Source of the DNA: an uncultured delta proteobacterium
Lineage (GTDB): Bacteria > Desulfobacterota > WTBG01 > CAIYCZ01
Length of the DNA: 64,000 bases
Assembly (NCBI GenBank): GCA_963803975.1
Contig: CAWDOY010000031.1
Span: 1 to 64,000 of the forward strand
Direction of reading: 5' to 3'
Shown here: one piece after another, positions 1 through 64,000 of the stretch
Position numbering within the stretch: the first letter of the stretch is position 1
Layout of the letters: every line of letters starts with the position of its first letter
Program-made: the position numbers and the translations under genes
Notes under the pieces: model-generated
The model's database searches: none
What the model saw: the letters and a program-made list of their open reading frames with translations, nothing else
Told to the model about the DNA's origin: nothing

Positions 1-275
1 GTATGGGCTCGGCCCAGTTTCTGTATTGCCAGATTATCAGAAACAGGGCATCGGGAAGTCTCTTATCAATGAAGGTTTGTCATTGTTAAAAGATATGGGT
101 GGTGAAGGTTGCGCTCTTGTAGGGTATCCAAATTATTACAAACGATTTGGTTTCAAGAATTACCCGGAATTAATTCATGATGGAGTCCCAAGAAGTTTTC
201 CTTGCTTTGCCGTTTACTAAAATGATTCCACAAGGAACTGTTGTTTTTCATGATGGGTTCTTAGCAAATGGCTGA
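1..275 (+). CDS. GNAT N-acetyltransferase (YhbS-like), 3' part, one frameshift
   Basis: LGPVSVLPDYQKQGIGKSLI (acetyl-CoA motif A) and LVGYPNYYKRFGF; continues in another frame as EVFLALPF...VVFHDGFLANG, stop at 273-275. Confidence 0.8.
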
Positions 276-329
276 CAACGTGCTGCAGTAGATTGCGACA
301 GACGCGGCCGATTAACTTGATAGTTAGGT
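270..329 (+). other. Degenerate attC-like site
   Basis: GGCTGAC overlapping the GNAT stop codon ... GTTAGGT (GTTRRRY) at 323-329, about 60 bp. Confidence 0.35.
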
Positions 330-512
330 GCCATTGAGATATGTGGAAGGGGCGGGGACAGCCACTAATAAAAAATAAGCCGTTGCCTCTGGCCTGCGTA
401 ATGAGAATTTTGTATAACCGTCCCCATTAACCTGTTATTATTAAGAAAAGGTGAAACAATTTAATGCGGGAAGTTTCCCTCGTTTTCTGGCAGAGGGAAT
501 AGAAAGCAGGTA

Positions 513-1271
513 ATGTATTCTGTACATCATGGAGGTTTGATCATGAGATACCATCAATCTATCACTATTGTCCTGGCGGTGTTTTGCTTGTCTGTTTTTT
601 TATTCGCGGGATGCGGCCAGAAGGAAGATAAAAAGCAAAGCATGACTACCGAACCAAAAGGAGAAAAAGCTATGGCTGCTCAATATTCATTTGATTTCCC
701 GGCTTTAAGTGATGACCATATCCGTCAGAATTATGTATCCGTTCCCTATACCATTCACAAAAACAAGCTTTTTAATTTTTCAGTCCTGATGAACAAAAAC
801 TGGAACGCTGTAAAAGTGGCAGAACCCTCACAAATTCCCCCGGATGGATCTGCGGTTGAAATCGGCCTGTTAAAATTATTTTCGCCAGTCCATGATTCCC
901 AGGGAGATATTAAAGCACAGCTGGTTTTTTACATTGCAGAGATTTCCCCAAAAGTCAGCGCTGCGGAGCATCTGGATAAACAGCTTCCGCTCATATACAA
1001 GGATAAGGGCTTAAAAATCATCCAGGAAAAGACCGTTGATACCAAGCTTGGCCCCAGCAAGGATGTTTTATTTTCATATACCAGTGACAATACATTGTTC
1101 CTGTCGAGAATCTGCGCTTTTAAGGTTAAGGACGATACAAAAGAATATCTGGTCGGCGAAAAACAGCTCCTGTATTTAATCGAGTTGACCACGGAAGAAA
1201 AATATTATGAAGGTTTCGGCGCCGAGGCTTTTCATGCGGCAAAAGTGTCGCTTAATCCGGGCGCCGAGTGA
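513..1271 (+). CDS. Hypothetical lipoprotein
   Basis: 252 aa ORF; hydrophobic signal ending FAGC (lipobox); true start probably the ATG at 543. Confidence 0.7.
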   Translation: MYSVHHGGLIMRYHQSITIVLAVFCLSVFLFAGCGQKEDKKQSMTTEPKGEKAMAAQYSFDFPALSDDHIRQNYVSVPYTIHKNKLFNFSVLMNKNWNAVKVAEPSQIPPDGSAVEIGLLKLFSPVHDSQGDIKAQLVFYIAEISPKVSAAEHLDKQLPLIYKDKGLKIIQEKTVDTKLGPSKDVLFSYTSDNTLFLSRICAFKVKDDTKEYLVGEKQLLYLIELTTEEKYYEGFGAEAFHAAKVSLNPGAE

Positions 1272-1353
1272 AAATACTAAAACACGGGAAAATCCAGGGA
1301 CACTTTCCATAGTATTATTTAGAAACTGTGAAGCAATTTAATATTGGACATCC

Positions 1354-2772
1354 ATGACACAAAGACAGGGCACGAAAATCAGTGCGGCACCGCAGATCAT
1401 CTGGGGTATCCTGGCACTTCTTGTCGGCGCGGCTGCATACAAGATGGCGGCGCTTACGATGCAGGCCTATGCGGACTCTGATAACAGGGTTGTGCCTTTT
1501 CTGGTGATCTGCATCATGTGTATTGTTGTGGCGGCTGTGTTTGGTTTCGCCTCCGTCATGACCGCGGTGGGCAGAAAAGCGCGGAAATCCATCGCCGCAC
1601 GCCGCGCCCTCCACCCGGACGAGCCGTGGCTGTGGGCAGAGGAATGGCAGCAGGGGCGCATCAAGGCCGTCGCCGGCGGTCCGGTTGCGGCTGTACTTAT
1701 CATCTTCGCGGCATTCTGGAACGCGATGGTGATCGGGGCGGCGGTACTGTGCTTCCAGCGCGGAGACCTGCACAGAGTTCCCGTCTGGATTTTTTTTGCC
1801 GTCTTCGCTCTTGCCGGCATTTTTCTCATCGGGCTCGCAGTCTACTTCGTGGCGCAGGGCAGGAAGTTCGACACCGGGGTCTTCCAGATGAGCCGTGTGC
1901 CCGGCATTCTCGGAGGCTCTCTGGAAGGTACCGTTCAGATCCCGCAACAGCTCCCGCCGGATACGGAAGTGAATATAGAGCTGACCTGCGAAAGCATCAG
2001 CGGCACCGGCAGGAACAGCACAACCCGGTGCCTGTTTCAAAAATCAGCAAACCTGCGCGCAGGTGCAGGCCAATTGCCGGTCTTGTTCGAAATCCCCCCT
2101 GATCTGCCGCCCAGCGACAATCCCGATCATCGCGGTACGACCAGGATCCACTGGTGGCTGAAGACCAAGGCCAGCGTTCCCGGCGTGGACTATGCGGACA
2201 TATTCGAGGTCCCGGTCTTTGCGCCCAGCAGCTATCATTCTATTGCTGAGGGAATAGTCGATGCATCGGAGCCCGTCAGCCCGCCTCCTAAGGCCAGGAG
2301 CAAAATCATCGAGTCCAGCGACAGCCGGATGGAAGTGGCACTCCAGGGTGTGCAGTACTGGGGCTGCGGGATTGTGACAGCCCTCCTTTTCCCGCTGATC
2401 GCTTTCCCGGTCGGCTTCGCATTCGAGGGCGGAGCAAGGCTCGGAATCCACATAGCAGGCCTGCTATTGGGTATCGCGACCCTGGCACTGTTGTGCACAA
2501 GTTTCCTGGTGACGCCCGCGCGCATAGAGATCGATCGTGAAGGGCTCCGCATCTACCATGGCAAAGGCCCGCTGCGGCGGACGCGCACGGTCCCGCTCCA
2601 GGATGTGGCGCAGTTCGAGTACGTTTCCTCAGGGGACCCTCCCGCGCAGAGAATCGATGTGTACACACAGGACGGCCGAAGCTATAGAGTCGCAGAGGAT
2701 CTCTCGGGAAGCGAAGAAACAAAGTGGCTCACGATAGAGTTGACCCGCGCTTTCCAGCGTTACCGGGGCTGA
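1354..2772 (+). CDS. Hypothetical multi-pass membrane protein
   Basis: 472 aa with several TM segments (WNA, PDEPWLW motifs); GC-richer than its flanks. Confidence 0.75.
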   Translation: MTQRQGTKISAAPQIIWGILALLVGAAAYKMAALTMQAYADSDNRVVPFLVICIMCIVVAAVFGFASVMTAVGRKARKSIAARRALHPDEPWLWAEEWQQGRIKAVAGGPVAAVLIIFAAFWNAMVIGAAVLCFQRGDLHRVPVWIFFAVFALAGIFLIGLAVYFVAQGRKFDTGVFQMSRVPGILGGSLEGTVQIPQQLPPDTEVNIELTCESISGTGRNSTTRCLFQKSANLRAGAGQLPVLFEIPPDLPPSDNPDHRGTTRIHWWLKTKASVPGVDYADIFEVPVFAPSSYHSIAEGIVDASEPVSPPPKARSKIIESSDSRMEVALQGVQYWGCGIVTALLFPLIAFPVGFAFEGGARLGIHIAGLLLGIATLALLCTSFLVTPARIEIDREGLRIYHGKGPLRRTRTVPLQDVAQFEYVSSGDPPAQRIDVYTQDGRSYRVAEDLSGSEETKWLTIELTRAFQRYRG

Positions 2773-3027
2773 TTTCCGTCGCTGGTGTCCCCGGATTTCG
2801 CTTGCTCCAGGCATTGCCCGGCGTTCGATTGAAGAGGGAAATAGTATAACATTATTGGCGACGGTTCTAATTATCATAATGCGGCTTATTAAAACCGCTG
2901 CCGGGAGCATCTTACCTGCAGCCGTTCTTTTACCTTACCACTAATCTCCAGACACGAACGCCGGGTCACGAGCCACTGGTCACGTATGTCTTTTTACCTT
3001 TCGCTCCGAACTAACCCCAAAAATTCA

Positions 3028-3057
3028 TTGACAACATTTACCCGGCTACATTAGAAT
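3028..3057 (+). promoter_or_regulatory. Sigma70-like promoter
   Basis: TTGACA-18 nt-TAGAAT upstream of the gene at 3214. Confidence 0.5.
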
Positions 3058-3127
3058 GTTTCAAAATAAGAGGGAAAGTATAATGTTAAGAAAGATAGAG
3101 GGCTCGGTAAATATTCGCGAAGTTATG

Positions 3128-3164
3128 AACCTCTGTCAGCAGGGATGCTGGTAGAGGTTTTTTT
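3128..3164 (+). terminator. Terminator-like hairpin in a 5' leader
   Basis: AACCTCTGTCAGCA...TGCTGGTAGAGGTT followed by a T run, between the promoter and the CDS. Confidence 0.55.
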
Positions 3165-3213
3165 ATTTGTTGTGCACGTATAACTTAGAACTAATTCAAA
3201 CAGGAGGTGTGCA

Positions 3214-3951
3214 ATGAAAAAAACAGTAATCACAACAATGCTGGTAGTAAGCGCAACGCTATTAATTGCCTTTGACAGCTTGGCCCAGGGGGATGTCACG
3301 TATCAATGCTGCTGCAACCTGCAGTGCTGCGTTACCTATAATTCATTTACCGATCCGTTCACCATGCAGGAGTGGTGCGGCCCGCTATCTTCCGGCCCGG
3401 ACTGTACTCCCTCGGATATTCTTTTTGAAGACCTGTGCACGTCGGACCTGAACGCGAACTGGCGCTGTATAGAAGCGCGCTTGGCGCTTAAGGAACTCAT
3501 AAGAAAAACCAACCAGGATGTCTTTATCATGTCATTTGATCACTACACCGGCAGCTGCGAGTTTACGGCGGATGTGAAATGTGTTGCGGATTCTCTCATC
3601 GGCGCGGACAACCAGGGCCTGGACATCCTGCGCCAGTTCCGCAATCAGGTGCTGGAAAAAAGCGGGAAGGGGCAGAAGCTTGCAGATGCCTATTACCATT
3701 ACGGCAGTGAGCTCAAGCAGGCGCTTAACGAAAACCCCGGTCTTAAAAACTTTGCAGCGGATTTGCTGGGAAAAGTTATCGTGCGGCTGTTCGCCGTCCT
3801 TGGCAGCAAAGAAGAGCTGCTGACTGATGACATCGCGGGCGACATTGAGATATTTGCCGGCGCGCTTGACGCGGAAGTAACGCACCCGGAGCTGAAGCAG
3901 GTAATTCAGCAGATAAAAAAAGAGGTGCGGGACAAGACCCTGTTTAAATAA
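3214..3951 (+). CDS. Secreted Cys-rich protein with CFI-box-CTERM-like C-terminal domain
   Basis: Signal peptide, CCCNLQCC, C-terminal CVADSL...LDILRQFRNQVL...AYYHYG; RBS AGGAGG. Confidence 0.7.
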   Translation: MKKTVITTMLVVSATLLIAFDSLAQGDVTYQCCCNLQCCVTYNSFTDPFTMQEWCGPLSSGPDCTPSDILFEDLCTSDLNANWRCIEARLALKELIRKTNQDVFIMSFDHYTGSCEFTADVKCVADSLIGADNQGLDILRQFRNQVLEKSGKGQKLADAYYHYGSELKQALNENPGLKNFAADLLGKVIVRLFAVLGSKEELLTDDIAGDIEIFAGALDAEVTHPELKQVIQQIKKEVRDKTLFK

Positions 3952-4104
3952 ATAAGTGCGATTTGATACAATAGATTTTTAAATAAGAGAGAATCGCGGA
4001 CGGCGTTCTTTGTCTTATAATTCACTTGCGGGCGAAAGCTTTTTATGATTTTGTGAAGAGCGTTAAGGAAACAAAACCATACATCATCTCATGGAGGGAA
4101 AAAC

Positions 4105-4440
4105 ATGAAAGCATGGAGAAGGAAAAATCTGTTTGTATCAGGTGTTGTGCTTGCTGCGCTGCTTATGATAAGCCTGACTGTCTCGATTCAGTCCGTTCAG
4201 GCAGCGGGGGAGGCAAAACAATATGTTCAGTTTAATGCCGGGATAACCCTTGCTGATAATCTAACTGCTCTCAAAGGGAAAACCGCAACCATTTACCTGG
4301 CATCAGGCCAGAGCATGACGGGAATCGTGAAGGATGTGAAGGATAACGTTCTCCATCTTGAAAAGATCAGCCAGAAGGAATTTTATGATGCCCTCATCCG
4401 CGTTGACCTGATCAGCGCGATTGAAGCACGTGTCAGGTAA
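4105..4440 (+). CDS. Small secreted hypothetical protein
   Basis: RBS GGAGG, signal peptide, 111 aa. Confidence 0.7.
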   Translation: MKAWRRKNLFVSGVVLAALLMISLTVSIQSVQAAGEAKQYVQFNAGITLADNLTALKGKTATIYLASGQSMTGIVKDVKDNVLHLEKISQKEFYDALIRVDLISAIEARVR

Positions 4441-4471
4441 GAGGTGTGACCTGTCGCAAAGTTAATAAAAA

Positions 4472-4494
4472 CGGGAGGGGTTTCGCCCCTCCCG
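4472..4494. terminator. Hairpin between convergent genes
   Basis: CGGGAGGGG-TTTCG-CCCCTCCCG. Confidence 0.55.
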
Positions 4495-4608
4495 GCATAT
4501 CCCGGTTCAGTAAACTCTTGGTTGCAAAGAGGGCATTGCATGGTGAAGGCAACCAGCCAGTAACTATTAATGACTGTAAATGTCACGGTATGCCATATTC
4601 TCCATCTA

Positions 4609-4959
4609 TCACTGCACCCTTTTATAGGTCTCAACTTTTTTGTCATCAGCAGAGGTAAAGGTCAGCTCATCTCCTTGAGCGTTTAGTGTTCCATGGATAA
4701 TCTCAGGAGAATTCCCCTTGTGTAAAATCTCAAACCGTATGGTGCCCTTCTCCTGAAGAGTATATTTCCCGCTTACCGCCATTCCCATATCGTCAACAGC
4801 ATTGAAGGTGCCGTCTTTTCGGAGTTCTATTGTCGCAGCTTTCCCCACCTCCTGCCACTTCCCTGCAACGTCTTGTTTTTGTGCGCAGGATAAAAGCAAT
4901 GCCAGCGGAAGAACCGCAAACAGAAAATAGTAACTGAATTTAAACATGCCTTTTTGCAT
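4609..4959 (-). CDS. Small lipoprotein
   Basis: LLLSC lipobox; DVAGKWQE...IELRKDGTF...SGKY beta-rich pattern. Confidence 0.7.
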   Translation of the reverse strand: MQKGMFKFSYYFLFAVLPLALLLSCAQKQDVAGKWQEVGKAATIELRKDGTFNAVDDMGMAVSGKYTLQEKGTIRFEILHKGNSPEIIHGTLNAQGDELTFTSADDKKVETYKRVQ

Positions 4960-5239
4960 AACCAGTTGACCTCACTTTCTATTGCACCTGGAAATCTGCC
5001 ACTATTGTTTCTACTGTCGGATGGGTTGGATCATGCTTGCGTTGATTGTCTTCAATGAGTTGTTCTAAGGTCTTTGCTTGAACATCATGCCACAATTCAA
5101 ACGTCTCAAGTTCTTGCCCGGGACATAACCTTGCCAGTTTTTAATCATAGAGCTCTTGCTATATTCTGCATTTAATTAATAAGCATGCTACTGGTCAACG
5201 TACACGCAAATAAATTAAACCCGGCTATGTTGTCTCTGC

Positions 5240-5776
5240 TCACGACATTTCAAGCTGTATCCCCTCAGCAGGTTTAAACTCCCATGCCTCTTTATAGAGC
5301 GTGTCATTATGAATGTTCTTTTTAATAAAGGCATGGAGCTCCGCCTGGGCTGCAAATGTTCTGTCTTTCAGGAGCGGCGAGCCTTTATCAATCATCCACA
5401 TGCGCAGATTTCCCTGCGGGGTAATAACATATTTAAAGAATAAAAAGGTCCGGTTTTTGGGAGCAAGGGAGTCGATGCCTTGAAGGTTTATGACGGCAGC
5501 ATCATCTATTACCGTGATGAAGGCCCGGGCAAGCTGGGCTTCTTGGCCCGGCGTATCGCTGAAAGCGATAACATACTCATGCTCATTAAACTTGCGGATA
5601 ACAATCCGGTATGGGCTGTCATTTTTTTGGCTGGTCTGCTGAATCCAGCTCTTTACCAGCCTTTCATCAATGCGTGACGTATCACTTGATGAGAGGGGAA
5701 ACGGCGACTCATAACAGCCGCAGACAAAAAGAAAACAACATATCGACAACAGAAGCTTTTTTCTTTTCAGTACCAT
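5240..5776 (-). CDS. Hypothetical lipoprotein
   Basis: VCGC lipobox; IDERLVKSW motif. Confidence 0.7.
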   Translation of the reverse strand: MVLKRKKLLLSICCFLFVCGCYESPFPLSSSDTSRIDERLVKSWIQQTSQKNDSPYRIVIRKFNEHEYVIAFSDTPGQEAQLARAFITVIDDAAVINLQGIDSLAPKNRTFLFFKYVITPQGNLRMWMIDKGSPLLKDRTFAAQAELHAFIKKNIHNDTLYKEAWEFKPAEGIQLEMS

Positions 5777-5856
5777 ACGATAACTCCCTTTTATTCAAGC
5801 CGGTGACCAAAGACAGAAGCATGAAAAAGGCCGCTCCTGCATATCCAAAAGAGCTC

Positions 5857-6352
5857 CTATTGCAAAATGACCGTCGTAAATCCTGCCGGCTCGTCAGTAT
5901 ATATTTTAAATGTTCCTTTTGCATTCCCTTCTTTGATATCCGGATTCTTGACGTACTTAAGCACAGGAACTCTGATAGTTGCCCGAATCTATTGAGACCG
6001 TGATCTGACTCGGCGATTTTGGCTGGCCTTTTTCCTTGAAGGCTATCTCGATGGTGTTTTCACCTTCCTTGAGGCAAAACAGCTCTTTCATTTTCTGCTG
6101 CATTTCAGGCGGCAGGGTTTTTATTTTGGGGTCATCTGCAAGAAAAAGCCTGACCGCGTGCGACTGCCCGCCTGTTATCTGGCTTATATGAACTCCGTTG
6201 ATTTTTATGGTAACGTCCCGGTCATAGCCCATGACATTGAGTGATGCATCGAATTCTTTTGCCATACATGCCTCCTCGGTAACTAATAATGTTACTGCTC
6301 CAGTGAAAACAAGAAATAAAATAAGTATTGCTGCGTTAAGGTGTTTCTTCAT
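5857..6352 (-). CDS. Hypothetical exported protein (frameshift near 5975)
   Basis: 131 aa ORF continues in another frame (VPVLKYVKNPDIKEG...VILQ*). Confidence 0.55.
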
Positions 6353-6438
6353 TCCTGTATCCCTCCTGTGATTTGTTCATTTCATTGCTATGACTCTACA
6401 ACTTCAGTTTCTTAAAAGGGAAAAAAGGATTGTCCGAT

Positions 6439-7240
6439 TTACTCCACTGCCGCTTCAATCCGGCGGGCAAGGGCAAGGAGGTCCTGCAGCCGCTCGTGCT
6501 CAAAGGTACGGTCTGCCAGCACAACTGCTCCGCCGGGCCAATGGAAACCCTGACAGGGTTGAAGAGAGGCTTTTTTATCGTGTTCAAGGATTATTGACTG
6601 AATGGACTCATTGACAATTTCTCTTGCCGGGCCAGGGTTTTTGGACAGGACAAGAAATTTCTCCGTGAACGGAGATTCACCCATATCAACTTTGTCCGAA
6701 GTCATCACCTCTGTCCAGTCCCGCGGGACGATCTCCACGGGCACGGTTACGGAGCGAAACCGGTCGGACTGGACCAGGCAGGCAGTCCCATAATAATTAG
6801 AAGTTCTTCCGCTCGCTTGTTTGCGCTTGTATGAGCATTCAAACAGATACAGACTGCGCTGCCCGGTTTCGACGGTCCTGATGTAATACGGATTAAAGTT
6901 AAGGTCCCACCAGATATCCATCGATTCGTTCCTTGAGCCCCTGCGAGTCAAAGCGTGAAAAGCCCCAGCCCTGGGCCTGTGCGTATTCCTGAACTGCCCG
7001 CAGCTCCAGTCGGGCTTCATAACGGGCAAATGCAATCATGCTGGCAATAAAACCGATTATGCCGATGACGATGAGCGGTATTTTATACTTTAACCAGAAG
7101 GGGGCGCTCCATATCTGCCATACGCTGATGCGGTCATAAATAAAGCTAAAAATCACCACACCAAGGAATATAACAAAAATAAACAGGAAGATAGCTAATC
7201 CTAAACCCCACAGGCTTGCCCAGTATTGTGGATCACTCAT
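6439..7240 (-). CDS. Hypothetical membrane protein (frameshifted)
   Basis: TM-containing ORF 6899-7240 joins the soluble part in ORF 6439-7035. Confidence 0.55.
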
Positions 7241-7317
7241 GTGTCATCCCTCTGAGACGCACGTTGGAGAATGGAGAGAAGATAATGCCGCGCGAATTAG
7301 ATCTCACGAATTTTGCC

Positions 7318-7617
7318 TCAATCAAGCGTATCATTAAAATATTCGCGGTGCGCTTCACAGCGGCAATGTTTATCCCAGGACGCGGAACACTTTTTAATAA
7401 GCGCAACTCTCTCATTACCTTTCTGCTCTGGTATGGGGCCGGACAGGTTCATGGTCTCATTGCCGGTAAAGTTATCCCACCAGCTCGCCATTGTGTAAAC
7501 GCGGCACACCGGACACAGGTAATATGAATCGGTATGTTCATCTCCCATGATGCTGCCGGATATGGAGGCAATAAGTTCTTCGCTTAAAAACTCTCTGTTG
7601 CACTCGATGCAGTTCAT
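7318..7617 (-). CDS. Small Cys-rich (zinc-ribbon-like) protein
   Basis: CxxC, CPVC and C...CRCEAH motifs. Confidence 0.65.
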   Translation of the reverse strand: MNCIECNREFLSEELIASISGSIMGDEHTDSYYLCPVCRVYTMASWWDNFTGNETMNLSGPIPEQKGNERVALIKKCSASWDKHCRCEAHREYFNDTLD

Positions 7618-7685
7618 TATCACCTGTAGCAGTTGTGCCTTTTGCTTGGCTGGCACAGCTTTTCTTTAAACGATGAAGAATCTTT

Positions 7686-8042
7686 TTATTTGAAAAACCC
7701 GTCTTTTATAGCTGCAGGCAAAGATATGCATAATCCGATAATGAACATGATCCAGACACCGAAGACGAATCCCTGTTCATGTGCCTGAAGCCATTTTACC
7801 AGAAAGAGCTCCCCATTGCCGATTTTTATCTGCGCAGAAATAAAAAACCTTAGAGCCAGCGGCACTATAGAAAAACCCAGAACACAGAACAGCGCAAAAT
7901 AGAATATCATCACAGCCGAGGTTACATTAGGACTGAGTGTCTTAAATGTTCCGTTGGCTTCAAGAATATTGCCAATGATGGCGCTCACGATCATTAAGAC
8001 AAATGCAGAAGCAAAAATTATCAAGCATATTTTTGTATTCAT
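7686..8042 (-). CDS. Hypothetical membrane protein (3 TM)
   Basis: 118 aa hydrophobic ORF. Confidence 0.7.
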   Translation of the reverse strand: MNTKICLIIFASAFVLMIVSAIIGNILEANGTFKTLSPNVTSAVMIFYFALFCVLGFSIVPLALRFFISAQIKIGNGELFLVKWLQAHEQGFVFGVWIMFIIGLCISLPAAIKDGFFK

Positions 8043-8169
8043 GCTTCACCCCCGATCGTATGATTTGTTTTTTTAATGGCCGTTGCTTAAAATTAAATAA
8101 TATCCTATAGTGGGAGCAACTGGTGCACCCGGTACAGCCTTAAAATGTCATTATCACAGAGATGAAAGT

Positions 8170-8947
8170 ATGCAACAAGAAAAAAACGGCCCGATAAAAT
8201 TAAACTTTTTCAGCCGTTTTATAAGCGTTCTGCCAGAAACACTGCAGCGCAGTCTCTTTTCACTGGTACTGTCAGCATGTTTTGTCTTGCTGGTCTGCTC
8301 GTCCGGTATGGGGAATAGTGTTGGATCAAACATATCGCCCAGGTCTGCAGGACAGAAACGCAGCTAAAGTTATTATTGAACACAGCTAGCAATGAAATGC
8401 AACAATTTACAACATCTCCAGCAAAGACTGCACGATTCAGTGGATTGCCCGCAATTCTGAGATAGGCGTCATAAAATACTGGTCTCAATGCACGCTATCT
8501 TTGGCTGAGCAGCTCCCGCTGCTGGAAAAAATTTGCGCGGAATTCTTCAGCAAAGATAAGAACGCGCAGGCATTTCGCACCCTTTTCTGGGGCAGGCTTG
8601 CGCCCGATGAAGCCAGGCCCGGCCTGCAGGAAATGTCGCTGCGGCTTGCGCTGGCCGCGCATAAATCACCCGGCTGGGATGTAAAGCGGGGAAAGCCGAA
8701 AAACGGAGACATAAACGGGTTTGTCAAAGATCTTGCAAACAGGGAGAATATCTATCCGGAACTGAAGGAGCTGTTTGAGCGTTTTCATAAAAGTATAAAA
8801 TTTTCCTGCGCGGAAAAAGTTCTGGTTCAGAAAGCGGAGAAACTGCCGTTTTTTGACCAGCTTAAAAAGAAGGGTATCAAAGCAGCAGACAAGCTGCCGT
8901 TTGACTGCATGACATGGTTTTCAATATCAGCTGTTTCACAAAAGTAA
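8170..8947 (+). CDS. Hypothetical protein (frameshifted)
   Basis: ORFs 8110-8367 and 8501-8947 appear to be one gene. Confidence 0.45.
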
Positions 8948-9117
8948 TGTTTGCAATGAATGCGGCAAAATATGTATTGACACGCAATTCAGCCCCGTCC
9001 TATACTGACCCAAGTCATAAAATTACTTTTTGTCATCGCAATACTGCAAATCATGATGTCTTTTTAATAGGCTTTTCTAACTATTTCCGTTGATATCAAT
9101 AATCAAGGAGGTGCAAC

Positions 9118-10202
9118 ATGATAGAAAAGGCAAAAAACATTTTATTGGAAAGCAGTTCTTTTGGCAGAAGAAGTTTTATGAAGCTCGCGGGTCTCACCTC
9201 ACTCATCACCGTACTGCCCACCTTCAGGACCAGAGAAGCTCACGCACGATATATCTTAAACAGGAACTGGTGGAAATCGCGCGAGATATACTCCACGGCG
9301 GAGGCTGTAAACAAGACCGTTGAATACTGCAGCAGCACAATCTCAGGCAGGAGAGCGGCGCAGTCTGGTCGAACCTGGATAATATGTGGAGGAAGTTTGA
9401 AGTTCGTGAATTGTCCGATGAGTTTATGAAGTGGGGCTGCTCGGAGAGATATTTTTACTATGATGAGCGGCTGAACGTCGGGGAAGCCGGGCCGCCGACC
9501 ATAATGAAAAACGGGGGCATCCATCACGGCATGGTTGCCACCTATGGCAACTGGACCGGCAGGAAAGACAGCTCATTTCACTTAAACGTTGCTACGAAGG
9601 GCACGGCTCTCTGCCCCTCGCGCGAGACCATACTGGAGCTTCTTCCCGTCCTTGAGAAGTTAAAAGCGGATGACCCGCCCGACAGAATCACGCAGTATTA
9701 TCAAATCATGCAGGGAATTTACAGCGATATAAACAACTTCGACAAGACAAAAATGTTAACCCTTGAGCTCTATACCCAGCCGACACAGGGCACGCTGTAT
9801 GACGCGGGGTACAAGGAGACGCATACCTTCGCCAACATGATGGCAAACCCGATCTGCACCATAGGGTTTATGCAGCAGGAAAGTCCGCAAAAGAATTATT
9901 TTGATCCCGCCGGGAACGGCACCTACAATGATTTTATTTACGGTATTCATTATGAATTAAGGGCGATTCCCAAGGTGATCCACTGCTGGGCGCCTGAAAT
10001 GGGCAATGAATACGATGTGTTCGATTATAAAAAAGCTGAAGATCCCGATGCTATCTTCGGCTACTGGGTCAATTTCCTGCATACCTTCTATCACGGCGGC
10101 AGGGCAAACATCACATCCGTTGTGTACAACGTGTGCGAGCTGTTCAACAATACACCGGCTGACCCGGGAAGGGGGATTCGGGTGGTCCCTGAAATAGGGT
10201 AG
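9118..10202 (+). CDS. Tat-exported protein, possibly FMN-binding split barrel (frameshifted)
   Basis: GRRSFMK twin-arginine motif, RBS AAGGAGG; ETHTFANMMANP...YELRAIP in the 272 aa part. Confidence 0.6.
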
Positions 10203-10449
10203 CCGGGACGGAGAAGCTCATCCGGGATTATCCCCGGAAACAGGAGCAGGAAATAAAGCATAAAACAGGATGCCGGCCTTTGTAGTTGTTCAAGGCCGGC
10301 ATCTTTTCTATACTGCCTGTTGTGTTGTTTAACAGAGGGGGCATATGTCATATTGCTGCTGAGCCTCTGCCGGCATAATCGCTGGCAGGGGCTTTTTTAT
10401 TGACGGAATGATAAAATAATACTACTTCATTTTGTGGAGGTGAATGGTT

Positions 10450-10990
10450 ATGGCACGATTTAACAGTCCCGAAAGTCCCGGCATTTGTGCAGGAGCTGTG
10501 CAGGCGGGGCGGGGTACGTTTACGGACATTTAAGTCTGCTGAGGAATTTGAGCGGGAGGTAAGCAAATTTCTCAAGGCCAATGATATCCTGTATTTGTCC
10601 ACATCAAAAAATGATGTGCCGCGCTGCACGCCGGTCGGCTACTTTCACAGCGGCATGACGGTCTACATTCTCTCTGAAGGCGGCGGGAAGTTCGCCAACC
10701 TGAAGGCAAACCCCAAAGTCTCCTATGCCATCGCCTCGCGTATTGACGGCCGCATGGGCATACTTGAGGTGCGCGGGCTGCAGTGCTGGGGGCAGGCATC
10801 GGTCATTTCCATGAAAGATGAGCCGGAAAAGTTTTCCCGCCTGATGGATGAGCTGGGGCTGACAGAGCGCCTTAAAAAAAGAGGCGAAGAGCTCCCGCCG
10901 TTCAATTACCGGTTTATAAAAATCGTCCCGCATAAAATGCGCATGCTCAACCTGCGCGAGGGAATCTACAACATCACCTGGACAAAATAA
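10450..10990 (+). CDS. Pyridoxamine 5'-phosphate oxidase-family (split barrel) protein
   Basis: LSTSKNDVPRCTPV...SEGGGKFANLKANPKVSY...GLQCWG; start at 10450 needs one indel. Confidence 0.75.
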
Positions 10991-11017
10991 TTCAGCGCAC
11001 CAGTGGAGAAGACCTTG

Positions 11018-11680
11018 ATGAAGACCTTTGAACAGGAATTGAAAAGCTCCGAGCGCAGGCTCCTTGAGCGTTTGACCTCACCGGCCAGGATACAGGATTT
11101 TCTGGATGAATGCGCGTACAGCACTGACGAGGCTAACCACTGCCCGCTCTATGTCCTGCGCAGGCGCGCTGCCAACTGCTTTGACGGGGCCGTGTTTGCT
11201 GCCGCGGCGCTTCGCCGCCTGGGATACCCGCCGCTGATTCTTGACATGCTCGCCAATCGCCGGGATGATGATCATATACTGGCGCTGTACAAAAGGGAAG
11301 GGCACTGGGGCGCGCTCGCCAAGTCAAATTTCACCGGCCTGCGCTTTCGCGAGCCGGCGTACCGCACCCTGCGGGAGCTGGTGATGTCGTACTTTGAGCA
11401 GTACTATAATGTAGCGCGGGAGAAGACGCTGCGGGGATACACGCTGCCGCTGAACCTGAAGACGCTTGACAGGATTTCGTGGCTGACAGAGGACAAGGCC
11501 ATGGAGCGGATAGAAGACCGGCTGGTGTGGATGCCGCGAAGTAAGCTGCTCACGCGGAGCATGATAGCCCGTCTTTCTCCCGTGGATGAAAGAACCTGCC
11601 GGGCCGGGCTGCTCGGCGCGAACAAGGCGGGCTTATACAAGCCGCAGCATAAGCCGGGAAGCGGAGATCGGGGTTCGTGA
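11018..11680 (+). CDS. Conserved hypothetical protein, transglutaminase/papain-like
   Basis: ANCFDGA, DDDHILA and KSNFTGLRFREP motifs. Confidence 0.65.
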   Translation: MKTFEQELKSSERRLLERLTSPARIQDFLDECAYSTDEANHCPLYVLRRRAANCFDGAVFAAAALRRLGYPPLILDMLANRRDDDHILALYKREGHWGALAKSNFTGLRFREPAYRTLRELVMSYFEQYYNVAREKTLRGYTLPLNLKTLDRISWLTEDKAMERIEDRLVWMPRSKLLTRSMIARLSPVDERTCRAGLLGANKAGLYKPQHKPGSGDRGS

Positions 11681-11908
11681 CTCGGGGCTCGGGGCGGGTG
11701 AATCGGTGAGTCGGTGAATGGGAAAAAGAGAAAAGTGCTGAGTGCTGAGTAACGAGTGCTGAGGGAAAAAGGAGGAAAGACAAGACACAAAGGCACCGAG
11801 CCAAGGAGAAAAAGGTACAGAGAAAACAAGAAGGCCTGGAGTCAGGCATGATGGCCATACAATATAAAAAAAGCCGGGCTTAGAAGAACCCGGCTTTTTG
11901 TCGCCTAG

Positions 11909-12059
11909 CAGGCTGTTGAAAAACACCCATCTGCTTCGTTGCGCTCATCCTTCGTCATTGCGACGTACGGTACAGTACGCCTCATTCCTCTTGATTTCGC
12001 GCGCCTTGCATCCGGATGTTTTTGACCAGCCTGGGGAAAACTATTTTTTCAACAACCTG
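11909..12059 (+). mobile_element. MITE-like element copy 1
   Basis: CAGGCTGTTGAAAAA...TTTTTCAACAACCTG terminal inverted repeats; flanked by CTAG/ATAG; similar to 49631-49782. Confidence 0.75.
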
Positions 12060-12104
12060 ATAGAACTCTGTTGGTGATTTCTGCACCGCGGTTTTCTCCT
12101 GCGT

Positions 12105-12201
12105 TTATTTTGGAACTTCGCTCAGCGGGATGCCCAGCGCGTCAGCCACCCCTTTGCCGTAAGCTGGGTCAGCCTTCAGGCAGTTGCTGATGTTGCGGAT
12201 G
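12105..12201 (-). pseudogene. katA: C-terminal remnant of a monofunctional catalase
   Basis: Translates to IRNISNCLKADPAYGKGVADALGIPLSEVPK*. Confidence 0.7.
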
Positions 12202-12232
12202 TCAGGAACCCTCGAAGACGTTTATGCGACGA

Positions 12233-14469
<2,237 letters not shown>

Positions 14470-14504
14470 CTACCATTAATAATAGTGTATCGCTGCCCAG
14501 CTAT

Positions 14505-14631
14505 CTAACTTCTCCAAAAACCAGACATCTTAGAGTAGTAACGGGCCGCGGGGTCCGGCGGTCATGGTGTTCTGGTTATCGGCTACGGGAGCGCCGTTTC
14601 TTGTGGTGAGTTTCCCTTTTTTCTTTGCCAT
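14505..14631 (-). pseudogene. katA: N-terminal remnant of a monofunctional catalase
   Basis: [44 protein letters not shown] replaces the conserved Gln codon. Confidence 0.8.
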
Positions 14632-14781
14632 TGTTCTCTCTCATTTCGTGTTGTTGAATTATGAAAATATAAACCGCTGACCGCTTTTCAATTGCAGAGT
14701 GCCCTCTGTGCCAAAGCCACAGCCCGCCGAGCCGTCGCTTCGTCGCGGCTGGCGCGACGAGCAGATTTGAGTTTGCCGTTC

Positions 14782-14823
14782 GGCCCAGAGCCTTTCGGCA
14801 ACGAGCTCACGGCCGATGGGCGG
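14782..14823. repeat. REP-like dispersed repeat
   Basis: Reverse complement of 40797-40839 (core CGTTGCCGAAAGGCTC). Confidence 0.6.
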
Positions 14824-15099
14824 AATGCAGGTCACGAGTCATCCATCCTCCGCAGTTCACACTCCGCTCGCCTTCATAAGTAAGCCTGGTGCAGGGTGAA
14901 GGTCTGGTTTTGATGGGCGAGTGCTACGAAGGACGGGCTGGTCACGAACCCCGAGCCCCGAACCCTAACAAAACCTTTTCCCCCTGTATTATGTTGAGCA
15001 CATGAGCTTTTTAAAATCCACCCCCATGGGAGAATAACTGTTTTATCGAAAATAATTATCAACAAAGAATCATTATCCTTTTGTACGCAAAAAAAATCC

Positions 15100-15561
15100 T
15101 TACTTCTTCTTCTGGCATGCAGGGCACACGCCGAAGAAATCCAAACGGTGGGACTGTATCTTGTAGCCTGTTTTCCGGCCCATCTCCCGGCTGAGTTCAT
15201 CAAGCGTTGCGAGCTCCGGGTCCATTATCTTTTTGCACTTTGTGCAAATGACATGGGGGTGGGGGTATGGCCTGTTGCCGTCGTACCGGTTGTTGCCGTC
15301 ATGAAAACCCAGTTCCAGAACCTCGCCCAGTTCCTTGAGCAGGGAGACTGTTTTGTAAACTGTAGCAAGGCTTGTTGTGGGGAATTGGGCTTTTACCTGC
15401 TTATAAATCTGATCAACGCTTGGGTGCTCTTGGCTGGCAGCCAGAATGCTGAGCACGGCATGTCGCTGGGGTGTAATGCGAAAGTCGCTGACTCTCAGTT
15501 TTTCAAGCATCCCCTGTACGCGCTTATCAGGATCGATTGCATCAATGCGGTTTTTCACCAT
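15100..15561 (-). CDS. perR: Fur-family regulator, PerR-like
   Basis: RITPQR, HPSVDQIY, SLATVYKT, HPHVICTKC, C-terminal CPAC; next to katG. Confidence 0.85.
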   Translation of the reverse strand: MVKNRIDAIDPDKRVQGMLEKLRVSDFRITPQRHAVLSILAASQEHPSVDQIYKQVKAQFPTTSLATVYKTVSLLKELGEVLELGFHDGNNRYDGNRPYPHPHVICTKCKKIMDPELATLDELSREMGRKTGYKIQSHRLDFFGVCPACQKKK

Positions 15562-15577
15562 AGCATACCAGAAAAAG

Positions 15578-15610
15578 AAAATGATTATCCATTAATAATG
15601 ATTATTGTTT
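15578..15610. promoter_or_regulatory. Fur/PerR box-like sites
   Basis: AATGATTATCCATTAATAATGATTATTG just upstream of perR; related AAAATAATTATC near 15050. Confidence 0.55.
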
Positions 15611-15756
15611 ACATTTTAAAAGATACTCGATCATCCGCCCTTTGTCAAGACCATCAGACAGGAAACATTTTAGTGGATAACAGGGACCGCGGGGGTGTTG
15701 AAAAAGTCTCCCTGACAAATAATTATATATGGAGACACAATGATAGCGCAATAAAT

Positions 15757-15810
15757 CCCACGTACGGTGGTGTGAGAGGACGGGAGGCGTGAGCCCTGCT
15801 CCTACCCGAT
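15757..15810 (+). mobile_element. Group II intron 3' remnant (partial domain V plus domain VI, IIC-like)
   Basis: CACGTACGGTGGTGTGAGAGGACGGGAGG...CTCCTACCCGAT. Confidence 0.7.
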
Positions 15811-15826
15811 ACTATTAAATCTTAGT

Positions 15827-17036
15827 CTATTTTTCTTTGACCGCAGGTAAAATATAGTCAGATAAGAATTTGAACCCCGAAAACATGCTGGCGAGGTCGT
15901 CTAAATTTACGTCTAAATTTACAGCTGTAGAAACAACCACCATGTCAAGGGGGGGAATTATAAAAATGCACTGACCGCCGAGTCCCAGAGCGCAATAAAT
16001 TTCGTTTAGTCTCAATGATTTTCCTACCGTAGCATTAACCGGAAAAATCCACCAGAGATATCCGTAATATAAGTCAACTTTATGGTTAAAAATCATTATA
16101 TTGGTTATGCGCTTAGCCGTAGATGTTTCTACCCACGCCTGCTGGTATTATTTGCTCTCCCTTTAACAATCCCTTTTTTAAATAAAGGTAGCCGAACATT
16201 GCCATATCCACGGGATGTAAAGAAAGTCCTGCCCCTGTTTCGCTAATACCCTTAGGACCTTTTACCCATGCCCAATCTGTTATGCCCATCGGATGGAAAA
16301 GATTGTCTGCGGCAAAATCTTCTGCCGACAGTCCGGTTGTATTGGTTATTATTCCCGATAGCAAATCAAGGCTGCCGCTATTGTATAGCCATTCGGTTCC
16401 TGGATCGCTGGCCATGGGTTGGTTAAGAACATACTTAATGTAGTCACGGCTGAACAGCATTCTGATCATGTCATTTTTAAAATTGGGAAAGATGCCGATT
16501 GTGTACGGGGTGGATAGTTCATTCCATTCAAGGCCGGTTGTCATAGTCAGAACATTTTCGAGAGTAATGGACTGCTTTTTTTCATCCATATTCCTGAGAT
16601 GACTATACTCGGGGAAGAAGCTCAGCAGCTTTGCATCGAGCCCCTTAATCTTACCCTGATCCAATGCAATGCCGAACAATGCGGAGGTGACGCTCTTGGT
16701 AACGGAAAAACAGGGATGCCGCATGTCACGGGTCCAGCCCTGAAAATATTTTTCCAAAACCAGATTGTCATTCTGAATAATGATAAGGCTGTGGGTATTA
16801 CCGTAATTACCTTTTTCAATTGCGCTCACGAGTTCTGCAAGTTTCTCCTGATCCAGAGTGTATGGGGAGGTGCCGAAACCCGGAAGCTCATCAATTGCAT
16901 AGGTATCCTGGGGATGTTCATCGGGGAGTGCCAGGACAGCAGTAGGGATGAACGCACCAGCAAATAAGAGTAGTACTAAAAAGGTAACAATAGATGAAGA
17001 AGATACTGTTGATTTTATTTTATTGCGATTCATCAT
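15827..17036 (-). CDS. Serine hydrolase, beta-lactamase class C family (frameshift about 16135)
   Basis: FSVTKS (SxxK), YNS; C-terminal YGYLWW and ALGLGGQ in ORF 15827-16096. Confidence 0.85.
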
Positions 17037-17220
17037 ACCTGCCCTTCATAAGCAAATAGTTTTAACTGTGATCCCGATCAATAAACAGCTTTCCCCAGAG
17101 GGGCATTAAAAAAGATTTATGAGCAATGACTTTTTAATAGATTGACCGGAAAATAAAACGGCAGGGTTAAGTAAAAGCCCTGCCGTTGTTATAATAATCC
17201 TTTTGAAAAATACTGATTTT

Positions 17221-18015
17221 CTACTCAGGAAGTACTATCTCACAGTTTTCTGTCAGCATTATATCCATCGGCTCTGATTCCGCGACCTTATTCTTTATCT
17301 TTACACTATACTGCCCCGGCTCAAGATTACTATTGAATAAGCAATAACTCATACCAGTCCCGGGGTCCATTATCCAACCATATACTTTAGCCTTGATCAA
17401 TTTACCATCTTGACCATCTTGATTCTCAAAATATACTTTCAGGTTTGCCGTGGTTGCCCCAAAATATTTACCGGTCATGTAAAAGACATCACAATCCTTG
17501 CTCTTGCTTAACGATTTTATTTTAAACGAGTGGATGTTTAATGGCTTGATGCTGGTGATTTGTGGTGCCATTATCTCAAAACCAGCTGGACAGACAAGCG
17601 GCCTATTATCCATATTCTTTGGCACCACTTTTATATCATAGTGCCCGGGAGGGCTGATGACACTGACAATCTGAGCCACGATCTTTGAATCACTCCAGGA
17701 GAATATTTTACACTTCTTGTCCCCAATCAGAACGTTACCTTGCTGTTTACCAAACTTAGTTCCGGCTATGGTTACCCTGGTGCCTATCGTGCCGGTGGTA
17801 GTGGCGTAGGTGAATGAACAGGGAGTTGTGGCGTAGGAAAATTCAAGCGGCGCAGGATCATCGGTGAACCCTGCCACAGCACTGTCGATAGAATCTGTCG
17901 CTGCACTATTATCAGCCTCCATGGCTTGAGTCTTTGCCGTAAACGTCAGACAAAACGATAAGAAAATAAAAAATGTCACAAGTAATTTTACTGCGGTTTG
18001 ACCTTTTACTCTCAT
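17221..18015 (-). CDS. Secreted IPT/TIG-domain protein
   Basis: Signal peptide; GTIGTRVTIAGTKFG...SWSDSKI. Confidence 0.7.
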   Translation of the reverse strand: MRVKGQTAVKLLVTFFIFLSFCLTFTAKTQAMEADNSAATDSIDSAVAGFTDDPAPLEFSYATTPCSFTYATTTGTIGTRVTIAGTKFGKQQGNVLIGDKKCKIFSWSDSKIVAQIVSVISPPGHYDIKVVPKNMDNRPLVCPAGFEIMAPQITSIKPLNIHSFKIKSLSKSKDCDVFYMTGKYFGATTANLKVYFENQDGQDGKLIKAKVYGWIMDPGTGMSYCLFNSNLEPGQYSVKIKNKVAESEPMDIMLTENCEIVLPE

Positions 18016-18291
18016 TTTATGTCTCCTTTTGTCAGCCCTGTTAAATAGTTTCTCATGCCCCTCTGATAAAATCCCTTCTTACTATAAAAACAACGTAGCA
18101 TGTAAAATTATATTAAGCAACTATATTTATTTAATCTCATATATAAAAAGATTTTTGTTGTCAACCTGATAGATTTCCTCATGATTAAAAAAACCGCCAA
18201 CAGGTAATTAATCCCTGACAGCGGTTTCTTGCTTATAGAAAAACCAGTGGCATAAAGCGTTCGAAAAAATAGCCATCAGAGCAGCTTCTGA

Positions 18292-20001
18292 CTATTGCAC
18301 TTGAAACAGCGCCTGTATGGTCTCCTCAAAGGGATTTTCAATGTTTCCATTTGCAGTTTTTATTTTCACCTGCCACTGTCCGGCAGTGGCGTCTTTCCCT
18401 ATGCAGATTGGGACAAAAATAATATTCCCGACCTTAAACGAATTTCTCCTGCCATCAACTTCAACTCCCTGCCAATTCTCCTGCGAGCCTTCAATCGTTA
18501 TGGTGCTGCGCACAGCACTGTAATGGTTATCCTCCGGGCAGTTTACCAATAACCACGGGCATCTTGTTGCGCGGACAATTGGCCTGCGCACACTTTTTTG
18601 CAGGGATGTAGCAGTTAGCTCAAATATGTCCCAGCACTGATCCTGATCTTCCCTGCACTGTTTTCCGGTATCACAGGGACTGATCCCGGGAACACAGGCG
18701 CCGTTTGCGCATCGCTCAGTGCCATTGCAGAACAGGCCATCATCACAATCTGCAGCACTGGTGCATTGAGATGGCGGAGCAGTAGTGGTAGTAGTTGTTG
18801 GCGATGTGCTGGTGGTAGTGGTGTCAGATGATACGGTGGTTGTGGTTGAACTGCCGCCGCCTCCACCGCCCCCGCCACCTCCTCCGCCATCAGCAGTGGT
18901 GGTTGTGTCAGTCCTTATGGTGCCGTTTGCATACTTCAGATCGCCATTTATTGCATCGTAATAGCTCATATATGCTTTATTGGTGTTGTCAAGAGCGAGA
19001 AAAGAGTAAGATCCGACATCTTCACTGTTGTCCACAATGTCTATCTGCCAGACACTGCCGTTGTAGCGGGCATACTTGAGGTCGCCATAGATAAAATCAT
19101 AGTAACTGATATTAGGCTGGTTGTTACTGTCAAGGGCAAGGGAGGTGTACCCTCCTACGTTATCTTCAGTGCTGTCCACTCGCTTTATCTGCCAGACACT
19201 GCCATCATAGTGCGCGTACTTGAGGTCGCCATTGGTAGCATCATAGTAGCTGATATGAGGATTATTATCTTTGTCAAGTGCAAGGGAGTTGTAAGAGCCC
19301 ACATCACCAGCGCTGTCCACTCGCTCTATCTGCCAGACACTGCCATCATAGTGTGCGTACTTGAGGTCTGCATTGGTAGCATCATAGTAGCTGATGTGGG
19401 GGTTATTATCACTGTCAAGAGCAAGAAAGCAGTAATCTCCCACGTCATCATTACCGGTGATTCCGTCTACTGTCTGAGGGGGAAGCCACACACTGCCGTC
19501 ATAACGCGTATATTTTAAAATTCCCTTTGGATAAGCATCATAGTAACTGATGTGAGGGTTATCTGTGCTGTCAATAGCTATTGAGGTTGCCAACCCCAGA
19601 TTGCCACCGCTATCCACGGTAGCTATCTTCCAATCTATGCCAGTATGGTTCGCATACTTTAGATTACCATTTAAGTTATCAACATAACTGATTTGGGGTT
19701 TATCTGTACTGTCAAGGGCTATTGAGGTTGCCAACCCCGTATCTTCAGTGCTATCAACGATCTCCTTCAACCAGATGTTGCCAACCAATCGTGCATATGT
19801 AAGGCCGCCATTGGTTGAATCATAATAGCTGATGTGGGGGTTATTCTTGCTGTCAAGGGCGAGAGCGCTCCACTGTCCCACATCCGAAGTGCTGCTATCA
19901 ACTGTTGCAACCTGCCAATCGGCTGAAGCCAGACGGATAGTGAACAGAGTAAAAACCAAAGCTCCAGCAATTGCTGTTTTCAACATTCTATTACAGTTCA
20001 T
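18292..20001 (-). CDS. Secreted beta-propeller repeat protein with Gly/Thr linker and Cys-rich module
   Basis: About 7 repeats of SLALDxxNxPHISYYDxxNGDLKYA; poly-G/T; CDDGLFCNGTERC. Confidence 0.85.
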   Translation of the reverse strand: MNCNRMLKTAIAGALVFTLFTIRLASADWQVATVDSSTSDVGQWSALALDSKNNPHISYYDSTNGGLTYARLVGNIWLKEIVDSTEDTGLATSIALDSTDKPQISYVDNLNGNLKYANHTGIDWKIATVDSGGNLGLATSIAIDSTDNPHISYYDAYPKGILKYTRYDGSVWLPPQTVDGITGNDDVGDYCFLALDSDNNPHISYYDATNADLKYAHYDGSVWQIERVDSAGDVGSYNSLALDKDNNPHISYYDATNGDLKYAHYDGSVWQIKRVDSTEDNVGGYTSLALDSNNQPNISYYDFIYGDLKYARYNGSVWQIDIVDNSEDVGSYSFLALDNTNKAYMSYYDAINGDLKYANGTIRTDTTTTADGGGGGGGGGGGGSSTTTTVSSDTTTTSTSPTTTTTTAPPSQCTSAADCDDGLFCNGTERCANGACVPGISPCDTGKQCREDQDQCWDIFELTATSLQKSVRRPIVRATRCPWLLVNCPEDNHYSAVRSTITIEGSQENWQGVEVDGRRNSFKVGNIIFVPICIGKDATAGQWQVKIKTANGNIENPFEETIQALFQVQ

Positions 20002-20109
20002 GATGCCTGCCCCATAAGATTAAAAAGTGTGGAGTAGATTATTGGTAAATATTTTTTACAGAAAAAACTGAAAGATATATTACGCAAAATATACTATTTT
20101 TTGCAAAGA

Positions 20110-20141
20110 CAAAGGCAGAGCCATTACTGGCTCTGCCTTTG
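20110..20141 (-). terminator. Hairpin terminator
   Basis: CAAAGGCAGAGCCA-TTAC-TGGCTCTGCCTTTG perfect stem. Confidence 0.65.
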
Positions 20142-20172
20142 TGCGTACTGTTTTAGTATTGATCCTGTTTAA

Positions 20173-22619
20173 TCATTTAGTACATTTACCACGGAGTTTA
20201 CAAATAGTAATCTCATCCTCGAATATTGAGAACCCTACTTGGTTCTTTACCTTCAGATTATACGGCCCTGAAGCAAAATGCTCCTTGGGAAGAACAATCA
20301 CTGCCGTGCTTTCCCCGGTCACAGGATTCATCTTATCGCTGATGATTTTGCATTTATCATTTAAATCGCCTGGCGGGCCAAAATAGAACTTCAAGCTGCT
20401 ATCCTTGTTCCCAAAGAACCCGCCTTTCACCGTGAACTGGTTATTACAATTCTGCTGAGTTAAGCTGCAAACTACCGGGGCCATAATTTCAAATGCATCT
20501 TCATATACTATCTCATCACACCTCTTTTCCTTTGATCTTAATATCATATATACCGGGCGGTAATGCGCTGTTGATCTCACACACTAGTTTTGTATTGCTA
20601 GAGGACAGAGCCTTGCATTTTTTACTGCCAATATATACGCTTGCAGACTTCAAACAAGTGCCCGTGATGGTTATTTTAGTGCCGAGGGTGCCCTGCAGCG
20701 GAGAGATCGGTATGACTCAACTGGATCAATTCCCAGCCGCCCTGCGGTTTGTCCGGATCAGTCTCGAGGTTCATAGGATTCGCCATCCCGAGGTAGAAAA
20801 TATTCTGAGTTGTGGTCTGGTTGCAAAAGTCTTGGGGTGTGGTTTTATACGCAAAGTCTTGGGGCGCTGAAGAATCAGCAAGACCATCTGTCTGAGGTTC
20901 AGAGGGAAGCATGGTGCGAATACCATAGTTAAGGTAATTCCCCACTCCATCATTTGACTCAAGAGTAAAAGGCTGATCAGCACTCCTGGCCACAAACAGG
21001 TCTGCACCGAAACCCAGTTGGGGCTGCAGGTGGTCCATGAACTCTTCAAGCATTTCCGGATCTAATGTTATTCCGGGAATGGCAGGGTTTGCTCCACCCT
21101 GCTGGTTGGCTAAAGTAACAAGCATCTGTTCCAGTACATAGCTCCAGTCAAATGTGCCAACAAGCAGACTGGCAAATGCAGGTGTTTTCTTAAAACCAAC
21201 GCCCATGGTCCAGGTATAGGTGTTGAAGAAATTACCAATCCCTGATGGTCCATATTTGGGCACAGGGTTTGGCATTTTATTCTGATGCATAGCATCTTCT
21301 GCAATAGTGTAACTTTTGGCAGCAGAGTCATATACCGGTAGATACTGTTCACCATACAGTATTTCTATTTGCTGGCCCGGTGTGCCGAAGTTTTTACCGG
21401 CAAAAATGCTGATAGCCCGGTGCGTGCCTAACGCGGTGGTCAGGAAATCATCTGTTCCCAAACCATCTCCTGCAGGATCAAGATTGATTACACCCTTCTC
21501 AGCGAGTCCTAATGCGACTTGTGTTGCTAAAAATGGTACGTGCATGGTTCCCCAGAATAGAGTGCCATCAAAGGAAGCAAGATCACCACCTGCATAGGTA
21601 CTTACAACAAATTTGTCAGGTTCATAGTCGGATGACTTCCATACTTTAACCCAGTTGTTCGCATCTGTACTGGTTAATCCTCCCGGAGGGACTACCGGGC
21701 TCATGTAGAGGCTTATCGGAGGTGATGGTTGACCACCCAGTAGTGTAGCTGGCCAGGTCGTGATAAATAGACGACCTTCATGCAGGGCGATGTTTGACCC
21801 CTCTGTATCCAGGTTTCCAACAACTTCGAACTGGAATGGATCGACATCACTTCCAATCCACCGTAACACGGTCCCACCACCAGCGGTGTTCTGTACAGCG
21901 GTATAAAGCACGCCGTCAACAGCTGCCCATTTTCTGATATCATTATATTCCGGGAAATTTTTAGCGCCTAACGATGAGCCGTCAGATTTAAATGCAAACA
22001 TATTGATGCCATTCCCTAAGCCTGGCCCTGCCAGGAAAATTACATCATTTAATGAGCCGGCTGAACGAAGGCCTAATGTTTTGTTGATGAGAGGTCCTGC
22101 TAAAGGTGTTCTGTCAATTACGTCTTGAGTTTCCGGGTTGTATTCATAGATTCTTGGCGCCCTCCAATCACCGATAGAAGCAGGCAGAGGCGGCACTAAC
22201 GGGCCCTCTCCAAACTCGCATACAAATGAAGGAGCTTCTATTGGCGTACCAGCTGATCCTAATATTCCACCGATAACAAGGCAAAGCACATTCGGAGCAG
22301 TTCCAAACCAGACGTTCCCCTGCTGGGTAAGCCCCCATACGTATGCCTGGTTTACTTTTGGCTTGCCTTCACTACAGGGTGGTTTCGTTATAGGCTCACC
22401 AATTCCGTTAAAACACTCATCCGGTTGCGCCTTTGCGACCACTTTTTTTGCAAAAAATGGTTCTGGAATTTGTGGGGTGTTGTAGATATTTGCATAGTAC
22501 GTTAACAAGTCACTCAAAGGCCCTGGTGGTATCTGCGCCTGAGACAGTGGTGCCAGTAACAGTACCATGAAGAGACTCGACAGAATGATCCCGGCTGATT
22601 TATTTTTTATCTTTTTCAT
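20173..22619 (-). CDS. Large secreted protein with C-terminal IPT/TIG domains (two frameshifts)
   Basis: 647 aa ORF continues as ISPLQGTLGTKITITG...ALPPGIYDIKI, then into ORF 20173-20580. Confidence 0.7.
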
Positions 22620-23097
22620 ACTCCCCTCCGGATTAAATTAGGTTTGTTGTTTAAAAACTATTAAACGTAACTCTCTTTTTAAAACTTTTTTTGTCTTGGT
22701 TTTGGTACCTCCTTTCAGAATTTAATTGTCATTTTTATTGACGTTGAAATCAAAAATAAAAAACGCTAACAGGTAATATAAACCTGAAAGCGGTTTTTTT
22801 TAATGAATTTAAGAACTAATGAAGCTTGCATGTCACCCCTTCTGCTGGTCATGTCTGCCTCTTTTAATGTGTTCTTATTATTACGTATAATGTGATTTAG
22901 TGAGAGTAATCTTTCAATTTGTTGCAATTATATATATATGCGAAACCTTGTCAAGCAAAACAAATTATGTTTATAAAATATTATAATGGCGATTATTTAA
23001 TTAAATTATAAATAATAAATTATAAACATATTTTATTTATATAATATAATACAAAATTAAATTAATAATAAGGTATAAAAGGAACCGCCCGTTTTAC

Positions 23098-23250
23098 ATG
23101 TTCAGATATAGATTGACACCATGCCCAGAGTAGCAAGAACTGTAGCAAAAGGATATTCCCATCATATAACTCAGCAGGGAAATTAACTGCTGGTGGTATT
23201 TGAGGCCGAGGCCGACTACCTGCAGTATAGGGAATGGTTACAACAATAGG
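23098..23250 (+). pseudogene. Truncated, degenerate copy of the 5' end of the Y1 transposase
   Basis: Near-identical to 25221-25372; ATG at 23121, premature TAA. Confidence 0.85.
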
Positions 23251-23254
23251 GGGT

Positions 23255-23284
23255 AATCAGTGACCGGCACACCGGTCACTGATT
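23255..23284 (-). terminator. Perfect palindrome downstream of the 23303 gene
   Basis: AATCAGTGACCGG-CACA-CCGGTCACTGATT. Confidence 0.55.
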
Positions 23285-23302
23285 GAAAGCATAGGAATCT
23301 TT

Positions 23303-24601
23303 CTATTTTGCTAATTCCCAGAACTGTATACAGGAATATTCATTTGTCCTTTCCGGAAGGAAAAAATTTCCAAACTCTACCTGCTCCAGTTTGACAATGC
23401 CTTTGCCTTTTGCCAGCCACTGCCAGCCAACCCGAACTTTTTCCATCTTGAATTCAAAGGCACGCGAGATATTAAATAAGGATATCTTTATGCAGTCTTT
23501 GAATTCTCCGGCGGGCACTGTCACATCCTCGATGCATACGGGGATGTTTGAATGCTGTATCTCAGTGGTAAAATCAAGATTAGGTGTCCTGCTCGGGTAC
23601 GCGCAAATTCTTGGATATGCGGCAGAGGTAAAAAACGAGCCGATATTCAGGGTGCCGGGCAGAACTATTACCGGAGCTTCCGGCGGCAGGAAGGCCGTGA
23701 GACTCCGCATTGCTGATCTGAATATCTGGGGAAGCACCAGGCCTTCAGGAGTAAGCGCATAATAAAAAGTATCATTGGGGGAGCCTGATTCCGGCATATT
23801 ATAAACCAGCGGCGTTGTCAGCCACTGGTCGATTTTTTCCTGTTTTTTTATCTCTATGGAAGCCGGTTTGCCGTCATGACTTTTATAAACACTGGTGGTG
23901 CCGGCGGTAAGCGGAAAATAATCTTTAGTTGAAAAACGCCTGACCGGCTGCAGTTTTGAACCTGCATATGATTTCAGCGTATAGATTTTTTCCGCATTCC
24001 CCTGTTTCACTGCCCGTTTCACCGGGCCGATGGTCGGAGCCAGCCAGATTGTTTCAACAACAGACGCATCGCCGTCTTTTATAGTCCTTTCAACAACCGC
24101 GCAATTTCTTATTTCCTGTTTATCAACCGTCATATCCTCTACACTTTTCAGGCTGATGGTTATGGTGCGGTTGATCTGCCCGGTTTCCTTGAATTCCCCT
24201 TTCCCTCCGGGCATAGAGAACACTTTCATGCGCACATCTGTGGTAACCGGTTTATCCGGGTCAATCTCCCGGGGCAGAAAAAGTACCGGCTTCTCGGGAA
24301 TGATATATTTATCCGGCTCATATTCTCCACAGATATACAGCCCGCCCCATTCATCACGCATGCTGAGAAACCGGCAGTTATCCTGCTGCAATATAAATAC
24401 AGTGCCGACCGTGCGCTCAGTGAACGTGCCATTTATCGACCAGGTGGAAAGCAGCTTATCCCCGGGGGATGAAAAGTTCCAGAACTTGCCTTGTTGCACG
24501 GGGAAATAGCCGGTTAACACAAGAGCCGCGGCATTAGCCGCGAACAAGCATACCATCAGACCGCACACCACCGCCGGACCAACAATCCTTCTGCAGCACA
24601 T
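23303..24601 (-). CDS. Secreted protein with two tandem related domains
   Basis: Signal peptide; YFP...W(L)A..G.VK repeated twice; EDVTVPAGEFKDC. Confidence 0.7.
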   Translation of the reverse strand: MCCRRIVGPAVVCGLMVCLFAANAAALVLTGYFPVQQGKFWNFSSPGDKLLSTWSINGTFTERTVGTVFILQQDNCRFLSMRDEWGGLYICGEYEPDKYIIPEKPVLFLPREIDPDKPVTTDVRMKVFSMPGGKGEFKETGQINRTITISLKSVEDMTVDKQEIRNCAVVERTIKDGDASVVETIWLAPTIGPVKRAVKQGNAEKIYTLKSYAGSKLQPVRRFSTKDYFPLTAGTTSVYKSHDGKPASIEIKKQEKIDQWLTTPLVYNMPESGSPNDTFYYALTPEGLVLPQIFRSAMRSLTAFLPPEAPVIVLPGTLNIGSFFTSAAYPRICAYPSRTPNLDFTTEIQHSNIPVCIEDVTVPAGEFKDCIKISLFNISRAFEFKMEKVRVGWQWLAKGKGIVKLEQVEFGNFFLPERTNEYSCIQFWELAK

Positions 24602-24631
24602 ACAAATCCTCCTTCGCTATTCTGTTTTCAG

Positions 24632-25093
24632 TTATTGAAGCATTTTCAAGATATTTGCAGCTTTTTCCAGGGCGGTGAAAAGCTCCCGCTGTTTTTCCCT
24701 GGAAAGTTTTCCTATAATGCGCTCTATTTCACGGGTCCGCTTCTTCATAAATCTAAGCAAAAGCTGCTTCCCTTCCGCAGAAAGACAAATGCGCACATAC
24801 CGCTCGTCCCCGGGGTCCCTGAATTTTTTAACCATGTTCTTTTTCTCCAGGCGCTTTATTATAGGGGTCATATTAGACAGGGGGACGTGTGCAGTGCCGC
24901 TGAGCTCGCTGAGGGTGTATTCGCCGTTGATATCTACGAAAGCTGACAGGGCCTTTAACTCGGCAAGGCTGAAATCAAATTCTTCTTTCAGCACCGTACC
25001 GGCCATTGTTTTCCTGAAATACTGGCTGAAGAAAGACTTGAGGCTTTGCATCTGCTCTTCAAGGTTGTGGTATTCTTTGTAATGATGTTTCAT
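24632..25093 (-). CDS. MarR-family regulator
   Basis: LSELS...IIKRLEKKNMV...DPGDERYVRICLSAEGK. Confidence 0.85.
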   Translation of the reverse strand: MKHHYKEYHNLEEQMQSLKSFFSQYFRKTMAGTVLKEEFDFSLAELKALSAFVDINGEYTLSELSGTAHVPLSNMTPIIKRLEKKNMVKKFRDPGDERYVRICLSAEGKQLLLRFMKKRTREIERIIGKLSREKQRELFTALEKAANILKMLQ

Positions 25094-25188
25094 CGGGACT
25101 TCGGCCGGACTATGGTCACGTAATTATAGATGTAATCATTATATTTATAAGCATTGGCGAGGTCAACACTAAAATTCACGGGATAATA

Positions 25189-25926
25189 GGGACAGCGCCT
25201 ATTTTATGTTGACAAAACGAATGTTCAGATATAGATTAACACTATGCCCAGAGTAGCAAGAACCGTAGCAAAAGGATATCCCCATCATATAACTCAGCGG
25301 GGAAATTACCGGCAGGTGGTATTTGAGGCCGAGGCCGACTACCTGCAGTATCTGGAATGGTTAAAACAATATGGTAATAAATACGGACTTGATATCTGGG
25401 CCTACTGTCTTATGAACAACCATGTCCACTTTGTTTGTGTGCCAAAAAAACAAGATTCCCTGTCACGTACTTTTAATACCCTGCACATGCGATACTCACA
25501 GCATGTAAACCGTCGCAAGAAAGTCAGCGGTCATTTATGGCAGGGGAGATTTTATTCCACAATACTTGATGAAGCGCATGTTTACGCATCAATACGCTAT
25601 GTGGAGAACAACCCGGTACGAGCAGGTGTGGTTAAGAATGCAGAAGATTACCAATGGTCAAGTGCGCGGGATCATATCAAGGGGAATTTTGATGATGCTA
25701 TCGTGTCAAATAACTGCTATTTATTGGAGGAAGTTAAAGATTGGCGCAGGTACTTGCGTGAGAGAGAAGACGAAAAAATGATACATACTATCAGGAAGGG
25801 ATCACTGACGGGTCGGCCCAGCGGTGATGAGGGTTTTGTAAAGAGACTGGAAAAGAAATTCGGGCGGCGTTTACAGGCGTTACCGCATGGCAGGCCGAAG
25901 AAAACAGAAAAATAGGCGCTGGCCCC
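25189..25926 (+). mobile_element. Y1/RAYT transposase element with inverted ends
   Basis: GGGACAGCGCCTATTTT (25189-25205) and AAAATAGGCGCTGGCCCC (25909-25926). Confidence 0.7.
25244..25915 (+). CDS. REP-associated tyrosine (HUH Y1) transposase
   Basis: HHITQRGN, AYCLMNNHVH, GHLWQGRF, YVENNPVRAG, YQWSS. Confidence 0.9.
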   Translation: MPRVARTVAKGYPHHITQRGNYRQVVFEAEADYLQYLEWLKQYGNKYGLDIWAYCLMNNHVHFVCVPKKQDSLSRTFNTLHMRYSQHVNRRKKVSGHLWQGRFYSTILDEAHVYASIRYVENNPVRAGVVKNAEDYQWSSARDHIKGNFDDAIVSNNCYLLEEVKDWRRYLREREDEKMIHTIRKGSLTGRPSGDEGFVKRLEKKFGRRLQALPHGRPKKTEK

Positions 25927-25940
25927 ATGAAGGGGAATTG

Positions 25941-26699
25941 ATGTATTTAAAAGAGATTACGGCTTATTTAGACCATTACCTGAACGTTGCTGCCTTTCGC
26001 GATGATGCGGCAAACGGGCTGCAGGTGGAAAACAGCGGCAGCGTAGAAAAAGCAGCAGTGGCGGTTGATGCATGCCTTGAAACAATAGCCGGGGCTAAGG
26101 CAGCAGGCTGCACGATGCTGATTGTGCACCACGGCCTGTTCTGGGGCAGGCCGTTTGTCCTTACCGGGAATATATATCAGCGCATCAGCGCTCTCATTAA
26201 AGCTGATATGGCGCTGTATGCGGCGCACCTGCCCCTTGATGCTCATCCTGACGTGGGCAATAATGCGCAGATTGCCCGGGAAATCGGCCTCAGCGCTATC
26301 GAGCCCTTTGCCCGCTATCATGGCCAGCTTATCGGCATGAAGGGAGCGCTCACTCCCGCACAGCCGCTCGCTGCTTTTGCAAAAAAACTGGAAGCAATCA
26401 TTGGCTCCTGCCACGAACTTCTTGAGTTCGGGCCGCGGGAGATAAAGACCGTGGGCATTGTGTCCGGCTCTGCTTCCGACCCTGAGCTCATCAGTGAACT
26501 CCACGACCAGAGCATCGACCTCTTTGTCACCGGAGAGCCGAAGCACGGGGCATACTACCTCATTCAGGAACTCGGCCTGAATATTTTTTATGGGGGACAC
26601 TACCGTACCGAACGGTTCGGCCCGCAGGCCCTTGGCGAGCATCTGCAGAAACAGCTGGGCCTGCCTGCCGTCTTCATAGACGCACCATCACCGTTTTGA
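25941..26699 (+). CDS. Nif3-like dinuclear metal centre protein
   Basis: NGLQVE, VHHGLFW, AHLPLDAHPDVGNN, GGHYRTE. Confidence 0.9.
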   Translation: MYLKEITAYLDHYLNVAAFRDDAANGLQVENSGSVEKAAVAVDACLETIAGAKAAGCTMLIVHHGLFWGRPFVLTGNIYQRISALIKADMALYAAHLPLDAHPDVGNNAQIAREIGLSAIEPFARYHGQLIGMKGALTPAQPLAAFAKKLEAIIGSCHELLEFGPREIKTVGIVSGSASDPELISELHDQSIDLFVTGEPKHGAYYLIQELGLNIFYGGHYRTERFGPQALGEHLQKQLGLPAVFIDAPSPF

Positions 26700-26798
26700 A
26701 CACGTGGCACGGGACTCGGGGCTCGTGATTCGTGAAACCGGCCAGTTTGTTTGTGATCTAACCCCGAACCACCAGCCACTAATCCCGAACTATAAACA

Positions 26799-28769
26799 TT
26801 GATTTCATTAAACAATATAGCCAAGCACTACAGCGGGGAATATCTCTTTAAGGATGTGACCCTCCACTTTGGCGACCGGGAGCGCGTTGCCATTGTGGGA
26901 GCCAATGGAACCGGCAAATCCACGCTGATGAAAATCATGGTGGGCCAGCTTGAGCCGGACAGCGGCGCGGTGACACAGTCCCGCTCAAACACCGCCGCTT
27001 ACCTGCCGCAGGACGGGGTTTATCACCAGGGCAAAACCCTCCTTGATGAAGCGGCGACCGCGTTTGATGATGTGCTGCTGCTGCACAGAAGAATCGATGC
27101 CATCAACAAAGAGCTCGAGGTCCTGACGGAAAACGGGGACCCCGCGTCTCCGGAGATGCACACGCTGCTCGAGGAGATGGGAAAGCTGCAGCACCATCTT
27201 GAGCACCGCCAGGGCTACAGCATCGAAGCGCGCTGCAAGCAGATTCTCTCGGGCCTGGGATTTTCCGAGCGTGATTTTGCGCGCATGACCGATGAGTTCA
27301 GCGGCGGCTGGCAGATGCGCATCGAACTGGCAAAGCTGCTGCTCCGGGAGCCCACCATTCTGCTGCTTGATGAGCCCACCAACCACCTGGACCTTGAATC
27401 CCTGGAATGGCTTGAATCCTATTTGCAGAGCTATGATGGCTCCGTTATCATCATCTCCCACGACAGCCGTTTTCTGGATAACCTGGTTGCGCGGACTCTT
27501 GAGGTATCTCTGGGCAGGCTTGTGGAATACAGCGGCAATTACGCCGCCTATCTCAAGCAGAAATCCCAGCGCCTGGCAGCGGCTGAATCAGCTTACGACA
27601 ATCAGCAGCGGCTCATAAAGCAGACCATGGCCTTTGTGGAGCGGTTCCGCTATAAGGCAACCAAAGCGCGCCAGGTGCAGAGCCGGCTGCGGATGCTTGA
27701 CAAGATGGAGCACGTTGCCGTAGAACGTGAGGAGCAGGAGATTGATTTCAACTTTCCCCAGCCTGCAGCCCCGGGCCGTGTTGTTATGGAGCTGAAAGAT
27801 CTTGGCAAGGCGTATGGAAGCGTGAGCGTTCTTCAGGATGTATCACTCAAAATTGACCGCGGCGATCGCATTGCCATGCTGGGCGTCAATGGCTCCGGAA
27901 AATCAACCCTGGCGCGCATTATGGCCGGGCTTGAGCTGTTTGAGACCGGCCAGCGCATCCCCGGGCACAATGTCAGCATCTCCTATTTTGCCCAGCACCA
28001 GGCAGAGGACCTGGACGGGCAGAAAACGGCTCTCCAGACACTCCAGGAGCTGGCGCCTGCGGAGAGCGTCACGCGCCTGCGCTCATTGCTGGGGCTGTTT
28101 CTGTTTCCCGGGGATGATGTTTTTAAAAAAGTTGCGGTGCTGTCAGGCGGAGAAAAGAGCCGCCTCGCCCTTGCCAAGATGCTTCTTATGAAAGCAAATT
28201 TTCTCATCCTTGATGAGCCGACCAACCACCTTGACGTGGCCTCCAAGGCAGTGCTGCAGCAGGCGCTGGATAACTTTTCCGGCTCTTACGTCATCGTTTC
28301 CCATGACCGTGATTTCCTGGAGCCGCTTATCACTAAGATAGTCGATATTAAAGATGGACAGGTGTGCGTGATGCCGGGCACGGTAGGAACCTATCTGGAG
28401 AAGCTCCATGCAGCGCAGCAGGATACCTTTCAGCTGCGCGACCCGGCAGGGCACGCGGTGCAGAAAAAATCGCCGTTTCATCTTGAAAAGCTGCGCAAGC
28501 GCGACGAGGCAGAAAAGCGGCAGGATCGCTACCAGAGGCTTAAGCCGCTGAACGCTGTCCTGGAAACTATAGAAGAAGAAATTACCCGTGCCGAGCAGCG
28601 CAAGGCCGAGATTGAAGCAGCGCTTGCTGATCATAAGACCTATGAAAACGAGGAGCTGGCCCGCTCAATGAATATTGAGTACCGGGAAATAAACTCCCGC
28701 ATTGAAACCCTGTATGAAGAATGGACGCAGGTCCATGAACAGATAGAGCAGATAGGGACTGATGAATAA
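26799..28769 (+). CDS. ABC-F family ATP-binding protein
   Basis: Two ABC domains (GANGTGKST, SGGW, LDEPTNHLD; GVNGSGKST, LSGGEK), no TM segments. Confidence 0.92.
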   Translation: MISLNNIAKHYSGEYLFKDVTLHFGDRERVAIVGANGTGKSTLMKIMVGQLEPDSGAVTQSRSNTAAYLPQDGVYHQGKTLLDEAATAFDDVLLLHRRIDAINKELEVLTENGDPASPEMHTLLEEMGKLQHHLEHRQGYSIEARCKQILSGLGFSERDFARMTDEFSGGWQMRIELAKLLLREPTILLLDEPTNHLDLESLEWLESYLQSYDGSVIIISHDSRFLDNLVARTLEVSLGRLVEYSGNYAAYLKQKSQRLAAAESAYDNQQRLIKQTMAFVERFRYKATKARQVQSRLRMLDKMEHVAVEREEQEIDFNFPQPAAPGRVVMELKDLGKAYGSVSVLQDVSLKIDRGDRIAMLGVNGSGKSTLARIMAGLELFETGQRIPGHNVSISYFAQHQAEDLDGQKTALQTLQELAPAESVTRLRSLLGLFLFPGDDVFKKVAVLSGGEKSRLALAKMLLMKANFLILDEPTNHLDVASKAVLQQALDNFSGSYVIVSHDRDFLEPLITKIVDIKDGQVCVMPGTVGTYLEKLHAAQQDTFQLRDPAGHAVQKKSPFHLEKLRKRDEAEKRQDRYQRLKPLNAVLETIEEEITRAEQRKAEIEAALADHKTYENEELARSMNIEYREINSRIETLYEEWTQVHEQIEQIGTDE

Positions 28770-28928
28770 ATCTGGGGACATAAGGCACAGACGAGAGTGC
28801 AGAAGGTGGAAGGGAAGTAGGTGGACTCGTGCCACCCTCCGCAGTGTTTAAAAAACAAGCGTATTGGTGATTACTACGTAAAAGTTTAAATTTGGACTGG
28901 CAACATTTATAAGTGCTACGGAGGACGG

Positions 28929-28997
28929 GTGATTACAGGGACGTGAAAAGTGAAAGGTGAAATCCCGATTCACGAATTCCCGATTCACCCATTCACC
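28929..28997 (+). repeat. Dispersed repeat, inverted partner at 31528-31600
   Basis: GTGAAAAGTGAAAGGTGAAATCCCGATTCA...CCCATTCACC. Confidence 0.7.
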
Positions 28998-29023
28998 TAT
29001 TTATCTTTAAACAGGAGGCTGTT

Positions 29024-29266
29024 ATGAAAAAATTTTTTTTGCTGGCATTGATACCGCTCAGTTTTTTATGTTTTATCTGCTCCGGCTGCTCACGGGCAAA
29101 GGAAGCGGAGCCGGAGAAGGGGAGCATTGATAAATTTACTGAGCAGACCGGGCGCGAAGCAGCAGAGGCAATAAAGAAGCCCATTAACAAGGCAAAAGAT
29201 ATTGATACGATGGCGCAGGAGCGACTGAAGAACCTGGAAAAACAGGATGCGGAAAAGAGCGAGTAG
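29024..29266 (+). CDS. Small lipoprotein
   Basis: RBS AGGAGG, CSGC lipobox. Confidence 0.7.
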   Translation: MKKFFLLALIPLSFLCFICSGCSRAKEAEPEKGSIDKFTEQTGREAAEAIKKPINKAKDIDTMAQERLKNLEKQDAEKSE

Positions 29267-29363
29267 GCTGGTGTTAAAACAATTCCTGCGGTTTCAGCCG
29301 TCACGATATCTTGTTTTTCTGCTGGTTATTTCAGCATGTTCCGGCAGCGAAGGGGAGATCGCC

Positions 29364-30155
29364 ATGAAGCAGCAAAATGTTTGTGATTTCAGGAAGCTGG
29401 ATAATCCAAGGGTTCTTGCCTTTGTTTTTCATCCGCAAAAAGACCGGTCATCTGTACCTCCAGCGGGCGCTCTCGATTATTACGTAACCGCTGCTGATGG
29501 TATCAGGATAGGGTGCCGGTTTTATATTAAGGACGCGCAGGCTCCTTCGATTCTCTTCTTTCACGGCAACGGCGAGATCGTGAGTGACTATGATGATATC
29601 GGCCCCGTCTATAACAGCTTCGGGCTGAACCTGCTGGCCGTAGACTTTCGCGGTTACGGGAAGAGCGACGGCACGCCCACCGTCACCGCGATGCTGAGCG
29701 ACGCGCACGTCATATTCCAAGAGGTGCGAACGTGGCTGAAGGAGAAGGGCATGAATGGCCCCCTGTGGGTAATGGGCAGGTCTCTCGGCTGCGTCTCGGC
29801 GCTTGAGCTTGCGTCAACGCGCGGAGCAGATATATCAGGTGTGATTATCGAGAGCGGTTTTGCCTACACGGTGCCGCTGCTCAAGTTTCTCGGCGTGGAT
29901 ACTGACGGTCTCGGCATTAAAGAAACTGACTGCTTCAGCCATGTGGAAAAAATCGAGCGCGTTACTATGCCCACGCTCATTATTCATGCTCAATATGATC
30001 AGTTCATTCCAATGTCAGATGCGCAAACTTTGCTCAAGCACTCTGCTGCGCAGAAGAAGCAGTTAATGGAGGTGAAGGGGGCTGACCACAACTCGGTTAT
30101 CATGAAGGCGGGAAAAAGCTATTTTGAAACCATACGGCAGTTTATAACAAAATGA
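29364..30155 (+). CDS. Alpha/beta hydrolase
   Basis: FFHGNGE, DFRGYGKS, GRSLG nucleophile, GADHN. Confidence 0.88.
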   Translation: MKQQNVCDFRKLDNPRVLAFVFHPQKDRSSVPPAGALDYYVTAADGIRIGCRFYIKDAQAPSILFFHGNGEIVSDYDDIGPVYNSFGLNLLAVDFRGYGKSDGTPTVTAMLSDAHVIFQEVRTWLKEKGMNGPLWVMGRSLGCVSALELASTRGADISGVIIESGFAYTVPLLKFLGVDTDGLGIKETDCFSHVEKIERVTMPTLIIHAQYDQFIPMSDAQTLLKHSAAQKKQLMEVKGADHNSVIMKAGKSYFETIRQFITK

Positions 30156-30165
30156 GGAGATTATC

Positions 30166-30603
30166 ATGACAACGGTAAGCAGGAAAAATATTATTATCCT
30201 GGTTGTGCTTCTTTGCAGCGTCGTGCTTAGCGCCTGGGGCGATTCAGTGGCCGTCGCAGCGGAGAAAGCAACGGTCGCAACAATTATTATACAGGACCGA
30301 TCGGACGGAATAAGCCCTGTTTCAGTGGACGTGAAGAGAGGGGACACGGTAGTGTGGTACAACCAGGGTAAGTATCCTGTTACCATCAGCGTGAAGCAGC
30401 GGATCGGGATTGTATGCTCCCCGCTGGTCAATTTCAATGCCGACCCTGCCGGCAATTACAGGACCGGCGTGCTACCCCACGGTGCCACAGCGAGCCTGTG
30501 TTTCCTCCATGGGGGCACGTATACCTTCGAGGTTCGCTGGCTGAATACGAAGGAAAAAAAGTTCTCGGCAAAGGCTGTGACCGGGTCCGTGGCAGTTAAG
30601 TGA
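30166..30603 (+). CDS. Secreted cupredoxin-like protein
   Basis: SPVSVDVKRGDTVVWYN, GTYTF; canonical Cu ligands not evident. Confidence 0.6.
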   Translation: MTTVSRKNIIILVVLLCSVVLSAWGDSVAVAAEKATVATIIIQDRSDGISPVSVDVKRGDTVVWYNQGKYPVTISVKQRIGIVCSPLVNFNADPAGNYRTGVLPHGATASLCFLHGGTYTFEVRWLNTKEKKFSAKAVTGSVAVK

Positions 30604-30629
30604 TAGTGCCGCAGCTCAGCCTTTTGTAA

Positions 30630-31499
30630 TCAGGAGTGTCCCTGCGCATACACCGTCCGGTCAAGATTGGTGACCAGCCCCGGCACCAGCCGGTAGGGCA
30701 GGCACACCAGCAGCTCATCATCCTGGAGGCGCATGAACGTCCTGCCGCCGTGGTCGCCGACGGTGAAGACCGGCTTGTTCTCGATAAACGGGAAGGTGAT
30801 GCTCATCAGGCAGGTGGATTTACCCGCGTATCCGGTGATCAGCTCTGCTGTCTCAAATGAATAGGCGGTTGAGACCATGCTCATCTGGCGGCAGTTCACC
30901 GGGATGAGAATGATGTCGGGCCTGCTCAGCCGGTCCAGTGACCCGAGAATCATGCCGCCATATACTTTGGGGTAGCGCGGGAACTGGGCCCGGTTTTTTG
31001 CCAGCAGGTCTTTGGCGGCATACAGGTTTCCCTCGCCGACGACCTGCGCGTTTATCACCATCTCAAAGTCTTCTTTAGCGACCTTGCTTGAGCCAATACC
31101 GACATTTTTTGATCCGCCGCAGCTGCTCGCCACGCCCCTGAAAAACACGGGATCTCCCTGGCCCTCGAATATATCGCCGCAGATTGCACACCAGAACGTC
31201 GGCCCTTCTTCAACACGGACGCCATCAGGTGCCTTATCCGCAAACTTCATGGCCACGATGTCCCGCTTCAGGGAGAGCTTTTCCTTCAGCGCGCTGTTGA
31301 CCTTTTTGTTGTCAAACTCAGCCCGCACCGGCCCTTTTTTTATGGCATCCGTCGAGCAGTATTCGAGGCACACTCCGCAGTCGCAGCACATGCCGGTTAT
31401 GAAATACCGGTCTCCCCGCATGATGATGGCACGGTTCGGGCAGTTGCCGACGCACGAGCCGCACGCGGCGCAGATTTCCTGGTCAATAACGAGTGGCAT
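30630..31499 (-). CDS. 4Fe-4S ferredoxin-DUF169 fusion
   Basis: CAACGSCVGNCP, CCDCGVC; PDIILIP...GDHGGR; paralog of 53971-54838. Confidence 0.8.
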   Translation of the reverse strand: MPLVIDQEICAACGSCVGNCPNRAIIMRGDRYFITGMCCDCGVCLEYCSTDAIKKGPVRAEFDNKKVNSALKEKLSLKRDIVAMKFADKAPDGVRVEEGPTFWCAICGDIFEGQGDPVFFRGVASSCGGSKNVGIGSSKVAKEDFEMVINAQVVGEGNLYAAKDLLAKNRAQFPRYPKVYGGMILGSLDRLSRPDIILIPVNCRQMSMVSTAYSFETAELITGYAGKSTCLMSITFPFIENKPVFTVGDHGGRTFMRLQDDELLVCLPYRLVPGLVTNLDRTVYAQGHS

Positions 31500-31527
31500 A
31501 TCAATCCTCCCTGGTTTAAGGTAAATC

Positions 31528-31600
31528 GGTGAATGGGTAAATCGGTGAGTGGGTTGAATCGGGATTTCACCTTTCACTTTTCACGTTCCTGCATTATCAC
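31528..31600 (-). repeat. Dispersed repeat, inverted partner of 28929-28997
   Basis: TGAATCGGGATTTCACCTTTCACTTTTCACG. Confidence 0.7.
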
Positions 31601-31727
31601 TGTGCACTATGTGCACTAGTCACTGAACCACGAATCACGTACCGCGATTGTGCCTAGTCGGCCCATTGCACCGTAATTTGCGCAGACTGCTCGCAACTCC
31701 GAATCGCACTCCCAGTGCTACTCAGAA

Positions 31728-32042
31728 CTCAGCACTTTTTTCCCGAAACGCAGCTCTGCAGATAGGCTTTTTCAATCTCCGTGCTTTCCTTTTCCGCGGC
31801 CGCTGCCCGCTCAAACCACGCGCTCACCTCCGGCGCAAGAGCTTCCTCCTGCATCAGATTGCGGATATGCTGCAGCAGCATGGTTATAAAATATATTTTT
31901 ATCTTTTGAAAAATAGTCGCAGCCCGGGCCGCAGGAGCGAAGCTTTCGTCGCGTAGAGCATTACATCAAAGTTAACCAGCGCCGCGATTTTCTGCGCCTC
32001 GTCAAAATCAAGCTTGTATAAACCGGTTGCAGAGCTTTCCAT
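31728..32042 (-). CDS. Hypothetical protein (frameshifted, not in ORF track)
   Basis: MESSATGLYKLDFDEAQKIAALVNFDVMLY starts 7 bp after the sfsA stop. Confidence 0.35.
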
Positions 32043-32048
32043 AATTAT

Positions 32049-32751
32049 TCAGAGAGACAGATCAAACGGGATCGGCCTGCGCAGTTCGATTTTTTCCATG
32101 TCTATCTTCACATCATAGACCATTATTTCCACGCCCTGCTGCGCGGCAGCCCGCAGGGCCGTACCGTACGCAGGGTCTATTGAGTCGGCGGGCCGGAACA
32201 GCTTCGCGTCCATGCGCTGTATGAGATAAAACATAACACATCTGTCACCACTGTGCACCTGCTGCTGAAGCTCCACGAGGTGTTTGAGCCCCCGCGCGGT
32301 AATTGCGTCGGGAAACGACGCCACGCCGTCCTCGACAAGAGTGCAGTTTTTGATCTCGATAAAGCAGCGCCCGCCCTGTTTGTTTTCCAGCAGCAGGTCA
32401 ATCCGGGAATTGGTGCCGTAGGGTACTTCCCGCCGCACGTTTTCATAGCCGCGAAGGGGCTTGATTTTACCCGCGATAATGGCTTCCCCTGACCAGGCGG
32501 TTTGGAACTGCCGTGTTAACGCCGACCAGCGAGGTCGGCATTTCAATAAGCTCAAACGAGTATGCCAGGCGGCGCGAGGGACTATTGTGCCGGGACAGAA
32601 AAACAGTCCTCCCCGGCTCGCAGCAGGCACGCATGCTGCCGGTGTTGGCGCAGTGGGCAGTGACAATGTGCCCGTTCTGGAGCCTCACATCGACCATGAA
32701 GCGCTGGTAGCGTCTGATGAGGGTTCCGCGGAGCAGGGGAGGTAAGAGCAT
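32049..32751 (-). CDS. sfsA: DNA/RNA nuclease SfsA (frameshift about 32490)
   Basis: RRYQRF, AHCANTGSM, REVPYG, SRIDLL, EIKNCTL, FPDAITARGLKHL. Confidence 0.9.
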
Positions 32752-32830
32752 GTATAGAGCCTGTAGCTGTCAGCATTCAGCCAGCAAAATATAAAATTGG
32801 CTGATAGCCCGTCAATATCGAAAGCATCTG

Positions 32831-33991
32831 TTATGAGAAAAATCGCAACAGGCCTTCCCAGTCCCGTATCTTCAGATAGCGCATTATATAAAGATGGAAT
32901 ACGGTAACTATATTTGATGTCACAATATATGCGCCCAGCAGTGCCGCGCCGGCGCGCACGGTATACTGCCTGCGTTTGCAGAATTCCCGGATACCCTGCA
33001 CGATCAGGGCAATGACCGCGGGGTATGACAGAAAAAAGAGCCGGGGGTTGTGCACAAACAGGAGATAGGGGCCAGCGAAGGCAATTATATATATGAGATA
33101 AAGGTGCCGGTATGACGGTGCGCTCTTCCATCCCTGGCGCAGGAAAAGCCAGCCCCCGTGATAGCAGAACAGCGCCGCCGTGAAGAGATACATCAGGCCG
33201 CGGTGCCGGGGGCTGCCGAAGGTGGTGAAATCATTATATGACAGGCTGAAAAAGCTGTAGACAACACTGACCAGCAGGATCGGCAGCACGCAGGTTGCGG
33301 GAATGCTTGTGTAGCGCTTCTCATAGATAAGAGAAAAAAGCACAAATAGAAGCAGGATAATGAGCATCGGCTTGGTGAGAAGTGCGAGCGCGAGAGTGAT
33401 ACCAAGAACTATATTCTTAATGCCACCCCCTCCCCTTAATCCCCTCCCGCGAGGGGAGGGAAAATCACCTTGTACCCTCTCTCTGGAAGGGAGAGAGGCA
33501 GGTTGAAACCATCTCAGGTAAAGAAACGGAATAAGACAGGCAAAGAAGTACGACCCCATGTCCGCCATGACGGGCAGCCCCCACTCAATTACCGGAAGGG
33601 ATGTGGTAAAGAGTGCCGCCCCGGCGAAGGCAAAAAAGTCATCCTGCAGGACTGTTTTTAAAAACTCATAAAAAAGCAGAGGAGTGATAAGCCAGAGCAG
33701 GATGTTTATGATTAAAAAAGCGGCTGGTATGCCGGTGAGGTTTCCCAGGAGTGATGCGGCAAAGGGCACCAGGGGGCTGAACAGCCGGTATCTCATGAGC
33801 GACTGTTCCTCGGCAGGAATGTCTCTGCCGTTCAGGTAATCGGCAACGAGCAGATATCCCCGGCTGTCTTCAGCGTAAACCGCAGACCAGTTTTCAATCC
33901 TGCTTAAAGAATTGAGATAGAGCGCGGAGAGCCCGATTTGCAGAAGGGTCAGCACTATGAGCGATACGCGGTAAAAATTATTCTTTTGCAT
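32831..33991 (-). CDS. Multi-pass membrane protein, GT-C glycosyltransferase-like
   Basis: EDSRGY, YRLFSP, LTKP motifs; many TM segments; beside GT2 genes. Confidence 0.65.
   Translation of the reverse strand: MQKNNFYRVSLIVLTLLQIGLSALYLNSLSRIENWSAVYAEDSRGYLLVADYLNGRDIPAEEQSLMRYRLFSPLVPFAASLLGNLTGIPAAFLIINILLWLITPLLFYEFLKTVLQDDFFAFAGAALFTTSLPVIEWGLPVMADMGSYFFACLIPFLYLRWFQPASLPSRERVQGDFPSPRGRGLRGGGGIKNIVLGITLALALLTKPMLIILLLFVLFSLIYEKRYTSIPATCVLPILLVSVVYSFFSLSYNDFTTFGSPRHRGLMYLFTAALFCYHGGWLFLRQGWKSAPSYRHLYLIYIIAFAGPYLLFVHNPRLFFLSYPAVIALIVQGIREFCKRRQYTVRAGAALLGAYIVTSNIVTVFHLYIMRYLKIRDWEGLLRFFS
33424..33500. repeat. REP-like palindromic insert within a CDS
   Basis: CCCTCCC-GCGAG-GGGAGGG and CCTCTCTC...GAGAGAGG hairpins; encodes PSRERVQGDFPSPRGRGLRGGG. 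Confidence 0.6.
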
Positions 33992-34341
33992 CTGCTGCTA
34001 TCCCAAAGAGTGCCTCGTGACTCGTGTCCCGCAATCCGTATTTGCTTTGTGCCTGCCCGCCGTAGACTTGCGCGAAGGCGGGATGCCTTTGTGCCTTGTT
34101 CTCTAACCTTACCAAATTCTCTCCGTCTAAACAACCGGCAAAACGCTCCTGTTGTTTTGAAACAAATTGTACCCCCGTATGTTTTATGCTATATCCGGTA
34201 GCTGAATCTGGAGCGCAGCCATACCAAATGAATCAGGAACTCTAAAAATTGCCCTTTTATGGTTTTAGTTTTCAGGTAAATATTTTTTCCTGATTTCTTG
34301 AGTTCCAGATTCTGCAACTTTATTTTTTACCATGATTTAAT

Positions 34342-35289
34342 ATGAATAATAAATTCCAGATTGATATCAGTGTCGTTATTCCCTGCTACAATGAAGAGCA
34401 GGGCCTGCAGGAGCTGTACAGCCGGCTGTGCGCGGTCCTGGAGCCCATTACTGCGCAGTTTGAGCTGCTGTTTGTGGACGACGGCAGTACGGACCGCTCT
34501 ATGGATATTCTGAAGGAGCTGCATGCACAGGACCGACGGGTTAAGGTTATCCATTTCAGGAAAAATTTCGGCAAGGCGCAAGCGCTTTCCCATGGTTTCC
34601 TGAATTGCCGCGGTGAAAAAGTAGTCACCATAGATGCAGACCTTCAGGATTTTCCGGAAGAGATACCAAAGCTTGTAGCATGGCTGGGCGAGGGCTTTGA
34701 CCTTGTTTCAGGATGGAAACGAAAACGGGAAGATTCCATCGGGAAACGGTTAACCTCACGCATCTTTAATTTCTTTACCGCGCTCTTTACCGGGGTCAAA
34801 ATTCATGATTTCAACTGCGGGCTGAAAGCCTATCGCAGAGTGGTGACCGAAGAGATGGAACTCTATGGAGAGCTGTACCGGTTTATCCCGGCTGTTGCCG
34901 CGTGGAAAGGTTTCAGGGTAGGGGAGGTCATCGTGAGCCACGGCCCGCGGCGCTACGGTAAATCCAAATTCGGCATTGAACGGTTCTTCAGGGGTTTTTT
35001 TGACCTGCTCACCATCGTCATGCTTACCAAATATACCCAGCGCCCGCTTCATTTCTTCGGCGGCCTTGGCATGATGTTATCGTGTGCCGGTTTTTCCATA
35101 GACGCCTACCTGGCGCTGCAATGGTTTCGCGGTACGTATTTAAGCAACCGCCCCATCCTGCTGCTGGGCACCCTGCTCATTATCCTTGGTATACAGTTTA
35201 TCTTTTTCGGGCTGCTGGGTGAGCTGATTGTTTTTTCTTCCAAGAAAGACAGTGACCATATTGTAAGGGATAAATACGGCATTGAATAA
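34342..35289 (+). CDS. GT2 polyprenol-phosphate glycosyltransferase (ArnC/GtrB-like)
   Basis: VIPCYNEE, VDDGSTD, NFGKA, DADLQD, two C-terminal TM segments. Confidence 0.9.
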   Translation: MNNKFQIDISVVIPCYNEEQGLQELYSRLCAVLEPITAQFELLFVDDGSTDRSMDILKELHAQDRRVKVIHFRKNFGKAQALSHGFLNCRGEKVVTIDADLQDFPEEIPKLVAWLGEGFDLVSGWKRKREDSIGKRLTSRIFNFFTALFTGVKIHDFNCGLKAYRRVVTEEMELYGELYRFIPAVAAWKGFRVGEVIVSHGPRRYGKSKFGIERFFRGFFDLLTIVMLTKYTQRPLHFFGGLGMMLSCAGFSIDAYLALQWFRGTYLSNRPILLLGTLLIILGIQFIFFGLLGELIVFSSKKDSDHIVRDKYGIE

Positions 35290-35292
35290 AGC

Positions 35293-36338
35293 TTGTGCCC
35301 GCAACGTTATAACAGAAGCAGACCGCCCCGCAGTATCTGTCATCATTCCCGCCTATCAACCGCAAAGATGAATTACAGGAACTCCTCGCAGCTCTTGCCC
35401 AGCAGACCCTTGCGCCTGAACAGTTTGAAATCATCGTTGTTGATGACGGGTCCATTGACGATACCCTGTTCTATCTCAAAAGCCTGGTTGACAGCGGGCG
35501 GGAGAATCTGATTTTTCACTATCAGAAAAACCAGGGGCCGGGAGCTGCCCGCAACCGCGGCATGGCCATGGCCCGCGGGGATGTATTTGCCTTTACCGAC
35601 ACTGATTGCCGGCCCCAGCCTGACTGGCTTGAGGAACTGCTCAAGCCGTTTGCGGACAGGCATGTGGGCGCTGTGGGAGGTGCCGAGCAGTACGATGAGC
35701 ACGGCACCATGCTGCAGCAGGCAATCCACATCTGCATGACCTCATCCTTTACCACCGGCGGACTCAGGGGCACAGCCGGTAAAAAGCTTGCTCGGTATTA
35801 TCCGCGGACTTTTAATATGGCGATCTCACGGGAAGCGTTTGAAAAGACCGGCGGGTTTAAATCGCTCTATCACGGCGAAGATATTGAATTGAGCTTTCGT
35901 ATCAAACAGGCAGGACTGGCGCTGGTATTCAATGAGAGGGCGAAAGTGTTTCATCGGCGCCGGGATACCATAAAGGGATTTGTTAAGCAGGTACTGAAGA
36001 TGGGAGAGGCGCGGGTAACGCTTGCACGTCTGCATCCGCAGATGCTCGAGCCGCTGCACGTGGTACCGGCAGCGGGGCTGCTGGCCCTGATAATTATAAT
36101 ACTGCTTTCATTGTTTTCGAATGCTTTTTTCATGCTGCTTAAGCTGCTGCTGGTTTTTGCGCTTTTGTTTCTGCTTCTGGTGGGCGCGGCCGGAAGCAGG
36201 GCAGGAGCCGCCCCGGTCAGGGACAGAATGCGATTATTGTTCCTGGTTCCTGTTTTCTTTATTCTGCAGCAGTCTGCCTACGGGATTGGTTTTTATCGCG
36301 GTCTGTGGAAGTGGTTGAGGGAATCGGTGAAACAGTGA
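35293..36338 (+). CDS. GT2 glycosyltransferase (frameshift near 5' end)
   Basis: SVIIPAY, IVVDDGS, NQGPGAARN, FTDTDC, GEDIELS. Confidence 0.85.
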
Positions 36339-36566
36339 AACGTGAAAAGCGTGAAGTGAAAGGTGGAATGTGGATGGTTTAGTCTTTCTTTTTGTTCTGA
36401 ATGCTCGCACTCGCATTCCTGATACTTATCCACAAGCTTTTGCAGCTTCTCGCAGAAGATCCTCCCGTCATTGCGGCACATCGTGTGCCGCTGACAAAAC
36501 TTGCTTTTGGACACTGGATGCAGATCATGCCTTTCGCCGGATGGTTTTTTGCTGCCATGGTATTAG

Positions 36567-36716
36567 CAGATTGATGAAAAAGTTTATTTTTCGGGCTGGT
36601 CAAAAATGCACAGATGCAAGGCTCCCGAAATCCTGAGAAGTGAGGCGTACCTCAAGGTACGCTGCAACGACGAAGGAAGAGGGAAACGCCGCAGATGGGC
36701 GTTTTTCAACAGCCTT
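36567..36716 (-). mobile_element. MITE-like element copy 3 (inverted, more diverged)
   Basis: GCTGGTCAAAAA...GATGCAAGG...TGAGGCGTAC...GCAGATGGG...TTTTTCAACAGCCT. Confidence 0.7.
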
Positions 36717-36788
36717 TTAAATTAATTAACGCATTGAGCAGAATAGTCAACGACAAATTTATCATAAATACATTACAGGGACAATACC

Positions 36789-37439
36789 GTGCCGGATACA
36801 AATAATCATATTAAAGTAATTTCATTTGATTTAGACGGGACCCTCACCACACCGGAGTTTGTTGACGCGGTGTGGCGGATCGGGGTGCCGAAGCAGTATG
36901 CGGCAAAGCATGGCGTCAAACTCGCGGAAGCGCGGGAGCTGGTCGCTCATCTCTATGACTGCATGGGCGATGATGAACTCAACTGGTATGACCTGCCGTT
37001 CTGGGTGAAATACCTTAAGCTTGATGTTCCCGCGGAACAATTAATAGCTGAATACGAAAACTTGATCGCGCTCTTTCCTGATGTTACGGCAACATTATCT
37101 TCTCTGCAGCAGCGCCATGACCTTATTATCATCTCCAATGCCAACCGGATGTTTCTTGACCGGGAAGTAGCCGTGACCGGGATTGAAAAATATTTCAAGA
37201 AGATATTCTCTGCAACGAGCGACTTTGGCAGGGTAAAGCGGGAAGAGGATATCTACCGGATGGTGTGTGAGCGCATAAACGTTTCACCCGCGGAGATTAT
37301 CCATGTGGGGGACCACCGCGAGTTTGACTTTGAAGCGCCGCAGCGAATCGGCATCCGTTCCTATTTCCTGGACAGATCACAAAAAGAGACCGGGCCGCAG
37401 GTGATTCACAGCCTGGATGAGCTGACAGGTATTATTTAA
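36789..37439 (+). CDS. HAD-family hydrolase
   Basis: FDLDGTL, ISNA, HVGDHREFD. Confidence 0.88.
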   Translation: MPDTNNHIKVISFDLDGTLTTPEFVDAVWRIGVPKQYAAKHGVKLAEARELVAHLYDCMGDDELNWYDLPFWVKYLKLDVPAEQLIAEYENLIALFPDVTATLSSLQQRHDLIIISNANRMFLDREVAVTGIEKYFKKIFSATSDFGRVKREEDIYRMVCERINVSPAEIIHVGDHREFDFEAPQRIGIRSYFLDRSQKETGPQVIHSLDELTGII

Positions 37440-37565
37440 CGCTAAACCCTCCAGGAAGTTTTTCTTTTACTGCGCTTTGTTCCTCGGATGTTTTTTTCTC
37501 AACCGCTGCATCCCCAGACGGCTCCTTCCATTAAAAACCGGTCCGAACCCGGGTCTTCTTTAAAT

Positions 37566-39069
37566 TCAAGCTGCAGCTTTTGCGCTGCCTCCTGGTAGGA
37601 ACCCTCGTGCCAGGCGAATCTCTCCTTCCGGTGTTACGATGATGGCTGACTCACCCCTGACCGGGCATTTCTCTTCGCAGAACCCGCAGCCGTTGCACTT
37701 GTTCGCTGAAACAAACGGCCTGCGGAACCCTTCCTGCCATTTAAAAACAATCGCGTTGTAGGGGCACTGCTCATCACATATCAGGCAAAGCTTGTTTTCG
37801 GCCCACACCAGGCAGCGCTCCCGGTCAATGACCGCGGTGCCGAGCTTGGCGTTTTTCTTTTCTTCAAGGGCGAAGAGCCCTGATGGCGCCGGTGGGGCAC
37901 ACCTGGCCGCAGAGGCTGCAGGTCTGGTCGCACCCGGCGAGCCGGGGCACGATGCGCGGCGACCAGAGGCCGTCAAGCCCGCTTTCCCAGAGGCAGGGCT
38001 GCAGGGTGTTGGTGAGGCACACCTTCATGCACTCGCCGCAGCGGATGCATTTTGCTAAAAAAGATTTTTCCGGCAGAGCGCCGGGCGGCCGCATCAGCCG
38101 GGGATTTGCCAGTTTCGTAAACGGCGTGGTCTTAAGGCTCACCGCGGCGAGCGCTCCAGCGCCAAGTGAGAGAAAGAGGCCCCGGCGCGAAAGATCAAAG
38201 CGCGGTATTAAACCCTGCGGGAGAGCTGCAGAACGCCGGCTTAAAACTGATTGCAGACTGCGGGCAGATAGCTCGAGCAGTGCAGGCACTGGATGCACTC
38301 GGCGGCAGCAGTCTCTTCCGGCTCCTTCGGGATCGCGGCCATGGGGCACTCGCGAAGGCACTTCATGCAGCGGTTGCAGGCATCGCTCACCTGCCGCTTG
38401 AACATTCCCCAGCGCGAGAAGACGCTTAAGAGCGCGCCCAGCGGGCAGATAGTTCTGCACCAGAACCGTTCGGCAAAATAATTCAGAAACAGGATGCCGC
38501 TAAAGATGAAAAGAGTTAATACATTCAGATAGAAGAGCGGCTGCATGAACTGCTGGTGGGACAGGGTAACCATCTGCAGCTGCGCGGCCAGGGGCCGCAG
38601 CGCGTCAAGGCCGCTGTTGAGCAGAAGAAATACGAGCGGGTAGAGGAGCAGCGTATAGACTCTGGTTACAAAGGCGATCGGGTCAAACCAGCCGGCAAGG
38701 TTGAAGCCAAGCAGGCAGCAGGCAATGAGAGAGAGCAAGGAGGTAATACTTCGGCTGCGTTGCTGATAGTATTTTCTTCCGGGAGCGTTTTTTTCGGGGG
38801 AAAAAGCTTCGGGAAAAATCAATGAGCGTGCCGAGCGGGCACACCCAGCCGCAGAAGAAGCGGCCGAAGAGAAGGGTCGCAGCAACGAGCACGAGGGACA
38901 GAAAAAGCGCCGCGTGAATTGCCCGCGACGCGAGCATGGTGGTAAGGGCAATCAGCGGGTCAAGCCGCAGGAATATATCAACCGGAAAGAAGGACGGCAG
39001 CGGATCAGCAGCGAGGAAAAAGAGCACGGTAAAAAGAACAAGAAACAGCGTTTGAACAATTCGTCTCAT
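37566..39069 (-). CDS. Membrane polyferredoxin (NapH/MauN plus NapG/MauM-like), several frameshifts
   Basis: GRFFCGWVCPLG, RFWCRTICPLG, RPPGA...CIRCGECMKVC, CNGCGFCEEKCP. Confidence 0.8.
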
Positions 39070-39995
39070 ACCTGCGCTTTGAGAATTTTTATGGCGTTCA
39101 GGTCCATGGTGCCAAGGCCCATGGCATGGGCGGCTGCGATGTGTTTCACCTGGCTGCCGGTAAATTTCTGGCCATACCAGTCGACCAGCGTCACGCCGAG
39201 CGCGTCAACCGCGACCGGGTCGCGGCCGGCGATGATGGTGTTCGGCTTTTCAATTTTGCCCGGCCCGGACGGCCCGCCGTTTAACAGGGCGCGGGACGCG
39301 TCAAGCACGGTCAGGTCAATCTTTACGGCCGATACCAGGTCAGCGATGGCCTGGTTGATGTCAACTTTTGCGTGAAAGTATTCGCGGTCCCACATGATGC
39401 CCATGAGCCCCTTCATGCCGAGGCTCACGCCGGTGGTGGTGTGGGACTTTGCCGTGGGGATGCTGATAAGCACATCGCTTTCAAGAATATCCTTCATGAT
39501 TTTAACTGAGGTGATAACTTTTCCTTTGGGGACCGGGATGTCGCGGAAGAATTTTTCCTCGGTGAGGGCGAAGGTGTAGACATTTGGTATCTGCTTGCAC
39601 ATATCAGCAATGCCTGAGAGCCGCAGACACGGCTCGGGCCGGTTGAACGGGAAATCAAGCACCAGCACTTCCTTTGCGCCAGCGTCCATGCACATCCGGG
39701 CGATTGTCGAGACAACTTCCGGGCTCGTGTTGGTGGCGCGCTCAGGAGCGTGGGGGAATGACATGTTGGGTTTCAGAATCACGCGGCTGCCCTTTTTAAC
39801 AAAGGCTTCCATGCCGCCCAGCATCTGGATGGCTTTGCGCGTTGCCTCTGCCCGGCCGCCGGTCACCAGGGCAAGGGTTGATTGTCCGCGTGCTGCCAAA
39901 GGAAGTTTTTGCGGGAAAGGCAGCAGCGGCGCTGCGCTAATGGCACCGCCCAGGATCAGGCCTTGTTTAATAAATTCTCTGCGTGTGGTTTTCAT
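39066..39995 (-). CDS. DUF362 protein with Tat signal
   Basis: TRREFIK; GGMEAFVKKGSRVILKPN; KSH...SLGMK; DPVAVD. Confidence 0.88.
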   Translation of the reverse strand: MKTTRREFIKQGLILGGAISAAPLLPFPQKLPLAARGQSTLALVTGGRAEATRKAIQMLGGMEAFVKKGSRVILKPNMSFPHAPERATNTSPEVVSTIARMCMDAGAKEVLVLDFPFNRPEPCLRLSGIADMCKQIPNVYTFALTEEKFFRDIPVPKGKVITSVKIMKDILESDVLISIPTAKSHTTTGVSLGMKGLMGIMWDREYFHAKVDINQAIADLVSAVKIDLTVLDASRALLNGGPSGPGKIEKPNTIIAGRDPVAVDALGVTLVDWYGQKFTGSQVKHIAAAHAMGLGTMDLNAIKILKAQV

Positions 39996-40129
39996 AATTA
40001 TCTCCGTTAAATCTTGAACTGGAACTCAGAATACTCTGGAAATCTAGCTCAGACTCAGAACCTTTCTAGTTTAGCTTTAGACTTTCCTGATTCGTTCGAT
40101 AAGAAAGCTTCTGCGTGCGGCCGTTATTT

Positions 40130-40724
40130 TTTTTCGACCGACTTTGTTTTCCGTTCCGCTCATCAGTCTTTGGATATTGCTGCTGTGCTTTATAATTATT
40201 AATATAGCAAATACAATGCTCAGAAGCACTACCGGCATCGGGATAGGAGAGCAAATAGAGAAGCACCGGCATGGTGCCGGCAGCAAGCATTGACCCGAGC
40301 GACACATATTTCCAGATTGCGACTGCAGCGGCAAAGATTACCACTTCGATGAGAATGACTGACGGCGACAGAAAAAGAAAAACACCCAGCGCCGTGGCAA
40401 CGCCTTTTCCGCCTTTAAACCCGAGATAGATGGGGAACAGGTGGCCGAGAAACGCGGCGAGACCCATGAGGCATGCCACGTCTGATAGAACCGGTAATAG
40501 AAAGCACCTGCCCAGACCGGCAGAAACCCTTTCAGCAGGTCTCCCACCAGCGTCAGCGCGCCGACCTTTTTCCCCAGCACGCGGGTAACATTGGTCGCGC
40601 CGATGTTGCCGCTTCCCTCCTGCCGTATGTCCCGCCCGGCAAATGCTTTTGCCAGGATCACGCCGGTCGGAATGGCACCGATGAAATATGAAGCTATGAT
40701 TAGAAGCAAATATAAGAATGTCAT
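40130..40724 (-). CDS. plsY: Glycerol-3-phosphate acyltransferase PlsY (two frameshifts; 3' end approximate)
   Basis: GSGNIGATNV, GDLLKG, GHLFPIYLGFKGGKGVAT, YVSLGS, KHSSNIQRL. Confidence 0.9.
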
Positions 40725-40796
40725 AATGAATTATTTCTTGTCTCCCCTTACCAAGGGGAGATACAGAGGGGTTAAATACAGAGGGGTTTATGCTGA

Positions 40797-40839
40797 CCGC
40801 CCCTCGACCTTGCGCCCGTTGCCGAAAGGCTCAGGGGCC
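40797..40839. repeat. REP-like dispersed repeat
   Basis: Reverse complement of 14782-14823. Confidence 0.6.
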
Positions 40840-41048
40840 TAATTGCTGACAGTGCTTGGACCGAGCTTGGACCTGAGGCTGAGACGCTGACAGCTTTGGC
40901 TTAGCTATTCATTTTATATCATAGCTTGTATCTTATGGCAAAGACTGTTGCGGAGGGATAAAAATCTTGACAGGTAACATGGTTGCTTATATTAAACGAA
41001 CAGTAATAGAATAAGCATAAAAAACAATGTTAGGCCTATGGAGCACAC

Positions 41049-41881
41049 ATGACATCGGCAACTATCAAACTGTCCTTCCACGCGGGGACGCAAAAAGTCT
41101 ACGCACTGCTGAGATCTCCAATTGGACCGGAAAGGCTGTCGCCGCTCCCCGCACAGAACTTGATGAGCTTTTGGCTCGCGAAGAACTAGACAAAGCCGGA
41201 GTCTATATCTATTGGCAACGACCCTCTTACAAACGCACCCCGCGCCTACATCGGCGAGGCGGAGGTCATACGCGAGCGACTGAAGCAACACAAAACAAAG
41301 GAGTTCTGGGTTTCAGCCATCGTCTTTGTCAGCAAGGACGAGAACCTGACCAAGGCTCATGTGAGGTATCTCGAGAGCCATATCCTCGTCGAAGCCGCAA
41401 ACATCAACAGGTTCACGCTCGAACAAAATCAGGCTGGCGGCTCAAAGCTTCCCGAATCAGACCGTGAGGACATGGAGGTGTTTCTGGCCCGGATTCGGCA
41501 GCTCCTCCCGGTCCTTGCGCTCCGATATCCTAGCGCCGATCACTCAACCCACTGCGGGGGGCGTGCTCTTCTGCCGTATCAAAGGCACCGAGGGGCGAGG
41601 CCAGCGTACAGCCAATGGTTTCGTTATTTTCCGTGGTTCCACTGCCGTCTTGGAGGAGCGCCCATCTGCCGAGAACTATCCTTATGTTATGGCCCAACGC
41701 AAACAACTCATAGCCGAGGGTGTGCTTACCGAAAGGGACGGCTTCTTGGTTTTCACCAGGGATGCAGAGTTCTCTAGTCCATCTGCGGCGCGGCTGTCAT
41801 ACACGGTGGGAGCGCAAACGGACTTATCGCGTGGAAAACTGAGGGTGGTAAATTCTCAAACAACTCGACGAACAGGCCTAA
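41049..41881 (+). CDS. GIY-YIG nuclease with DUF4357-like domain, gene-cassette-like (several frameshifts)
   Basis: AEISNWTG, GVYI...AYIGEAE, RLKQH, NLTKAHVRYLE, FSSPSAA...SANG..AWK. Confidence 0.8.
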
Positions 41882-42177
41882 CCAACGGCTTCATCGGACG
41901 GTGGAAAATCGGGACGGTTACTAAGACGTCGACTCTTCATAACGAGTTTCAATAATAAGTTATTAAAAGATCAACGGTTCCACTGGGTAACTCTTCATAT
42001 ATCACTAAATAGTAATGACAATGAAGATGTACCTCCACGAGCTCCGCTTGCAACACGACGGTCAAGTCGCCCAGCATGATACAGGGTATGCGGCAACAGA
42101 CACACTTGCATGATCGAAGAAAATTGGGGCCAGCCACTTATTGTTTAGCTCCACAACACTGAGAATAACCAATGCGG

Positions 42178-43164
42178 TTATTTTTTTGTCCTCAAGACCC
42201 GGGCAATATCTTCCACCAATTCCTTTGAACCAACGTAGAGAGCCGTTCTCTGGTGATGTGTCTCCGGTTGAATCTCGAGAATCGGAATTCCCGCTTCATT
42301 GACAGCTGTTCCACCCGCTTCGCGGCACATAAAAGCTACCACCGCGCCTTCGTACATGAGGCGCAGCTTTCCCTCCGGACGGTTCTTTTTTGGGTTTGGG
42401 TGATTGACGATGGCCGGGTACATGAACATGCCGCCGTTTGATAGGATCCTGTGAACATCTCCGGCTAAGGCACCGAGGTACCTGAAGGCATACTTGCTTT
42501 CATGCTCCGTGATCCATCTTTGAACTTTTTCAGCATAGGTGAGGCGGTTGCCTGCATTGAACGATAATTCCCAAGTCCTGGTCTCCTCGGGGAGGACCAT
42601 TCGAGTCGGCCTGACAAAAGTCATCGTCTCATCGATGTGGAACCGCCAGGTCCCCGCACCTCTCAGTCCAAACGTGAACGTCCCGGTTGGAATCACAAAC
42701 ATGCCGGCTGCGATAAAATCTTTTCCAGCCCTCAGGTGGCCGTCCTCAGGGCCTTCCAGATTGCGCTTTGCAATCCCGAATAGAAAACCAACCGGCAGCC
42801 CGTGGGGAATATTCGATGAGCCATCCAGGGGGTCAAAATAGATAAAATAGCGCCCATCAGGATTAATAGAGATGATCTCGTCCGATTCCTCGCTGACCGC
42901 ATGAATGACCCGTCCCGAAGCCCTCAAGTAATGGATCGTGATTTCATGCGCGATCTGATCCATACGCATGACGTCCTCACCCTGCACATTGACCTCGCCT
43001 GCCAATCCGAGATTTCCTTTCAGGGCACTGGTCAGATAATAGTACTGGATATGCTTTGCCGCGCTGATCATTGCATCCATGAGGATCAGGAAATGGTAGG
43101 TGCGGTTATACTTCTCCTGATGCTGGATAAGAAAATTCATAAAGGTTTGCTCAAATCGGATCAT
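42178..43164 (-). CDS. fbp: Fructose-1,6-bisphosphatase class 1
   Basis: NVQGE, SEE, FDPLDGSSN, RYLGALAGDVHR, GKLRLMYE. Confidence 0.92.
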   Translation of the reverse strand: MIRFEQTFMNFLIQHQEKYNRTYHFLILMDAMISAAKHIQYYYLTSALKGNLGLAGEVNVQGEDVMRMDQIAHEITIHYLRASGRVIHAVSEESDEIISINPDGRYFIYFDPLDGSSNIPHGLPVGFLFGIAKRNLEGPEDGHLRAGKDFIAAGMFVIPTGTFTFGLRGAGTWRFHIDETMTFVRPTRMVLPEETRTWELSFNAGNRLTYAEKVQRWITEHESKYAFRYLGALAGDVHRILSNGGMFMYPAIVNHPNPKKNRPEGKLRLMYEGAVVAFMCREAGGTAVNEAGIPILEIQPETHHQRTALYVGSKELVEDIARVLRTKK

Positions 43165-43476
43165 TCGATCCCCCTTCTTCTATGCATTCAATGCTTGAGG
43201 GTTTTTATTGTATTCCAAAACAGGCGCAGAAACGCCATGGAAGCCAGCTCTGTATGCTGTGCTCGTAATCTTACCTGGTTTCGTTTTATCGTTAACGTGG
43301 ATTGTCGCGTATTGGATATCTCATATCATTTTAGTTAAAACACTTCAACCGCTTCATCACCAGAAGACATTCAATAACAGTAAAATTCCTGCGGCATATT
43401 TGCACGGCATGTGCTCTAACTGTAAAAGTGACGCTAATAAAACTATACATCTCTGAAACCACAGGGAGGAACTGCT

Positions 43477-44186
43477 ATGGAAGATAGTGCACTGGTTCAG
43501 CGGGCGTACACTGCTGTTATTGAGCACTTTATAAAGACCGGCCGGGCGCCGCACTTTACCGAGCTTGCCGCCATACTTGGTGTGCAGCCCGAGGAGGCCC
43601 GGCATCTGCAGCATAAGGCCGCTGACGCATCTCTTCGCCTGCTGGTTTGTTAAAGACACGGATTACGTCGAGTCCTGGGCGCCGTTTTCCAATGTACCGA
43701 CCCATTATCTTGATCACCATAAACGGTGTACAGAAGTGGTACGGACAGTGAGGACTCGAAGCGCTGGCCGTGCGCTGGCTCTTCCCCGGTACAGAGGTCC
43801 GTATCGATACCCGCTGTCTTGATTGCGGGCAGCCGATTTTCGTCCGCATGAGAGACGATGAAATCCTGGAAGTCAACCCGGCGACGACCGTGGGACATGT
43901 GAATATCCCGTTTGCCCGGGTTTTAACGGGAGAAGTAACCTGGGGCCAGGCTTGAAGCCGCATGAACCTCTTCCGGTCGGAAGAGCATGTGAAAAGCTGT
44001 CCCAGGTATGATTCCATCTCAGCTGAGTCCATCATGCCGCTGTCCAGCTGGGCGCAGGCCTTCAGCGGGCCCCTGCACAGGAATCGCCTGGAGCCGGACT
44101 ATCTATCCCGCGTGCAGGACTACGCATCCGAAATGTTTCTATTGTTAAAAAAGCTGGGCAAGGCAGGTCCTTTCTGGACCCCGTAA
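43477..44186 (+). CDS. MerB (organomercurial lyase)-like protein with two in-frame UGA codons, putative double selenoprotein; two +1 indels in the 5' half
   Basis: RBS GGAGG-ATG 43477; PFSNVPTHY; KWYGQ-UGA(43749)-GLEAL; RCLDCGQPI; GQA-UGA(43953)-SRMNLFRSEEHV; both UGAs share a frame through to the stop at 44186. Confidence 0.75.
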
Positions 44187-44212
44187 AGAATTCAGGACAA
44201 TTGTAATTAACA

Positions 44213-44242
44213 AAAAAACGGGGACTTCGGTCCCCTTTTTTA
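44213..44242 (+). terminator. Intrinsic terminator
   Basis: GGGGAC-TTCG-GTCCCC followed by a T run. Confidence 0.75.
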
Positions 44243-44390
44243 TTTGCAGAGGCAGTCTTATTTCCCTCTTAAACAGCACCGGGCGATGTGTTATACATAC
44301 AGGTAAATTTAAGACGGCTTCTGCTGTATTATAACTTTCTGTTATAGGTATCCCCATCACCACATCAACATCCATCAAAGAGGAGGGAAC

Positions 44391-45159
44391 GTGAAAACAC
44401 ATAATGAAAACGGCAACATTACTGTCGCGGCAATTATTGCAGGATTGTGTCTGCTCATCGGGCTTGCCCTTGGCGGGTACTTTATCGGCCTGGGTGGTGC
44501 CCGCTTTAAATCCGATATCCGGACCGTTACGGTCAAGGGACTGGTGGAAAAAGAGGTTAAGGCGGACCAGGCGATCTGGACGCTTCGCTTCAGGAGGGCA
44601 AGCGAAGACCTGAAAGACGCCCACGACCAGGATCGTTTCCGACCGGGACGCTGCAATCGCTTTCCTCAAGAATCAGGGATTCAAGGATGAGGAGATAGGC
44701 CGCCAGCCCACGCGCACGATTGACAAACTCGCCCGCGAGTATGGTCAATCCCAGGGAACCGAACCAATGCGTTATCTTGTCACCGCTGCTCTTGTCGTGA
44801 CCACCCCGAACGTCGACCTCGTGACCAAAGCCGTGGGTGCGACTGAAGAGCTTCTCAAGTCCGGGGTAATCCTGGACGGCCAGCAGGAGGGCGGCACTGC
44901 CAATCCCCGTTATACCGTCACGACCTTTAACGCCCTCAGGCCGCAGCTGCTCGCCGACGCCACGAAGAATGCGCGCATGACGGCGCAGCAGTTTGCCGCT
45001 GATTCCGGCGCGCAGGTCGGCAGGATTCGTTCTGCCAACCAGGGTGCGATCCAGATTTTCGGCAGCGACGGAAACGATGAGTCTGCCCCCTACAGCCCGA
45101 CCAGTACGCCGATGAAGAAAATACGGGTTGTCAGCACGTTTGAATTTGAACTGAGGTAA
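44391..45159 (+). CDS. SIMPL (DUF541) protein (frameshift)
   Basis: RTVTVKGLVEKEVKAD; ATKNAR..AQQFAADSG; KKIRVVST. Confidence 0.85.
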
Positions 45160-45292
45160 CTGCAACCAGATACCGATGCTGAAAAAGGGAAACTATGAAC
45201 CACAGACCACGGAGAAATACTCTGTGTTCCCGATTACTATCGGGACTGTGGTTAATTCGACAATACTTCATTACCCAAAGGGATGGTGCAAC

Positions 45293-45914
45293 ATGAATAA
45301 TTCTACGTTCAAAGAAATTACCGCTTCAATCGCTGTTCTGCTGGCAGCGACATGCTGGCTGTTTGCCGGCGCAGCCCGTGCGGAGGGCCCCTCGTTTGAC
45401 TGCGGCAAAGTGGAGGCCGGCAGCATCGAAGAGATGGTCTGCAAGGACAAGGGGCTGGCAGCGCTGGACCGCAAACTTGCCGAAGTATATGCTGCGGCTG
45501 CTAAAAAAGCGGTGAACGAGCATCCGCCCGTGCTCAAGGCAGAGCAGCGCGGCTGGATCAAGGGGCGAAACGACTGCTGGAAGAGCGCTGACCGGCGCAA
45601 ATGTGTCGCGGACAATTATCGCTCTTCGCATTACTGAACTGCAGGCGAAGTATCGTCTGGTTCCGGCCACCGGTCCCGTCACCTGGGCCTGCGACGGCGA
45701 TCCGAAAAACGAGGTAGTCGTCACCTTTTTCAAGACTGATCCGCCGACACTGATCGCGGAGCGCGGCGACCAGGTGTCGCTGATGTACCTCCAGCCGGCC
45801 GCCAGCGGCGCCAGATACCAGGGCCCGAACGAATCTTTTTGGGAACACCAGGGTGAAGCCACCATAACGTGGGGGTACGGCGCCCCGGAGATGCGCTGTA
45901 CGAAAAAGCGCTGA
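45293..45914 (+). CDS. LprI-MliC lysozyme inhibitor-like protein (frameshift)
   Basis: PSFDC...EEMVC...LKAEQRGWIKGRNDC; AASGARY...FWEHQGEA. Confidence 0.85.
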
Positions 45915-46103
45915 GAGCGGGATGGATAGGAAGAAGAGGCATAGAGGACGATTAAAAAATATGGACAGCAAGCTCTCTATTTTAGCGATAAAGACCGGAT
46001 CCTGTGCTCTCGAACGCTGCGAAGCCATTTTCATTGACACGCAATCGCTCTCTGCCTATACTGCCCCCATCTCGAAAGCGAGTCCCTGTACATCAATCCG
46101 GAT

Positions 46104-46739
46104 ATGGAGAGTTTTCTGGAGCAGCTGTTTAACACCGCAGTATCATTTGCCGATAACCCTTTCGCATTTTTCACTTTTTTATTTCTTGCCGGGTTCGCAA
46201 ACTTCTTTTTCCCGATTGTCCCGATAGAATTAGTCACCGTGTTTTGCGGATACCTTGTTTCGCAGGGGCACAGCTCGCTTGTGCCGGTAATAGCAGCCCC
46301 AACGCTCGGCATGTTCGCGGGAAGCGTTATTTGTTACCGTATTGCGCGATACTTTGGCGCTCCGATACTGAAAAAACCTTTCTTTGCCCGTTATATCACC
46401 GATGATGCGTTAGCCCGCACCAGGCACTGGCTTGAAAAATACGGGGCAGTGTCGCTGTTCTTCTCAAAGTTCGTTCCGGGCGTATATTTATGCGCCGTGG
46501 TTTCAAGCGGCATCCTTGCCCTGAAGGAAACCAGGATATATACGGCGTTCCTGCTTGCAAACCTTGCGCTCTTTATGCTGCTTGCTTTTATCGGAAAGAT
46601 CGGCGGCGAACGATGGCGCGAGGTTTATGCCGCTGTCGGAAAAACAGGCGCACTGGTGATTATCTCGACTCTGCTTCTGTTCATGTTTATTTCTATCGCA
46701 GTGAAAGTAACCCGCAAAATAAAGCAAAAAAGCCCCTGA
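46104..46739 (+). CDS. DedA family membrane protein
   Basis: FFPIVPIE, YG..SLFFSKFVPG, TM pattern. Confidence 0.8.
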   Translation: MESFLEQLFNTAVSFADNPFAFFTFLFLAGFANFFFPIVPIELVTVFCGYLVSQGHSSLVPVIAAPTLGMFAGSVICYRIARYFGAPILKKPFFARYITDDALARTRHWLEKYGAVSLFFSKFVPGVYLCAVVSSGILALKETRIYTAFLLANLALFMLLAFIGKIGGERWREVYAAVGKTGALVIISTLLLFMFISIAVKVTRKIKQKSP

Positions 46740-46961
46740 GATTTTTAACCCTATCTGGAACTCAGGAACTCAAGAATTTTACGTCTCCCTTGCCATTTCC
46801 AAAACGGGCAGTTATCTGAAGCCTGTCCGTCTTGAACGCCTCCCTTAAAAAAACCCGCTCTGCTGTAAAAGAAGCCTTATTTTCTTCTTAAACTTAAAGG
46901 GCGAGGTGTGTTATAAACCACCTATCTAAGATAGTTTTTTATATTCAGAGGAGTTTATCTC

Positions 46962-48008
46962 ATGACAAAAAAGGATAAAATACAGCTCACGCATTTTTCC
47001 CACAAGGCCGGGTGAGCGTCAAAACTTGGTCCAGGGGTCCTGGACAACATATTATGCGGGCTGCCGCTGGTGAAAAATCCTAACCTCATCGTGGGGCTTG
47101 AAAACCCGGATGACGCGGGTGTGTATAAACTGACTGACGATATCGCCATCGTGCAGACGGTTGATTTTTTCACGCCCATTGTTGACGACCCGTTTACCTT
47201 CGGCCAGATCGCGGCAGCCAATTCCCTGAGCGATATTTATGCCATGGGCGGAAAACCCGTCACCGCGATGAACATCGTATCGTTCCCGCTGAATAAACTT
47301 GATATAGGCATCCTCAAGGATATCCTGCGCGGCGGTCTGGAAAAGCTTAAGGAAGCTGACGTGGTGCTGGTCGGCGGGCACAGCATTGACGACCCGGAGC
47401 TGAAATACGGGCTTTCAGTCACCGGAATTATTCATCCGCAGAAGGTTCTGGCCAAGCAGGGCGCGCAGGCCGGCGATGTCCTTATCCTGACGAAGCCGCT
47501 CGGCACGGGAATTATCTCTACTGCCCTGAAAGGTGAAACGGCAAGTGCGGCCGCGGTGAAGAAGATGGTTGCAAGCATGACCACCTTGAACCGCAAAGCA
47601 GCGGAAATCATACAGGACATCGGCGTGCATGCCTGCACGGATATAACCGGCTTCGGCCTTATCGGCCATGCGTATGAGATGGCGAAGGCAGGGGGTTGCG
47701 CTTTCTGTTTTAACAGCGCAGCAGTTCCGGTATTTCCTGAGGCCCTTGAATATGCCCGCATGGGGCTGGTGCCGGGCGGCAGTCATTCCAATCGCAGCTT
47801 TTATGAACCGTTTGTTGAATACCGCGAGGCAGTGAGCGATGAGCTGCGCGATATCCTCTACGATCCCCAGACATCAGGCGGGTTGCTTTTTTCTGTTGCG
47901 GAAAATAAAAAGGATGCCCTGCTGAAAAAGTTTAGAAAGGAAAAAGTTGACGCTTTCGTGGTGGGCAGGGTGGAAAATAAGCCGAAGGGCAGAATTATAA
48001 TAGAGTAA
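46962..48008 (+). CDS. selD: Selenide, water dikinase with Sec at codon 18
   Basis: MTKKDKIQLTHFSHKAG-UGA(47013)-ASKLGP in frame with DDAGVY, QTVDFFTPIVDDP, DPQTSGGLL. Confidence 0.95.
47029..47045 (+). promoter_or_regulatory. SECIS-like hairpin of selD
   Basis: GTCCAGG-GGT-CCTGGAC, loop about 20 nt after the UGA. Confidence 0.65.
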
Positions 48009-48134
48009 TGAGTAACGAGTGCTGATGTAACATGAGCGACGAGTAAATACATATGCAATTATAGACAGTAACGAGTGCTGAGTGAAAGTAAATTCACTTT
48101 AACTTTTAAGTGAAGAGCATGAGGCCGACCAAAT

Positions 48135-48535
48135 GATGCAGGCATGCTTCTTCAGAAGGACCATGTAATTGCCTGGCAGAAAGTTCGCTGATGAATATGA
48201 CCAAAGCATGAGTTATAAAATGACTGAGAGACGGAAAGTTTCAGCCAGGATGATTTTGGCATTGCGGGATCAACTGAGGCGAGCTGCTGTGTCAGTTATG
48301 TCCAATACTATCAGAGGGTTCTGAAAGAATGGGCATAGACAGATATTCCAGTCAGTTCTTAGCTGATAGCAAAGGCAAATCATGCGCTGAACTCCGTTCC
48401 CAGTCTTTATACTTGCTCATGAAATTGGTTATCATCAGCTCAGGAACAGTTTGCCAGGCAAATACATCGGCAAACTTGCTGAAGATGTAGAAGCCACATC
48501 ATAGGCGCGACTCAGAGCTTCATTGAAAAGGTAGC
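48135..48535 (+). pseudogene. Four-helix-bundle (23S rRNA IVS protein-like) gene, heavily disrupted
   Basis: Fragments IAWQK, LRDQLRRAAVSVMSN, IAK..CAELRSQ, EIGY; flanked by a 17-bp inverted repeat (48067-48083 / 48553-48569). Confidence 0.7.
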
Positions 48536-48581
48536 TGATAAAAATAACTCGTACTCAGCACTCGTTACTCAGCACTTTACT

Positions 48582-49596
48582 TCAGATAATCAGCTCCTCT
48601 GTCAGCCCTGGAGCGCACGGCAGCGCAGAGATTTTATCTGATTTCTCATTTTGCAAAACATTGATCTCAACCGCGGTACCGGCAGGCGCGTCGCTGTAGC
48701 GGGCGCAGATGGAAGCGGCGAGCATAAGAAGCTCCGGGCTCAAAGGGCTGCCTGATTCCAGCGCTGGAATGAGAACAGCCGGCCCCGGGATTTCTTCAGG
48801 CGCAATGAGAATGTCTCCCGGTCTGCGCAGTTCCTCAATTTTATTATTCTCCAGTTCGTTTCTCCCCACGATGCATTTGACCTTTTCACTGAGCCGTACG
48901 TGACGGCCGACCTTCAGCAGTTCTATATCGCGCACCGAGAAATTCTCATTTATGCTGCATCAGGTCTTTGAGGCGCTTGCTGAAGTTGGGCTCGGTCAGC
49001 CTGCAGCCGCCGGCGGGCTCCGGGAATTCCGTGATGCCATATTTGCGGGCGAGTTCCATCTGGGGTTTTCGGGACCGGCCCTGGATGTCCAGCAGCCGCT
49101 CACGGTCAACCTTTCCCTCAAGCTCAGGTCTGGTCATGGGCAGAAGCTTTGCGCTTAAGGGGCGGAGAATATATTCCTCATAGCCTGATTCCCTGGCCAC
49201 AATCTTCAGGGAGTTTTTATTCTGTGACATGGGGCGCTCGCCGAGCACTTCGCCGGAGAAGAGAAAATCAGCATTCCACTCCCGCATGCGCTTTCCCGCC
49301 TCCTGAAACATCAGCGCGTGGCAGTCGATGCAGGGGTTCATAGCGCTGCCGTAGCCGTGTTTGGGGTGCTTGAGCATCTCCAGATGGGCTTCGGTAAAAT
49401 CAATGACATGCAGGGGGACTTTGAGCATAGCCGCGGCCTTCTGCGCGTTCTCCGGCCCGAAAAAGGGCGTGATAAAGGCCGCTGCCTCAATATGTATATT
49501 CTGATCTCTGAGAACACGGATTGCCAGTATGCTGTCGAGACCGCCTGATAAAAGGCCGATGCCAATCGATTTCGGAGTAACCTGTTGCGCCGTCAT
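48582..49596 (-). CDS. ThiI-like PP-loop tRNA thiouridylase-family protein (frameshift about 48945)
   Basis: LSGGLDS, NPCIDCH, GEVLGERPMSQ, PAGGCRLT, GRH.RL...IVGRNE. Confidence 0.85.
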
Positions 49597-49630
49597 GTAT
49601 AGCAGCTCCAGAATAGATATTTGTGTTTAG

Positions 49631-49782
49631 CAGGCTGTTGAAAAACACCCATCTGCTGCGTTACGCTCATCCTTCGTCATTGCGACGTACCGAAAAAGTA
49701 CGCCTCATTCCTCAGGATTTCGCGTGCCTTGCATTTAGATGTTTTTGACCAGCCTGAAAAAGACTGCTTTTTCAACAACCTG
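49631..49782 (+). mobile_element. MITE-like element copy 2 with TTAG target duplication
   Basis: TTAG-CAGGCTGTTGAAAAA...TTTTTCAACAACCTG-TTAG. Confidence 0.8.
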
Positions 49783-49926
49783 TTAGAAATGAAAGGGTTA
49801 GCGGTAAAAGTGTTATTGTACTATGAACTGCCGGAACTATTATAGCTTATTTATACACATAATGCCCTGTTTTGAAGGTTTTTCACGCGCATATTTTTAA
49901 ATGAAAAAACAGGAGAAAAAAAGTTC

Positions 49927-49972
49927 TTGACTGCGTTCCTGAAAATAACTATAAATAAACCGACCGGTCAGT
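49927..49972 (+). promoter_or_regulatory. Promoter with TetR operator-like palindrome
   Basis: TTGACT-17-TATAAA followed by ACCGACCGGTCAGT; related GCTGACTGGTCAGT at 50627-50640. Confidence 0.6.
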
Positions 49973-49992
49973 ATAGTAATAACAGCATCACC

Positions 49993-50595
49993 ATGGCAAT
50001 GAAACAAAAGAAAGACACAGACAATAGAAAAGAACAGATACTGGAGGCTGCCCTGATTTGCTTCAACAAGGGCGGCTATTATAAAACCAGTATTGATGAT
50101 ATTGCGGCAAAGGCCAAAATAAGCAAAGGCGGCATCTATTATCATTTTAACTCCAAGGACGAGCTGTTCCTGGAACTGTTTGATTTCAAGGTGAACAGAT
50201 ATTTTGAACAGCTCAAGATGTACGTGCAGACAAAAAAAGATCCGGCGGAGCGGCTGCTCGCTCTGGCAAAAAGAACCGGCGATGTACTTAAAGAAAACAG
50301 TGATTTTTTCAAGTTCTGCCTGGAATTTCTATCAATGGGAGTCAGGGAGCCTGGTATCCGCAAGGGCATGACCCATTTTTACAAGAACACGGTTAAAACC
50401 TTTATCGACATTATTAACGATGGTATTGCCAGCGGCGGACTGAAGAAGATGAACCCGGAGAAGACCGCCCGTGTGATGTATTTTCTCTTTATGGGTACTT
50501 TTTTCACCTATTTCTCGACCAATATTGATTTTGATCTTATTGACCAGGAAACGTTTAACATGGAAGCCTTGCTGAAAGGCATTCAGGCAGACTGA
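49993..50595 (+). CDS. TetR-family regulator
   Basis: RKEQILEAA...TSIDDIA..AKISKGGIYYHFNSKDEL. Confidence 0.92.
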   Translation: MAMKQKKDTDNRKEQILEAALICFNKGGYYKTSIDDIAAKAKISKGGIYYHFNSKDELFLELFDFKVNRYFEQLKMYVQTKKDPAERLLALAKRTGDVLKENSDFFKFCLEFLSMGVREPGIRKGMTHFYKNTVKTFIDIINDGIASGGLKKMNPEKTARVMYFLFMGTFFTYFSTNIDFDLIDQETFNMEALLKGIQAD

Positions 50596-50614
50596 GTTTT
50601 ATAAAATAAATATG

Positions 50615-50652
50615 GCCGGAGAGTATGCTGACTGGTCAGTACACTCTCCGGC
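50615..50652 (+). promoter_or_regulatory. Long hairpin containing a second operator-like site
   Basis: GCCGGAGAGTATGCTGAC-TG-GTCAGTACACTCTCCGGC. Confidence 0.55.
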
Positions 50653-50690
50653 ACACGACACAACAGAACAGTTAACGCAGGAGAGGGCAT

Positions 50691-52252
50691 ATGAGCTTAC
50701 CAAAGGGAGCATACCAGGCACTGGAAGACGCGCTGGGAGCGCGATACGTGTGCGATGAGCCGGCGGTTACCAGCGCTTACAGTTACATGTGGCTTATTTA
50801 CAGCACCCATGCGCAGTCAGGGCGGTACCGGCCTGCTGCGGTGGCGCTGCCCGGAAGCACCGAGGACGTGCAGACCATCATAAAAATCGCCAACCGCTAT
50901 AAATTCAATTACATCCCGGTGGGCACCAATCTGCTTCCCCCCACCATTCCGGTCCGGCCGGATACGGTCATTATCGACCCGAAGCGGATGGACAAAATCA
51001 TCGAAATTGATCAGAAGAATATGTACGCAGTGGTTCAGCCGTATGTAACCTATGCTCAGCTTCAGGCCGAGGTGATGAAACTGGGGCTGACCATCACGGT
51101 TGCCGAGGCTGGCTCCCAGGTTTCAGTGCTGGCAAACAACATGTTTCAGGGCATGGGCGGCACCGGGCACAAGTTCGGCTATAACCGGGGTGTGCTGGGA
51201 TGCGACTGGATACTGCCCAACGGCGACCTGCTGCATCTGGGCTCGCGCGGCAACGCCGGCGGCGAATGGTTCTGGGGCGACTGCGCCGGGATGAATCTGA
51301 AAGGGCCTGCTGCGCGGCGACTCGGGCCACTGCGGCGGGCTGGGCATGGTGACGGCCATGGCGGTCAAGCTCTTCCCCTATCCGGGACCGCCGGTATTTC
51401 CGGTGAAGGGAAAAAATCCGAATTTCACCGCGGAGTTCCCGCATGACCGGTTCAGGCTGAACCTGATTAAATTCCCTGAGCGGAAAAAGCTGATCGATGC
51501 CATGTATGAGATCGGCCACGCTGAAATCGCAGCAGCTGTGCATGAGGAGCCGGCAAGCATGATTCTCTCCTATGCCTCTCCGTCTGTTGAGTATTTCTGG
51601 GAGCGCTGGCCGGAGTTCCAGAAGCAGTGGCGCAATGTGATGTCAGTCGTGCTCATCGGGTTTTCTTCTTCACGCCAGGTGGAATACGAGCAGAAGGTGC
51701 TTGACGCAATTGTCAGCCGAGCTGGGCGGTGAATACATCCGCGAAGGCTCGGAGCTGTGGAAGACCGCGGAAGACAACCTGGGCGAAAACTTAAGGACCG
51801 GCTCTTCCAACCGTTTGTTCCGCATCGCCGGCGACTTCTTTGTCATCGGCGGGTTCAGCTTCGACTCCATTGACCAGAGCTACAAGATGAGCGAGGAGTA
51901 CATGTGGCCGCTCATCGAGGAGGCGCAGAAAAAGGGCCATTTCGTCGAGGACGACACCCACAACGACTGGCTCAACTCCTACCAGCTCGGGCAGATTTCC
52001 GAGACCGAGCCGCTCATCTATTTCGAGCACGACCTTGAGGCGGGCGCCTCTTTTATCAACGGCTATGTCCAGACTATCGTCGAAGCAGTGAAGCGCAAAA
52101 TGTCCCCCACCTGGCCGCTGGGCCCCATGAACTACATTGCCGGCCCGCACCGCTGCAACTACCATGAGCTGGTGCTGAAAATAAAGAAGACGCTTGACCC
52201 GCGTCTGACCTCCAATCCCGATTATCCGGTGCCGCAGCAGCCTCCGGGTTAA
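50691..52252 (+). CDS. FAD-binding oxidoreductase (GlcD/VAO family), two frameshifts
   Basis: PAAVALPGSTEDVQ, IDPKRMDKIIEID, VQPYVT; C-terminal KIKKTLDP..SNP. Confidence 0.8.
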
Positions 52253-52384
52253 ACACCGCGGAGGGCGCAGAGAAATGCAGATAAGATCTGGACTCAGGAA
52301 ATCGAAAAATAAATATTGTCCCTTTATGAGCAAAGTCCAGATTCAATAAAATAATTCTGGTTAATGAAAAAAAGGAGATTACCA

Positions 52385-53926
52385 ATGCCTGCAAAAATTC
52401 CTGCCAAGGTAGATTATATTAAACCCCTTGAGGATAAGCCCTTTCGGGAGGTGGTGCGGGAAAAGAAAGAGTATCTTGAGGAGCTGAAGAAAAAGCTGGA
52501 AGCGATTGTCGGCGCTGAGAAGGTTTCAGATGAGGCTGAGCTTCTTAAAAAATATTCCCGGGACAAAAGCCTTGCCACCCCCGGCAAGCCTGCCTTTGTT
52601 GTTTTCCCGCACACCGCGGATGAAGTCTGCAGGCTGGTGCGGCTGGCAAACGAAGAGCTGCTGCCCCTTATCCCGGCAAGCTCCGGCACCCATAATTACG
52701 GATGCACGATTCCCCGCATGGGCGGCGTCGTTATAGATCTTTCCGGGTGGAAAAAAATATTGAAGATTGACCACCGCAATCGCGCTGCGCGCATTGAGCC
52801 CGGTGTCACCTATAATGAGCTTTCCGAGGCGCTGAACAAAGAGGGCCTGCGGCCGCTCATGCCGCTTTTGCCGCGAAAAGACCAGTCGGTGCTGACAGCT
52901 CATCTGGAGGCGCACCCCATGATGATCCCCGAGTTTAATTACAGCGAGCCGCTCTACACGGCGGAAATCGTCATGCCCAATGGTGAGATATTCCGGACCG
53001 GCTCCGCGGCAAGCGGTACGCCGGAAACCATCCACACGGACATGGTCGGCCCCTGGGGCCCGGGTTTTGACTGGAACCGGCTCTATACCCGCAGCCAGGG
53101 AACGCTGGGCATTGTTACTTGGGGAAACATAATGGCCGAGCCCCTGCCGTCAAAGCAGAAGCTCTATTTTACTCCCGGCCGCACAATAACAGACCTCACC
53201 AGCTTTACCTATACGGTTCAGCGCAAGTGGCTCGGCTATGAATGCTTTATCCTGAACCGGGTTAACCTTGCGCTCATGCTCGCCGAGACCATGCCGGAGG
53301 ATTTTGCCGTGCTTAAAGATAAACTGCCTGAGTACGTGCAGATCTTCTGCATTGCCGGGCTGAAGCGTCTCCCGGAAGAGCGGATAGCCTACCAGGAAGC
53401 GGATTTCTTTGCCGCTGCCCAGGAGGTTGGGGTCCAGCCGCAGCCCGCGCTGACTGACGTGCCGCAGGCTGCTGCCTTCTTTTCCCGCAACCTGTCCCGC
53501 TGCTGGGACCGCGAGGTGTATTGGAAAGACGCGTACAAGGGTGCCAGCGCTGATATATTCTTTATCACCACCATGGACCGGGCAGCACAATGCATAGCGG
53601 AGATGCAGCAGGCAGCCTTCACCCATGATTATCCTGCCACCGAGATTGGCGTGTATCTGCAGCCCATTGAGAACGGCAGGGCCGCGCACCTTGAATTTAA
53701 TTTCTTCTATAATCCGGAAGATCCGCAGGAATGCATCCGCATTAAAAAGCTCCACGCTGCAGCGAGCGAGCGGATGCACGCACTGGGCGCGGTTTTTACC
53801 CGGGCCTACGGCAGCTGGGCTGAAATGGTTACTACGCGCAACGCCGTACAGTTCCAGGCGGCAAAAATGATCAAGGAGACCCTTGATCCCAAGAACATCA
53901 TGAACCCGGGCAAGCTGGGGCTTTAG
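52385..53926 (+). CDS. FAD-binding oxidoreductase (GlcD/VAO family)
   Basis: PAFVVFP, GGVVIDLS, IEPGVT, QGTLGIVT, IKETLDPKNIMNPGKL. Confidence 0.88.
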   Translation: MPAKIPAKVDYIKPLEDKPFREVVREKKEYLEELKKKLEAIVGAEKVSDEAELLKKYSRDKSLATPGKPAFVVFPHTADEVCRLVRLANEELLPLIPASSGTHNYGCTIPRMGGVVIDLSGWKKILKIDHRNRAARIEPGVTYNELSEALNKEGLRPLMPLLPRKDQSVLTAHLEAHPMMIPEFNYSEPLYTAEIVMPNGEIFRTGSAASGTPETIHTDMVGPWGPGFDWNRLYTRSQGTLGIVTWGNIMAEPLPSKQKLYFTPGRTITDLTSFTYTVQRKWLGYECFILNRVNLALMLAETMPEDFAVLKDKLPEYVQIFCIAGLKRLPEERIAYQEADFFAAAQEVGVQPQPALTDVPQAAAFFSRNLSRCWDREVYWKDAYKGASADIFFITTMDRAAQCIAEMQQAAFTHDYPATEIGVYLQPIENGRAAHLEFNFFYNPEDPQECIRIKKLHAAASERMHALGAVFTRAYGSWAEMVTTRNAVQFQAAKMIKETLDPKNIMNPGKLGL

Positions 53927-53970
53927 AATTCTGATTGCTCATAAAATCAATGATCAGCAAAGGGAGGTAG

Positions 53971-54838
53971 ATGATGCCGTTTATAATCAATCAGAGCCAG
54001 TGCGTCGGGTGCGGCTCCTGTATCGGCAACTGTCCCAACCGGGCGATTATACGCAAAGGTGCAGAAGTAATTATCACGGGCATGTGCAGTGACTGCGGGA
54101 TTTGTATACGACACTGCGGGCTGGATGCAATCAATACCGGGAAGTCAAGAGCAGTGTTTGATAACAGGAAGCAGGACCGGGCATTAAAAGAGAAGCTATT
54201 GTTAACGCGTAACATTGTCGCCATGAAATTTGCCGACAAAGCACCTGCAGGGGTACCCGAAGAAGACGGGCTCAATTTCTGGTGTCATATCTGCGGAGAT
54301 ATTTTTGAGGGACATGAAGCCCCAATTTTTTTCGGCGCTAAGAACAGTGTCTGCGGCGGTTCCTCGGCACTTGGCCTCGGGACCCGAAGCGTTAACAGGG
54401 ACGATGTCCTTGCCATGATCGAGGTCGTTACCGGTGACGGGGGATATTTTACTACCAATGACCTGTTTACGAAGCCGAGAACGCTTTTCCCTAAATTCCC
54501 CAAAGTCTACGGAGGGATGGTCATTGCTTCACTGTGCGCGGATGAAAATGCCGGATATCATCCTCATACCGGTAAACGGAAAACAGATGTGCATGCTTGC
54601 TACGGCGTATGCGTTTGAAACCGGCGAGATAATAACGGGCAACGCCGGAGGCGGCACCTGCCTGGCAACGGTTACGATTCCTTTTCTGGAGAACCGGCCG
54701 GTTTTCTCCTGCGGCGATCACGGCGGACGAATGCATATGCGGCTGAAGGATGAGGAGAGCCTGGCATGCTTTCCGTACCGTCTGGTGCCCGGAACGGTAG
54801 CAAATCTGGACAGAACGGTTTTTACCCAGGGTGGTTAG
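53971..54838 (+). CDS. 4Fe-4S ferredoxin-DUF169 fusion (frameshift about 54540)
   Basis: CVGCGSCIGNCP; IVAMKFADKAP; GDHGGR; paralog of 30630-31499. Confidence 0.8.
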
Positions 54839-54941
54839 CGGGGGTATGCTGCGGACCCGTGTAAAAGAACGGCACTGAATAGAAGTCTGCAGATGTATCA
54901 TGCAGGGCTTTTATAATAAGGGTATAAAAAGGGACACACTC

Positions 54942-55700
54942 ATGACTCAAAAAAATAATTTTACTTTCCCGCGCATTGAAAATGTAGAGCTCATAAAACA
55001 ATGTTATGCAGATATAAATGGAGCCCAGTCATTCCTTCCGGTAAAAAACTGGCAGACAGATATCTGGACTGCCGAGGTACAGTGTTCCACAGGCACGGTC
55101 TTAAAAAAAGCGGGTCTGGCTGTGGTTGAGATGACCGGCGGTAGGGTGGAAGGCGCTTCTGCCGATATGACCCTGCTGCAAACCCTGGCCTGGCCTGTCA
55201 ACCCCTGTATCCCGGGATTAATCATCATGGCCAGCACCGGTAAGATCGAGGACCAGAATGTCATGGTAACAGTTTACCTTGATCTTATTATACAGAGCGG
55301 AGCACTCAATCAAAACGACAAGGATATGCTGACATCTGCTCTTAAGACGGTCTGCGACCGGCATGGACAGAGCCTGGATGAATATCAGTCTTTTCTCGCC
55401 GGCCGCGGTATGCTGGGCGGATGTGCTGCTGAGTGCGGCGTACTCTATTTTTTTGAGGAAAGCGATGCGGCACTTCTTGAAGACATGATCCGTGAAACAC
55501 TGAATGCATATGGAAAAATCATCGAGCGGGGGAAAGATATACTCCCCGCAGCAGATGATTTTACAACAATGAAGGACAGCCATAATAAAATTATTGAATG
55601 GATGTTGTCTGAAGACTACGGCGTTAAAGTCGCGCGACAGAATAATATCCCGCTGGAAGTCATGGAATCATACGGGTTTCCGCCGTCTAAAAACTCCTGA
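54942..55700 (+). CDS. Divergent coproporphyrinogen III oxidase (HemF)-like protein
   Basis: GTVLKKAG, WPVNPCIP, AYGKIIERGKD, IIEWMLSEDYG and terminal FPP parallel HemF motifs. Confidence 0.55.
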   Translation: MTQKNNFTFPRIENVELIKQCYADINGAQSFLPVKNWQTDIWTAEVQCSTGTVLKKAGLAVVEMTGGRVEGASADMTLLQTLAWPVNPCIPGLIIMASTGKIEDQNVMVTVYLDLIIQSGALNQNDKDMLTSALKTVCDRHGQSLDEYQSFLAGRGMLGGCAAECGVLYFFEESDAALLEDMIRETLNAYGKIIERGKDILPAADDFTTMKDSHNKIIEWMLSEDYGVKVARQNNIPLEVMESYGFPPSKNS

Positions 55701-55876
55701 ACATAGAAGGTCCTTCGAGGCAATGATGCATAACAATACAGGAGAATCAGCTGATAACAAAAGTGAACCCCGAGCGGATTGTCGTTACCAACGGTGCGTT
55801 TGTGAAGCAGGGTCTGCACCGGAAACAGATATGGGAAGCTCGGGCGAACGAGGCACAATAAATAAAGGAGAAAATA

Positions 55877-57139
55877 ATGAGTCTTGAAAAATACCGCTGG
55901 GATCTGGTGAACTGTGAGCGCTGCTCCATGTGCAAGTGGGTTCATCCGTGGAGCGTCAAGAGCCATGACCGGGCGCGCATCTGCCCGTCAATGCAGGAAT
56001 ATCTCTATGATGCCTATTCTGCCCAGGGCCGCTTTGACGTGGCGCGGGCGCTTCTGGAAGGAGAGATAGAGCTCACGGACAAGGTGCTGGAAGTGATCTA
56101 CGCCTGTACCCTGTGCGGCGGCTGCGATGTGACCTGCAAGTTCACCCGGGACATGGAGCCGCTTGAAGTGCTGCACGATCTGCGCAAATACGCGGTGGAG
56201 CAGGGCAAGGGGCCGCTGCCCGGCCACATGCCGGCGGTGGACAGCATCCGCAAGAACAGCAACCCCTGGCTCCAGCCCAAAACGCGGCGGGCGCACTGGG
56301 CGCGGAACCTGAAAGTGAAGGACCTGAATAAAGAGAAAGCAGAGGTGCTCTATTTCGCCGGGTGCACTTACTCTTACAATGCCAACCTGCAGAATGTGGC
56401 GCGGGCAACACTGCGCATTCTGCAGAGCGCGGGCGTTGATGTCGGCATCCTGGGCAACAACGAGGCCTGCTGCGCGAGCCCGGTATTAAAGGTGGGCATG
56501 GATGAAATGTTTTTCGAGCACGCGCGCAAAAATGTCAAACTGTTCAACGGCCTGGGAGTAAAAAAGGTCATCACGTCCTGTGCCGGCTGCTACGGAATCT
56601 TTCAGGGGCACTATCCGGGAGTGGAGACCATGAATTATGAAGTGGTGCACAGCGTGAATCTTCTGGACCAGCTTATCCGCGAGGGAAAAGTGAAGTTTAA
56701 AAACAAGGTGCCCATGAAGGTCACCTGGCATGACCCCTGCCATCTGGGACGGGGCGGGGAAAAAGAGGACCTCTGGGAAGGCGAGCGCCTTAAGTGGGGG
56801 CTCAGTGATCCGCCGCGGCAGAGAAACTTCGGCTCGAACGGCGTGTTTGACGCGCCGCGAAATATTCTCCAGGCCATACCGGGTATCGAGTTTACGGAGA
56901 TGGAGCGGATACGGGAATTTTCCTGGTGCTGCGGCGCCGGCGGCGGCGTGAAATCAGCGTTCCCCGAGTTTGCCCTGCACAGCGCCCAGGAGCGCATTGC
57001 CGAGGCAACAGATACCGGAGCTGAAGCAGTGGTCACCTCGTGCCCCTGGTGCGAGTTAAATCTTGCCGATGGAGCCGCAGCGTCTGGCAGCGCGCTTAAA
57101 ATCGTGAGCCTGGTTGAGCTGATAGAGAAAGCGTTATAA
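55877..57139 (+). CDS. CCG-domain Fe-S oxidoreductase (GlcF/HdrD-like)
   Basis: CERCSMC, CTLCGGCDVTC, ACC, HDPCHLGR, CCGAGGG, SCPWC. Confidence 0.9.
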   Translation: MSLEKYRWDLVNCERCSMCKWVHPWSVKSHDRARICPSMQEYLYDAYSAQGRFDVARALLEGEIELTDKVLEVIYACTLCGGCDVTCKFTRDMEPLEVLHDLRKYAVEQGKGPLPGHMPAVDSIRKNSNPWLQPKTRRAHWARNLKVKDLNKEKAEVLYFAGCTYSYNANLQNVARATLRILQSAGVDVGILGNNEACCASPVLKVGMDEMFFEHARKNVKLFNGLGVKKVITSCAGCYGIFQGHYPGVETMNYEVVHSVNLLDQLIREGKVKFKNKVPMKVTWHDPCHLGRGGEKEDLWEGERLKWGLSDPPRQRNFGSNGVFDAPRNILQAIPGIEFTEMERIREFSWCCGAGGGVKSAFPEFALHSAQERIAEATDTGAEAVVTSCPWCELNLADGAAASGSALKIVSLVELIEKAL

Positions 57140-57174
57140 AAAACTGATCTGCTGCAGGAAGGAGGAGAAGTTCC

Positions 57175-57984
57175 ATGAAAAGAGCGCTGCTCATTGTGCT
57201 GGCAGGATTTGCCTATTTCTTCGTGTCAGTGATGCTTTTCATTCCGTTGCGGATGAAGCCTATCCCCAACTACAACCTGTTCTTTTTCTCCCTCATGAGT
57301 GCAGTGTTTCTCTTTCTTTTCTATAAAGCCTGCACGGTCAGCAGGGAAAGTACCGGCTATTTGTACGCACTGTTTGCCGGCAATGCACTATGGCAGGTAA
57401 TTGGAGAGCTTGCCTCGTTGCGGGTCACAGAAGGACTGATACTGCAGTTCAGCGATGTTAATATCAAGCTGGTGGGCGGATACCTGTATGTTCTTGCGGG
57501 CTGGATTCTGCTCTTCATCATGTGGAAGACACAGGTGCTGCGGAGGAGGATCTGTTTTTGTTTTGTGATATTCCTGGGCATATGGTCCCTGGAGCTGTAT
57601 CTGGACAACTACTCTTCTTCCGTGCCGGTTGAATTGATGCCCCGGGTCGCCAACATCATCGGGATAGTCTTTATTGCGGTGGCCCTTGTCTTAGTCTATC
57701 TGGCTAAAAAAGCGGCAAGCGTCGAGAAGCAGACGGTCCTGGGAGGCCTGTTGTATTTATCCGTCTCCATAGTGCTGATGGCATTTACCCAGTGGCAGAA
57801 GCCGCAAACTTTCTATCTGCTGCATGAGAAACCGGTGATAGAGCACGAGATAAAGGCGCTGCAGGAGGAGCTGTCATATCTCAACCAACTGCGGGAGAAG
57901 CTCGGCATACGTGACAATATTTCCCTGTCCGAGCAGCTGAGCGTGAGGGAACTGAAGGAAAAGTCACCTGAGCGAAAGGAGTAG
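57175..57984 (+). CDS. Multi-pass membrane protein
   Basis: About 7 TM segments and a C-terminal coiled coil; RBS GGAGGAG. Confidence 0.75.
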   Translation: MKRALLIVLAGFAYFFVSVMLFIPLRMKPIPNYNLFFFSLMSAVFLFLFYKACTVSRESTGYLYALFAGNALWQVIGELASLRVTEGLILQFSDVNIKLVGGYLYVLAGWILLFIMWKTQVLRRRICFCFVIFLGIWSLELYLDNYSSSVPVELMPRVANIIGIVFIAVALVLVYLAKKAASVEKQTVLGGLLYLSVSIVLMAFTQWQKPQTFYLLHEKPVIEHEIKALQEELSYLNQLREKLGIRDNISLSEQLSVRELKEKSPERKE

Positions 57985-57995
57985 TAGAAAAGCTG

Positions 57996-59267
57996 ATGCG
58001 TTATGATATTGCAGTGGTCGGTGCCGGTCCTGCAGGTCTGATGGCCGCAAAAACAGCAGCTGAACATGGGCTCAGGACAGTTCTTATTGAAAAAAGGAAA
58101 GACGTTTCTAAAATAACCCGTGCCTGCTGCCAGCAGTTTATAATGGATGAGAACTTCCAGGGAGAAACCATACGTATTGCTAAGGGAAAAGTAATTTTTA
58201 CAGAAAATGGGTTTGACGTTGATTACCATGGCCCGCTTCTCAAGGTAACGGATAAATATTTTGTCTCGCCCGGTGGACATGCGATTCACTTTACCAATAA
58301 TGACAACAGCCCGATTGTAGTTAAATTTGATAAGGGCCTTCTGTTGCAGGGAATATGGGACCAGTGCGACAGGCTGGGTGTGACATTACGCACTGCCGCA
58401 CTTGTCTGCAATGCTGAAGATAGAAGCACCGGCGTTGAGATGACCATAAACGCTGGCGGAGTTTCCGAAAAACTGCACGCAAAGAAGCTCATAGTTGCAG
58501 ACGGCGTCAATTCAAAAACAGCAGAAAAACTCGGGTTCAATCAGGGCAGGATCTGTTTTGCAACCGCTCTGTGCACGCTCTCGGTAATTGAAGGACTTCA
58601 GGATTTTGAGCCGTGCACACTGAAAAGCTATATGGGCCGCGCCTATCAATCATTTGCACCCTTGATCATGGGCCCGTCTCTTGACGGAAGCGATCTCAGG
58701 TATCTGGTTATTATAGGCAATAAAGCCAGGAAACCAGAGTTGATTTATCATGATGTCGTCACACAGAGCCCCCTGGCATCGATGTTTGCCAGCGCACGGG
58801 TTGTAAATAAAATGGCATGTATGGCAACAGCATGCAGTTCCATGAAGATTCCGTACCGGGGCAATACTCTTGTGATTGGAGATGCTGCTGCCTACGTAGA
58901 GGTTGAAACGCAGGGAGCGCTCACCTGCGGCTTTCGGGCCGGCACTGCTGTGCATAGGGAACTCTCCGGTAAAGGCGGTTTTGTGGAATACACCAGATGG
59001 TGGCAGGATTCTTTTGAATTTAACAGCGATGATTATCTGCAGGTGGCCCAGGGCTTTGCCCTGGTTCCAACGTATACCGATGATGAACTCGATTATCTTT
59101 TTTCATTGATCGAAAATGAGACCCTGGCAGGGACTTTTAACCAGTACAAATCACCCCGGCTTATGTGGGGAGCGTTTCTCAGCCACAAGAAAAGAATTGC
59201 CCGTGAACGGCCCGAACTCCACAAAAAAATACTTACCCGGAAATTGTCTCTGAGCGATGTTCTGTAA
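57996..59267 (+). CDS. FAD-dependent oxidoreductase, geranylgeranyl reductase-like
   Basis: YDIAVVGAGPAG, ADGVNS, IGDAA. Confidence 0.82.
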   Translation: MRYDIAVVGAGPAGLMAAKTAAEHGLRTVLIEKRKDVSKITRACCQQFIMDENFQGETIRIAKGKVIFTENGFDVDYHGPLLKVTDKYFVSPGGHAIHFTNNDNSPIVVKFDKGLLLQGIWDQCDRLGVTLRTAALVCNAEDRSTGVEMTINAGGVSEKLHAKKLIVADGVNSKTAEKLGFNQGRICFATALCTLSVIEGLQDFEPCTLKSYMGRAYQSFAPLIMGPSLDGSDLRYLVIIGNKARKPELIYHDVVTQSPLASMFASARVVNKMACMATACSSMKIPYRGNTLVIGDAAAYVEVETQGALTCGFRAGTAVHRELSGKGGFVEYTRWWQDSFEFNSDDYLQVAQGFALVPTYTDDELDYLFSLIENETLAGTFNQYKSPRLMWGAFLSHKKRIARERPELHKKILTRKLSLSDVL

Positions 59268-59412
59268 TCTGTCAGCGGAGGAGTATGCTGGGGCCATCTC
59301 AACATAACACGGATCGGCAACCAGGCAGTTGACTTCCCCGAAGGTGTTTAGTGTAACAAAAAATTAACCAGAACCGCAGCACTATATTTTATTCAAAAAA
59401 AGGAGCACCACC

Positions 59413-60199
59413 ATGAACAAACAGAAAATTTTAATCACCTTGATTGCAGTCTGGCCTTGTAGCCCTGGGAGGATACGGGGTGCAGCCTGCAACAGGAAAA
59501 GAGAAAAAGCAGGCTCCGGCCGCAGAGCAGAAAAAAGCGGCATCCATTGATGCCGCGGCAAAGCTGAGTGAAAACCACCCTGACTTTGAAGAGGGAACGA
59601 GCTGCAACGACTGCCATGAAGTGAAGCTTGATGCAAAGACAACCGCCACGCAGGCCTGGCTGTATGGCGACTACCTCTCATGGAAAAAGGGCGAGGGCAT
59701 TATGCCGAAGGATAAGCTCTGGGAGCACATAGTAAAAGTTATCGGCGGCTCGAAAGCAAAGAGGACCTACATCCTCGCCACCGTCCTCAATAACCGGCCC
59801 TATGCGATTACTATTGAATACGCCCTTGATCCGGTAAAAAAGGTCATGTACGCATTTTCTGAGAAGGGGACCTCAAAACTCAATCAGATAAAAGCAAATC
59901 CCTATGTGGCTCTGGGGTGGCATGAGGAATTCAAGAATGATTTCACCAAGCTGCTCTGCGTATCTCTTAACGGCCGGGCCGAGCTTTTCGATGGAGCATC
60001 CAAAGAGTTTGAAGAAGGCCTGAGCGTGTACCCCTATGAATACGGCGCCAACATGAGAAAAATCCCCCTGGACAAATTCAAGGCGATTATGAAACAGGCT
60101 ATGATTATGAGCAGAATTACCCTGGATGAAGTCACCGTTACCGATACTTCTTTAAAGGACGAGGGATTCAGAACCAGACAACGCTGGATGCGAAAGTAG
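59413..60199 (+). CDS. Exported c-type heme (CxxCH) plus PNPOx split-barrel protein (frameshift in signal region)
   Basis: SCNDCHE; ILATVLNNRP...SEKGTSKLNQIKANPYVAL...LNGRAEL. Confidence 0.7.
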
Positions 60200-60217
60200 C
60201 ATAGAAGGGGAAAAGCC

Positions 60218-61421
60218 ATGCTGAACAAGGTCGTTATTGCCAGCGCCTGCCGGACACCGATAGGCGATTTACTGGGAGCCCTGAAAGATGTTCACCCCCG
60301 GAACTGGGCCGTATCGTCGGAGCGGAAGCTCTGAAACGGGCTGGCCTTGCTCCCGGACAGGTAGATGAACTGGTGTGCGGAAATGTAATTCAGGCAGGGG
60401 TTGGCGGAAATATCTCGCGCCAGATTCAGGCAGAGCTGGGCATTCCCTGGCAGGCACCGGCCTGCACCGTGAACCAGCTCTGCGCCTCGTCAATGCGCGC
60501 TTTTGAAATCGCCAGCCACAACATCATGGTCGGCGCGAGCAGTGTTTCACTGGTGGTGGGAACCGAGAGCATGAGCGGCGCGCCGTATCTGCTGCTGAAA
60601 GGAAGAAGCGGCTACCGGATGGGTTCCGGTGTCATCGAAGACGCCATGCTGCTTGACGCACTCGTTTGTTCCATAGAGCATTACCATATGGGAGCGACTG
60701 CGGAAAACGTGGCTGCCGCGTTCGGCATCACCCGGGAAGAGCAGGACCGGCTGGGAGTTTTGAGTCAGGAGCGGGCCATTGCCGCCATAAAGAGCGGTAA
60801 ATTCCGTGATGAGATAGTGCCCGTTGAAATTAAAGAAAAAAAGGGTGTCAGGCTGTTTGATACTGATGAGCATCCGCGCGAAGGTACTACCATGGAGGCG
60901 CTGGCAAAGCTGAAGACAGTTTTTAAAGAAAACGGCACGGTAACAGCAGGTAATGCCTCAGGCGTTAATGACGGTGCTGCTGCCGCGGTGCTCATGTCGG
61001 AAGAGAAAGCAAAAGAGCTCGGCATCAAACCGCTTGCCCGTGTGGTAACAACGGTGAGCGCAGGGGTTGACCCCGCCGTGATGGGGCTCGGGCCCTCTGT
61101 TGCGATCCCCCTGGCACTAAAGAGAGCGCAGCTTACATTTTCTGATATTAATTACTGGGAAGTTAACGAAGCGTTTGCCGCTCAGTTCTAGGGGTTGAGC
61201 GTAAATTAAAGCTTGACTATAGCGTTGAATTTAATATGGATATAATGAACCGTAACGGTTCCGGCATATCGCTGGGACATCCGGTCGGCTGTTCAGGCTT
61301 GCGGGTGATAGTAACCCTGCTGCACGAGATGCAGAAGATGAATGCCCGGCTCGGGTGCGCGTCTCTGTGTGCCGGTGGCGGGCCGGCGATGGCAGCGATT
61401 ATTGAGCGGGATGGGGGGTAA
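60218..61421 (+). CDS. Thiolase (acetyl-CoA C-acyltransferase), two frameshifts
   Basis: [41 protein letters not shown]. Confidence 0.9.
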
Positions 61422-61457
61422 ACAAGGAAACTGCAGAGAATCCGGGAAGGGAAAGCG

Positions 61458-62905
61458 ATGAAGGTTTTGAAATGGATAGTTATACTGCTGATCATTGTTG
61501 TCGGCGCGGGCTACGGGATATATCAATATAAAAATCAGCGGCTCAAGCCCGACTATTTTGAAGTCTATAAAAAACAGGACACCACCCCGGTCGGCAAAGT
61601 GGGCGTGTTTATTACGACGCTTATCATGCCCGAGGAACTGAGCTACCCCTTCTTTTACAACGTCACATTTAAAATCTTCAACACCATCGTGCCCTGGCCC
61701 TTCAGGAATTTTGTGCAGAAGGATTCAGGCGTCGCGCTGCTCGATCCGGTAAAGTATCACGAACATAATGAATTTCAGCCGACGAAACTTGTCGATCCCT
61801 TCGGCAATGACCGGGATCTTGACGGCACGCCCTACGTGGAAAAGATATAAGCAGGGCAGATGAAATGGATGCCGCCATCGAAGATGATTTATCTTGATCA
61901 CGGGTACTTTCTCTATGCGGGGCGGCAGGGTGGTATGCCATCCATTGCCGGCAAGGTTATGAACAAGGCGCACATCTGGTACTATGGCAAGGGGCTGGGA
62001 AGCACGAAACTGCCCCACTGGCAGCAGACGTTCGCCGTTATAGACGGCGCCATGGACCGAATAAAGCAGAAATATCCCGACGTGCAGTGGCGGGCGGAAA
62101 CCAGCATGCTGTATGCTGACATGAGACACAAGCTGCATGAGTTGCTTGACGCGGGCTGCGATACCATTGTGCTGTCATCACCGCTTGCCATGTATTCACA
62201 TTTTGAGGACTTCAACTCCGGGTTCCGGCATTCAATTGAGTACATCGAAGAGTGGGAGCACGAGCACCCGGGTAAAAAGATCAAGGTAATCATGGCGCCG
62301 CCCATGGGGAACTATAAGCCCATGCGGGATTCCTATCTGCAGATGCTGAAAGACCGGCTGGACAGCCTGCCGAAAAACGCCTCGGTGATGGTGGCGGTGA
62401 CCGTGACATGGCATGCCGTGGGAAAAGTTCAAATGGGAGGCATGGCTTGAGCTTGCCCCGGCATACCGGGACAAACTTTTTGAAGAGGTCAAGCAGATGG
62501 TTGCATCGCTACAAGTTTCCGAAGACCAATGTGGTGCAGTGCCAGGATGAGTTTGCAGACCCCATCTGGGACCCACAGCAGAAATACCTCTCCACCAACC
62601 GCGCCTACTGGGCCGCCATAAAAGAAGGCTATGACTACGCCATTGGCCTTCCCATAGAATTTTATGCCGAAAATTCCGACACCATGTTTCACCACGCGCT
62701 GAAAAACTACAAGGATTTTGACCAGTATGATGTGTATAAGCAGATAAATTACACGGACTGGTCGCAACCCTATGTCAGAGAAATGGTGCAGGGCAAAACT
62801 CATGTCATATATAACGGGGTGCCGGTCGGCAAGTACCAGCCCTACGTTATTGATGCTCTTTACCAGTCTCTGGATAGCATTCTATCCAAGCGTGCAGGGA
62901 AATAA
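61458..62905 (+). CDS. Membrane-anchored ferrochelatase-like protein (several frameshifts)
   Basis: N-terminal TM; LLDAGCDTIVL.PL.MYS; HGMP after frame repair; LPIEFYAENSDT. Confidence 0.6.
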
Positions 62906-63091
62906 AACCACCCTGATCTGATAACGGTTTTACCTTTTTTATCCCCATTCTTACCAGGCGGATGATTTCTTTTTTATCTGAAGATAAAAACATAGTACAT
63001 TGAAATTGAATCCATATTCAATTTACCTCCTTATTGGTTAAAACTATATAATATTACTTTATATAATTTAAATAACCCACCTTTACGTCTT

Positions 63092-63712
63092 ATGGGCGAT
63101 TCAAAAAAAACGAAGATACTGAATGCAGCAATTAAAGTTTTTGCAGAAAAGGGCTACCAGTATGCGACCATAGCCGAGATCGCCAGAGAAGCAGGTATTT
63201 CAACAGGGCTTGTCTACTCATATTTTGAGAACAAGCTGGATTTGCTGCTGTCGCTCAATCTCCGTTTTTTCCAGATGGTTAATGTCATAAACCAGAAAAA
63301 ACTTGCGCAGATATCAGACCCGGTGGAAAAGCTGTTCGCGCTGTTCCGGACGTATCATGAAATACTGCTCCACGATAAGAAATCACTCTACTGGGGCACT
63401 ATTATCAGGGAGGGCTTCCCGCAGCCGCACATGGTTAAAAGTAAAAAATTGAAGCAGAAGCAGAGTAAAATCTATGAGGAGAACAAACATCTCCTTAAAA
63501 CCATCGATGACATAGTAGCGGAGGGACAGCGGAGGGGGAAAATCGATACTACGTTAAAGCCCCAGCTGCTGCGGCAGATCTTCGGCGGCACCAGCCAGAT
63601 TCTGTTCAACGGGCTGTTTCTGCAGGACTACCGTCAGGAAGAAATCGGGTATGATAGAGAGGATATCCCCAAAGCCATGACAGCGCTGCTGGGGAAATTT
63701 GTAACCAGATAA
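63092..63712 (+). CDS. TetR-family regulator
   Basis: ILNAAIKVFAEKGY..ATIAEIAREAGISTGLVYSYFENK. Confidence 0.9.
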   Translation: MGDSKKTKILNAAIKVFAEKGYQYATIAEIAREAGISTGLVYSYFENKLDLLLSLNLRFFQMVNVINQKKLAQISDPVEKLFALFRTYHEILLHDKKSLYWGTIIREGFPQPHMVKSKKLKQKQSKIYEENKHLLKTIDDIVAEGQRRGKIDTTLKPQLLRQIFGGTSQILFNGLFLQDYRQEEIGYDREDIPKAMTALLGKFVTR

Positions 63713-63787
63713 TCCTCATGCACCAGCACTGGCCGCACCCGTCAGCTGGCAGCCGGCCGGATACTCTTTTACTGACAGGAGTACGGT

Positions 63788-64000
63788 ATGAATGCACAGA
63801 ACCAGGGAAAAATTAAAAAAACAGTTTTCAGCGTTGATGAAGCCCTGTGCACCGGGTGCGGAAAATGCGTCAAAGCGTGCCCCATGCTGATTTTGAAAAT
63901 TAAAGAAAAGAAGTGCATCATGGTGAAGGAATTCATGTGCCTTGAATGCGGCACCTGCATGCGCAAATGCCCGGAAAAGGCCATTATGATTGAAGGTCTT
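63788..64000 (+). CDS. 2x[4Fe-4S] ferredoxin-domain protein, runs off the window
   Basis: RBS AGGAG; CTGCGKCVKACP and CLECGTCMRKCP. Confidence 0.85.
   Translation, partial: MNAQNQGKIKKTVFSVDEALCTGCGKCVKACPMLILKIKEKKCIMVKEFMCLECGTCMRKCPEKAIMIEGL

Follow-up and report, generated by a model that had tools for sequence, protein, structure and literature searches.

A MerB-fold protein family with two predicted selenocysteines at the catalytic cysteine positions

Introduction

Can a stretch of DNA that is interrupted by two UGA codons, each at the position of a catalytic cysteine of the organomercurial lyase MerB, encode a single selenoprotein? This question is raised by positions 43477..44186 (+) of the 64,000-nucleotide stretch from an uncultured delta proteobacterium that we analyzed here (the window). 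In MerB, two cysteines bind R-Hg and Asp99, which is essential, protonates the carbon (PMC10114901). In the sources covered here, the MerB-like selenoproteins named in print are the SaoL proteins, which carry a single selenocysteine (Sec) in a CU motif (bioRxiv 10.1101/2022.07.06.499078, Haft and Gwadz; PMC13188914; PMC9312934). The role of MerB-like proteins without MerA is described as an open question (PMC8261052), as are the enzymes that degrade methylmercury in anaerobes (PMC10114901).

Results

One gene spread over three reading frames

The sequence from ATG 43477 to TAA 44186 on the forward strand reads as one MerB-fold protein spread over three frames. Intact homologues have 235 codons; the gene contains two Sec codons and, in the assembly, two extra bases. 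The original prediction had joined the small ORFs 43565-43822, 43770-43955, and 43962-44186 into one protein; all three are present at these coordinates as parts of it, and a fourth small ORF, 43477-43653, carries the true N-terminus. Reading the sequence confirmed that TGA 43749 and TGA 43953 share a single frame, with the flanking residues quoted for them. The last 159 codons (43707-44183) are open except for these two TGA, and no further TGA precedes TAA 44184-44186. A Shine-Dalgarno-like sequence, GGGAGG, lies 7 nt upstream of the ATG (43464..43469, +), and a hairpin with a T run that matches the consensus of an intrinsic terminator follows the stop (44220..44243, +). With these elements on either side, the gene looks like a separate transcript, which suggests a putative one-gene unit between the divergent FBPase gene and the SIMPL gene. 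One RNA-library contig spans 44012-44130 with one difference, and its depth of 2.7 is insufficient to demonstrate expression.

The two extra bases are very probably assembly errors

We compared the gene with two independent intact homologues, L001 and L024. Relative to both, it contains exactly two extra bases, in agreement with the +1 indels originally placed at about 43635 and 43712. The first (43632..43636, +, exact place ambiguous) is absent from L001, L024, and contigs of runs X1 and X2; the second (43710..43713, +, likewise ambiguous) is absent from L001, L024, and a contig of run X2. L024, a metagenome locus, is intact and 96% identical over 3.3 kb. L001, from genome G018, matches window positions 42969-46110 at 93% nucleotide identity over 3.2 kb. 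G018 is placed in another family of the order, and a same-genus genome has no match to the gene; this likeness across families may reflect either recent transfer or mis-binning.

As a test for frameshifts, we aligned proteins from 415 kb of a same-family genome to the assembly. Among the well-covered conserved genes, 29 of 203 were frameshifted, rpoB included, compared with 1 of 232 in the reverse test. This corresponded to 39 frame events in 72,565 codons, or roughly one every 5.6 kb of conserved coding sequence, and 8 of the 29 shifted genes carried two or more events. Essential genes split in the source assembly were rpoB and tuf on contig C16 and selA on contig C20. We also observed one extra base at about 44627 in the SIMPL (DUF541) gene (window 44391-45159), which is intact in L001 and L024.

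We conclude that the two extra bases in the MerB-like gene are very probably assembly errors. It is improbable that the source copy is instead a recent pseudogene with genuine extra bases, in a family that is itself real. The two shifts do lie within 80 nt of each other, and the genome-wide rate gives a Poisson p of 0.007 for two events within 710 nt, although errors tend to cluster. Broken copies occur elsewhere (L036 and L121), in some database proteins the Sec sites are occupied by Ser, Gly, or Val, and we found no contig of at least 99% identity spanning either indel, although contigs of related strains lack both extra bases. Against a pseudogene, however, both TGA codons, both hairpins, the triad, the start, and the terminator are all intact, the frameshift rate of the assembly affects conserved genes, essential ones included, and the adjoining SIMPL gene has a similar +1. 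Because of the assembly errors, the source copy is a poor template, and L024 and L001 serve as its intact near-twins.

In-frame UGA is confined to two catalytic columns

We read 90 loci of the family, comprising nine from GTDB contigs, the best 80 of 540 metagenome relatives, and one further locus; the best-80 choice favours close relatives, and some of the 90 are duplicates. Whether homologues carry Cys or TGA at the two sites was thereby answered: 82 of the 90 had TGA at both, and five had TGC or TGT at site 1 with TGA at site 2. Two more ran off the contig edge after the site-1 TGA, and one (L036) was broken. Searches of 401 genomes of the phylum and related searches added 32 loci, two of which repeat earlier ones; 31 were TGA/TGA and one (L121) was broken. 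Some match was present in 54 of the 401 genomes, and 37, besides the source genome, had a near-full-length match at E < 1e-50. The site-1 TGA was present in all 45 near-full-length matches from these genomes.

Across the 25,518 codons of the 90 loci there were 171 in-frame TGA, all on the two catalytic columns, alongside 737 TGG. The UGA columns correspond to Cys in relatives: site 1 is TGC or TGT in the five loci above, and both sites are Cys in MerB and in the outgroup loci. The family thus has a conserved UGA with homology on both flanks and no other in-frame TGA, the pattern by which selenoproteins are recognized.

The same data bear on the readings in which the UGAs are true stops, so that a split gene yields three peptides, or encode Trp. 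Such readings could draw on the ATG that lies two codons past the second TGA (43953), and on the database entries of the family, which are pieces of 90, 158, 61, or about 74 residues or W/W read-throughs. However, the stops never leave the two catalytic columns, SECIS-type hairpins lie behind them, relatives have Cys there, and one compact fold extends across both. Furthermore, the source genome has tRNA-Trp(CCA) besides tRNA-Sec(TCA), and the off-site TGA count is 0 against 737 TGG. We therefore rejected both readings as extremely unlikely.

A SECIS-type hairpin behind each UGA

Hairpin 1, GCTGGC-CGTGC-GCTGGC (43763..43779, +), has a 6-bp stem and a 5-nt loop with G in second place, the loop lying 17 nt after the first UGA. 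In 73 distinct TGA-bearing sequences, 437 of 438 stem cells were paired, with G-U changing to A-U and G-C and one two-sided change, and the G at the second loop place was present in all 73. The first UGA had originally been given a weaker AGCGC/GCGCT stem. We rejected this candidate, in which only 297 of 365 cells were paired; the conserved stem is GCTGGC/GCTGGC, and with nearly every cell paired it is not weak.

Hairpin 2, CTCTTCC-GGTC-GGAAGAG (43968..43985, +), is as originally described, with a 7-bp stem and a GGTC loop 19 nt after the second UGA, and it resembles the hairpin of selD (loop GGT, 20 nt). In 54 distinct sequences, 321 of 324 stem cells were paired. The 45 nt behind each UGA gave −13.4 kcal/mol for the first and −17.2 kcal/mol for the second. 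The bSECIS consensus stated in PMC13188914 places the loop 16-37 nt past the UGA, with G in the first two loop places and an MFE of −7.5 or lower, and both predicted hairpins fit it.

As the hairpins sit inside coding sequence, we also examined codon choice at synonymous positions across 81 distinct genes. For the eight fourfold or sixfold columns in the hairpins, the commonest codon reached a share of 0.88-1.0 in seven and 0.53 in the eighth, compared with an average of 0.50 and a maximum of 0.75 for 54 such columns outside them. Among 73 Sec forms, 72 kept the complete first stem together with the loop G, against one of five forms with Cys at site 1. These results indicate that each UGA has its own predicted SECIS-type hairpin.

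The source genome encodes Sec machinery

A check of the source genome for selA, selB, and selC recovered all three, in the form of selA (split by a frameshift in the assembly), selB, and tRNA-Sec(TCA), as well as selD. Co-occurrence with selA was uninformative, with selA in 377 of the 401 phylum genomes and in 35 of the 37 carriers; the other two carriers have selB. The selD gene lies in the window at 46962..48008 (+) and also encodes a selenoprotein: TGA 47013 is in frame and is followed by the GGT-loop hairpin. It is not a conserved neighbour, and its closeness to the MerB-like gene is not a pattern in other loci. Two 95-nt tRNA-Cys(GCA) calls were also observed in the source genome (G000, C42:2679-2773 and C56:5188-5282), besides a normal 76-nt one. 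In length they resemble the selC*-type tRNA-Cys of deltaproteobacteria.

Predicted MerB fold and active site

We utilized an intact homologue to check the family against the MerB HMM, and L001 passed Pfam MerB (PF03243) with 63 bits against a cut-off of 27. A profile of 68 relatives aligned to MerB2 (5C17) with an E-value of 1.7e-23 and the triad in register, and to E. coli MerB with about 1e-10. In this alignment, residue 91 corresponds to Cys96, Glu94 to Asp99, Cys113 to Cys117, and residue 159 to Cys159, which places both TGA on the catalytic cysteines named in the original prediction. The substitution of Glu for Asp99, also foreseen there, was found in all 42 rows of alignment A4 that derive from loci, and the whole catalytic triad was invariant in these rows. 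Taken together with the frame reading and the family codon counts, the alignment leaves us almost certain that this predicted MerB-like protein carries Sec91 (TGA, 43749..43751, +), Glu94 (43758..43760, +), and Sec159 (TGA, 43953..43955, +) where MerB has Cys96, Asp99, and Cys159.

AlphaFold predicted the structure of L024, with Sec modelled as Cys, at a pLDDT of 96.8. Foldseek returned 11 significant matches for this model, all of them MerB chains, and the model aligned to MerB with Z 17.4 over 193 residues, compared with 4.4 for the next unrelated entry. The expected MerB fold is thus predicted for the family, as one compact unit across both UGAs. The N-terminal winged-helix part weakly resembles LexA/MntR (Z about 4), and Cys55 is present in 36 of the 42 rows. 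The extra CxxC noted earlier is present as Cys113-x-x-Cys116 (43815..43826, +), but it is not special: its first Cys is the structural MerB Cys117, and CxxC also occurs in the three SaoL proteins and other MerB-like proteins that we fetched, so it is no marker of the two-Sec family.

SelB is almost certain to read each UGA as Sec, aided by the hairpin directly behind it, and the predicted product is a 235-residue cytoplasmic protein of the MerB fold. By analogy with MerB, we propose the following mechanism for this protein. Its two selenolates would grip the soft metal or metalloid in an organometallic compound, so that its bond to carbon is weakened, and the carbon would receive a proton from Glu94. 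Since the selenols would already be deprotonated, this proton would have to come from water via Glu94 and not from residue 159. Without a mer operon, the metal would pass to small thiols or sulfide, and for the same reason the substrate need not be methylmercury. We lean, somewhat beyond even chances, towards such a MerB-like action, that is, a Se/Se/Glu lyase acting on some organometal or organometalloid. The metal-carbon or Se-carbon cleavage that was originally suggested is likewise a proposed chemistry, and a fold shared with MerB at 16-21% identity by itself shows no function.

Distribution and phylogeny of the family

The two-Sec family was found in 37 of the 401 phylum genomes, against three with a SaoL match over the cut-off, and records of the family also occur in Actinomycetota and Nitrospirota. 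In a quick, unrooted maximum-likelihood tree of 66 rows, from which canonical MerB rows were left out, the Sec/Sec proteins formed one clade (SH-aLRT 100) on a long stem, separate from SaoL. The Cys/Sec forms and four Cys/Cys proteins (P0016 and P0102-P0104, known as database proteins only, without DNA) were scattered within this clade of the quick tree, which suggests that Sec may have been lost repeatedly, most often at site 1. In eight further database proteins (P0005, P0011, P0012, P0245, P0255, P0256, P0285, and P0286), site 1 is Ser or Gly, and at site 2 there is Cys, Val, a stop, or a short insertion. These close relatives are full length with eroded active sites and are perhaps escapes from Sec dependence.

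Other MerB-like arrangements also appeared. L149 (genome G146, − strand) is a distant MerB-like locus whose catalytic positions are both TGA (reverse-complement offsets 1563 and 1782) and whose Asp99 position is Gly. Because it falls outside the Sec/Sec clade, on a long branch, the putative double-Sec design may have arisen twice. L135 (G401) and L140 (G076) are MerB-like loci that have Cys and Asp at site 1. In both, the only TGA is at site 2, where it lacks the CU motif and is followed by a hairpin; neither locus passed the SaoL search.

Neighbourhood, domain fusions, and mercury genes

The neighbours at the source locus are FBPase, SIMPL, LprI-like, DedA/VTT, and selD genes, and not the nine-gene SAO set. 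We clustered 1,019 ORFs taken from 60 longer loci and found no conserved neighbourhood beyond close relatives; the largest cluster covered five loci. Among the 116 of 165 flanking ORFs tested with Pfam, no mercury- or metal-resistance gene recurred. The lack of mer context stated originally extended beyond the window: no merA scored over the cut-off in the source genome, none occurred among the 116 flanking ORFs, and merA passed its cut-off in only two of 38 carriers. The mercury-methylation gene hgcA exceeded its cut-off in 20 of 37 carriers and in 100 of 363 other genomes (p 0.002; kin are not independent), but this excess vanished in genomes of at least 3.8 Mb (19 of 32 vs. 32 of 71, p 0.21, by hand tally and with the same dependence among kin). 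hgcA was not found in the source genome, and we rejected a link to mercury methylation as unsupported.

The protein stands alone in 63 of the 90 loci, a set that includes the best 80 of the 540 metagenome relatives. In the same set, a class III cyclase domain is joined to the protein in 22 loci and an AAA-type domain in five, and 24 of these 27 fused loci have both TGA. Selenolates would bind metal faster and tighter than thiolates, give no proton, and release metal less readily. The rarity of merA in carriers makes product release hard to explain for a lyase, and Se-Hg bonds would make it harder still. Together with the signalling fusions, these properties keep another role in play, in which the Se/Se site binds without turnover and acts as a high-affinity trap, a chaperone, or a sensor of Hg(II), Cu(I), Ag(I), or As(III), either alone or as the input domain of a cyclase or AAA protein. 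The weak LexA/MntR likeness of the N-terminus points the same way, and the D99S variant of MerB binds Cu (PMC10114901). Nevertheless, the acid residue is invariant in 42 of 42 rows, which a pure trap would not need, and most loci encode the protein without a fusion. We regard this role as possible but clearly the less probable one.

The upstream ORF is a Redoxin-family gene in L111, L113, and L117, which come from three genomes of a single family, and L130 has a DsrE gene upstream and an ArsR gene downstream. The Redoxin and DsrE neighbours could fit a function in redox or selenium transfer, where the MerB fold is reused for a reversible Sec91-Sec159 diselenide or as a Se/S carrier, with Cys55 and the CxxC as a possible relay. 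Most selenoproteins are redox enzymes, according to PMC13188914. However, Redoxin and DsrE neighbours account for only four of the 116 flanking ORFs, three of them from one family, and the triad spacing and pocket of MerB are kept. This function therefore appears quite unlikely, and a MerB-like lyase action continues to be the reading that we favour.

Discussion

Overall, sequence analysis indicates that the predicted two-Sec protein is a real, widespread variant of the MerB fold that is neither SaoL nor MerB proper. None of the findings originally named as refuting the prediction turned up. The family is apparently uncatalogued. We found no two-Sec MerB-like protein in the freely available literature searched, PMC12013277 included, and none among the 119 families in Table 1 of PMC13188914; NCBIfam (June 2026) has no model for it. 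The finding adds to the bacterial selenoproteome a widespread family that is over ten times as frequent as SaoL in the 401 genomes.

Gene callers split the two-Sec gene into three pieces, and NCBI names some of these pieces 'organomercurial lyase', so surveys of merB both miss and miscount the family. The family also offers a natural experiment on the MerB mechanism, with both thiols replaced by selenols and Asp by Glu, and another on two SECIS elements within one coding frame. It is a testable candidate for the role of MerB-like proteins without MerA and for methylmercury degradation in anaerobes. A more far-reaching proposal, which we consider doubtful, is that the Se/Se/Glu family acts in anaerobic sediment bacteria as a lyase of organomercury (methylmercury) that does not depend on MerA, with the cyclase and AAA fusions sensing organometals at the same site. 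If this were true, about 9% of the species of the phylum would carry a lyase missed by every merB survey, since its catalytic residues are read as stops, and the family would be a candidate catalyst for demethylation in anoxic settings.

SaoL (NF040728) shares with the two-Sec family the MerB fold (PF03243), Sec at the MerB Cys159 position, the CxxC at the Cys117 position, an occurrence in anaerobes, mostly truncated database entries, and a function that is predicted in both. SaoL has only one Sec, which sits in a CU motif; its other triad residues are Cys and Asp, and its gene belongs to a nine-gene SAO locus. The two-Sec family, in contrast, has two Sec, A-U-S in place of CU at site 2, Glu for Asp, and no conserved neighbours. 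An identity as SaoL was rejected, with 42.1 bits against the NF040728 cut-off of 140, no CU motif, a separate clade, and no SAO neighbourhood. SaoB and SaoC were not found in the source genome, in searches run without a positive control.

MerB (EC 4.99.1.2; NF033555, PRK13239; PDB 3F0O and 1S6L) and Bacillus MerB2 (5C17) have the whole predicted fold in common with the family (Z 16-17 over about 190 residues), with the triad positions and Cys117 in register. In the two-Sec family, however, Sec replaces both Cys and Glu replaces Asp99; Cys160 is missing, the C-terminus is about 30 residues longer, identity to MerB is only 16-21%, cyclase and AAA fusions occur, and there is no mer operon. An identity as MerB proper was likewise rejected: the MerB signature is Cys96, Asp99, Cys117, and Cys159 (PMC8261052) and the family has Sec, Glu, Cys, and Sec instead, the mer context is absent, and the NCBIfam MerB models gave 22.5 of 200 bits (NF033555) and 24.8 of 193 bits (NF009710). 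Finally, the bacterial proteins MbdU (NF045648), MduS, and the FmdB-family UxxU proteins likewise have two in-frame UGAs, and some of them are proposed metal binders (PMC13188914); these proteins adopt folds other than MerB.
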